Shown here: positions 1 through 64,000 of the stretch, piece after piece
Numbering within the stretch: the first letter of the stretch is position 1
Layout: each line of letters begins with the position of its first letter
From: Bugula neritina
Taxonomy: Eukaryota > Animalia > Bryozoa
NCBI GenBank assembly: GCA_964035545.1
Contig: OZ037771.1
Coordinates: forward strand, 6,543,190-6,607,189
Reading direction: 5' to 3'
Length of the DNA stretch: 64,000 nucleotides
Translations under genes and position numbers: made by a program
Notes under the pieces: generated by a model
Databases searched by the model: none
What the model saw: the letters and a program-made list of their open reading frames with translations, nothing else
What the model was told of the DNA's origin: nothing

Positions 1-732
1 AAAGGATAAACTGAATGATAGTGAGATAGTCAGAGAGTCGTCCCTAATGCTAATCAAGCTCCATAAACTGATGCTCATCATGGAAGGGGTTGCTGCTATG
101 CATACAGCCTATACTATATTATGTAAATCTAATGCTAACAAAAACTATCAAAAACATTTCGTCATTGAATATTTAATATAATGAATGTTGAATAATATTT
201 CAAACACTGACTGTCAATATGAATTACATCATTTGTATTGGTAATACTAGTACGCATAAATAAACATGGTTAAATGTAATATTTGTAATGTTACACTGTC
301 AATAGAAATGAGTGTTTCGGGATGTGCTTGATGGGAACCAAAGCAAATCATGGCATTGTAATAAAAATACTTCCTGTGCGCATCACATTGGTGTAAAAAT
401 ACTGCAATATTGAATTCAGAAAAATTGTCTAGTAAGTAAAGCATAGTAAAGCCACAAATTTTTATTGCTGTGCATCTATAGACTGGTGAGGATATGCTGA
501 AGATGTTATTTCTGCTCTTAATACTGCCTCCCACCTTCCCTCTGGTGGCGTAATTTTAGTGTGAAATGTACTTTTACAAATACTGCTTAGAGTTCCAAAC
601 AGTTCAAGACATTTTCTAGTAAATTAGAAGGCCTAGACATGTGGGCAAGTTCAACGTTCTGCCTACTACGTCATGGAGTTCTTATCATCACATATTTATT
701 TTAATCATCACATAATGCAGTTGTGACATTTG

Positions 733-862
733 AGTAGTGGAGAAATTGAGATAGCCTTAGTTCTTTAATTTTCTTATTAAATTTTGGTTTATGGTGTAAA
801 TCATAAATAACTTCTTTTGTCATGCTTCTAGCCTTCTACTCTAGAACACAGGCTTTTCTCAA
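733..862. mobile_element. Short MITE family B, degenerate copy
   Basis: Shares GTAGTGGAGAAATTGAG and CTAGAACACAGGCTTTTCTCAA with copies at 9413, 21803 and 25846. Confidence 0.55.
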
Positions 863-2218
863 CTGTTGAGGTTGATTGAAAAACAAATGGAGGTAAAGAT
901 GAATTAATGGAGAGATTGGGAAAACATGTGTGAAAAATGTGGCAAAAGAAGCTATTTTCTCACCTCCTAAGCCCCGACAATTCATAAAGAAAGCCAAAGA
1001 ACTTTGACTATTATAAGTTCTCAATTAATGCACCTAAATGATGCAGCTATTGTGTGATACCTGACACCAGAAAATGTACACAAACAAGATTCTTACGACA
1101 GTGGCCATGTCTAATCATATAATACAATTTAATCTACCTGTACAAACTGTTTTGGAATTTAGTTTAAGGGGAAGTGAGTTTCAACACAACATGAGTTTCC
1201 AAACAAAATGATGAAATTTTAAGCATAATAGAATGTGTATTTATTTATAAGAAGTCTTATTCTGTTTATAAACACCTTGATTCATTCTAATGAATACAGC
1301 TTTACACATGCTACAATGTTTCCTCAATACAAGAACAATTGTGTTGAAGGATATTACAGCAGTCTCTCTCTCAGAGCATCCCTGATTAGTGTGAGCCAAG
1401 TGCATCAGATTAAAAATCAACACGTTGGAAGTGCTAAGCTTTGTAGAAATGAATTGTGTCTAGGTATGCATATATATATTATAATACACTGAGGACAGTG
1501 TGGAACGTTTGCTGGATGATTGCACACCATTTCGCCGCCATATTCCCTTAATCAATGCCAAACATGAAGTGGTTCGTTTTAGAAACTTATTGCAACAACC
1601 GAAAAGCATATGATTATAATAGCTTGTTCATTCACTAACACTTCAAGTTGCTGATTACAATAAACGTTACTGTAAAAGTAATCGTCACAAATTCCCTTAA
1701 CACACAATACCATCTATATCAACTCATGTGCCAAAAATTATTTCATGAGAAACTAGCCGGCCAATAAAAAAAACTTGAAAATAGATTTCAGTGAAATGTG
1801 GAATGCACATTAGCCAATAATAATGAAGCAACATCCTTGCAAAACTATGTGGAAAATGGAGCAAGAATGGCAGCGATGTCACGATGGTCATTTACTGGAC
1901 ACAAAATGTCAGTGATTTAATTTATATGATACCTTTCTATCATCAACAAAACATGATTAATGTATTAAAAATATTAGGATACAGCTTGGCTAAACTAAAT
2001 CTCAACAAACATTCAGTCACCACCTGCCTTGTCTATGCAATCTACTGTGTGCTACTTACTGTTGCAAAACACTAGTATATGAGAATATTGTACACTTTAA
2101 GGAATTTATCCTATGGATATTAATTATATATGTGGTTAGGTTGGAGAGGTCTTTGACCGATAGTTGATTGGTTCTACCAGAAGATTTACCATAGGAGGCC
2201 AGGTCACCCGGAAATTGG

Positions 2219-2356
2219 TAGATGCAACACAAAATGTTGGGGTCATTGAGTACAGTGGTTCTGGGATGAGGCCTCTGAGTTTGAAGGTTTTAAGTTTGGA
2301 CAATGATGTGTATGCAATTACTACAGTCAGTGACCCCAAACTTTGTGCTGCATCTA
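2219..2356. mobile_element. Short hairpin MITE family A
   Basis: ~40-bp imperfect TIRs TAGATGCAACACAAAATGTTGGGGTCATTGA ... TCAGTGACCCCAAACTTTGTGCTGCATCTA; related copy at 7782-7907. Confidence 0.65.
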
Positions 2357-2497
2357 TCGATGATTCCCAAATCACTCCTTCCAAATTACAGCTTACTATG
2401 TTAGTACTAACCAACGCAGTGCAAAAGAGAATATATTTACTTACAGTAGCCTAGTAGAAATTCAGTTATAGTTATCAACTAATAATAATGTAAATAC

Positions 2498-5400
2498 CTT
2501 TTTCGTGGTCTGGCGCATTCACATTCTGTGTGGTTGACAAAATTTACAGTTTGAATACTAGATTCTCTCTAAAAATGAATATATGATAAAAACAATTAGT
2601 AGTGGAACTAACACAACAAACAAAAATACAATATTATATATACTATACATTACACAATAGAGAATGACAAAAAAATTGAAGTGAAATTTCTATATTATGG
2701 GAAATTATTTGATAGATCATGATAATATATAGAAGTATAAAAATATTGGTAAAATAATTACATTTTGTAGAAAAACAAATTTCATAATTTTATTTTTGTA
2801 ATTATAATTAAATAACCAATACTAAATAAACCATTTAGTATATTGGAAGTGAAAGCCCATAAAACCAATGAAATTGAAATTGGTCAAGATATTTTTCATT
2901 TTCTAATCCGACACTTGTACTAGCTAGCAAAAAATATTGGTAAGCAATTTGTAAAATAAAAAATGTTTACTTTATAGCATTGCTAGAACAATAGGAAATT
3001 TGTGTTCAGGATTTAAGTCTCATTTTATGAATATGATTACAGAGAGAAAAAGGGAGAACAAAAATACCTTCAGCTAAATATGATACAACATACAAGGTAC
3101 AGAACAAATTCAACAAATGTTATTAGCTGCTATTATAACCTGAATTACAATGGGTGTAAACTTGCAACACCATTTTTTCTAATTAAAACTTTTGCTGCAC
3201 TAATTTTTGCTGTGGCTGTAAAAGATTTGTTATAAGGAATGTTATACTGTTCCTTTAGGCTTCAACTAAAAATAAATATTTATACTAATTCTGATGTAAA
3301 GGATTGTCTCAATAGCAGTGTTACAAGTCTAAGTGCCAAGTTATAGCATAGCCTACAGCTATTTGAATAGATGGTAACGAAAATAAGTTATAGCACTTCA
3401 AAGCACACAAAAATCAAATATTTAAAAGTATTTTCGTAGCAATGGTGAGCGTTTATCATGACAAATTTGCATTACTTTCAGTGTTTAAATAACTTTTCAT
3501 TTCATTGGCTAACAAACTGAGCTTTTTTCGGTCAAATTTTACTCCTTCGTTGGGATCAGGAAATGTTTAACCTTTTTATTACTTGGCAAGTGAGTCATTA
3601 AAAATTAAATTAGAACATACAAACATAAATAGAAACCTTGTTAAGCAATCCCGGACAATTTTTCAATTGCAAACAACCAAGAGGTTTTATAAGGATTTTT
3701 ATGAGTATTTTATAAGCATACATGGAACACTAAGAAGCTATTTATAAATTTATTAGATGTAACTTTGTTTAGAATGACTAAATTGTGAAGTCACCTGTGT
3801 GACAACAGTTTCATTTTGTACTTCCTGTAGGTGTTGAGGCTGATTGAAATAGTAGAGAGTAAGTTCTAGTTTTGAATTGTGTACAATGCTTGAATTTATA
3901 CGAAACAGCTTTACTATAGCGCTTTTTACAATGAAACTTGAGAGTGTGAGTGATACTAACATTGAGTTAGGGTTAGTTGGAGCTAACACAGAACATGAGA
4001 AGAAACAAAAATTTGTATCCCTATTAAAAGTACGGAAGTTAAAATAATACACGCTGAGAGATTGAAGACATTAAGTTATTAGTTATTAGGTTGATGAAAG
4101 ACCACCAGCAGACACTGCGTAGACTTGTCAAACAGTAAAACAGTTAAATGGTTATTAGAAGGTACCTTCATTACATCTGTTACAGACAAACACGACACTC
4201 AGAGAGAAGGGGTAGTCACGGAATGAGTAACAGATATTTTGCCAGTGCGGCGAGACTAACGCAACATATAAGACAGGCTCTACAGCTGCCTCTCGTACCA
4301 CACAATGTGTAAGGAACTAAGGCTTTTCTAAACACACAGCTAGCAACAGAAAAGGGTGGCCAGTGGGAGACAATTACGGGTCATTAATGGGTTGTATGGA
4401 GAGTTAATAAAGCTAATAAGTTACCAGTGAGCTTACTCTGACATCCAGAGCTACCAGCTCCGTCTCCTTTACCAGGCAGGAGCTATTGCTTGCGTCACAA
4501 TGAAGTCTGGTAGTGTGTGGACACCTGTGCAGCTCTATAGCATAGCACGGCACACTCAGTGAACATACTCTGGGATCACTGATAGACATGCGCAGAAAGT
4601 GAGAGGCACTGTGAGGTACCATGTTTTTTATTTCATCCTGGTAGATAAGTTGTGGTCTTGGTGCACATTCCAGCTCTGTGGCTTCTGGTTGATCAGGTTC
4701 GGTTTCTAAACAGAAATATTCTATGTCAATTATACAAGTACACAGCTGCACAGTTTCAGAAATAGCTCAACCTTGTGGGACAATCATATGGTAAATGTTT
4801 TTGAAATTTTTTGGTGACAGGAAATTGATATACAGAAATTACATATCTATTAAAAACATTAGCAGAAGTAGTAGTGGTTAAATATTCTTCCCAGCTGTCA
4901 CAAATATTTCAAGACTGTATATACTCATCATGCAGCTGAAGATATGTAAATATATATCTCAACTTCCCATTTTGGACACAAGCGCTGGGGAAAGTTAATC
5001 AGATTGCATCTAGATTACAAATAGAAGAAATTTCTCTGTTGTGAAAAAAAACTTTTTTTTCTTTTATGCTGGAACTTTTTTGCATTATTTTTAATTTGCC
5101 ATTCAAATCTGTTATTCAGCATTACAGGTCTTCAAAATAGAAAAATAATCTAACATCTGTATCGCGGGCTATTTTACTGAATATTTAACATCAAATGATA
5201 ATATTTATTAAATATATGAGGTTAAATAATTAATTACTATAAGTGAGTTATTCTAGTCAAAAGAAATAGACTTTCAATTACAATAGTGAAAAGTTCAAAG
5301 GTTCTGGGTTTACAAATTTATAATTTGTCTCAAAAAGCTAGTGGGAGTTGTCTACCTACAGCCAGTAACTTGAGACTACAATGTAGTCTACATCATATAA

Positions 5401-6322
5401 AGTAACTATAGAAGGTAAGTAAAGCTTAGACATCTCCGGCAGAACTAGCCGATGTTCTCTATGTGTGTAACCTTGGCTACAACACAATAGCAAATATATG
5501 CAGCTTTTAAACATTTTTCTAGTGTGATGCAAAAGTTGGTTTGGATAAATTAAAACAAAAACGCATAATTTCATTCGAGGTTTGAAGGTAAAACTAAAAT
5601 TGAGTGTTTGCAGAGTGACAACTGACAACTCTCGTATTTGACTTGGTGCAAGAGTGTAAAATGTAGTGACAGTGTGTGGCGTAACATCAGCATTCTCTCA
5701 TCCATTTCCAAAATAAATGCCAAAATTTAATTTTATGTCAGACTGTTGTACTTGGCCAAATTCAAGTGGGCGATGACTTCTCCTCAAACTGACACAGAAT
5801 TCGAGGTTGAAAATTGTCACACATTTAGTAAAGTCAACAAATTGACAGCCTGCCAGAAGTTTACCCAGGCTTACATGTTGCATATTTCTCTAAATTTAGT
5901 TGGACAAACAGAATTCTAATTAATGCGATTGTCTACAAGACTGCAGACCATGCATTTGATTTAGCACAAAAAGAGGACCTGAACAGTGAGATTAACAAGC
6001 TTGCGAGAACTAACTCTATAGCAGGAAGTGAGGAAGAAATTTGCGACACAAGCCTACCTGACACAGCTGTAGAACGTTTCTGACGCAGCAACCGACGAAG
6101 AGGTGCCACGGGCATTGCAGGTGTTGGATCCTCAAGAATCTGTTTGAGAACCAAGTCTATCTGACGGTTGGTGAGATGCTCTAGGCCAGTTGCTTTTCGT
6201 ATGGCTGAGTGATAAACTGTAAATATCTTGGATATTTCTTCTTTCTGGCAAAAAATAAAGGTTTGAGTCAGACTGAGAACAAAGTAATGTCTGCTAATTG
6301 AGAAATCATTAGTTACCACCAT
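2498..6322 (-). CDS. PDGF/VEGF-related growth factor (PVF-like) precursor, spliced; C-terminal exons uncertain
   Basis: Phase-compatible GT-AG exons 6244(or ATG 6322)-6058, 4705-4437 and 2568-2498 join to ...LRRLLRQKR/STAVSETEPDQPEATELECAPRPQLIY...VPCYAIELHRCPHTTRLHCDASNSSCLVKETELVALDVRRESSIQTVNFVNHTECECARPRKR. This has a furin site (RQKR), then the CxPR, LHRC and NHTxCxC motifs of the PDGF/VEGF cystine knot. Possible downstream exons at ~615-535 and ~108-96 are tentative. Confidence 0.75.
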
Positions 6323-7781
6323 GACCAGTTGAGTCTCTGGTCATTCTCTCTAGGTTACACAGGTGATCCCAATGTCCAAAGTACTGAGGGATCATGTCAC
6401 ATTCCATGATAAATTATAGATCAATCCTCATTTCTTTAGGAGAGTCTTAGCAAGCATTAGTAAATTGAACGTCAAGTTGTAAGGTTTCATAAAATGAGAA
6501 CAGCTAAAGATTGAACTGACTTCTGCTATTTTATTTTGTGTTTTATATTTTTAATATTAGGAAATAGATTAAGACAAGAATAGCTGTTGAAAATACAATG
6601 GATTCTCTATTTTTCTCATTGACCCAAACTATTTACGTATTTAGTAGTTTTATAAGTAATAGTGTGTACCCTGATTGTGTATCAAAGCAATTTCAAACTG
6701 ATCAGAGAAAGAATTAGGTCCGATATGGGACTAAAAAGCTCGGATTTTAAAAATAATCAGTTTAAGTCATACTTAAGGAACATCCTGGAATATTGTATAA
6801 AACAGCCAATGGTTTACATCCTCTTTGTTAGTAGTCTTTTATTTCATTTCCTTATCTAAATATTCTAAGAAGTCACTAATTTTAGCCAACAGCTAGTGAG
6901 TCAAATTAGATAACAATATTTCCTCATTCATGACAATAAAATGCTTTTAGTTGTGTCACTAATTGTTGCTGAGTAAACGATAACCAATGAAAAGTTTCTT
7001 CAAAGAGGAAATAAATGCAGAGGCTGCTGCAATATTTACATATTAGGCAAAATTGTATGTTTGTATGTATGTATGTTTGTATGAAGTGTCTTCACACGAG
7101 TCATTAATCTAAGTGAAATGTGCAGACAATAAGATAGAAGTAGGATGTAGATTGTTACAAAGCTCAGTATCTGATATCGAAAGTAGTACCTTCTTCATAT
7201 TGACTTTAACTGAAACAAAACTCATTCACACCCAAACTTATTTAAATATATAGACTAGGTGAGCTCACAGCTACTACATTAGAGTTTGTAAGAAAGTGAA
7301 GGGGGGGGGGAGTATGTACCCTAAATAAAAATATCACACACAAAATTTTAAGTTGGATTTGGGTTCGAAAATCCTCACATGTGAGGAGTTTCAAACCCAA
7401 ATCCAACTTTGTAAAAATAATTATAGAACTTGGGCTATTAAAGTTTGTCATTGCTCCATAAATAGGAAAGTAGCAAACCATGGCTATAGCATCTCACAAC
7501 CTGTTGATAATCCTACTTATGAATGTGTATTATATGGAGGACCACTTGAAGTGTTTACAATGTTGTACCAATAAATTTCAGCATTCCTATCACAACATAT
7601 TGTGTAATTCCTAAAATATTTGCACGAAATGATAGCTAGGAACTCTACTGAGGAGAAAACAAAAATCTCAGTCAGGGAAAGCCTAGATCCACGCTCTTTC
7701 TTCAAGGGTTACTACCAAATGGTTTGCAAACATTTGAGTTAAATTCTTGGGCTAATCTGATCGTGTTAAGTTGGAAATGGT

Positions 7782-7907
7782 TAGAAGCAGCACAAAGTTG
7801 GGGGCTCATTGAGTGTAGTGTTTGAATACACCTGTCTGAACTCTCAACTCAAAATTATAGATCCCCAACCACTGCACCCAGTGATCACCAACTTTGTGCT
7901 GCTTCAA
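7782..7907. mobile_element. Short hairpin MITE family A, second copy
   Basis: GAAGCAGCACAAAGTTGGGGGCTCATTGAGTGTAGTG ... CACTGCACCCAGTGATCACCAACTTTGTGCTGCTTC inverted arms, similar to 2219-2356. Confidence 0.6.
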
Positions 7908-9210
7908 GTGATTTCCTGATAAGCTTTAAAGGATTATTTGTATGTCGGCAGGTTGTAAGTATGCAGATTAATAAACCACATCATGTGGTGAGTATCAGAC
8001 ATCAACTGCCTTAGCAAATGCTATTTCAGTCTGAACGAAGATCCACCTATTTCACCAGAAATAATGTTCCTAACACTCTTTTAAACGAGACCAAAGCAAA
8101 AAAATACTTTGGCATTAGTTTGAAAATTGTTGCTGGGTTGTTTCACTTAAAATATCAAACATACATTATGTTATACACCTCTTCCGCAGAGTTGAACCTC
8201 AAAATTGCAGAGTATCAACTTAGTAATTACCTCCCCCTATCCTTCATCCCCCTTCGCACTCAAGTGATGTCATAAGTTATCATTTGATAGTTTATAGTAA
8301 AAAGTATCAATCAGCTTGAGAAATTACCACAAATGTTAATTTCAGTACTTTACAGGAATACTAAAGAGGTTTATGGTAAATCACCATGTTAACAATGCGT
8401 TCAAGTTGGTTACATCCCGAAGAATAATTTGATTGCTTTGATTACTTGTTTATTGAACTATCGGCCAATTTATTAATATTTTAACTTGAATTGACTCTGT
8501 CTTTGTTCTTGGGGTGCGTTGGTTGAGATTATGCTAATCCAAAGTCGACACACTTAACTGATGAGTCTTGGCTAGTTTTCATATTCCCTCCCAGATTGCC
8601 CTTACCCTCCCTTCAAACTCAAGCCACCTTGTCCCACACGGTTCCCATCAACCATGCGTTTGTCAGTGTCACAACTAATAGTTTCGGAATTTGTGTGTTT
8701 CAAAGTTTCACCTAGTATTTCGACTTGGCAATGATGGCTTACGAAATTCTCACTTAAGTTATGGGCTACAAAGTATTTACGCAATGTACAACCTTGCAAG
8801 CCGAGCCAAGTTTACCAAGTTACATAAGTGGAAGACTGGGATATTTATAATATTTAAGCAACTGCTGTAACTGTAATAGCACTTACTGTGATGAATGCTT
8901 GAATATTATGGAGTGATATTTGTATGAGAATAACCATAAGCACTGATATACACAAGTGTTTCATATCCACATAGCTCTGTGTTTTTCACCAACTCTAACT
9001 GACATCTACAACATAAATCAGTGTCAAATATAGTTGTGCACTTTTATCCTGGAACAAACTCATCATTGCTTTAAGCATTATATATGTGTCCAGTTTAGTG
9101 ATTTCAACAAGTGAAGGGAAATTTGCACATAAAGGGGTTTTTACCATCCTCTCCTTAGGGTAGACCTGGTTTAGAGAATAAGTTGATGCTGTAAGGGTTG
9201 TAGTATGGTG

Positions 9211-9299
9211 TCATCACAGATAGATGCTTCCAAGTTAGCTAGCGTCTAACTGGGAAGTGTCTACCTGCTAGCTAACTTGAAAGTGTCTATCTGGGATGA
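9211..9299. repeat. Imperfect palindrome / MITE-like hairpin
   Basis: TCATCACAGATAGATGCTTCCAAGTTAGCTAGC pairs with GCTAGCTAACTTGAAAGTGTCTATCTGGGATGA. Confidence 0.55.
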
Positions 9300-9412
9300 A
9301 ACCTATAGTACTACACCACATACCCTAATCTTTACATGACCATAATGTATGTAGAGTATAGATGACAATGTACAAACATACCAACTAGTAGAGTAGGTAA
9401 CATCCTAAAGTT

Positions 9413-9486
9413 GAGGTAGGTACAGTAATGGAGAAATTGAGAAAAGCCTGTGTTCTAGATTAAAAATGTAGCGAAAGAAGCTAAGC
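9413..9486. mobile_element. Short MITE family B, partial copy
   Basis: GAGGTAGGTACAGTAATGGAGAAATTGAGAAAAGCCTGTGTTCTAGATTAAAAATGTAGC matches 25846+ and the reverse complement of 21875-21943. Confidence 0.6.
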
Positions 9487-10840
9487 TTTAGCTGACTTGC
9501 TCTGTTAGGCTGCTACTAGAGTAGCCTAAATAGAATGGAAGGCTGCTGAGTAAAGCTTTCTGCCCCCTTATGTTGTAAGCTACTTACTACTGTCTTGCAA
9601 TGCAAGATAAAACATGTTATGTAATATCTGCATTTATTATTGTCACAATTCATGAAAATATTAATAATCTTATGGAATAGTTATCAGTTAAACTAGTTCT
9701 TGCTGAATTACACTGCCTAATCATCTCAATTCTCAATTAATATAGCTTACTCAAGCACTAAACAAACTGTTAATTTATATTAAAATTGTGTATGAAATTT
9801 TAGTTAGTTTAGTTACAGCAACAAAAACCACTAAAATAATATTTTGAAATTAAAAATGTTGGATAAAGTTTGAAGGCACTAGATACTGGTTTACTGGTTT
9901 ACTCTAGTACTGCAGGCTTTGTTCAACTTTGCTGGACATAATGAGTTGGTAAAAATACCTGCATAATGATTCTCATAATGAGGATTAGAAACCTACAAAA
10001 TTCAAGCTTTCGAAGACTGTCACCTGTTCAAACCAACAAAGAAATGTTTTGCTGTTTACATCCGCTAAAAGTGCAAAGTGAAGCCAAACTAAAATATGCT
10101 TTGCAACCAAATGTCTGAAAGCAATTCAAATTTTCATCAATTTGTAGCGGCAACCACTTGATTTTTAGCAAAATCAATCGAGCAATGCGTTGGATACTTC
10201 CAGATACATGTTTTCTGAAAGTTATGCTAAAATGTAATTGTTTCAAACTTTTAGCTTTGCAGCATGTTTTTCTGCACAGCAGAGATTATGCAATAGTATC
10301 ACTACTCTCTCATCACTCAAGGTCCAGGGTTCAACGCCATTCAGACAACATAATATTTTGTATGAGATGGCTAAAAAATTCTAATACTTATATAAGTAAA
10401 CGTTTATTCTTTTCATATCTAGGTGACTGATTAAGTAGATGGCAAATGCTTAGGAAATGCTGGGCAGATTTCTTGTTATAACAAATTTAAAATGAAATAA
10501 AAAAGTTCTAAAATAGATAAAAAGTATTTCATCCTGATATACAGAGATGCAACAAACTCTATTATTTGTTATGGAAATAGAAATCAGGATAGAGGGGCAA
10601 GAAATGACAAAGGGAGCATGGGAACTGAATTTTACCATAAGGCCCAAATTCGGAGACCACATATGCTAATATTTTTGTCACTTTTTGAAGCAGCATAGGA
10701 AGTTTAAACGTCACTAAAAATCCTCTTCTTTGTTAATTATTAAAAACATTGAGTAGAAATAAAACCTTCTTTATGTAACTTAGGAAGGCATCAATAATGG
10801 TGGTGACCAGTGGAAGTGTAAAGGTGGTTTTGTACAGAAT

Positions 10841-11908
10841 AGACGATGTATGTTTGGTACAATTAGTACCTTGTACTAAATCTAAAACACTCACCACTAT
10901 AACTTATATAAACTTCTGCAAGTTCAAATGTAAAATGCATACTTCTAGAAAATAGCTGTGCAACTTTTATTACATGCATTATTTTATTTCATATCTTAAC
11001 TTTATGAACCATGAGTTCATTTTTCAAAATGTTTAAATTAAATGCTTAAAAAATGCATTTAAAAAATGTATTCCTGCAAAAATGCCCTGGAGCAGCTTGA
11101 CCACAACCCCAGCTGTTCTGGCAAAACACATTTAATGGTTTTTTTATTGACATAGTGGTGAATGAGCTAGTTGTTTTTGGCAGTTGAATATAGCCACGTT
11201 GCAGGCAATTTTATACGATTCTGATTGGCTGGACTCTACATGACCAGCTAATGATTGTATCTGATAGGCCTAATAATGCATTTGTCTTTGAAAATGTAGA
11301 GTTTTATATGAGTTATAGTGGTGATATTTTAGAGTTGGTACACGCCCCTTTTTGGTTGAGTTTTATAGTCTGATCATGCTGTAGTCATCTATACAACACT
11401 TGAGTGTATGGGGAAATTATTAGTATTACGAAATCTGTTTTGGCTTACTTTGCTATGCCAGTTTTCTGACTTGGTTTGTAAGCAACTATGTAGGCAGTTA
11501 TAACTTAGGATGATTTCATCAAAGGTAGACATTACTTAGGCCTTAGAACATCAAATCAACCAGTGCTGTTACTTGGTTGTATTGTAAAGCATTATCGAGA
11601 GCATAGCGCACTAGCACAGTCACTGAGCTGCAATGGCAGTGCATGCTACACCAAACTTATCAGTTCTATTATAATATCTTATGTAAGGCACGTAAAACAC
11701 TAGGCTAGTCTCTGTTAGTATGTAGAGCAGTAGCACAGTTACAGCAGTCACACCACCCTTCTCTATCCTGTCTACCTAGCACTGAGGTTGCAATAATGAT
11801 AATCATTTCATGGTTTAGTTTTAAATCCATGCATACTACTAAATACATTCTCATAGTCTGGTTACTTTGTGTGCTTCAGTTTACTTTGATGTACTTATTC
11901 AAAAAATT
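10841..11908 (+). repeat. Left terminal inverted repeat (1,068 bp)
   Basis: Reverse complement of 19062-20129; same length, no mismatch seen in the segments compared by eye. Confidence 0.95.
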
Positions 11909-12268
11909 GTTTTACCTAGCATTTTGTCAACAGTTGTTAACAACAGACAATGCATGTAGACTTTTATCTATATATGTGTGAGTTCGCGAGCTTTCTTTCG
12001 GCTCTCTTTGTTGAAATCTATATATTATTATGAATTAAAAGCATTTACATTTGTATAATATCTTCAGATCATATTTGACCTAGTCTTGTATTAACTATTT
12101 ATTTATTAAAATAAGGCTTGGTATAAAAATAATAAGTTTCAAAACAAATGAAATAGTTAATGTATATAAACAAAATATGCATATATTTGTATTAAATCAG
12201 TGGCAGTCATACAAAACCTCAGTCCAAAATGAAGATCAAGGAAAGACCTACTTTCAGTATTTTAACTT

Positions 12269-14587
12269 TCACTCCATTTTTGCTGCAGCTAAAGGCTTTG
12301 TTTCTATTTCTGAAAAACAGGTCTGCTTTTTTGAAGGCTCCTCAGTTTGATTATGCTGCAGCCAAAATGCTGGGCTGAGATAATCGTTAAAAAATCTGGA
12401 CAGTTTGATGAACATGGTTTCTGTGAATCTCAAGTCATGTGTTATGCGTTGAGTTACACTTCCCCTAACAGTAAATACAAAAAAATCACAATATTTAGCT
12501 TTAGTTATTTTAAGCTGACCTTGTACTTGGCCATAATATTGGTGTTTCTTTTTGAGGATTGACTTTGTGCCATCGAAAGATTTTTTTAGAAAGGAAACTG
12601 TATTGAATGATGGGAGATCATCTAAAGCCGGGCACTTAATTTCCAGAATGCCTTCCCCGTGACACTCACAGCTCACTATCCCATCAGGGGAAGCACCTAA
12701 AAATGCAAACTCTGTGGACAAAAACAGTCCACAGTCCCTAACAGTTAGTTTCTTGTGATGAGGGCTGTTTAAATTTAAGTATGTCTGTTTTGCTTTAGCT
12801 TCCATTGAGCGGCCATGCTGAATGGAAGGTACAGAGCTTATGTCTCCTGGGCTTATTAATGAGCTTACTAATTTGCTCATGTCAGTACGTGCGTCCTTAA
12901 CTTGAGATTCCATTCGTGTCTTCACACGATAGAAATTAGAAGCAGTAATTCGGCCATGTCTGAGCAATTTCCAAAGGGGGCTGTCACTCTGCTTCACTGT
13001 TGCTGCTTCTATTTCCCACACTTGATTTCTTGTTATGGACATGGTTCTGACCAATTTAGAGAAATGCTCTGGACTATCTGCGCTCTCTGCCAGGGTTGAC
13101 ATAACCAGATCTTTAAATGGTTCAACTTCTATAAGAAAACTTATCAATCTATATGTATGCTTAATGTACATACACAACACAAAATTTTTGTTGTGTATAT
13201 CAAACATATGCAGTATTACAGAAAATAGAACATTTAGATGGTCAGACATAGTACTCCTTATGTGTTGTACCTTTTAATAATGTGGTTTCTTGAACTTTTT
13301 GCCATTCTTCAAGGCTTGGTTTTTTACCATATTTTTCAAGAATATATGTACTCTCACTAGCAAAGATTTTAAGTTCTTCCTCCCACTCTTTGAAAATTAC
13401 ACCTCCATTGTTACTAGTAGCCACTTTTCTATGCATTCGGGCATAATTCCTGTCTTTTCCTGTAAACAGTAAAGTGCAGCAGTTATAACTATAAATGGCA
13501 CCCTAATTCTATTTTACCAACAGTTAAAATAATATTTATTAACTCAATTATTATTTTAGTAAAAAATTCGCTAAGTAACAGTCATAAACAAAGTTACTTT
13601 AACAATTTAAGCCAAATATTTTCTCTACTTTATTCTTGATGCTTACCTTTTTTATAATCTGGTTTAAAAAAATGAAGGTCAGCAAGACGCCTTGGTGTAC
13701 ACACACTTTTGGTGGAGCGTTTCCAGTTGCACTCTCCGTCAGTGCAACTTCTTTTGAATGGCTCTTTTTGGGATATATAATCAAGTTTGAAAACAACTGC
13801 TGCTATATGGTTGCAAGAGGAGCTAAGCCTGAAATAAAAAATTTAGTTCAGCATGATATGTAAATATTTTTTAAAAACACAGAAAATCATACTCTGGCAA
13901 AATTTGCACACAATACTTATTTATAACTATCATTAAGTCATTTGAAAAATTTGATAGAGCCGGAATATAATATGTCATTGCTTACCCTGCAGTACAGCTG
14001 CACCAAGCAGAAAGTATCTTCCCAGTTATTTGAAGGCAAGCAATCCAAACACTATGTGGGGTTGCAGAAATTCTTTCACTAGGTCTACACACTGTTGTAA
14101 AATATGCTACATTAGATGAAGGTTCATGGTAATATTTTATGGTGCTAACCCAATCATCCGCAAAATATGCATAGGCTTTTCCTTGCTTATATCTGCTATA
14201 CATTTCTGCAGAAAGAGCAGTGTTGGCTTCGTTCACATACATAACAAGATCACTAAATAAAACTTTTGGCCACATTGAAATACTGTCTCTTTCTTCACTC
14301 CAATCTTTAATAGTCAGTGGATCCAGTATTACTGTGCCGTCATTAGTTTTAAGAAGATCTAAATATTCCCGTTTGCTTTGTGCTTCCATCTCTATTGCCG
14401 ACTTTGCAGGCTGATAGTCAAGGTGCATTGCTCCATAAACTAAAGAGATTAACTCAACCTTACTTTTTTTACTATGTGGCAAGTTTCTGATTTTTAGATA
14501 TTCTTTTAGAGCAGTTACTTTCCATGTAGAAATTTCTTCAAATGTCTCTGTCAATTGTTTTTCTTTTGGAGAAACTGCTAATGCCAT
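12269..14587 (-). CDS. Transposon-encoded SAP + SWIM zinc finger + YqaJ/lambda-exonuclease-like PD-(D/E)XK nuclease (~610 aa, 4 exons)
   Basis: Exons 14587-13986, 13828-13647, 13459-13271, 13128-12269 are GT-AG and phase-compatible (1833 nt). SAP-like WKVTALKEYLKIRNLPHSKKSKVELISLV; SWIM CSCTAGLSSSCNH formed across intron 1; nuclease motifs RITASNF, HGRSME, GASPDG, EIKCP, YYGQVQGQL intact. Confidence 0.9.
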
Positions 14588-14589
14588 GT

Positions 14590-16005
14590 TCACAACTGTA
14601 GCTGGTCCAGGATATTACAAGTTTATTTTTATGTTTGCTGGTAAAAACACAAAATAAGTTAAATTGATCATCATAATAAAAAGTGATATTTGTACATAAA
14701 TGAAGTTACCTAAGAATGTGTAACAGGCATCAGTATACAGAGAAAGAAAATAGAATTATTTACTAGAGAAACAGTATTTGTTGCAATATGGTATGGTGTG
14801 TCATTATAACTATTAATTTTGAGTAAAACATGTATAAAATATAACTAACCTGTTGGCTCATGTATACAGATCTCTATAAAATTGAATAAAGCAAAGGTTT
14901 ATAAGCTTTATAAGAAAGCAAAAAAAGCTAGTTCTAATAAAGTTGTGAAGAGTTTTCAAACTGAGCTGCGTTTTGCTGTATCTCTAAAACTACTGCAGCT
15001 GATGAGTATTAAACTATGGTATACATTCACTGCATAGCCCAAAGGTAGCTACATAGCCAGCAGAGGTAGGGAAATAAGGACAGTAACCCTAACAATAATG
15101 GTATAACCCTAAATCCAACAGTAAACAGAAGGCAAATGAATCACATCACAGAGCTTGCTGACGTAGTCTATCTAATCGGAACTAGGAATTTTAATGAGAA
15201 ATTTGTTGTTGCGACAGCATGAGTGAATCATACTGTGGGTGTCTGACAATCATTTACATTCATGTTGTAAATGTAAAATCTGCTAAGGATATCACTTATG
15301 TTTTGCTTGCTATATTATAATACAAATACCTTCTGTTAGAAACTTATGTTTATGTCATTAGTTTGTACGGTACTCGGGCATGCTGGTACTCATACTCATC
15401 TCCTCATAATGAGATTTAGTGGATTATAGTAGCTACACAAAAGGTGAGTAACTATTTCAACAATAATTAACTAAAGTCAGTCGCTGAACATGTTATTTCT
15501 GTCCACATTTGGATAGTTCTGTAGCAAAGCACAGAAGTTTATTGAGCATATGCAGTCTATGTATTTTAGTAATAGATAAAAATTTGTTAGTCTTTCACTT
15601 TTTGCATTTCCAACTAGATCTGGCTAAAAATAGATTTATTTCAATCAGTTTACTGTGAAGGGCTGAGATGCTTGTGAGCAATTTTTCAAATGCTGTTCTT
15701 ATTAAATGCACAACCTTTTGCAAACAGGTAAAGGTTTCAGTCAACAATGGCTACTATATCAAATTTCCTCAACTTTTACTTACTCAAAGTTACCAACATT
15801 AATTACTGGCTTTAGCACAAAACTGTGTTGACAACTTATATTCCAAAATATCTGTGGTATATTCCTTAACTTTACAGCATGCAAGCATTTATGTTGGGGA
15901 AAAAACTTTCACTATCTTTTGTAACACACATTTAGTTATCAGGTTTTGTTCTGGTAGGAATCTAATCCAATACCGAATATTTTGCTTGGCATTTTACAGA
16001 TCGGC
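14590..16005. promoter_or_regulatory. Putative bidirectional promoter with 5'-UTR introns for the two transposon genes
   Basis: The genes diverge from here. Acceptor TTTTACAG just before transposase ATG 16006 with candidate donor AAG/GTGAGT ~15443; minus-strand acceptor ~14639 and donor CAG/GTTAGT ~14849. Confidence 0.4.
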
Positions 16006-18143
<2,138 letters not shown>

Positions 18144-19061
18144 CACTTTTATAATAATATTCTTCTTTATGTGCTATTGTATACGTATTTGCTATACCAC
18201 TATGCTTTATAAATAAAGGTCTGATATTATTACACTTTTGTCATATCTGCTTATCTTAATGATTGTTGAGAAGGATTTTGGGTGAAAGTAAATGGCAGCT
18301 CAGACTTGATACTCATTTTATAAAATGCTAACTTATGCATAAATAATATTCTGTTAGTACCAATATTGTATGCAGTCAGCGTTGAAATATAATGCCTTCG
18401 TTTTGATGGAATCGACATTTTCTCTGTAGCTATCATGTTGCATCACACAATATGAAAAAATATTCAAGCCCAATGTTTAATGACCGTTTATTCTAACATT
18501 CCAAATTATTAGGAGAAAGCCTTTGTATTTTACCCAACTGACTAAAAAATGTATTGGAAACTCATTAGTAAAGTTGTTGATGTTATTGCATTAGCTTCAG
18601 AGCTAAGTACAGATGTTTCATCCAGCAATGACTTGAGACTGAGAAGTTCAACTTTAATATCACTTATACAAACAGGGCAAATTGCATAAAACATTACTTC
18701 ACAGTTAAAAGAAACTAAACTATATTGTCCCATGGCTGATGTCATTACATTTGTAGAATAATCATACTGTTTAGCTAAGTAAATCGTATACAAGAAAGGG
18801 TTATCAACATGGTACCATGGTGATAATACCAACTAACAATATAGACCCACATGCAAGGCACTACATGCTAATACTCATTTTTATACAAAATGTCTACATT
18901 ATCTATTGCTAATACCTGTGCATTTAAACTCAATGCAGATGAATATGTGACGGAGTAAAAAAATGCTGTTCTACAAATTTAAAATAAAATAGTATTGGGT
19001 ACACAAGCAAATAATTTATGGCTATAGCTAGGCTAATGCATTTGTAATGAGCGTGTGAAAT

Positions 19062-20129
19062 AATTTTTTGAATAAGTACATCAAAGTAAACTGAAGCACA
19101 CAAAGTAACCAGACTATGAGAATGTATTTAGTAGTATGCATGGATTTAAAACTAAACCATGAAATGATTATCATTATTGCAACCTCAGTGCTAGGTAGAC
19201 AGGATAGAGAAGGGTGGTGTGACTGCTGTAACTGTGCTACTGCTCTACATACTAACAGAGACTAGCCTAGTGTTTTACGTGCCTTACATAAGATATTATA
19301 ATAGAACTGATAAGTTTGGTGTAGCATGCACTGCCATTGCAGCTCAGTGACTGTGCTAGTGCGCTATGCTCTCGATAATGCTTTACAATACAACCAAGTA
19401 ACAGCACTGGTTGATTTGATGTTCTAAGGCCTAAGTAATGTCTACCTTTGATGAAATCATCCTAAGTTATAACTGCCTACATAGTTGCTTACAAACCAAG
19501 TCAGAAAACTGGCATAGCAAAGTAAGCCAAAACAGATTTCGTAATACTAATAATTTCCCCATACACTCAAGTGTTGTATAGATGACTACAGCATGATCAG
19601 ACTATAAAACTCAACCAAAAAGGGGCGTGTACCAACTCTAAAATATCACCACTATAACTCATATAAAACTCTACATTTTCAAAGACAAATGCATTATTAG
19701 GCCTATCAGATACAATCATTAGCTGGTCATGTAGAGTCCAGCCAATCAGAATCGTATAAAATTGCCTGCAACGTGGCTATATTCAACTGCCAAAAACAAC
19801 TAGCTCATTCACCACTATGTCAATAAAAAAACCATTAAATGTGTTTTGCCAGAACAGCTGGGGTTGTGGTCAAGCTGCTCCAGGGCATTTTTGCAGGAAT
19901 ACATTTTTTAAATGCATTTTTTAAGCATTTAATTTAAACATTTTGAAAAATGAACTCATGGTTCATAAAGTTAAGATATGAAATAAAATAATGCATGTAA
20001 TAAAAGTTGCACAGCTATTTTCTAGAAGTATGCATTTTACATTTGAACTTGCAGAAGTTTATATAAGTTATAGTGGTGAGTGTTTTAGATTTAGTACAAG
20101 GTACTAATTGTACCAAACATACATCGTCT
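19062..20129 (-). repeat. Right terminal inverted repeat (1,068 bp)
   Basis: Reverse complement of 10841-11908. Confidence 0.95.
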
Positions 20130-21802
20130 ATTGTGTGTCACCAGGTGGAATGTTTGAATGAATGGTGGATGTTGGACTGGTTTGTGTCGATTACAATTTT
20201 ATGGAAATGTGTTGAATCTTGAGCCAATATTTCAAGACTAATCAATCATCACAGCTAAAGAGTAGAATTAATGTCAAGTTAATAGAACTGATGAGTTGAC
20301 ATGGTTATGGGTACGAGATCTAAAACTTCAACCAACTACATGCCGAACCTTTAGAGTTATGCAACTAACCAAAATTTGCACTTAATAGTTATAGTTAGGT
20401 GCAGCAACAGCGAAATTCCAATAGCCAGAGATCCTTAATTTTAGTTTAGAGGCCGAAAAAACATAACTATTTTCATTACATTTTTATCTATAACAGGGCT
20501 TAACCTAAATCTCTATTACTGTACCGGCATACCTCTATAATGATATGATATAGGAATTTTAAAGTACATTTGTAGGTATCAGGTTTATATTGATTATATT
20601 TTAAGTAGCTTTTCAATTATGTAATCTAGTAACGAGAGTAAAGAATAGTTTTGAAGTTTAATTTTGAATAATTTGGCAGTTTCACTTTAAGTTACAGCTT
20701 GCAGCAGAGGACGTTAGAGTATATATTTGACTTTCATAGAATTTACCAAATGGATGACAATACTAATAGCCAGGGTGCTGTATATAATTAGAATAAAATA
20801 ATATAACAGTATCAGCAGAGACTCTCAGCGAAGCAGCCAGGAGTATCAAAACAGCACCAGTTGAATAAAGCTCTAACAGAACTTAAATCTCTTATTCAGA
20901 TCATTACAAATAATGGAAGCCTTTGATCTGATGAATTTATTCCTTCATGTATAGACATCTGACAGTACTTGAATACAGCGCCATTTAGTTTCTAGGTTTA
21001 ATCTCTGAATGTTTATGTAACTATTTCCACACTTGAAGCTACTACAGTTTGTATGGCTTACTCTTCACAACAGCTACTTCTACTACCCAGTTACTCTGCA
21101 CTCCTTATGTGTGCTAGCAACTACCATAAGCTTCTGTTAAACGCTTTCATGGTTGGTGAAAAATTTTTTGGCCAAACTCCAAAATAAGTTTAATGTTAAA
21201 TATTATGTATTGAGTATATCTCCTTGTAAAGGTTTTAATAAACCAAAATTAATATCAACTGCTACTGGAGTAGCTTTAATACAAATCAAGTAACTCAAAT
21301 TAGAGTAAACATTCTCCCTGGAATTAGGTCTGCCATAGAACGTCATTGCTGAGAATATTTACAAAAAAGGCTTGTGGATTGAATGGTAAATAAATTAGAA
21401 TCCCAAAAACTATTGGTGGTTTAGTTATTGTTTGGACAGACTAAATCTCATGCTAAAGGCTAAATTTTCTGAAACTGAACCTACACATGGATTGTGTGAA
21501 TCATTATCCACAAAAGATAGCCCATGAAGCTTGCAAGACTTTGAATAAACGAAAATTCCTGTAAAAATGCAGATTCTCATAATTTGTTATTCAAAGATAA
21601 ATAACGAATTTGGCCAGTAAACCTGAGGAAACCATTATGGCAAATAAAACAGTGTAAAAACTGCTACATAACTGTAGTAACAGTTGCAAGAAACAAAAAC
21701 AATATTATTCAGTAACTGCTTTATTTTGTATATAGGCAGCCTTTGTAAAACATTATTGTAGGAGGAGGGGTTTGTTGAGTTACCTAACTGGCTCTATTTC
21801 AA

Positions 21803-21943
21803 GGGTGCAGCAGTGGAGAAATTCAATATCCTAAGTTCTTCACTTTTCTTAACAACTCTTAGTTTGGAGCATGTAGCTTCTTTTGCTACATTTTAATCTA
21901 GAACACAGGCTTTTCTCAATTTCTCCATCGCTGTACCTACCTC
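21803..21943. mobile_element. Short MITE family B, near full-length copy
   Basis: TIRs GGGTGCAGCAGTGGAGAAATT ... AATTTCTCCATCGCTGTACCT; interior matches the other copies. Confidence 0.65.
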
Positions 21944-24260
21944 TTTCAAACTCACTCCACATTAACATGGAACCTCTAAAGGATTGAAACTGTTATATGC
22001 TACAGCTCAGGTTCTGCAATACTTGGGGTTTAACACAAGCTAACGTTAGCAGTAAATTCATTGGTGAAAATTTCAGTGTATAAAATATGCTTGTACTTAT
22101 ATTTAAGTTCCCAACATCTGTTAGACAAAGAAACCTTCTTTGGAATAAATTATCATTATGTAAGCCTAAATCTAGCTTAATTGTCTACTTATCAATTAGA
22201 AAATTTCTAAAATATCAGCATTAGTATTAATAGTATGATTATGATATAACATAGCACTCACCACTATAACTAATTTAAATATACTTATAGTAATAATAAA
22301 AAGTACAAGTAATGGCTAAGGCCAAGACTAATAACATCTAGTATAATTTATATCAACAGCACAGAAGTTACTATTTTCTTCCAGGAGTTTGAAAGAAAGA
22401 ATAGAAAATTATGCAAGGGGGATTTGGTGAAATTAAAAAAAACCGTTTATAGCAGATTGAAGTTGAACATAATGATGAGGTCTAGCAAATATTATAAAGA
22501 AAATCAAGTGATAAGCATTTACTATGGCAATACTTTATACTCACTAGATACTTGTAAGTGGTTAGTAGACCATCAGCTAATCACATGGAGTTAAAATAAT
22601 CGCAGAAGAGAGAGCCGAAGAGAGAAAGCATGGGTAAGGTCCACGATGCAGACACAAATATAAGCATGTGGCTGTTACACTGACAGAGATAGTCTAGTCC
22701 TTGCCGCTTGACTAGCCAGTTATGTGACATAAATATAATAATATATTCATGTTATTTAGATTAGCAAACTAAGCTACACACAGGCATTGGTGGTTTCAAC
22801 CAATAAATAATCAGTTTGAGCCACACACAAGCATCTCACTATACTATTGTTATAGTAGTGTTCATTCATGTTGGTAACGCAGCTAAGCTAGATGTAGTCT
22901 CTAATTATTTTTCAATGAAGCCTGAGATCTAGCACTGTAGTTTAAAAAGTTGTTTACTCAAAAGTTTTCTAAGCTGGGGACCAAAACTTGGGAATTTTAC
23001 TGGGTTGATGATCATAGATAAGAAATAGTATGGCTTTAGATGAACCCAGAAAGATAGTAGATGGAATTACCTCTAGCCAGCCAACACTACGAAACTTTTT
23101 CATTTTCCAAGCCTTTCAATTGCTAAAGTCTGATGATATACTTTCATGTTTGAATTGTGCAAACCTAAAACCAATTCATTTACTTAATTTCAAGATATTT
23201 TTTGAGATGATGGATAAAAATAATAAGACCCAACCCTATTTGGCCATTACTTTTATTTATAAAGACTTTTACATAATTATGTTGACACAGTATTAATTGC
23301 ATTAAATGAGCTACATGCATATATAAAAGTAACTAAGAAACTGCTGTGAATCAAATTCTCCCATCTTCACAATTTTATGGCAAAATAGGGGAGATAATTC
23401 TCTATAGGAGAGGATTGAGAAAGAAATTGAAAAAGCTAAAACGAGATATATTTAGCACCACATGGCGCAATATAATTACCAATTGTGAAATTTGCTAGAA
23501 AAATTTCTAAAGTACAAAAGTTCATAACAAGACAACTTTATGACCATTTGAGCTATTACTGATAATTATTAATGAATAAGATTAGACAATATTAATATTA
23601 GTAAATATATTTACACAGATCATTAGCATGCAATAATTAATGGTTTATGCAGTGCAAGAATATAAAAAACCTCATAAATTATCTACTTAAAAGTTTTATA
23701 GGCAAAAGTAATCTTTCTATAAATAAGATTTTGAATGATGAATAGTGTACAGATCACATCGCTTTTCCCAGACTATTATCAGCTCTTCTTAGACAGGAAA
23801 TTAGACTGCAATCATCCAGTGTCTACATGGTATGATCCAAGGGTAGTTGCAGGTCTAAACAGGCACAAATTGCTGTCCATAATAAACAGAATTCATATCT
23901 TAATCTTATAATTAGGAGAAGACAACTTCCTACCATAATCGGTCTTTATTTCTCACTATTGCGAGTCAAACAAAAATGCGTTGTGCAATTTTAATGAACA
24001 CAAAAATATTTGTTTTATAATTAAATCAATTGTTTTTGAAACCGCAAACCAAAAATTAGACATTACGACAGGAATGAGGCTAAGCAAGAGTGATGGTTTT
24101 ATTCTTTTATGTAATTACTTCTTGTTATTGGTTACACATGCACCACAATAATTAACTTTTGTACTATAAAAATCACCATGTGTGGTGACATGATAAATTC
24201 TATTAATAAGTGTTTTGGATTAGAGCTGTCTAAGCAACAGCAAATTCACACAAAACGGTA

Positions 24261-24399
<139 letters not shown>

Positions 24400-24989
24400 T
24401 TTTTCAGTTATGTAATATGTTTGGTTTTAGTTTGTAACCTTAAAGCCAGGTTCATTTATAATTTATATGTGCCTCATTTTTTAATCATGACAAATTCGCA
24501 ACTTAAATTCAAATCAAAACAAATTACTGCATTTTCAGGTAACCTTTGGTTTAAGATCACTCAGACACTGTAATATGCAGCTGACTGTAAGTTAATTTGG
24601 CAGCAACAATTTACTAGGTACGATATTTTTAATCATATACTGTTTCAAATTGTCAAACTGTCATGCTGCACAGAGTAGCAATGAACTATTAGCATCATCT
24701 AAATTATGTTCTACTTACTTAGCCGAATACTTTGCAGTGCACAATGAAGGTTTTATAAACAACAATGAGCTTGATTTAATGAACTGTCAGTATAAGTAGT
24801 TATACCAACGGGTTTAGTTTTATTTACTAAAACAAGCTTTGAAAACGGTCTTGCAGAATTTACCACCTATAGACCATAATCAATCATTCTGAAGCCAGCA
24901 ACCTTTTTCATCAGCTAAATTATCACGCGACATAAATTAAATAAATGTCTTGCAAAATGCTTTTACAATATGTTTAGGTGTTGCATTAG

Positions 24990-25190
24990 TTTATAGTCAC
25001 CATCGCTGTGAAAAACCCCTGATGAAAGGGTTTTTCGTTGAAGCGGGCTAAGAACTCATTCAAATGAGGCACAAGAGCAATTATGACTGGATCTTCTTCC
25101 TAACATCATCAATGGCCTTTGTCGGGGCTCGAACCCATGACTTCGTGCTTACTAGGCAAGTGCTCTAACCCCCACACCAAGGCTGCTCCC
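24990..25190 (-). mobile_element. tRNA-derived SINE
   Basis: Minus strand starts GGGAGCAGCCTTGGTGTGGGGGTTAGAGC (A-box-like) ... GGGTTCGAGCCCC (B-box). Body TGTTAGGAAG..ATCCAGTCATAATTGCTC shared with three other copies. Confidence 0.75.
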
Positions 25191-25845
25191 TAGGTGTTGT
25201 ATGAGGTTAATGTTTCATTTGAAAAAATTACATTTGCCTAAACTCTGAGTCACTGGTGGCAAAGATTGGCAAGCACTTCACTATGTTGACAATGCGGTTT
25301 GGGGGCATTTGCTGAAGCACAGGAGCACGACTGCTTTTTTCAACATCACTAATGCTCTAACCACTGATAGTAAACCAATGTAATTTTAAAATAGATCGAT
25401 TGTTCCTAAATAATCAATTTGTAAATCAAATTCTCAATATTTTTTATGCTGCTGGTTTTATAGTAGAATATATTGAAAATCAACAATAATAAAGCATTAA
25501 ATGCTCAAATTATTACGTGACATAAATGGGTTTATTTACTTTTTCATAGCAATTTCTACTTTTGCATGCATTACTTGCAAAGTTTATCTGAAAATTAAAT
25601 ACATTCTGCCCTTGATTAACATTATTTCAAACAATTAATTAAACATAGTTTCAGCATATAAATTGTTTTCTCACTAACAATATGTTATATTAGCAAAAAA
25701 GGACATGTTCAACTTCGAATAATCACTTTTCACCACACAGCTGAGGCAATGCATTGCCAGGTTAGCAAATTGTAAATGTATACCATGTAAAATGTAAGCA
25801 TGGCCAACAACTCTCATTGCATCATGCAAGGTTGGCTGGCAGGGA

Positions 25846-26009
25846 GAGGTAGGTGCAGTAATGAAGAAATTGAGAAAGCCTGTGTTCTAGATTAGAAATG
25901 TAGCATAAGAAGTTATGTTATTGCAATAATTTCAACTCGCATCCCAAACCAAAATTTAATAATAAAATTAAAAAACTTAGGCTATTTCAATTTTTCCACT
26001 ACTGCTCCT
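25846..26009. mobile_element. Short MITE family B copy
   Basis: GAGGTAGGTGCAGTAATGAAGAAATTGAG ... TTCAATTTTTCCACTACTGCTCC inverted ends. Confidence 0.6.
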
Positions 26010-26910
26010 AAATGCTGGTAAGGGTGGAGTAACAAAAGGTCATTCTCTGATTATTCTGTGCTCCAGGTCTGATGCTACACCTAGCTTGCTTGCATGCATA
26101 TATTATAGCAATGACATGCACCTCAGAGTATTGTTACAACCAACATTAATCCGTGCATATATATCAAACTATTATGTATAATGTTTATTGCTTTACAATA
26201 GCACCAAATTCTTCTAAGCCATTTCTATTTTTTAATTCTAGAAAGTTCTTTATTCAAATAAAATACAGCTCACCAATAAGCTGCTAGTATTCCAGCCTAG
26301 TGCATACTAATTAAACCAATTTTGTCAACCTTTCACATTTAATGGCAAAATTATTATTTAGTGTGTTTTTTGCTAGGCTATTAAACATAGAATTATAAAT
26401 TGACCACATCCGCTGAAAGTAAGAGTTTGCAAATAGTAGTAAATTGATTGCCCTTCAAGTAATAAACAGCAGCAATTAAACTATCACTAAGAACCATTGA
26501 AGGAGATTTAATGCTGCCACTTGCTACATTAGTGTTCAGAAAACAATAAAAGGGTATAATGAGTATTTAAGAGTAGATTATGTTCCAAACTGGGCTGGTT
26601 TTCTTCTCTAAACATTACAGAGACTTTGTGTGGCCCACCAGAAATATATTGAAGAATGTGATGGGAAGTAAGAAAGAAGTTCAAATGCTAATAATACATG
26701 GGAAAGTGGCTTTTTTGAGTTTTGGCAAATAAAAGGAATTTAAGTAAATAACTGGTCGACTTCAATGAGGTTCATAACCATAAGTATGTGCAAGAATGAA
26801 ATCCTAGTTGGAGTTTAAGACTTCAAACAGCATTTATTCCAATATTTCATCTAAAACTAAAAAATATTTTAGCAAACATAAAATATTAAAAAGAATTATT
26901 TCAAGTTGAA

Positions 26911-27875
26911 TCACTCTTTGTATATAGCATAAACACCAACAACAACAAAAACGTTATTAGTAACGTGTTGAATATGGAGGGAGTTGTCCGTCTTAGTATC
27001 CCAGCAGCAGCGGCTAGCTAGAGTAACAGCTTGACCTTTATTCTCCCCGATGTCTACAGTCACCACCAGTTTGTGTCTGCTGCACCCCAACATCTTCATC
27101 TTATTCTTCACCATGTCTGAAAGCATTTACCACCAACAATAAGAAGCTATAAATACTACCAACAATAGTTGAGGTCTATAAAGCCATCTCGGTGAGATAA
27201 ATGAGCCTTGAAATTAAGTGAATATTGATTGAATATTGTCTAATGATGAATTCTTAGAAGTTTTAAAAGATATTCAACTTCAAATAATAATTCATAAACG
27301 ACAATGAATCATTATGAAAGCTTGCAGATATTGATGAATAGTTTACAAGAGGAATAAATACATATATTGGTACTGGTTTAGCTTTGAATACAAGGTCACC
27401 ATACATAAGCATGAGTACAGATATTCAGGAACAAAGGAGAGTTCAAGTTAATCATTTTCCATTCATTAAACTTTCAAGTTGAAATATTGCCATGTGTTGG
27501 GAAACAAATAAGGAACTCTGAAAGATGAATTCAGTGCATAGCTTTACCATATTAATTGGCATATAACATGATGATGAACTGTGGCTTAACTAATCTCAGC
27601 TTTCCATATAGTCTGGCTAAAAGGTTGGAATATCTGAATATTTCTACAAATCTACCACAAATGTAGAGACAGCAGCTGAAGTGGCCACAAGGTCATAAGT
27701 CATCAAATACAAGCTATTAGCTCTGATTTAACTTGGGGGTGTAAATCAGTATTGCAAATAGAAAAGAGCTTGACCAGAATATTTCACTGAAAAGAATATC
27801 CAAAACTCAGTTTCAACCAAAATGTTATGCAACAACTAATTTCAGATACTCTGAGAAAGCTGTTGGCTCTGCAAT

Positions 27876-27960
<85 letters not shown>

Positions 27961-30900
27961 ATGACCAGAGCGTGAGAGAGTGTCCAGAAAAGAACTAACA
28001 GGACTTTCCAGAGAGCTGGCTGTCAACAACTTCAGTCAACAGCCACCTCACCTGCCGCCTCATCTCACTTGGCTATCATGTTTGACAGCTAGCAGTCACA
28101 TTACACAATGAAGTTGAATCCATTCTCATCTCTCCCTTCTGACCACCTGTCAATCACACCACCACCATCACCACCACAATTGTTTAAATATAAAATCAAA
28201 CCAACAAATATTTTCGTCTCAGCAGAAGCAAGGACACTGCAATATCACAACTCAATCAGTGAAAAGCTCTGCCAATCGTTGGAAGAGTGCCTAATGCATC
28301 AATTGACAGACAATTTAGAATTTTTCAAGCAGAAGTGAATCAACAAGAAGAGAAAAGCAAATTGCTGAGAACTACAATGTGATGCCTTTAATATTAGCTG
28401 CTGATAATCACAACATTGCTAGACGTGAGTGACGATAAGTTATTAGTTTATATATAGAGTAAATATTACCACAAATGAGTACTATTTACACCAATAGCAT
28501 GGGAGAAATTCAAAATATGAATAACAAGTTGACCAAATGACGTTTGATAAATGTAGATGTAAAGTAAGTGTTGATAGAGTAAGTGACATGTATACACAAC
28601 AGAATATAGACACTAATTATTGCCATGCATCAGCAAAGCAAATGATACGACAACTCCTACATCATGATATCTTATATTGACACTACACACTATGAAATAG
28701 AAATGACAACTCCAACTTCGCATAGAAATCTAATTACATCCAAATAGACAACTAGCAAGACAAGAGAACACCGGAAATAGGAACCTCAGTATGAGTGGAT
28801 GCCGTAAAAAAATTGGTGAAATTGTTTTATTTAATTAATTATTTTCAAAAATATCAACTGCGAATGCTAATTTATAAATTGTCCTTTCAATGCAATGTAG
28901 TTGCTAATTTAAACCATAATTTACTGCAGCACTTCACAAAAGTCAATTTGAACCAATAAAACATCTGCTAGCTTTTTGTCCAATCAAAATTCACTACCAG
29001 TGTTGGAGCAAAATATACCCATTGCAGTCCCCTGCAAACCTCCCAAAAAGAACTCTGGTCAACTTGCAGACTATTTATGATGAGTGGGTTGAGATCACAT
29101 CCTACCACCAGTTTACTACGGCTCTGACAAATTCTTGTGATTTTATAGTCACTATTCCTGTGAGAAACCCCTGAGGGAAGGGTTTTTAAGAGGGATAAAG
29201 TCTTATCCAGCTGTGACACAGGAGCAATTATGACTGGATGCTCTTTCTAACATCACCAATGGCCTTTACTGGGATTCTAACCACTGACCATGTGTTTTAC
29301 TGGATCACCGCTCTAGCCCCTATACTACAACTGCTCCCACTTACTACAGCTCTGTGTTGAACTGTTTACCTGCTAAAACAAGACACTGTCTAGCACAGCC
29401 CTTGGCATTGTACGTCAAGTCAGAGGAGTAAACACTGAGGAGGTCTTGAATCAGCGGTTTCGCCTTCCACCAATGAAATTCTTCCTCTTCTTTAGGGTGC
29501 AGCCTGTAAGATATTATATTACTGTGTATTACTATAACATTATACTGCTGTGTATTACTATAACATTATATTACTGTGTATTACTATAACATTATATTAC
29601 TGTGTGTTACTATAACATTATATTACTGTGTACAACTATAACATTATATTACTGTGTGTTACTATAACATTATATTACTGTGTATTACTATAACATTATA
29701 TTACTGTGTATTACTATAACATTATATTACTGTGTATTACTATAACATTATATTACTGTGTATTACTATAACATTATATTACTGTGTGTTACTATAACAT
29801 TATATTACTGTGTACAACTATAACATTATATTACTGTGTGTTACTATAACATTATATTACTGTGTATTACTATAACATTATATTACTGTGTATTACTATA
29901 ACATTATACTACTGTGTATTACTATAACATTATATTACTGTGTATTACTATAACATTATATTACTGTGTATTACTAACACATTATATTACTGTGTATTAC
30001 TATAACATTATACTACTGTGTATTACTATAACATTATATTACTGTGTATTACTAACACATTATATTACTGTGTATTACTATAACATTATATTACTGTGTA
30101 TTACTATAACATTATATTACTGTGTATTACTATAACATTATACTACTGTGTATTACTATAACATTATATTACTGTGTATTACTAACACATTATATTACTG
30201 TGTATTACTATAACATTATATTACTGTGTGTTACTATAACATTATATTACTGTGTACAACTATAACATTATACTACTGTGTATTACTATAACATTATATT
30301 ACTGTGTATTACTATAACATTATATTACTGTGTGTTACTATAACATTATATTACTGTGTGTTACTATAACATTATATTACTGTGTGTTACTATAACATTA
30401 TATTACTGTGTGTTACTATAACATTATATTACTGTGTGTTACTATAACATTATATTACTGTGTATTACTATAACATTATATTACTGTGTATTACTATAAC
30501 ATTATATTACTGTGTGTTACTATGAGTGAGCAATGTGGTAAGAGTCCAGCACCTGTAGGTTGGGGGAACGGTACGTTGTGGTTCCGGTGTTGGCTCAAAT
30601 CTTCGCGAACTTGTGCTAAAGTTACTCATCATTGACACTCTTCTAGCAGCCGTCCATTTTGCTGACTTTTGAGAAACAGAGTCGATCGTTCTTGGTCCTG
30701 AATCTTTTCGTCTCGATGGAATATCTTTACTCATCTGTACACTCTTTCTCCTGGTGAATATACGTACACAGTAGAGAGAATATACCAACACAGTACACAG
30801 AATACACTAACACATTACACAGAGTATACCAACACAGTACACAGAATATACTAACACATTACACAGAGTATACCAACACAGTACACAGAATATACCAACA

Positions 30901-31312
30901 CATTACACAGAGTATACCAACACAGTACACAGAATATACCAACACATTACACAGAATATACTAACACATTACACAGAATATACCAACACAGTACACAGAG
31001 TATACGTACACAGTACACAGAATATACCAACACAGTACACAGAATATACGTACACAGTACACAGAATATACCAACACAGTACACAGAATATACCAACACA
31101 GTACACAGAGTATACTAACACATTACACATAATATACCAACACAATACACAGAGTATACCAACCCAATACACAGAATATACCAACACAGTACACATAATA
31201 TACGGTACCTTGAGCTGTCTGTTTCAGTCACACTAGACTTGGATTCCTCAATAACAGTCATTAGTGTGCCAGACTTCTGCATTGTAGAGACGCTGGCCGT
31301 AGGGGAGTCCAT
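26911..31312 (-). CDS. Tctex1 domain-containing dynein light chain (TCTEX1D1/DYNLT5-like), ~213 aa, 4 coding exons
   Basis: Exons 31312-31209, 30750-30553, 29503-29370, 27116-26911 in phase. C-terminal Tctex-1 domain TYRLHP..EF..KAKPLIQDLL...RHKLVVTVDIGENKGQAVTLASRCCWDTKTDN...VYAIYKE. Confidence 0.88.
27879..27956. repeat. (GA)n microsatellite
   Basis: Directly visible. Confidence 0.95.
29142..29338 (-). mobile_element. tRNA-derived SINE copy
   Basis: Collinear similarity with 24990-25190 (GGAGCAATTATGACTGGAT..CTAACATCACCAATGGCCTTT). Confidence 0.7.
29513..30523. repeat. 26-bp minisatellite (TTACTGTGTATTACTATAACATTATA) filling Tctex1 intron 2
   Basis: About 39 tandem units visible. Confidence 0.95.
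30758..31205. repeat. 22-bp minisatellite (AATATACCAACACAGTACACAG) filling Tctex1 intron 1
   Basis: About 20 tandem units visible. Confidence 0.95.
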
Positions 31313-31664
31313 TTTATGCTACAAATTCAGTGTATACTATATACTCACTGTATACTATAAACTCAGTGTATACTATACACTAGGTGTATATTGTATACTA
31401 TCTACTTGATTGTACAGGCATACAGAGCTATTCCATACAAGAAATCTGTTACATCATAAAATGCAGTCAGGTCAATATTTTGTATTAAATATACTACAAT
31501 AATAGAAAGTACTGATTAAATAGTGCTCAAGACAGAATATCCACAATGCATATTCAGGACTACACAGCACAACATAGCATACTGATAATAACTGGTAATA
31601 CTAGTCAGTTAGTGTTTCTACTGTGTTATTCTGTTTCCCCACAACAAACTGAAATTAGGGAAAG

Positions 31665-31841
31665 CTGGCTTAGTAAATCCGTGGTCATGGGTTTGATCCC
31701 CAGTAAAGGCTATTGGTGATGTTAGGAAGAGCGTCCAGTCATAATTGCTCCTGTGTCACATATGAATAAGTCCTTAGCCCAATTTAACAAAAAAACTCTT
31801 TTATTACGATTTCTGACAGGGATGGTGACTATACAATCACG
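31665..31841 (+). mobile_element. tRNA-derived SINE copy, 5'-truncated
   Basis: GGTCATGGGTTTGATCCC B-box followed by TGTTAGGAAGAGCGTCCAGTCATAATTGCTCCTGTGTCACA body. Confidence 0.7.
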
Positions 31842-33161
31842 TGAGTTTTTAAACTGAAACTGGGGAGGCTGTTGCATAACGGCAATATTGTACAATAATA
31901 TTGGCTCTACCAAATATTTATAACAGGAAAAACTCTAACAGGGTTAAAGCTGGTGCAGCCCCAACACAGACCCAGATTAAAGTAAATATTTTGAAACTGA
32001 AGCTAAACTCCAGTTACATTTCTGCACCCATTGAAAGCAGCCACAAAGCAGTTTTAAAAGCTGGTATAAATTCTAATCTATTTTAGCTATACCTTTCGTA
32101 ATTCACAATACACACCTTACAAAATATTTCTTCAAACGTGTAAGAATTTGGACTATTTGAATTTCCTAATTACATTCTGTTGATTGTTAAAGCGTTAGGG
32201 AAGTAACTTGGAACTATTGCCAATTAGGAACTCTGAACTTGCAACACTTTTGCTATCAATTGGATTATTGCCAGTGGGCTGTGAATCATTTTAGAAGTCT
32301 TAACATTTGCTATCAGTAGTTGAACTTGAATTCTGTTAGTTTATCTCAAAGCAACATTTCATCAACTTAGAAAAACTTCCACTGAATAGTTTGACCCAAA
32401 CTCACTTGCCATAGAGATTTCAATAATTTTAAATTTTGCTGCTCAAGAGAAATTTTGCCCAGCTTCTAACTTTTAGTTGGTTTCTATCTAATAACTGTGA
32501 TTAAAGGTAATGCATAGGCTTAGATTATCTTAAAAAACTTTAATGGTTTTTATTTCATCAGGTATTTGTAAATCAACAAATTTTCTATTTGTAACCCAAA
32601 CAATGAACTAAGATCTCCAGCAACAAATAACAAATCTCAAACTTCAATCAAACTTTTGTCATAAATTGCTAAAATGTAGCTCAGTTTCCTCAACTATCTG
32701 AAACGATGTTTGCAGTGTATTTACATCTTTCATATATCTGAAAGCAAACTCAAGGAGAATTTCATGCCATGAATTTCTGTAAATATAGAAGCAATAAATG
32801 CGGAAAGTATTGAGTTGTAATCTCCCACCTGCTTCTGTGAAGAAAGTTGTAGACTTTCTAAATAGCTTCAGATCCTGAATATTTGTAGCATGAGAAGTTG
32901 TCTGTCTATGAAAATTAGAAACCAAGCTAAAGAAAAATCTATCAATGCACCTAGTAAGTCTTGATAAAAGTTGATATTAGTTCTAAAACGCACTGACTAA
33001 GTAAGGCACTTACACCTACATATTGTGACAAGGTGTTGCAAAGTTATAACAGTTGTTAAACAGGTAAATATATGAGTTAGTTTTACCTGGACAGCTTAGC
33101 TCTCTCTGTGATGATGAATAGAGGAGGCAGCTAACAGAGAGTCAGTACAATCATAGCAGCT

Positions 33162-33204
33162 GTGTCTCAGGTAACAGCAGCATTCTTTCTGTATCTCAGG
33201 TAAC
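33162..33204. promoter_or_regulatory. Tandem RFX X-box-like motifs at the putative Tctex1-gene promoter
   Basis: GTGTCTCAGGTAAC (33162-33175) and GTATCTCAGGTAAC (33191-33204) lie just upstream of a minus-strand donor CAG/GTAAAA (~33086) that could join the acceptor at 31319 before the ATG. Confidence 0.45.
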
Positions 33205-34580
33205 AGCATCTCTTAAGAGATTACATTAATAAATACTAATGCAGTCTTTCATATGCCCTGAAAGCAAGGAGAGATTACGTAACCACTAGTATGTACTTCA
33301 ATAATCATATTTATACACATGCACTATGAATGATTAGGTTCTTACAAAACATGTGTCTATGTGCTGCGTTTGTATGAAACTTGGGTTGTTTCATACATTT
33401 CACAAATACCGAGCACACAACTTCTAAACAGCAACTTTATTAAGTCTTAGAATTCATTTAAAATTAAAGTCAGTTTCAAAACTCAAAAGTGATACGAAAG
33501 TTAGAAAATCAACTAATAACTTGGATAAATATTTTATGGCCTAAATAGGAAATTATGAATAACATGTCACGATTCCACATAATTTATATTTAGCAAAACA
33601 GCAGTGAAGGTAATGAAATAAAACGTGAAAATACATAAGAATCAAGGCCAGTAGAAATCAGTTACAATCAAATGACTGTATAATATAATCACTATAATCT
33701 ATCTCTCAGGTCAGCTTACCATTGGGATGCAGCATTAAGCCAATCTATGTGGATTAACTCGTCAGTGCACTGCATCAGCTAAGTGCATGTCCAGTCAGCT
33801 AATGTGTAACAATGTTCCCATCTTTTGTTAGGGTGGCACTCGGCAGAGCACAACATGAATAGCGAATGACAAAAATTGAGAGGAAACACACAAATTTGTG
33901 TTATAAAACATGCTTTATCAAACAAAATGTGAAAAAAACTAATTATAGTACGCTAATGCAATATTTACAGTAAAAATACTAGGATATTCCTGTCTTACCA
34001 AATGTCTGCGACTGATGAAAGTTTAGCATGGAATGCAGACAAGTGTACCCTTCCCACATCACCTTGTAATGTAATTCTACATCTGCAATTATAGTAAGTA
34101 AAGTGAAACCTACATAGCCCAATCAGAACTGTTTAGCCGCCAAAATTAAAGCTATGAAGTGTCAGCGAGAAAAATAAATGTAGATACATTGTGGTTTTTG
34201 GCATTTTATTTTCTTCACAAAATAATCAACAAGTACATAATTTTTCTTAAACAATAAAATGTCCGAGTATATTGGAACAAACAATGTGTTACCATTTTGA
34301 AAAAAAGTTCTACTGGTTTTGAGTCAGGAAATGCTTTAAAGATAAATTTTGGAAAATAAAGTATCTATTAATTAATGTCATTTGTTGTATTTTAAATCAA
34401 GAAAAACAATCCTGCAATTACTAGCACTAGTTTCTGTAGAACAATAGCTGAAGCTTGGTGGGTTTATTCAGTTATAACACATACTCACGCAGTTCATTAG
34501 TTTTATTAGCACTCTAATTTACTACCACTAGTGCTACTACAACTAACTACAGCTAGTATTACTGCTAGTGCTAGTACTAC

Positions 34581-35054
34581 TGTTATATCTGGATTTATAA
34601 GTATTATAAATATGTGTAGTTGTCATCTCTTGTTGTTGCATGTGTGTGGGGTGCACAACTCTAAGTTTGACATTAATATTACTTATAGCGTGGGTGTGGC
34701 TTGTGTGAGTGTTATAGCTATATAACCTAGTGCAAATGGGAGAATGGAGAGACTTGAGACTGGTTGAAGAACGATTGAGAATATTTATATAGAATGTATG
34801 CAACCTAATTAGAATGTGTTAGAGTATGTTTGTGAGTGCTAGCTCAGGACCATAGACCGAGGAGCACCACCAGCCAACTACTCTAACCCGGAGTCTCAAC
34901 TTCACCCCTACCAGACGGACAGGAGCTGGAGTTACCTCGCAGCCAAGCTATCAACCCGTAACTGCACACCGCCCCCGAGCTCACCCCAAGGCCACATTAT
35001 ATATATTACTCGGTGAGTTTACGATACTCAAAATCAGTAAAACCCACCATAACA
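34581..35054. mobile_element. Solo LTR (474 bp), probably Ty3/Gypsy-type
   Basis: Termini TGTTAT...ATAACA (TG..CA) flanked by 4-bp direct repeat CTAC; interrupts an (ACT)n-rich tract. Confidence 0.65.
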
Positions 35055-35919
35055 CTACTACTACTGTTATGACTACTGATAGTGCTATTGTTAGTACTAT
35101 TATTGCTAGTATTGCTGCTGTTGCTACCACTGCTACTAAGTAGCAGTACTACTACTAATACTAAATACTATCACCACTGCCATCACTACTACAACCTCAA
35201 CTCCTGTAGTAGTACTATTAGATTTTATACATTACCAACATTATTACAAACGGCATTATAACTACCACTACTACGGCTATTAGTATTACTATTACCACTA
35301 CCACCACCACTAGCAGTAACTCTGCATTTCCAATTTTAATTCTCCAATAGAGTTAGACTTCTGCCTCTCGGCTTAAAGTTACTGTTAAAGACTTCTACCT
35401 CTAAGTCTAACTCTAGGCCCAGAGGTCAGATAACTAAAAAAAAGTAGAAATGCATAGTTAGTGCTAGTGATATTGGTAATAGTAATACTAATAGAAGTAG
35501 TAGTAGCCATGTCATTAGTAATAGCGGTAATACTTTTCTTTTAGTAACTCACAGTCACTGTCAGTGAGTGTGACTCAGTGACTGTCACTGTGAGTTACTA
35601 AAAGTAAAACTAAAAGTAAAAGTAAAACTAAATCAAACTCCAAGACTCGCCAACTTTACTTACTCGAGAGAAAACTGAAATCATTTCAGTGAAAATACGA
35701 TTTAAACTCTTTAGCTCATGACAAGTTCCAAACTTTGATTGGGAGCTTAAGATTTTGGGTTTAGAGTTAATCATAATTAATAACGTTAGTTCAAATTCCA
35801 AATAGTACTTTCTTACTAGGATTTCTTGCGTTTAAACAAATGTCCTTCACTTATAGTTTATAGTTCTACTACAAGAACGGGTAATCGTCTATTGACTCGA
35901 ACTACGGTCAAAAAAGCAG

Positions 35920-36000
35920 GTTAGTACCACGTGACCTTACTTATTAACAAATAGAATTAGGGAATTCCAAGGGCTTTCCTTGTAATTTCCCGCCAGCACG
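35920..36000 (+). promoter_or_regulatory. Candidate CRAMP1 promoter elements (E-box CACGTGAC, E2F-like TTTCCCGC)
   Basis: CCACGTGACC at ~35927 and TTTCCCGCC at ~35986, 0.6-0.7 kb upstream of the ATG at 36623. Confidence 0.35.
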
Positions 36001-36622
36001 CTTTTCTAAACATTTAGTAGCCAACACTTTCCAGCGTTTTAATTGACAGTTGTATGACTAGTTAGAGTTTTGTCGCTTAAAACGAATCATATGTTACAGC
36101 TCTTATAAACCTGAAAACAATTGTGCTTTTAAACATCTTTTGTAAATGAATATTAGTTGAAAAATATCAAATTGGAACTAAACCAATCATCGTCTTTTAC
36201 ACTGTTGTTGTTGGTCACATGACCAACACAAAAATCTCTATGATGTGTTTTATTTTATGATTTAATTTTAAATTGTTTTGTTAAAGTTTGCTCATCAGAG
36301 TGGATGAACGGCGGTCTTGTATGTTTTGTTTGTTATCATAGTTATTTATTAGGCTGGTGGGGTACTCAAATGAAGCCAAATATTTATTGAAACTAAGTTG
36401 CTTTACAAAAGAAGTTACTGTGGAAGCCATTTTGTTTTTTTGATTCAACTTCAACTTGGGATATCAATATATCAGTAATGTTATTACTACTAGATATCAA
36501 CTGTTGATTTCATTACGATTGTTTGAATATACCTCAACATTAGCAAGGTATGGGAATAAAGCTAACGACAATTGTATAAAATTCAAGCATAACTAGCTGT
36601 TTTTGTACTAAAACAATAAAAT

Positions 36623-39600
36623 ATGATTAGTAGAAAGACTAAAAGGAGTAGAACAAGCAGTTGCACGTCACGTTCAACTTCAAGCAAATTCAAGACCAAC
36701 GAAAACCAATTTTGTTTGGAGTTGGACAACAGTTTGGATTGCAATGTTAAGAAAAAGCAAAAGGTTGCTTTAACGCTGAAGGAGAAAGCTCAAGTTGAAC
36801 AAGATTCTCAGTTACAAACTCAAAGTCAAACTGAAGCTACGTGTCCGCCAGGAGTAAAAGATAAAAAGAAGATTTGCACAGACGCTAAACTTACTAATGG
36901 TTCTCGCTGGTGAGTTTCAAATTTATTTGAACTTTTTATTGACAATCAACATTTTTATTGAAATTTGTAAATAACCAATAGGCCTACAAGCGAGTCATTT
37001 TCATTTTGATTTTATGAAAAGCAGTGTTAGTGTTAACTGTTATTATTATACTATTACTTTGGTATTACTTATACTTATATTTTGGTGCATCTTGTTGGAT
37101 AATGAAGCAGATAGTTTAAGTTGTTTAATTTTTGCAAACAAAATGCAGCTTTAAAAATATTACTCAAACAAATCTCTAGAATTGGTTCAAAGCAAAATTT
37201 TTGTTGCCAAGTTTCATTTAATTATGTTTTTCAATTATGATACAAGAAGTAGAGAAATTTACAGAGTACTCAAATTTATTTGCCAGATATGATGAAAAAT
37301 GTATGTATCAAACTGTTTAACCAACTAATTTTTCAGTTTCTAGGTTATTCATAACAAGTAGGCCACTACTAGTAGTAAACTAGTAGTAGATTTGTAAGTT
37401 TGTGTTATTTTAGTGAAAATGTAAGCAGTATTGGCAACAAGATGTCCACTGGTTTTACCGCCCTAAGTGAATCATGCAACCTGTCACGTCGCCAAGCCAC
37501 CCTTCTTTCTAAGCGCCGTGCTGCGGAGGAACTCGAGCTAGCTAGACAAGCCAGGTGAACACTAGTGTTACTGAAACTCATTTCAACAGACTATCTAGTC
37601 TTTTTGATAACTCAAACACACAATAATATTTTTAACAAAGACCTACAAGTTCTTTAAATTTATTGTCGCAAAAAGAAATTTGTAGCTTTGTAATAAATGA
37701 ACATGGAATCCTCAATCAACTCATGACATAGAAGTTTTTATTTTCTTCTCGTAATCTAAGTTCACTTGTATCATTGAGTGTGTATAAAGATGTTTAACAT
37801 CCATACTAATTCTTGTGACCTAATTGAGGGTTTTTTGTGATGCTGCGGGTTTATAAAGTTTATAATAACTTGACAACATAATATAATTGTGCTTTAATTA
37901 AAGTGAGAAAGTTCCAGGTAAATAAAACAGGTCTGTTTTGATGTTTGATTAGAAAATTTCAAGAGGATTAGATAAAACTGCTACTACAGAGATTAGTTGT
38001 AAGTTTAGTGATAATGAGGCTCTCGGTCAAACAACTAGGAATTTCTAAACATATAAAGCTAGCAGTTAGAACGTAAATAAAACCAAGATAGTTTGTAAAA
38101 TAATTTCTGCTAAAATTACCTATATTTAATAAAAATGTGAGCGAAAATTTAGTGAACAACATTTTTCTATGAACTATTTCAATTTTATTTAACATTGAAA
38201 TATACTTTTCTTTTAATTCAAATAGATATTAATTTTTAGGGTCTTTTATTTGGGAATTTCTGTTATGTCTCATAAACAGACCTTTTTTTCATTCACCTGT
38301 GATTTTATCAGTATCAATACAATTGTTGCTTGTGTGTATGGTGTTCAAATTATAACTATGTTTCAGTTGTATGTTGTACGTCTGGTTTTTATGGCTATTT
38401 TATCAATTGTATAGACAGCAAGAACTTGAAGCTGAGTTGGCAGAAGTAGAAGCTGAAACTAATAATAAGAAACCAAAGAAAGATCCAGAAATTTGGACGG
38501 AGGCTGAGAAAGACATTTTCTTTCAAGGTGTACTTACTGTAAGTAGAAGTTACTTCTTTCGAAGTGTACTAATTAAAAAATGTGGTGTTTTAAATGTGCA
38601 GTTACATTAAATGAACAACTATAAAGCTTCTCCAAAAATCGCATGTGAATGATTTGTTATCTAGAGAAATGAATTATTTATTAGTTCCCTTACTGGTTAC
38701 TTTTAATTGCTAAAGTAACATATTTTATAAGTAGAATGAAGAGCACTATTTTTGCTCTCTGCAAGCTAATTTTACTCACTTATCAGTATCAGGTAAAGTA
38801 ATGTTTCTAAACTACCTCAGATCTCTTTGTGCCATTCATAATGTGGCCATTATTTCAATGATGTCACCTCAGGTGGGGAGAGACTTTGACAAACTCCAAA
38901 AATACTATATATCTAAGATGAAGTCAAAGGAGCATGGCGAACGATCCAAAGATCAAATTCGAATGTTTTATTATCGAATCGTTAAAAACATTCAAAGCAT
39001 AATCAATTTAACTGAAGGTAAAGTTGTTTAAGTGCACTATAGTCAATATATTCATGCATTTCAACTACAAAAAGTTTTCTTTAGTATATATGTAAATGCA
39101 TGGTATAGAATGTCAGTAACTTTGTAAAAAAATATACATAGTATGACTTGAAGTCTCTAGTGATTGAGTCCTATGGTAATTTGAAAACCTATGTGTATTA
39201 GTCTAGAGAACTAGCATTATCAAATTTACTCCTAGCATATTTACTCTATAGTAAATCTTTGTAAAGTCACTTTGGTTATCTTTATGTAGGTTTTATCTAT
39301 AGTCACCTTGATTATCTTTTAATTTATTTTGACAATTGTTTAAAAAAATGGTTGTTAATTAAATTTTATTGCTATAATTTTAAGAAAATTAACAAGAGTT
39401 CTAAATTAAGTTCTTAATTCATCTTTGGTAAATAGTCACTGTTTATGTTTAGGTTATTTAATGCAAAGATGGTGCTATAAGATGGTACCTTACATCTTCA
39501 GCCAAACATAGATCTATAAATATATGATAACTCTGTATTTTCAGAACTGTGTGAGTTCTTTAGCTTGTATTACTATGTTTTAGTTTCTAGAAACAAGGAA

Positions 39601-42600
39601 GCCAATGAACTTTTTGCAGTAGTCAACTTTGTTGAGTTCCGTAGAAGGGTTGGTAGCAGATTCCGTATTATTAATCAGAGTGAGAAGCTGACCCAACTAA
39701 TTTGTAAAGGGCAGACAAAGGTGAAGCTAAGAGGCAAACTTCTCAAGTAAGTTTTGGAATAAAATATGCTCACTCACTCACTCACTCACTCACTTGCTCA
39801 CTTGCTCACTCACTTACTCACTTACTCACACACTCACTCACTTACTCACACACTCACTCACTCTTCCACTCACTCTTCCACTCACTCACTCACTCACCCA
39901 CTCTTCCACTCACTCACTCACCCACTCTTCCACTCACTCACTCACTCTTCCACTCACTCACTCACTCACCCACTCTTCCACTCACTCACTCACTCACTCA
40001 CTCACTCACTCACTTATTCACTCACTCAATCACTCACTCACACTGACTCAATCACTCCTTCACTCACTCACTCACTCGCTCACTCACCTACTCACTTACT
40101 CACTCACTCACTCACTCACTCACTCACTCTCTCCAACAAAGAGTGTAAGTAAAAGCAGGCCATATTGTTTAATAACATGATCAGTTTTCTAGGCTTATTT
40201 TAATCTTTATATATTTTAATAATTTATGACAGTTGACAAACATTATATGGAAGTTATGTTTTATGCTGTGATATTGCAGTGCCCTAAACTTACTGCACAA
40301 TGGCTCACTGATGTACGATTGGTGATGTTTATTACAGCATGTCAAACAGTCCACCAATCAGCTTTCTGGTTACATTCAATAACTACTAACTGACTAGTTG
40401 TTTATTCTAGAAGCTTACTTTGAATTATTCAGTGAAAAAATTGAATTAAGGCTTTGACAAGGCATAGCTATTTCAACACAATGCAGTATTTTGATTAGAT
40501 AGCCTGAATAGTGACAGCTAAAGAGCTGGTTGGTTGGTTGATAGTAACCAGAACTTCTGGAAAAAGTGCTAGAAGACATGCTTGTAGAAATTTATAAATG
40601 CAGCTGCTGCTGTAAACCATCTAGTTTCTTGGGAGTATTTGTTTCAATTTAAATCATCAAAATTTTTGAAGAGTATTATATATGCAATTATATACAAAAC
40701 ATGTCAAAAGTTATTGTCAATACATTGCAACAAAATAATAAAAATGTAGAAAAGCAATTTAGCCGTTATCCCTACTTTTCATTGTGATTGTAATTTTATA
40801 TCAACTTTAAAAAGTAAATGTATGCATTCTTTATTTTACAATGACTTATTGAGCGATAACTAGAATCATTGAAAATATATATTTTATTTAATTTTGATTG
40901 TAATTATAGTTTTATTAAAAAGAAAGCTAGCCAATATCTGTAAACATATTTTACTAACTGATCAAAATAGACATTTTTGATTATGTCTCACAATTGGCAT
41001 AACAATTATAATAATAAAGTATAATTTAGATGATAGCCTGAAGATTTAATAAAATAATTTAATTGTTAATAGACTATTATATTAAATCTACCACCTACAC
41101 ATAGTAGTTTATGTTTATATTATTAAGACTTATCATTCTAATATGACTGAGGAAATCAAATTACCAGAAAAAGTTTATTTCCTTTTTATACTACCTCCTA
41201 ATCACCAAGAGCTGATATCTAATTTTATGTCTATTTTTAGAATTAGATCTCCCACCTGCCCCACACTGTTGAGACTTTTTGAGAAAGCTAATGAAGGTTT
41301 GTTTGTTTATTAGTACTATTTCGAATATAATTATTAGTTCTTTTGCATAATATTTCAATTTGTTTTGTTTTTCATAAATCTCAAATATGTAGATCTGTCC
41401 ATCACACTTTATATTTATAAAAAAAATGCAATTTCATAAGATATCATAACTATCGTTTCGCATTAACACCCGGTGAACAATCTCTTAGTCATATTAAAAG
41501 CAACCAAAAGACTGCCTGTTGCCTGTCACCATTCTTATATGCTGTCTACAGACACTTTTCAAGCTCTTGAACACAGATATACTTCACTTCACCTTAAAAT
41601 GAAGACATTATGAATTATTGTCAGCACTGTTTACTCCTCAACTTATTTAGTGGCCTGTGTTGTACAGAATGCAGAGAAGTTGTATCAGTTCAGCTAGATT
41701 GTGTTTTGTAGATGCCAAGAGTTGTGCTGGAGCAGAAAAGAAAAAAGTGGTGCTGAAAAAAGCTCGGGTTCCTGAGTTTATCACCGTAGAACTTCAGCCA
41801 AAAACTAATGTAGCTTTACGCCGCGTTTCTGGCATTTCTCACAACCCTCACCTTCGATTGAAGGTCAAGGCTGAACAGAATCTTGCGACGGTGATAGAGG
41901 CTGTGGAGAGGAAGTGGGTGCCGTCTACTGTTAGAATTGTATCCTTTCGCTCATTTAATCAGAATGACTGACTGAACTTCGGGGTTTTTGATATAGTTAT
42001 CAGTAGCTCCTCGGCAAAGAGAAAATAATATTATGTAGTATATTGAGTAAGTGAGTGAGTGAGTGAGTGAGTGAGTGAGTGAGTGAGTGAGTGAGTGAGT
42101 GAGTGAGTGAGTGAGTGAGTGAGTGAGTGAGTGAGTGAGTGAGTGAGTGAGTGAGTGAGTGAGTGAGTGGGCGGGCGGGCGAGTGGGCGGGCGAGCGAGC
42201 GAGTGAGTGAGGGAGGGAGTGAGCGAGTAGATACACTTAGTAAATGATTTAATGTGAGCTGAAAAATCAAGAAAGTGGTGGCTAGAAGCCTCTTATTGAC
42301 AGCGAATATGTGGGAATTAAACTCACTTAGTGCTTCTACTCTCTCTACAACTTGAAGTATTGAGATTAATTCATATAAACCATGATGTGTTCCTCAACTA
42401 AATATTCAGAGAAAGGAGTTGAATCTAGAAGAAGAATGGGACCATCTTCCTCACATCCGAATCTACCCCGCCTCTACAGCTACGTTGCAGCCGTTTGATC
42501 TCAGTTTATTCTCAAATAACACTCCCACTATTTTCAGCTTTGAACGGTACCTAAAGATTGAAGGTAATTGATCCTGTGGTAGAATGGTAAATAATGTACT

Positions 42601-45600
42601 ACAGGAGTTTGTGTGTAAGTTGGCTCTGTTGTAACCTACTTCTTTTACTGTACCATGTTGAGCTACGTAGTTCTTTTTATACAAAGCTCTTTAACTTGGA
42701 TAGTTGAATAATTTCATATAAATTCCACTTGTTTTACTTGAAATTTGTAGTTCTCTAATGGCGAAATCTAATCATTTTAGTTCATTGTGGTGCTTTAGAT
42801 GAGGGTATGGATTAGTACAGAAGGCATGTCACTTTTCTGCTGCAGAATTTGTGCTTTTCTATTGAGTAATTAGGAGCACATAGAGTTGTCTTCTCTTACT
42901 ACTCATGGAATACAGGATAATGTACAATGACATATAATAATGTAGAATCTCAGCAATCAGAAGAGTCTAGTGAGAAGACACCAGCAGAGGACAGTGGAGG
43001 AGATCCTGTTAAATTCCTTAAAGACAAGTTATCAGATATTACATCTCAGCTTCAAGGTGAGTGCATTGTGTCTCAGCTTCAAGGTGAGTGCATTGTGTTT
43101 CAGCTGCAAGGTGGGTGCATTTTCTCTCGGTTCCAAGTAGGTGAATCACAGCTCAGCTGCAAGATGAGTGCATTGTGTCTCAGCTGCAAGGTGAGTGCAT
43201 TTTCTCTCGGTTCCAGGTAGGTGAATCACAACTCAGCTGCAAAGTGGGTAAATTAGGTATTCATGATCACTCAGTTTAGGATGGTGTGTCACCAACAGTG
43301 CACAATATAAACAAAGTTGATGGACTGCACTGTTGTCATGTCACAAGGTTCTAAATGTGTGTGTAGTATATTATTTCTGTTAAAAGAGGTATTGACATCT
43401 GCTCACACTTGTTCAGTAGTTTAGGAAGCTGTTGAGTGTAGGTATGTATATCTGTCACACAAAAGTTTAGTATACTGTTTCTATTCTACCATTATTCGAA
43501 TCTTTTATTTCTGCAACTAATGTTTTTTGGAACAGTATTGGAAAATTAAGATCACTAAACCTATATTACATTAGTGATAATATGCACTGAAAATAGTTCT
43601 GTGCCTTTAGCAGGCGACACTCTAATTAATGCATCACTAGAATAAGAGCAACATTTTAACAGTATCTTATTAAGTTATTTCGTTCTCTTATATAAAATTT
43701 CACACTTTTCGATGCATACAACATCTACACTTTTTCAGTATATAAACATCTAAACTTAGCAGTGTATAATATATGTAATTTGGAATTGTAGATGGTTTCA
43801 AAACATAACCATGATATACTGTTAAGTATACGTTGTATTGATCACACTTTGAATTTATAGAATCTTGTGACAATAAAGATGGAACGAGTACTAAAAAGAC
43901 AAGGAAAGGTAACCCCAGTCGTAATCTATCTCACATAAAGTCCCACAGATGGATAGAGCAGTCTAAAGAGGGCTGGACTATCAAGAACTGCACTGATTTG
44001 TCATTGGGATATCTCTACCTGCTGTACGGCAGTCCAGATAAGGTGGTTACTATATCCCAGCTTAGTCACTATATCCCAGCTTAGTCACTATATCCCAGCT
44101 TAGTTACTATATCCCAGCTTAGTCACTATATCCCAGCTTAGTTACTATATCCCAGCTTAGTTACTATATCCCAGCTTAGTCACTATATCCCAGTTTGTTT
44201 ACTATATCCCAGCTTAGTCACTATATCCCAGCTTAGTCACTATATCCCAGCTTAGTTACTATATCCCAGCTTAGTCACTATATCCCAGCTTAGTTACTAT
44301 ATCCCAGCTTAGTCACTATATCCCAGCTTAGTTACTATATCCCAGCTTAGTTACTATATCCCAGCTTAGTCACTATATCCCAGCTTAGTCATTATATCCC
44401 AGCCTAGTCACTATATCCCAGCTTAGTTACTATATCTCAGCTTAGTGACTATAATATCTCAGCTTAGTTACTATATCCCAGCTTAGCTACTATGTCCCAG
44501 CTTAGTCACTATATCCCAGCTTAGTCACTATATCCCAGTTTGTTTACTATATCCCAGCTTAGTCACTATATCCCAGCTTAGTCACTATATCCCAGCTTAG
44601 TTACTATATCCCAGCTTAGTCACTATATCCCAGTTTGTTTACTATATCCCAGCTTAGTCACTATATCCCAGCTTAGTTACTATATCCCAGCTTAGTTACT
44701 ATATCCCAGCTTAGTCACTATATCCCAGCTTAGTCATTATATCCCAGCCTAGTCACTATATCCCAGCTTAGTCACTATATCCCAGCTTAATCACTATATC
44801 CCAGCTTAGTCACTATAGCTCAGCTTAGTTACTATATCCTAGCTTAGTTACTATATCCCAGCTTAGTCACTATATCCCAGCTTAGTCACTATATCCCAGC
44901 TTAGTTACTATATCCCATCTTAGTCACTATATCCCAGCTTAGTTACTATATCCCAGCTTAGTTACTATATCTCAGCTTAGTGACTATAATATCTCAGCTT
45001 AGTTACTATATCCCAGTTTGTTTACTATATCCCAGCTTAGCTACTATGTCCCAGCTTAGTCACTATATCCCAGCTTAGTCACTATATCCCAGCTTAGTCA
45101 CTATATCCCAGTTTGTTTACTATATCCCAGCTTAGTCACTATATCCCAGCTTAGTTACTATATCCCAGCTTAGTTACTATATCTCAGCTTAGTGACTATA
45201 ATATCTCAGCTTAGTTACTATATCCCAGTTTGTTTACTATATCCCAGCTTAGCTACTATGTCCCAGCTTAGTCACTATATCCCAGCTTAGTCACTATATC
45301 CCAGCTTAGTCACTATATCCCAGTTTGTTTACTATATCCCAGCTTAGTCACTATATCCCAGCTTAGTCACTATATCCCAGCTTAGTTACTATATCCCAGC
45401 TTAGCTACTATGTCCCAGCTTAGTCACTATATCCCAGCTTAGTCACTATATCCCAGCTTAGTCACTATATCCCAGTTTGTTTACTATATCCCAGCTTAGT
45501 CACTATATCCCAGCTTAGTCACTATATCCCAGCTTAGTTACTATATCCCAGCTTAGTTACTATATCTCAGCTTAGTTACTATATCCCAGCTTAGTCACTA

Positions 45601-48600
45601 TATCCTAGCTTAGTTACTATATCCCAGCTTAGTTACTATATCCCAGCTTAGTTACTATATCCCAGCTTAGTCACTATATCCCAGCTTAGTTACTATATCC
45701 CAGCTTAGTTACTATATCCCAGCTTAGTCACTATATCCCAGCTTAGTTACTATATCCCAGCTTAGTCACTATATCCCAGCTTAGTTACTATATCCCAGCT
45801 TAGTCACTATATCCCAGCTTAGTCACTATATCCCAGCTTAGTTACTATAATATCCCAGCTTAGTCATTATATCCCAGCTTAGTCACTATATCCCAGCTTA
45901 GTTACTATATCCCAGCTTAGTCACTATATCCCAGCTTAGTCACTATATCCCAGCTCAATCACTATATCCCAGCTTAGTCACTATATCTCAGCTTAGTCAC
46001 TATATCCCAGCTTAGTCACTATATCCCAGTTTGTTTACTATATCCCAGCTTAGTCACTATATCCCAGCTTAGTCACTATATCCCAGCTTAGTTACTATAT
46101 CCCAGCTTAGTTACTATATCTCAGCTTAGCTACTATGTCCCAGCTTAGTCACTATATCCCAGCTTAGTCACTATATCCCAGCTTAGTCACTATATCCCAG
46201 TTTGTTTACTATATCCCAGCTTAGTCACTATATCCCAGCTTAGTCACTATATCCCAGCTTAGTTACTATATCCCAGCTTAGTTACTATATCTCAGCTTAG
46301 TTACTATATCCCAGCTTAGTCACTATATCCCAGCTTAGTTACTATATCCCAGCTTAATCACTATATCCCAGCTTAGTTACTATATCCCAGCTTAGTCACT
46401 ATATCCCAGCTTAGTTACTATATCCCAGTTTAGTCACTATATCCCAGCTTAGTCATTATATCCCAGCTTAGTTACTATATCCCAGCTTAGTCACTATATC
46501 CCAGCTTAGTCACTATATCCCAGCTTAGTCACTATATCCCAGCTTAGTCACTATATCCCAGCTTAGTTACTATAATATCCCAGCTTAGTCATTATATCCC
46601 AGCTTAGTCACTATATCCCAGCTTAGTTACTATATCCCAGCTTAGTCACTATATCCCAGCTTAGTCACTATATCCCAGCTCAATCACTATATCCCAGCTT
46701 AGTCACTATATCTCAGCTTAGTTACTATATCCCAGCTTAGTCACTATATCCCAGCTTAGTCACTATATCCCAGCTTAGTCACTATATCCCAGCTTAGTCA
46801 CTATATCCCAGCTTAGTCACTATATCCCAGCTTAGTCACTATATCCCAGCTCAATCACTATATCCCAGCTTAGTTACTATATCTCAGCTTAGTTACTATA
46901 TCCCAGCTTAGTCACTATATCCCAGCTTAGTCACTATATCCCAGCTCAATCACTATATCCCAGCTTAGTCACTATATCTCAGCTTAGTTACTATATCTCA
47001 GCTTAGTCACTATATCCCAGCTTAGTTACTATATCCCAGCTTAGTTACTATATCCCAGCTTAGTCACTATATCCCAGCTTAGTCACTATATCCCAGCTTA
47101 GTCACTATATCCCAGCTTAGTTACTATATCCCAGCTTAGTCACTATATCCCAGCTTAGTCAATATATGGCTAGGGATATGCTCTGCATGTATAAGCTGTT
47201 GTATCGCAGATCTCCATGGAATATGAGTGGCCAGAGCTGCAGAACGCGGACGACGTTGCTCAAGTATTTGCCGGGATGATTAACAAGTTGATGACAGTCG
47301 CTGAGAGCGAGTTTACAGTACAGATTTCTAAACGAAAACAGGTTCGTAGTTTGTCATAAATATAATATGTCATCGTATATTGTACTATATACTTATACAC
47401 ATTATTCTATGTTATACCCAGTGTCTATTATTAACGGTGTATATATGTTATACATGTTATACACTGTGTCAATTTTATTCTATTCCTCATTTACATAATA
47501 TTACATATAGTTTCTAAATTATGTTATTATAAACTATCTGTTATATATTTTGCCCAGTTGCAAAATTGCATTACGCAGTGTCTACTATATTACACAGTGT
47601 CTACTATATTACACAGTGTCCACTATATTACACAGTGTCTACTATATTACACAGTGTCCACTATATTACACAGTGTCCACTATATTACACAGTGTCCACT
47701 ATATTACACAATGTCTACTATATTACACAGTGTCTACTATATTACACAGTGTCTACTATATTACACGGTGTTTTCTTTATCACAGGCGGCTGCGGCTCTA
47801 AACTCCCCCACGACTAGCAAGTCACCCAGCACCCGAGGCAAGAGGAAAAGCCCTAGCACCCCAAAGACTCCTAAACCCTCTAAGTCATTGCATATAAAGC
47901 CCGCCGCTGCCAGGGACTCCCCTGAGTTTAAGAAACCAGGCGTGCCCCTTCTCTCTGAAGGCAGGCAGTTGGCTGACGCCATAGCTCTTGGACGTCAGGA
48001 GGTAAAGTGTACACTTCTTCCGCTGGCTCAAATAGCTTTCTTGTTTTTGTGAAAACAGCTTTCGTTTGCTGGTGATACAGCTTAAGAACATGTAAAGGTG
48101 TTGGTATGCTAGTGTTATGTGTTGAAAATGCTTTAGAGAGTTGGTTGAATAATGCTTCATGGCTGAAATGGGGAAACATAGGAAACATATTTTATTGTCG
48201 CTTATTGAAAATGCTTTTTTTTCAAATGTATATATGAATAGCCGCCAATATAGTCTCTTCTTGTTTTTAGCTGCGACCTTATGCCAGGAAGCCAACTGTT
48301 CGGCCACAACTAGTTCAAAAGAATATTTTACCCAATCAGATAGCGGTGAAAGCACCAGTGCCCCGCCCACCCTACAACCTTTACCCTAAGCCAATGACTA
48401 ATACAGCGCCCTCGAGTGTGAAAACTCAAGTCATGGACATTTCCTGCATTACTCGCGGTGAGTTTGGAGTTACTACTTCCTGTTTAGGAACTTCCTGTTA
48501 ACATTAAGTGCTGCGTAGTGATAAGCAAAATATGCCGTGCTGTTTATCCCAGGTTCCAATGTCAAGTACACCACTCTAAAGGAGGAGTCTGAAAGTACAA

Positions 48601-51600
48601 GTCACCCGAAATACTTGGCTTCCATGATAAAGAGCAGTAGACCTATGGTGGCAGACAACTCCTCTAAGAGTGAACTTATATCTACTCTCAATAATCTCAT
48701 CAACAGCCCAGCTAGTTCCTCTACCAGAAAGAATGCTCAACTGGTTCAACTACAGGTATTTTAGTAGTGGTAGCAGTAGTGGTAGTAGTAGCAGTAACAG
48801 TAGCAGTACTAGTAGCAGTAGCAGTACTAGTAGTAGTGGTAGTAGTAGTAGTGGTAGTGGTAGTAGTGGTAGTATAGTAGCAGTAGTAGTAGCAGCAGTA
48901 GTATAGTGGTAGTAGCAGTAGCAGGGATAGTATAGTAAATGTATGTCCGGGCATGTATACTAAGACTTGACTTTGCAGGAGCTACTAGCAAGTGCTGGGT
49001 CGGCAACCAGTGAAAGTAGTGGAGACAACTCTCAAGATATACTGACTCAAGCTATGGCTGCCATCAGGACTCCAACAAAGAGGAGGATAACTCCCACGAT
49101 GTTATCCTCAACTGTAGAAGGAGTTAATTTCTCCACAGAAATAGATTCATCAAGTCTCTTTTCTGAACTGACAGATACGCCTCAAAAAGAAGTTAGTGTG
49201 GGTTCTACATTCGATATACCACATATTTTGTGGACTAGGCTGATGCCCCTCTTCAATGTTGCTTTTAAATGCTTGCAACCTTAGTCTAGTGCTGTGAATT
49301 TACTTCTACTGAGTGTAACAATAATAACATTGTGCAATACTAAATACATGCAGTTGGTATGGTCTTCTGGTTAAATAGTGTGTTTTGCTTTTTATAGGGA
49401 AGTCTGGAGGGGGACAAATCTCACAACCTCAACAATTCTGACCATAGTATGAGCTCTCTACTCAGAAGCCTGGATGCTGGTAGGTTTTACTTACTTATCA
49501 AGTAGGTGTGGCTAGTAAGTAGGTGTGGCTAGTAAGTAGGTGTGGCTAGTAAGTAGTTGTGGCTAGTAAGTAGGTGTGGCTAGTAAGTAGGTGTGGCTAG
49601 TAAGTAAGTGTGGCTAGTAAGTAGGTGTGGCTAGTAAGTAGTTGTGGCTAGTAAGTAGGTGTGGCTAGTAAGTAGGTGTGGCTAGTAAGTAAGTGTGGCT
49701 AGTAAGTAGGTGTGGCTAGTAAGTAGTTGTGGCTAGTAAGTAGGTGTGGCTAGTAAGTAGTTGTGGCTAGTAAGTAGGTGTGGCTAGTAAGTAGGTGTGG
49801 CTAGTAAACAGAGTATAATTCTTATGCATCTTCCTACAGCTACATACAGTGTTATAAAAATATGATATCAAACTACCCATAATGCTTTTCAGGAAGCAGT
49901 AATTACCGAAAGTTTAGCATACTACTCAGGGTCCACCAGACATTTTTTAATTTAATTTTTGTAATTGCTTACACTCTGTTCGATTACTAAAACTTGAAAG
50001 GTTGTAACTGGTGGTACAATCTCGTGTGCTGAGCCTTCTGGTGGGTTATTGTTGTACGAGCTTCTCTAGAGTAAATCAGTTGTTAAGTTCCAACTTGCTA
50101 ACAAATTCCGTGCTATATATGTGTGTGTTGAATCGTCACGGCTGTGAATTTTACAACTTTTAGAAATATTGAAAATCTGAGACACATGGAGTCGCATAGC
50201 TTTGGCTCATAATTTTGCAGAATGATACAAGCTATAGTGTATACATGTTTGACTTTACAATATAGATGCTGGCACCATAACAGTGGGCAGTACAAACAGC
50301 TGTTACTGCAATGTTTCAGGATACCATCTTGTAGTAGGATACCCTCTTGTAGTAGGATACCCTCTTGTAGTAGGATACCCTCTCGTAGTAGGATACCCTC
50401 TTGTAGCAGGATACCCTCTTGTAGTAGGATACCCTCTTGTAGTAGGATACCCTCTTGTAAGAGGGTACCCTCTTGTTGTAGGATACCCTCTTGTAGTAGG
50501 ATACCCTCTTGTAGTAGGATACCCTCTTGTAGTAGGATACCCTCTTGTAGTAGGATACCCTCTTGTAGTAGGATACCATTTTGTAGTAGGATACCCTCTT
50601 GTAGTAGGATACCCTCTTGTTGTAGGATACCCTCTTGTAGTAGGATACTCTCTTGTAGTAGGATATCCTCTTGTAGTAGGGTACCCTCTTGTTGTAGGAT
50701 ACCCTCTTGTAGTAGGATACCCTCTTGTAGTAGGATACCCTCTTGTTGCATTTAGTGTGTTGAACTGATTGACTCACTAAGCCGTGAATTCATAGTTTCA
50801 GGAGTGAAAGGCGGCGAAGTAGCCAATGAGAGTTCGTTGTTTTCATCAGAAAATTTGGTTGGCGGGCAACAAGACACCCCTCTCATCAGCTCCTTTCAAG
50901 GACTCATTGATAATGAGGCTAACAAAGATTGTGGTGCTCAGGCTAATGTTGATAATACTCTTCCTGTGCTGCCTTCCAGCAGTGCTGCTGCTCCTGTGAA
51001 AGATGCCTGGCTGACACCTGATGTGGCTGTAAGTCTATCTAATTAGTGAAAATATTTGTGAATATTAAAAGACAGACACGTGCAGAAGAAAGTTCTATTT
51101 TTTCTAGCAGCATAAGTCATTTCTTCAAATAGTCGAACCATTTTCGGTTACTTCTTAAAAGTGCCAAAGTTTTTCTGTAAGCTTGTATCTTATAATCATT
51201 AAATGGCTCTCATTTTTTTCTAAATGCAAATTCAGAGCAAATTGTAACTCAAATCAGAGCCCCAGTTTGGCACATCAATGCAGACTACAACGTGGCGTGT
51301 CTATTGACTATTCTGGTTAAATACTAAGCCAGTTCCTCTTTGATGAAAGTTTCCCCCTCTCTCAATATTACTCACTAAAGACTATACATGTATGTATGTA
51401 AGGTCTCTGTGTCATACTCTGTCCTGCAGCTCAATGACTTTTCCTTATCGAGTCTCCTTGGAGATAAATCTCCTCGTCGTCAGCAGACAGAGGCATCCGC
51501 TCCCCTCGGCTCCGGCCTCCTGACGAGTGACCGCCCACCCAGCACTCTCAACTCCGATGACACTCGCATGTCCTTTCTCAACAAACTAGATGTCAATGAC

Positions 51601-52061
51601 TTGGGCGTCAATGTAAGTATTTGTGTTTTTCTACTGTTTAGAGAGGAATGAATTTATCTAAACTCCAAAGTAAGTTTACTGTTTAGTGAAAGTATCCGAA
51701 TGATGACATTACATATAGTCCCCATTTCTATACAGCTGCTTGCTGGAATATGTAGCATTATAGGTGGAACTGTTGATAATTTTTCACCGAAATTTTGAAG
51801 GTTTTTGTTTCACAACTCCCATACTGGTCTGTTGCAGCAGTCTGAAAGTTATGTATTTTATTCAACTCTGTATCTTGCTCTTCTCACAACCAGCTTCTGA
51901 CGTGTTGGTATGAGTGTAAGAGTTATTCTATCATGCTGGTGTATATGTAGCTGATGGATTCGTCTTTCCCTAACATGATGGGCGGAGACAGCGTGGACTA
52001 CATGGCCAAGTTTGACTCCATATCTGCCGAACTAGAAACACCACAAAAGAAGACAAATTAA
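36623..52061 (+). CDS. CRAMP1: Protein cramped-like (SANT-domain chromatin regulator), 19 coding exons
   Basis: Exons 36623-36909, 37414-37554, 38415-38538, 38873-39017, 39584-39746, 41241-41296, 41712-41938, 42410-42563, 42946-43056, 43861-44042, 47210-47341, 47786-48001, 48271-48457, 48553-48755, 48979-49191, 49398-49479, 50802-51028, 51430-51612, 51951-52061. Cramped signatures WTEAEKDIFFQG..GRDFDKLQ..KDQIRMFYYR, VELQPKTN..HNPHLRLKV, MEYEW and C-terminal SVDYMAKF; AATAAA ~52570. Confidence 0.9.
39768..40130. repeat. (TCAC)n degenerate microsatellite in CRAMP1 intron
   Basis: Directly visible. Confidence 0.9.
42045..42230. repeat. (GTGA)n microsatellite in CRAMP1 intron
   Basis: Directly visible. 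Confidence 0.9.
43044..43248 (+). repeat. ~27-bp tandem duplication of an exon/intron donor junction
   Basis: TCTCAGCTTCAAG/GTGAGTGCATTGTG repeated several times. Confidence 0.85.
44046..47163. repeat. 19-bp minisatellite (CTATATCCCAGCTTAGTCA), ~3.1 kb, filling a CRAMP1 intron
   Basis: Roughly 160 tandem units starting 3 bp after the donor at 44043. Confidence 0.97.
47570..47770. repeat. 19-bp minisatellite (TACACAGTGTCTACTATAT)
   Basis: About 10 units ending just before the acceptor at 47785. Confidence 0.9.
48762..48925. repeat. (AGT/GGT/AGC)n trinucleotide tract
   Basis: Directly visible, starts right after the donor at 48756. Confidence 0.9.
49500..49807. repeat. 17-bp minisatellite (AGTAGGTGTGGCTAGTA)
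   Basis: About 18 units, ~20 bp after the donor at 49480. Confidence 0.93.
50317..50748. repeat. 18-bp minisatellite (GTAGTAGGATACCCTCTT)
   Basis: About 24 units; explains the stop-free ORFs in several frames. Confidence 0.95.
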
Positions 52062-55000
52062 TCGAATAGTCTGAGTGATGGGTGCTGTAGTCTGAGGACG
52101 TCAATTGCCCCACGCAATTCAACTGTTGAATAGTTATACTTACTACTTTTACTTGTATATTTATGCAATCTTAGAGCTCATGTGTATTCATTTCCTCATT
52201 GCACTGAGGATCTATATTTTTTGTTTGCCTGTAATTATGTCGTGATGCTATTTCACTCATCTCAATTCATTTTATTAGAAAGGAGGCACTCTTGTATATA
52301 ATTAGTAGCTTTTCAATTTTAGCTGTGATTTTTCTTTTATTTCAGATCCTTTCATTTTAATTGGGTCGACCTAACTCACGGTTGGCTTTATTTCCATCAG
52401 CTGTTGGTTATTAACTTTTACTTTTACTAATTTCACTTTTTAATTCATTTATTTATCTCCGCATTGTTGTTTTTTATCTTATTTTATTTTGAATCATGTT
52501 GGCTGCTTTTCATCGGCTATCTAGTCATGTATTCCTCATGTGCTTGTAAGCATGCATTGATTTGTTTAGAATAAATCGCTTACAAATTGAATGCAATATT
52601 ATATATAAATATAGTTACATAATTTAAATTGCGGACAGATGGTGGAGTATCATATAGTCTGGAATGAGCTTTTAGTAAGTTCAGTATTCCTCTGCTGGGC
52701 TAACCTGCTAAAGTAGTAACACGGGCTAAGTTAGAAAATGCTGCTCAAACAAAACTAATGCAGTGTTACTCAAGTGAACTTGAACACTGTTCCTTGCTGC
52801 TTATCAGATTTCTTTTGTACAATGAGAAACCAACCATAAGTAAAATAAGATTTTCCAACAAAATATTAGCAAAAATAGTGAGACATTATTCATGCCTTTC
52901 AAATTTGTGTATGCTGCTCTCACTTGTTGAATATTTCTTGTGTAATGAAAAGTTACAGTCAGAAGATGTGATTGGCTGACATATTCTGAGAATCTAATGG
53001 TCTTGACCTTTCACCAATAGATATTTCAATTACTAAAATATTCCACTGAATTCAAATCAATACACAAACAACTGAGATATGTCAGCTAATTAGTAATTAC
53101 TACAGCACAGGGTGTAGTTGTAGGATAATGGTTTCACTCTATTTAATAGCATTTGTGTGCCAAGCAAATTATTGTACACTGCAGATTTTTACGTTTATAA
53201 TAATTTGATATTTCTAATGCCTAATGTTAACAAAAGTTGTAAAGAAATAATTTTAGCACTCCACACCATATGCAGTATGGGTTTAATTCATAATTAAGGT
53301 TGGTTTATTAGCACTTGTTCTAGCAGAATTTTGTAGCATGAGGTGTTCTTTGTAAAATCAAACAAATGGAACCTAAACCTAAAGTTATAAATTTGTAATG
53401 AAGGAATAAATACTGAAGGAATAAAATATGCTGTGGGAATAAATACTAGGAAAGTTCAGTGGCCAAGTCTCAGTTTTGGATTCAATAGCTTCCAGGGGTT
53501 ACCACAAGTCACTGCTTGATAATACTTATTAGTTTTCCAGACAGTCTAATCAATGGTGAAAACCCTTCGAGCCAACTGCCACCCTTTCTATTGTAGGCTA
53601 CTACACTACAAGAATGCAGTTGTACATTGTAGACTATATGTTGTACGCAGCCAACGGGGTTAAATAGAATTAATCGTTCACTAATTAAATAATTATTTTA
53701 TACTTTGTAATTATTTAATTGAAAATAAGAAGCCTGTTTAGCATATAAACTTTCATCGCACTTACATAACGTACAATAATCCTAAATTTATCCACACGGC
53801 AACTTTTTATTATCAAACGCAAATACAAAATTGTTTCAAATGAAAAGATTAAGTAACACATAAAACATACATTGTGTTGAATAGTGAGAGGCTTACATAG
53901 TATTCGTTTGTGAAAACAATTGGGTGCAAGACTGCTCAGTCATCTGAAAGAGTTGTATAGTTACAAGAAATAACGGCAGCCATTGTTTAGTGTTGCTTCA
54001 CCAAACAGAGAAGAGGGCTGCACCGAGCTTTTGGTAGCACTTACTTCTATAGCTTTACCTGCGGCATACTAGGGTAAGTTTAGAGATAGTCTGAATAAAA
54101 TATTCAACAGGTAAATTTCAAAATGTCATACAGCTGAAATATTAGGGTAAAACAGCTGCTAATGTTTTGTAATAAAAGGGTTATGTAGTAACTTAAACGC
54201 TAAACTTTTAGTTTCAACTTATAATTATTTCAATACAACTTTACTTAATTAAGTAGACTAAATGGTGAATAGATTGTACAGTTATATAAAAAAACAATAT
54301 AAAAAAAGAATACAATGAATCGGCAAATTGCAACTATTGTATACCCAAATACTATAGTCTCAGCAATATTTTAGTATTGTGCTCTAATTCGTAGCATAAT
54401 TTTTTTTTAAATACTACTAGAATTATATTATATGAAAACATTTCTAACACGCAGCTCTAGTTTTCTTTTAGTAACAAAAACGTTTAAACTCTGCAATTCG
54501 AAAAATAACTAGAAATAAAAAACAGTCTGCCTTCATACAGCTTGAGGTACATAAATCTACCTGCTAGATTTACTGTGGAAGTTAAACAAACACAAGCTTT
54601 ATATTAGTATTCACCATCATGTTTATTTCCTATGTATGCATATTATAACTATTATGTAATTATTTTATAGTATTTTATTCCCTGTTGTAAACCCTTTACT
54701 TCAGTTTTTTTGAACTTATTTAAAAGAAACTTAATCAAAGTTTTAGTTTATCTTACATAGTTATCAAAACCCTAAAACCAATCTGCATGTTTATTAACAA
54801 TTATGTATTTTATACTTTTGTATGAATTTTAAAATATTTTGTCAAAATAATATCAACCTTTTTCTTAAACAAATATCATTTGTATATTATCTTGTTTTCG
54901 TATGACAGCTGCATACAATATAACTGACTAAAAAGCTTGTCAAACTGATAAGCAATTTTATTAAACAAGGATGAACTGTTTGACATGGGGTCTAACAAGA

Positions 55001-55086
55001 TCTGTTGGTGTGAATTGTGTCACATGTTACCCATATATAATATTTAATATTTCACTAGATTGCGTGACTCACTACAAGAAGGCAGG

Positions 55087-58000
55087 ATGGTTTATGAGTA
55101 TACAAAGCCTCGTGGCCCAGTTGCTGCTATGTACTCAAGTCCTGGGCCGTGCTACGCGCTGCCCTCACTTATCGGTCCAGCAGGTTTGGATCCAAGGAGC
55201 ACCCAGGAGAAAGCTCCAGCCTATCAGTTTGGAGTAAAGTAAGTTCTTCACTGAAGTGCACGAGATGGAGGTCTGTTAATGGGTTGATGGGTTTAAAGTG
55301 TCTGTGAGAAAGTTAGTCAGTTTATACATGTCAACTAGCAAAGTGATTGCAACGCTAACCCATCTTTATATCTTATAGTATAGCCTTTTGATAAATATGG
55401 CAAAGTTTTCCAGATCTAAAATGGCCTCAAGTTTTAGAACAAAAAATGCTTTACAGTTTTTTCTTTTTTGGTTTAGTACCATATATTACAGTCTTTCTCA
55501 ACACTATAACAGATAGCTGGTGGATATTTCTATTGTGCTTCAGTACGAATAATAGACATGTGATAGTTTCAAATCACTTTGGACAGATCAGTTGGAAAAA
55601 CTGGACTCCAAGCTTAATATTATACAATACTTGACTCTATTAACCTTAAACTTGACTATTTACATTACAAATTAATGGAGAATAAATGTTTAGTAAATAA
55701 ACTAATTCAGAGAATATGAGGGAAAAAATTCTTCATCTTGCTATAACTAAGTTTAAGATATTGTACTTCGAAAGTGATTGTAATTATGATCGTGCAAAGT
55801 CTATAATGTACACTCCGTTTTGATAGGGGGGGGGGGTCATGGAAAATGTGCAACATGCTGTAAAGATACGGCTAGTTGTGCTGTGTTTGATCACAATCAT
55901 TTTTCAAATGAATTTAATTGGCTAAACAATTGCTTTTTGTGTATGGCATCGTATTCAACTGTTTTCTTTGTCTCAACTTGGGTGTTTGTATAGAAATGTA
56001 TAAATACAAATAAATGGATATGGAATAACATACTCATGAAATAGTCAAACAAATGAAGTATGTATTTAATATTGGTTGATCAAAGGTAAAGTAATTATGC
56101 TGTTCCTTGCTTGTAATGGCAAAACCAATCTCTACAGGGGTTACAGCGCAGACCTTTTAATAAACACAAGTAAAGTTTGTTCGTTGGAATTATTGGAATA
56201 TATGACTCAACATTTACAATGTGTGCTTGTGTGCGTGCGTGTAGCTTTATTTGTAGTATATTATGTAGTATATAGCTTAATTCTAATATTTATATTGTGA
56301 ATACAGTAGAAACAAGTCCTTAGCCGCCATTGAACTATAGTTTCAGTTCAATGTCCTTAGCCCACTGAAAAAGTCCCTTACCACCAGAGGGGAAGGGGGG
56401 GGGGGGGGGGTTCTCACAGAAATAAAGACTGTAAAAACAAACATGAGTTGCTCTTTATACTGTGAATGGAAATTCTGTTGAGAGTGCCACTATTTTATAG
56501 ACATAGAGAGTACTCTACCGACAACAGCCCTGGGCCAGTCTACTCCCTGCCCCCTCTCAACAAGTCACACAAGAATGCTCCTCCTGTCTGGTCTCTTGCC
56601 TCCAGACAGTTCCCTCCATCAGAAGCTAAGTGAGTACCAATCAAATCTCTGCATCTCGTAGTTTCCTGTTTTATCCCATAGGTCATCTTATAATACTGAC
56701 CTTTAACCTTCACAATAAATGTGACTTATTTCTCCAAGGTTGAATAGAAAACAGCTGAACATAGGCGCATAAAAAAGAGTTTTAATAAATAAGGAAAAGG
56801 TCCTATAATCTAAAGATTATATTTCATAATTATTGTATATCTGATATTAATATTTTCATTATTATTGTATGTAGTCTTTTGTGATATATTTAATATTATA
56901 TTACAAAAGACAACTCCCAAGATTTTAGTAAAATATGTCTTGTAAGTTTTTTCATCTTAGTGCAGCCTATGGCGCTTTTTTTCACGTTTGTACTGCAATT
57001 GAGTACAATGCATATTCTTACACACACACATACATGCATATACATACATATATATACATGCATGCCCACATATACTACATACATGCACACCTATAATACA
57101 TTCATGGACACATATAATACGTACATGGACACCTATAATACATTCATGGACACATATATAATACATACATTGACACACCTATACTACATTCATGCACACC
57201 TATAACACATACATGCACACCTATAATACATCCATGGACACATATAATACATACATGAACACGTATACATGCCACAGGTTGAATGTTCCTGGGCCGGGAG
57301 CCTATGATCTGAGAAGCTCCGTCAAGCATTCCAGTGAGACTGCTCCTGCTTACACATTTGGTCTGAGGGCTAAAGGAAGGAAAAGTGACACGGCACCCGC
57401 ACCAAACAACTACAGCTTGCCCCAGATTGTGGGCCACAAACATGTAACCAAGTCGTCTGCACCCCAGTATACCATGACTGGGAGAAGCAGAATTGGGGGA
57501 TTCGATGAAGACCTGAAAAAGGTGATAACTTAATACTTACAGTTTCGGCAGCAAACAGTAATTTGTTGTTACAATTTATACACAAAAGATTTATTTAGTG
57601 GTAAATTTGTTCAAATTTTAGAAGTGTTGCTAAAGTTTTCATACAGATTCACAATTCTGAAGATAAATACATGGTAAAACAGCTTTCCGAGTTGCATATG
57701 TGGGTACAGGTAAAGTGTTAGTGTTGAATTGGTTTGCCATTGGTTGATTTGCTTTAGACCCCAGGCCCATGTGCCTACAACCTGAGTGAATCCACAAACT
57801 CTTTCAAGACGAAGGCCCCCATCTACAGCATCACAAGTAGAACATATATGCCTGAGGATGCTACTGTAAAGCCAGGACCTGGTGCCCATTCACTGGACAG
57901 TGTAAGTATGGCTTTATAGCATATACTGCAGGTACTTTATTACATGTACTGCAGGTACTTTATTACATGTACTGTAGGTACTTTATTACATGTACTGCAG

Positions 58001-58443
58001 GTATTACATTATATGTACTGCAGGTACTTTATTATATGTAATGCAGGTATTATATTATATGTACTGCAGGTACTATATTATATGTACTGCAGGTACTTTA
58101 TTACATGTACTGCAGGTACTTAATTACATGTACTGCAGGTATTACATTATATGTACTGCAGGTATTATATTATATGTACTGCAGGTACTTTATAACATGT
58201 ACCACAGGTGCTTTATTGCATGTACTGCAGGTAAGTTATAGCATGTACTGCAGGTACTTTTGCTACATATATTTCAATATTTACAATCTTATTAGCTCTA
58301 GCCTAAACTTCTGATAATGTCATATAATATTCAATTGAATGCAGGCCTTGAACTCTGTGACCAAGAAGCCTCCTGCATACAGCTTTGGACTTAGACATAG
58401 TCAATACACAGCACCAGTGGCAGACTTGTTGGAGGAGGAATAA
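55087..58443 (+). CDS. ODF3: ODF3/CIMAP1-family (SHIPPO-1 repeat) ciliary microtubule-associated protein, ~255 aa, 5 exons
   Basis: Exons 55087-55238, 56501-56629, 57278-57521, 57758-57901, 58345-58443 in phase. PRGPVAAMYSSPGP N-terminus, repeated (S/T/V)PGPxxY and PAYSFG motifs, C-terminal YSFGLRHSQY. Confidence 0.9.
57050..57270. repeat. 21-bp minisatellite (CATGGACACATATAATACATA-like)
   Basis: Tandem units ending just before the acceptor at 57277. Confidence 0.85.
57925..58270. repeat. 23-bp minisatellite (TACTGCAGGTACTTTATTACATG)
   Basis: About 15 units in the last ODF3 intron. Confidence 0.92.
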
Positions 58444-59264
58444 ACAACCCGTTCCTTCTCTTATTCTGTTAAAACTCAGGCTCAACTTACACAAATACAG
58501 CTTTAGAGAAATTTGCATAAAGAATTTTATTTGAGCAATTAAATTCAATTGTTTCTCTAGGATATAACTCTATTACATAATGTTAGTTGTGAAAAACAGT
58601 TGTCCACCCACTACATTGATGGTAATGGTAAGCTGTAGACATGAGGGTGTCAACATGATCTACATGTATAAGATATTGACTCAACCATTTTATAGCAATT
58701 CTTAGAAAAAGTCTCGCTCAATTTTTTATATATTTTCTGAATGCATCATACAAATATTTTTTTGGAATTTTTATGTGGGTTGTTTTACTGGAAATGTTTG
58801 GTTTCTAGTTTCTGTTTCATTCTTTGATATTTTGTAAAGTTTAGTATTTGAGATGTTTTGTGCAGTGGAATCTATGTTTTTAAAATTTCTATTAGTTATC
58901 CTAATGAAATGTTTTGATAGCAAAAAATTGTGTTTTTGTTAGTTGGTTAAATATATTTATAATAAAATATTATATAATGAACAGTAATGTAAAAAGGGAA
59001 TATATAAAGCATATAATGTAGGTTCACAAATAGCTTGCAACTGATTGAGGCCAGGAGTTGTCACCTCCAGGCTAACACTGAATATTATATTATGTGGAAT
59101 ATCTTTTGGTTACCATAGAAACAACTACGTAGCGGAGTGAGGGAGCAAACGCAAATAATTTGAGCACAATTAGCAAAAGTGAAAATTAAAACAGCATTAT
59201 TCCAAAACCTTGAACAATATTATGACTAAACATATGACTGCTTTAACCACTAGAAGCATAAACA

Positions 59265-59475
59265 TGGTATAGTATAGTGTAGTGTAGTATAGTGTGGTGT
59301 GGTGTGGTGTAGTGTAGTATGGTATGGTATAGTGTAGTATAGTATAGTATAGTATAGTATAGTATGGTATGGTATAGTGTAGTATAGTATGGTATGGTAT
59401 AGTATGGTATAGTATGGTATAGTATGGTATAGTGTAGTATAGTATAGTATAGTATAGTGTAGTATAGTATAGTAT
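59265..59475. repeat. Pentanucleotide (TAGTA/TGGTA/TAGTG)n microsatellite
   Basis: Directly visible. Confidence 0.92.
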
Positions 59476-59553
59476 AAAATGCTAGACTTCTAATAATAGA
59501 AGTCCCAAAATGAAGATTCGACAGTAAAAACTCTGTCTAGCACCAGAATCACT

Positions 59554-62500
59554 CTATGAATTTTTGTTGGACATTTTCATCAACACCGTCTTCATTTCAC
59601 AATACTCCTTCATTGCATCTTCACCTCTATAAGAAAACAACCATATTTGATACATCAAATATTGAAAACAAATTAATAAAATGTCTGTTTAAAACCAGTT
59701 GGGCACTGAATTAAAAAGCAATACCGCAGAGAATAAACAAGCTGTTAGGTGAAAACATATCGGTTGCTATGAATATTGTGTGGAAAGAGGTGAATAAATC
59801 AATAACCTATTTTAGAACTAATATGAGCAGTGTCTCCTGTTAGATGCATTGTCTACTGAAACAGAGTATTTCAAACACTTGTGACTTACAGTATCCCAAG
59901 GCATTATTCAATGGTTTGCTAAAGTAGAGCACTACAAGGTTACACCACGCAACAGCAGGGGATATAACTGATTACTTACAATTCTTTCCCATATCCAGAA
60001 CCTTTGAAGCCACCAAAAGGTGTTTGAGTAGTCATGATGTCTGCACAGTTGACCCTGAAACACACAAAGTAAGTCAATGTGACTGACATTAGTCCAGGAA
60101 CTGCTGCAGCCAGCCCGATCAGCCAGCCAGCCCGATCAGCCAGCCAGCCCGATCAGCCAGCCAGCCAGCCCGATCAGCCAGCCAGCCAGCCAGCCATACA
60201 ATTGAATGTATATATAAAAACTCGCGCAAGTTTATAGTCACCGTTCCTGTGAGAAACCCTAATGGAAAGGGTTTTAAAAGTGGGCTAAGGACTTATTCAT
60301 ATGTGACACAGGAGCAATTATGACTGGATACTCTTCCTAACATCACCAATGGCTTTTACTGAGTACCGAACCCATGGCCACAGCTGCTCCTTATATTAGT
60401 GAATTTATAACATTCCGATCATCAAAACTTTCAACTGGGTGACTGAGAAGACAACTTCCTTATATAATGTTCATTTCAAACTTAGAGTTATCTAACCCTG
60501 TATAACATAATGCAGTACATGGGGGGGGGGGGGGTATGAAGCTCACCATGTAATGCCACCCTTTAGGTTATGAGATAAATACATGGCCTTGTCAACGTCC
60601 TTAGTGAAACAAGCAGCGGCCAGGCCATACTCGGTGTCATTACAACGGTCAAGGACATCTTCAATGTCAGTAAACTTTAGGATACTCTGCACGGGTCCAA
60701 AGATCTGTAGAAATCAAGGAGCATTTATAAACACACATTTCTAGAATAAGCTGCTGTAGATACAGCTATGTAAGTGTCTAGTAATAGAGACAGAAAGTTG
60801 AGCTGCTTAAGGAGTGACCTCTAACCAACACAACAGTATCATAGACATAGAACTCTCATAGATATAGAAGACATAGATATATAGAGTCATTATAGCCATA
60901 GCGTTTTTATAGATACAAATTTTCTGGAAAAAGTGACACAACTCTACATAAATATATGCCATTTATGAAAATTCCAGTGTACAGGTATACTCTAATAGAG
61001 TATATGTGAATAACCAACCAGGTGAAAGTATATTACCAGGTGAGAGTATAATACCAGGCGAGAGTGTATTACCAGGTGAGAGCATATTACCAAGTGAGAG
61101 TGTATTACTAGGCGAGTGTATTACCAGGTGAGTGTATTACCAGATGAGAGTACACTGTAGTAATGTATTAGTATCACCTCTTCCTTAGCAATAGTCATAT
61201 CATCAGTGACATTAGAAAAGACGGTGGGTTGTATGAACCAGCCTTTATCACCAATCCTCTCCCCACCACACTCTAACTTAGCACCTTCTCTTTTCCCCGA
61301 CTCTATGTAACCTAGAATCTTATTCATCTGCACTTCACTGATCTGTAGAGAGTATTGAGAATTTATATATTCATATAAATCTAAAATTAAATGTTTTAAT
61401 TTACAGCTAATATAATTGCAATAAAATACATTAGCTGATATTAGATTAAATAGAAAATAGAGTCCTTACATCATAGATAGTATAATATATGCAACACAAT
61501 TAAATATAATGAGGGGTACGCACCACCGCCCCACTTTCACTATCCTCCTTCAATGGATCACCAATTACCCTGTTCTGGGCACAGGCTACAGCTTTGGCCA
61601 CATATTCATCGTAGACATCAGCATGCACGTAGTTACGGGAAATGCCGCAGCAGTTCTGTCCACAGTTTGTCATTATAGCAGAGTGGCAGTAGAGAGCGGC
61701 CTGGTCCACTGGAGACAGGAAGTAATAGATACATATGACAACAGCAACAGACTACAGGTGAGATAATGTTGTTGAAATGAAAGAATTGTCAGCAAAAGTT
61801 TTCTACATGGTAGCAGAAGAGTATTCAAATGCCAGAGTCTTTAATGAGAAAGTGAGCAGCTTAGTTAACGCCATTCAATAAACAAACTAGACTCTTCCTA
61901 CAAAACTTCAGTGAAAACATTGAAGAAACTTGTCCTATAAGGCAATTGTCTCCCCCATGAAACCTGATTACTTTTTATGACATCTAATTTGAACAAAACC
62001 TCATTACTTTGTAATTATTATTCCATGAGATATTAAATCTATTTAGAGCCCAAAATAAACTGATTACTTTCAGTTAATCTCGTATCATATGACATAATCC
62101 ATTTACTTCAAGTCTCTTTACTACTGGATATATTATGTAATACATGTCAACCACATTCAGGTTTTCAGTAAACTTCATACATTTGTTTGCAAAGCTTAGC
62201 TCTATGTTGTCAAGAGCCTCACTAATTCCTATTAGGTGGCTAACAAGTCATTAGAATAGAAAACCAGCAAATTCCTTTTACAGTGACAACTTGGTAGCCG
62301 CCATGTTGGGTTTTCTGCTATTTATCTATTTACTCCTGTCCTTCTCCACCAAACTAATACTTAATTTGATTCAGCAATGTCATGTATCGGCACCTCTTTC
62401 AACTGATAACACTGGCCACCTGTAGTCAGATGTAAGACAAAACAACTCCCAATAACTTACAGTCACAATCTGGAAGTATCACAGCGGGACTTTTCCCACC

Positions 62501-63997
62501 GAGTTCCATGGTCAGCTTAGCCAGGTTGTTAGCAGTCAGGGCTATGATCTTGCGGGCAGTCTGAAATATACCGGGTATAGATACAGATGTCACAGTACCT
62601 ACAGCTAAACCTATTTCAAATGGAACATCTTCACATCATATGTAAATGGGAAGACAACTATAGTAATTTGCAAACTGCATGAAATAAACACACAAAAACT
62701 GCTGCCAAGTTATTGAAAAGGTTGCAGGTTGATTATATGTCAAGAGAACTTGACTGAATAAGCAATTTTTCTAGACTGGATGAACTTGGAGATGGTATTT
62801 GGCATATAGACTTGGCATTCAAACAAATTTGTGTAACTGAATGACAGTGACTAGAACAAAGTAGCAAAATCGACCAATGCCACATCACCAACAGTGTAAT
62901 AACTAACAGTGTGAAATGGTATAATAGTAAACACTGCAATTAGTATTATAAAGTGCGCAAGTAGTCAGTTCTTCCAGACACCATAATGCAGTGCGGAAGA
63001 GCTCTGTTATCTCAACCACAGGTCAGTAGAAGAAACGATGAATAACCAAAGCAATGTGCCAAAACAACACTCAACCTAACAACTTACAGCAGTTGAGCCT
63101 GTGAATGCAATCTTTCTGACACCAGGATGAGACGCTAGAGTTGCCCCCGCAGTAGCTCCATACCCGGGGAGAACATTCAGCACCCCAGCTGGTAACTCCG
63201 CCTACAAACAAGTAGCTACTCTATAAACTGTACTACCACTTTAGTAGAACACATTCTAAAATACAACATAGCAAATCCTACAACACTATAGTACTTATAC
63301 TGATACCAGCTATACATGATGGTGTGACATGAAGACTCAAAAGGATGTGTATCTATGCTACAGTAACTTGATCACTTTGTTATAGTAAACAGTGGACATA
63401 GAATCATAGTATTATCAACACATGTTTTACTCACCTGCTGACTACACAGTACAATAATCACCTCAGATTTAAAAGTGTTTATTCTAAAACCCTTTATTAA
63501 CATCAGCTAAGTGTTGCAGCATTGCATCAGCACGCCAGTCAGATTAATGATTATGCATTGTATTATATTACTGATATGAGAGTATATATTACTAAGATGA
63601 GAGTATATATTACTAAGATGAGAGTATATATTCCTGAAGTGAGATGTAAAATTACACTTTTTGCCTAACCTCAAAAAATGCTTGGTCCAGTGTTCGAATT
63701 TAAAAATCGTTGAGTTTTTGGTGTCTAGTATGTCCTTGTAAATGGCACACAACTAACCTCATCACATGAAAGTGATAAAAATCGGGTAAAGAGAGATACA
63801 ACATGCCGCATAGCATTATATTAATAATATAAATAAAATGAAAATTCTACAGTAAAATACTGCCTGACCTCGCTGAAGATGGCTGCCATGTGAAGTGCTG
63901 TCAGGGGAGTTAACTCTGAGGGTTTGATGACACAAACGTTACCAGAGGCGAGGGCAGGCGCCACTTTCCAGGCAAACAGGGAGATGGGATAATTCCA
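59554..63997 (-). CDS. Aldehyde dehydrogenase, ALDH1/2-like; 3' eight exons (5' end beyond the window)
   Basis: Exons 63997-63869, 63201-63088, 62560-62461, 61708-61524, 61342-61178, 60704-60547, 60054-59980, 59626-59554. Motifs [21 protein letters not shown] (catalytic Glu), GQNCC (catalytic Cys), [25 protein letters not shown]. Confidence 0.93.
60108..60196. repeat. (CAGC)n/CCCGAT compound repeat in ALDH intron
   Basis: Directly visible. Confidence 0.85.
60221..60390 (-). mobile_element. tRNA-derived SINE copy with internal deletion in the tRNA head
   Basis: Body matches the other three copies; head jumps from GGAGCAGC to TGTGGCCATGGGTTCG. Confidence 0.7.
61012..61155. repeat. 18-bp minisatellite (TTACCAGGTGAGAGTGTA) in ALDH intron
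   Basis: About 8 units near the donor at 61177. Confidence 0.85.
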
Positions 63998-64000
63998 CTG

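Follow-up and report, generated by a model that had tools for sequence, protein, structure and literature searches.

An intact-looking ISL2EU-type transposon of Bugula neritina with kilobase-long terminal inverted repeats that evolve in concert

We analysed a window of 64,000 nucleotides from the bryozoan Bugula neritina (assembly GCA_964035545.1, contig OZ037771.1, positions 6,543,190 to 6,607,189 of the forward strand). Positions 10841-20129 of this window correspond to a 9,289-bp element that contains no N, has AGAC...GTCT termini and lies between flanks reading ...CAGAAT and ATTGTG.... Realignment of the left terminal inverted repeat (TIR; 10841-11908, + strand, beginning AGACGATGTATG) with the reverse complement of the right one (19062-20129, - strand) gave 0 mismatches and 0 indels over 1,068 bp each, and the match ends at the next inner base, where G is opposed to A. 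The original prediction, made from the sequence, had described these termini and exact arms and had put the TIR share of the element at about 23 %, all of which holds (the TIRs make up 2,136 of 9,289 bp). The arm recurs in other copies. An AT dinucleotide adjoins the element on each side (10839-10840 and 20130-20131) and is completed to AAT by the A at 10838 and to ATT by the T at 20132.

Two divergent genes lie between the arms. Support for the gene models comes from RNA-type contigs, from splice phases and from single exons searched individually against uninterrupted relatives, to which the exon matches are colinear for both genes. The transposase gene (+ strand) is, as read from the sequence, a two-exon THAP-HTH-DDE gene with a predicted intron, open in this copy. 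Exon 1 (16006-16649) encodes a THAP zinc finger (Pfam E=4e-9) and a linker, corresponds to residues 20-202 in a THAP-HTH-DDE relative of 461 aa and ends at the donor AAG/GTAAAAG in phase 2, with which the predicted acceptor at 17351 is compatible. The predicted intron (16650-17350) includes an AC/AT microsatellite with about 64 AT repeats (16689-16902). Exon 2 (17351-18143, stop at 18141-18143) encodes HTH_Tnp_4 (E=7e-12) and a complete DDE_Tnp_4 catalytic domain (E=7e-45, profile positions 1-158 of 158); in the same relative its counterpart is residues 209-461. The transposase contains the motifs IIDCTE, MADKGF and HVERAI, which we take to be the D, D, E triad.

The exonuclease gene runs in the opposite direction (- strand) in four exons. 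Exon 1 (13986-14587, counted from the first in-frame ATG) has an open frame and a predicted GT donor at 13985-13984, aligns with an uninterrupted relative of 704 aa over residues 23-223 and contains a weak SAP-like motif that falls below the Pfam threshold (E=0.023). Exon 2 (13647-13828), placed by frame and splice sites, aligns to residues 226-284 of that relative. A putative SWIM-like zinc finger, recognised by motif inspection, would span these two exons, with its C-x-C half at the end of exon 1 and its C-x-H half in exon 2; Pfam cannot detect SWIM here because the motif is split by the intron. Exon 3 (13271-13459, 62 full codons) is a linker with an open frame and fitting phases. Exon 4 (12269-13128, 285 full codons plus the stop at 12271-12269) encodes the YqaJ / viral alkaline exonuclease domain (Pfam YqaJ E=2e-18, profile positions 2-149 of 150) and aligns to residues 384-606 of the relative.

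Both junctions of exon 3 are found in contigs from independent runs, the exon 2/3 junction (13647/13459) in run X7 and the exon 3/4 junction (13271/13128, GT..AG) in runs X7 and X9; the RNA-type contig joints shown cover these two junctions and not the exon 1/2 junction. The contig comparison spanned positions 10700-16699. The spliced transcript derives from a copy that differs by 3-6 % from the element at 10841-20129. The exonuclease gene of a related copy is transcribed and spliced. That transcript skips exon 2, a skip that would break the frame in the copy described here. The region between the divergent genes (14588-16005), the most variable internal segment between copies, is presumed to be a shared promoter region. 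The predicted presence of two open spliced genes is borne out, with frames and phases that fit and exons colinear with relatives, the transposase intron being a prediction.

This gene content identifies the element as one of the ISL2EU type, ISL2EU being a group of the PHIS superfamily. The original prediction named this group, and THAP, HTH_Tnp_4, DDE_Tnp_4 and YqaJ are all matched in Pfam. The features tested (DDE_Tnp_4 with HTH, a THAP N-terminus, a YqaJ gene and an A/AT/T target) are present, in agreement with the THAP-HTH-DDE transposase, YqaJ second gene, A/AT/T target and animal hosts of ISL2EU (PMC4482050, PMC4122938). The nearest homologues carry THAP and adjoin YqaJ genes. Two relatives elsewhere, about 50 % identical at the protein level, contain both genes, in convergent orientation rather than divergent as here, and have TIRs of about 70 and 170 bp. 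The element also departs from what is usual in the group in its termini (AG here, usually GG) and in its length (9.3 kb, where the group mean is about 4.8 kb) (PMC4482050, PMC4122938). ISL2EU TIRs ranged from 6 to 259 bp in a 2015 survey (PMC4482050), a range that is typical and not defining, so that the 1,068-bp TIR is about four times the longest in that one survey, to which the comparison is confined.

The target site was predicted to be AATT with duplication of AT, and the family as a whole agrees with this. AAT...ATT flanks were found in 24 of 24 distinct family copies examined, while 124 unoccupied paralogous sites, obtained through a copy of subfamily B that sits inside a high-copy repeat, read AATT. 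Because empty paralogous sites read AATT and occupied ones AAT...ATT, we conclude that AT is duplicated, in agreement with the published ISL2EU target A/AT/T with AT duplication (PMC4482050). Judged by sequence alone, insertion of a T...A-ended element between AA and TT without duplication would produce the same sequence. The two flanks of the element at 10841-20129 are single-copy in the assembly with no alternative haplotig, and for this reason the empty site of the locus itself was not observed.

We compared the element with three other groups. PIF/Harbinger and Spy share with it a related DDE_Tnp_4 core and AT-rich targets, and TIR length in PIF/Harbinger ranges from 5 to 1,042 bp, with about 1 kb attained in a few families (PMC4482050). 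PIF/Harbinger elements have a 3-bp TWA duplication and a Myb/SANT partner gene, neither of which is present here, and membership is excluded by the 2-bp AT duplication and the YqaJ partner gene. Spy elements have one gene and insert in AAATTT without duplication; the empty AATT, the occupied AAT...ATT and the two genes exclude this group. Galileo and the Foldback-like elements of Drosophila, from the P superfamily (PMC3688188, PMC3573991), have only the behaviour of their long TIRs in common with the element. Galileo has a P-type catalytic family, a 7-bp duplication, no exonuclease gene and tandem repeats in its arms, in contrast to the IS5/PIF-type DDE, the 2-bp duplication, the exonuclease and the arms without tandem repeats described here. 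The DDE_Tnp_4 domain and the 2-bp duplication rule out Galileo or Foldback-like membership.

The 216-Mb genome contains three further near-full copies with about 99 % identity, one young deletion derivative and many older non-autonomous derivatives. Further transposase lineages are present at 97, 94 and 88 % transposase identity. TIRs measure 0.6-1.07 kb in all copies and derivatives examined, and long arms are also found in subfamilies B (2.08 kb), C (about 3.6 kb), D and E. The youth claimed for the element is confirmed by its sister copies, and the other copies examined have long TIRs as well. Mis-assembly is known to create perfect long inverted repeats, which raises the question of an assembly artefact. 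We consider this vanishingly improbable, as the structure occurs at at least four unrelated loci with different flanks as well as in dozens of shorter derivatives, each bounded by AAT/ATT, and contigs from independent runs contain arm together with internal sequence.

Whether the family is still mobile is a separate question. The youth of this copy and its two open genes imply that it was mobile in the recent past, and it may be so today. The transposase exon is 99-100 % identical in four copies, three of which have no exon indel. Between two copies the exons differ at 8 of 2,470 positions compared with 47 of 3,883 in non-coding internal sequence (Fisher p=1.3e-4), and the exons show no nonsense changes; six of the eight exon substitutions change an amino acid, so that selection on the proteins is not clear-cut. 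Alternatively, the copy may look intact while the family is immobile, a lineage recently extinguished or silenced. Among the sister copies, one has lost 1 bp of its THAP exon and one is split by an LTR element, and hairpin RNAs from the long inverted arms could contribute to silencing. At the locus, the assembly flanks and run contigs showed no empty allele, excision footprint or insertion polymorphism, and no paralogous empty sites for young copies were found among the loci examined. Against this stand the near-identical transposase exons, the transcribed and spliced related exonuclease gene and a young 3.8-kb deletion derivative with 99 % identity. We regard an immobile family as rather unlikely.

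The arms evolve in concert. Over 775 arm columns, subfamilies A and B show 81 differences that are mirrored in both arms and 3 that are private to one arm. Within the young family, nine variant events that separate two sub-lineages are mirrored in both arms, position 91 has been resolved in opposite directions between the sub-lineages, and at least three arm-to-arm transfers are visible. In a tree of arms the grouping is by subfamily and not by side. Taken together, these results indicate that repeated copying of sequence between the ends keeps the two alike.

The original prediction had left two explanations for the perfect arms, recent formation or homogenisation of the ends. Recent de novo formation of a long TIR by duplication of one end, with no homogenisation, would readily yield the 100 % identical arms of this copy and the 99 % identical sister copies. 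But subfamilies that are 8-20 % diverged possess homologous arms, which match over the same 800-1,085 bp, and neither the mirrored A/B differences nor the sub-lineage-specific variants present in both arms of the young family are expected from it. Mirrored differences in the long homologous arms of subfamilies about 11 % diverged lead us to reject recent TIR formation, which we hold to be very improbable, and support the homogenisation half of the prediction. In subfamily C, left and right arms differ by about 7 % and these differences are inherited across copies, which indicates that the arms are not rebuilt at each jump.

We consider it very likely that the locus holds an intact-looking, autonomous-type ISL2EU element with old, inherited long TIRs that are homogenised by arm-to-arm copying. 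An autonomous-type ISL2EU DNA transposon would have inserted in AATT, duplicating AT. Presumably the ends are recognised by its THAP-HTH-DDE transposase, which cuts and pastes the element, and the second gene would supply a SAP/SWIM-like/YqaJ protein of the lambda-exonuclease type. TIRs of 0.6-1.07 kb would be an old family trait, inherited and not rebuilt at every transposition, and occasional arm-to-arm copying would keep the arms nearly identical. Homology-directed gene conversion between the inverted arms is the most likely mechanism of this copying.

We know of no role for the second ISL2EU gene, and a literature search yielded no publication addressing what the ISL2EU YqaJ protein does. 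It is conceivable, if improbable, that the YqaJ protein resects transposon ends or the donor gap and thereby drives recombination between the kilobase arms. If so, the long TIR would be a self-homogenising structure kept by an element-encoded recombination function, and transposition would follow a recombination-assisted form of cut-and-paste.

The gain is incremental, since the superfamily was known already, as were long TIRs and, in Galileo, the near-identity of arms. The group is little studied, and to our knowledge activity has been demonstrated for no ISL2EU member. With its open genes, its many derivatives and a clear target rule, this young family is well suited to a first transposition assay. 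The kilobase arms also offer a clean natural case of concerted evolution between inverted repeats in single mobile elements, and long inverted arms can favour inversions of host DNA and the formation of hairpin RNAs.

The arms have an internal structure of their own. A subterminal block at TIR positions 32-100 (10872-10940, + strand) recurs inverted, with 81-84 % identity, at TIR positions 436-502 (11276-11342, - strand), and the arrangement is mirrored in the right arm. Such a recurrence might indicate a composite, Tn10-like element, with an independent mini-transposon making up, or lying within, each arm. However, the inner site lacks the terminal 30 bp of the TIR, including AGAC, and has no AAT/ATT junction, on which grounds a nested mini-element in the arm was rejected. 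Among the genome matches there is no solo 0.5-kb or 1.07-kb unit, and all arms pair into elements, making a composite origin extremely improbable. Conservation along the arm is nearly flat across subfamilies, so a binding site cannot be inferred from it. The block pair, also found in subfamilies B and D, is a candidate secondary binding region for the transposase through its THAP domain.

The inverted-repeat search of the region yielded a single dominant pair. Direct comparison of window positions 10841-11908 with the reverse complement of 19062-20129 found 0 mismatches and 0 indels over the 1,068 bp of each arm (terminal inverted repeat, TIR), which bears out the original prediction. The arm match ends inward at G versus A, and the few extra outward bases added by the search consist of the palindromic AT and of chance matches. 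Spanning 9,289 bp, the element starts with AGAC, ends with GTCT and is flanked by ...CAGAAT on the left and ATTGTG... on the right; its arms make up 23 % of its length, the share that had been estimated. By comparison, the 2015 PHIS survey gives ISL2EU elements TIRs of 6-259 bp, mostly with a GG start, a mean length of ~4.8 kb and two genes, THAP-HTH-DDE and YqaJ, the role of the second being given as unknown (PMC4482050; also PMC4122938, PMC9179366).

To place this copy in its genome, we searched the 216-Mb, 321-contig assembly, in which the window lies on contig C7, and drew the descriptions of copies and subfamilies from the loci fetched. At least 135 arm matches were found. Further copies, which the original prediction proposed to look for, are present and carry long arms, which excludes an assembly artefact. 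Two near-full sister copies are ~99 % identical to this one (C1:21302304-21311548, 9,245 bp, and C8:2186243-2195527, 9,285 bp). In a further ~99 % copy, at C1:14.65-14.67 Mb, a 7.5-kb LTR retrotransposon (L034:2582-10000 into L045, G000:C1 ~14655400-14662915) interrupts one arm at position 587. The retrotransposon has a 1,559-aa ORF, a pair of 305-bp LTRs with 100 % identity and, from overlapping match coordinates, an apparent target duplication of ~5-6 bp. Element positions 1655-7122 are missing from a 3,818-bp deletion derivative, 99 % identical (C6:3093757-3097574, L033:2001-5818), and 1 bp is common to both sides of the breakpoint, the pattern expected of interrupted gap repair following excision. 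Beyond this young subfamily (A), four older, non-autonomous subfamilies were distinguished: B (~2.08 kb, arms ~800 bp, 98.5-99.5 % alike), C (~3.6 kb, ~800 bp, 93 %), D (~3.0 kb, ~930-970 bp, 92 %) and E (~4.0 kb, ~620 bp, 89 %).

The identity of the arms had been attributed to recent formation or to homogenisation. The A and B arms have mirrored differences at 81 of 775 columns, both arms of each element agreeing, versus 3 arm-private sites; 64-70 sites are mirrored between A and C, and a tree of arms clusters by subfamily rather than by left or right side. These results indicate that the long TIR is old and that its arms evolve in concert, so recent formation is rejected and homogenisation stands. 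The same mirroring is found within the young family. The C8/C6 sub-lineage is set apart from the C7/C1 sub-lineage by a 2-bp deletion together with six substitutions, clustered at arm positions 886-944 and all present in both arms. C8 alone also has position 142 changed in its two arms. As for position 91, two copies have T/C, the focal copy T/T and C8/C6 C/C. Together these variants imply at least three separate arm-to-arm transfers. In subfamily C, left and right arms differ by ~7 % and copies inherit these differences, so homogenisation is occasional and does not occur at every jump. It probably depends on homology. From these patterns we infer that the inverted arms may undergo gene conversion with each other, for example in break or gap repair.

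The nearest system in behaviour is Galileo of Drosophila, whose transposase belongs to an unrelated superfamily. Galileo has a THAP transposase and TIRs of 0.5-1.2 kb, 98-100 % identical within one copy, with THAP sites both ~70 bp in from the end and further inside the arm (PMC3688188, PMC3573991). Arm positions 32-100 of the focal element are repeated in inverted orientation at 436-502, and this block could be a candidate counterpart of such binding sites. We rejected a nested mini-element as the source of the repeat because the terminal 30 bp have no repeat at the inner site.

The focal and C8 copies differ at 8 of 2,470 exon sites versus 47 of 3,883 non-coding internal sites (Fisher p = 1.3e-4), and at 8 substitutions plus 1 indel in the 1,068 sites of each arm. 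None of the exon changes is nonsense, while 6 of the 8 alter an amino acid; neither copy has an exon indel. In the C1:21.3 Mb copy, 1 bp of the THAP exon is deleted. The element has likely been mobile recently.

The anticipated ISL2EU gene content was recovered as Pfam domains on opposite strands, in divergently oriented genes: THAP, HTH_Tnp_4 and full-length DDE_Tnp_4 (plus) and YqaJ / viral alkaline exonuclease (minus). Both gene models are open, in agreement with the two uninterrupted spliced ORFs proposed, the transposase intron being predicted. All homology searches used single exons as queries. The predicted transposase gene (478 codons) has 2 exons, 16006-16649 and 17351-18140 (stop 18141-18143), which align colinearly with a 461-aa THAP-HTH-DDE protein from an uninterrupted relative (residues 20-202 and 209-461). 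Its predicted intron has a strong donor (AAG|GTAAAAG, phase 2) and an acceptor of fitting phase. Within it lies a compound AC/AT microsatellite (16689-16902; (AT) ~64 repeats), and every sister copy has an indel in this intron, which probably accounts for much of the length variation among copies.

The exonuclease gene has 4 coding exons and 610 codons (14587-13986, 13828-13647, 13459-13271 and 13128-12272, stop 12271-12269), with GT..AG introns throughout and compatible phases. Exons 1, 2 and 4 are colinear with residues 23-223, 226-284 and 384-606 of an uninterrupted 704-aa ORF. Read by eye, a SWIM-like pattern is split across exons, C-x-C ending exon 1 and C-x-H in exon 2; SAP reached only a below-threshold Pfam score. 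The exon 2/3 and 3/4 junctions are present as joints in contigs of sequencing runs X7 and X9, and a 1,191-nt spliced X9 contig, 3-6 % divergent from the focal copy, shows that an exonuclease gene of this kind is transcribed. This contig joins exon 1 straight to exon 3 (13459-13986, minus strand). It may represent a non-productive isoform, since in the focal copy the loss of exon 2 would cause a frameshift that runs into stop codons. X2 and X7, two other samples, have contigs with a 35-bp insertion at 15346-15348, between the two genes. Their contigs show the internal sequence in ~99 % and in ~93 % variants alike, so the species harbours several coexisting lineages.

The transposase exon has more than 100 genome matches (four at 99-100 %, then 97, 97, 94, 88, 84 % and below) and the exonuclease exon only 17, pointing to a clade that has diversified and includes few members of autonomous type. 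The focal element is an apparently intact member of this clade of kilobase-arm, two-gene ISL2EU-like elements. Two relatives on metagenome-assembly contigs (~50 % transposase identity) have TIRs of ~170 and ~70 bp and the same pair of genes, arranged convergently. In relatives on such contigs (L053:10001-15224, L055, L056, L057) both genes are apparently intronless and the exonuclease has a weak PHD-like tail, which the focal exonuclease lacks.

AAT...ATT flanks were found in 24 of 24 distinct copies inspected. One subfamily B copy lies within a high-copy host repeat, where the occupied site reads ...CCTAATAAT (element) ATTATAACCC... and 124 of 124 unoccupied paralogues read ...CCTAATAATTATAACCC..., so the target is AATT, with AT on either side after insertion. 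By sequence alone, AT duplication is indistinguishable from a blunt insertion at AA|TT by an element whose ends are T...A. AT duplication follows the A|AT|T target rule published for ISL2EU (PMC4482050), the same rule as here. The proposed AT target site duplication is thus upheld through the B-copy paralogues, while an empty form of the focal locus was not found in an assembly search with both flanks or in run contigs at the locus. The host repeat (L026:150-401; L027:150-399 / 2480-2729) has at least 247 candidate matches per flank, the 124 empty sites being exact. The flanks of about eight B copies are 100 % identical over 250 bp, hence these copies spread as host-repeat passengers and not by their own transposition; most of them lack a ~327-bp segment adjoining the insertion.
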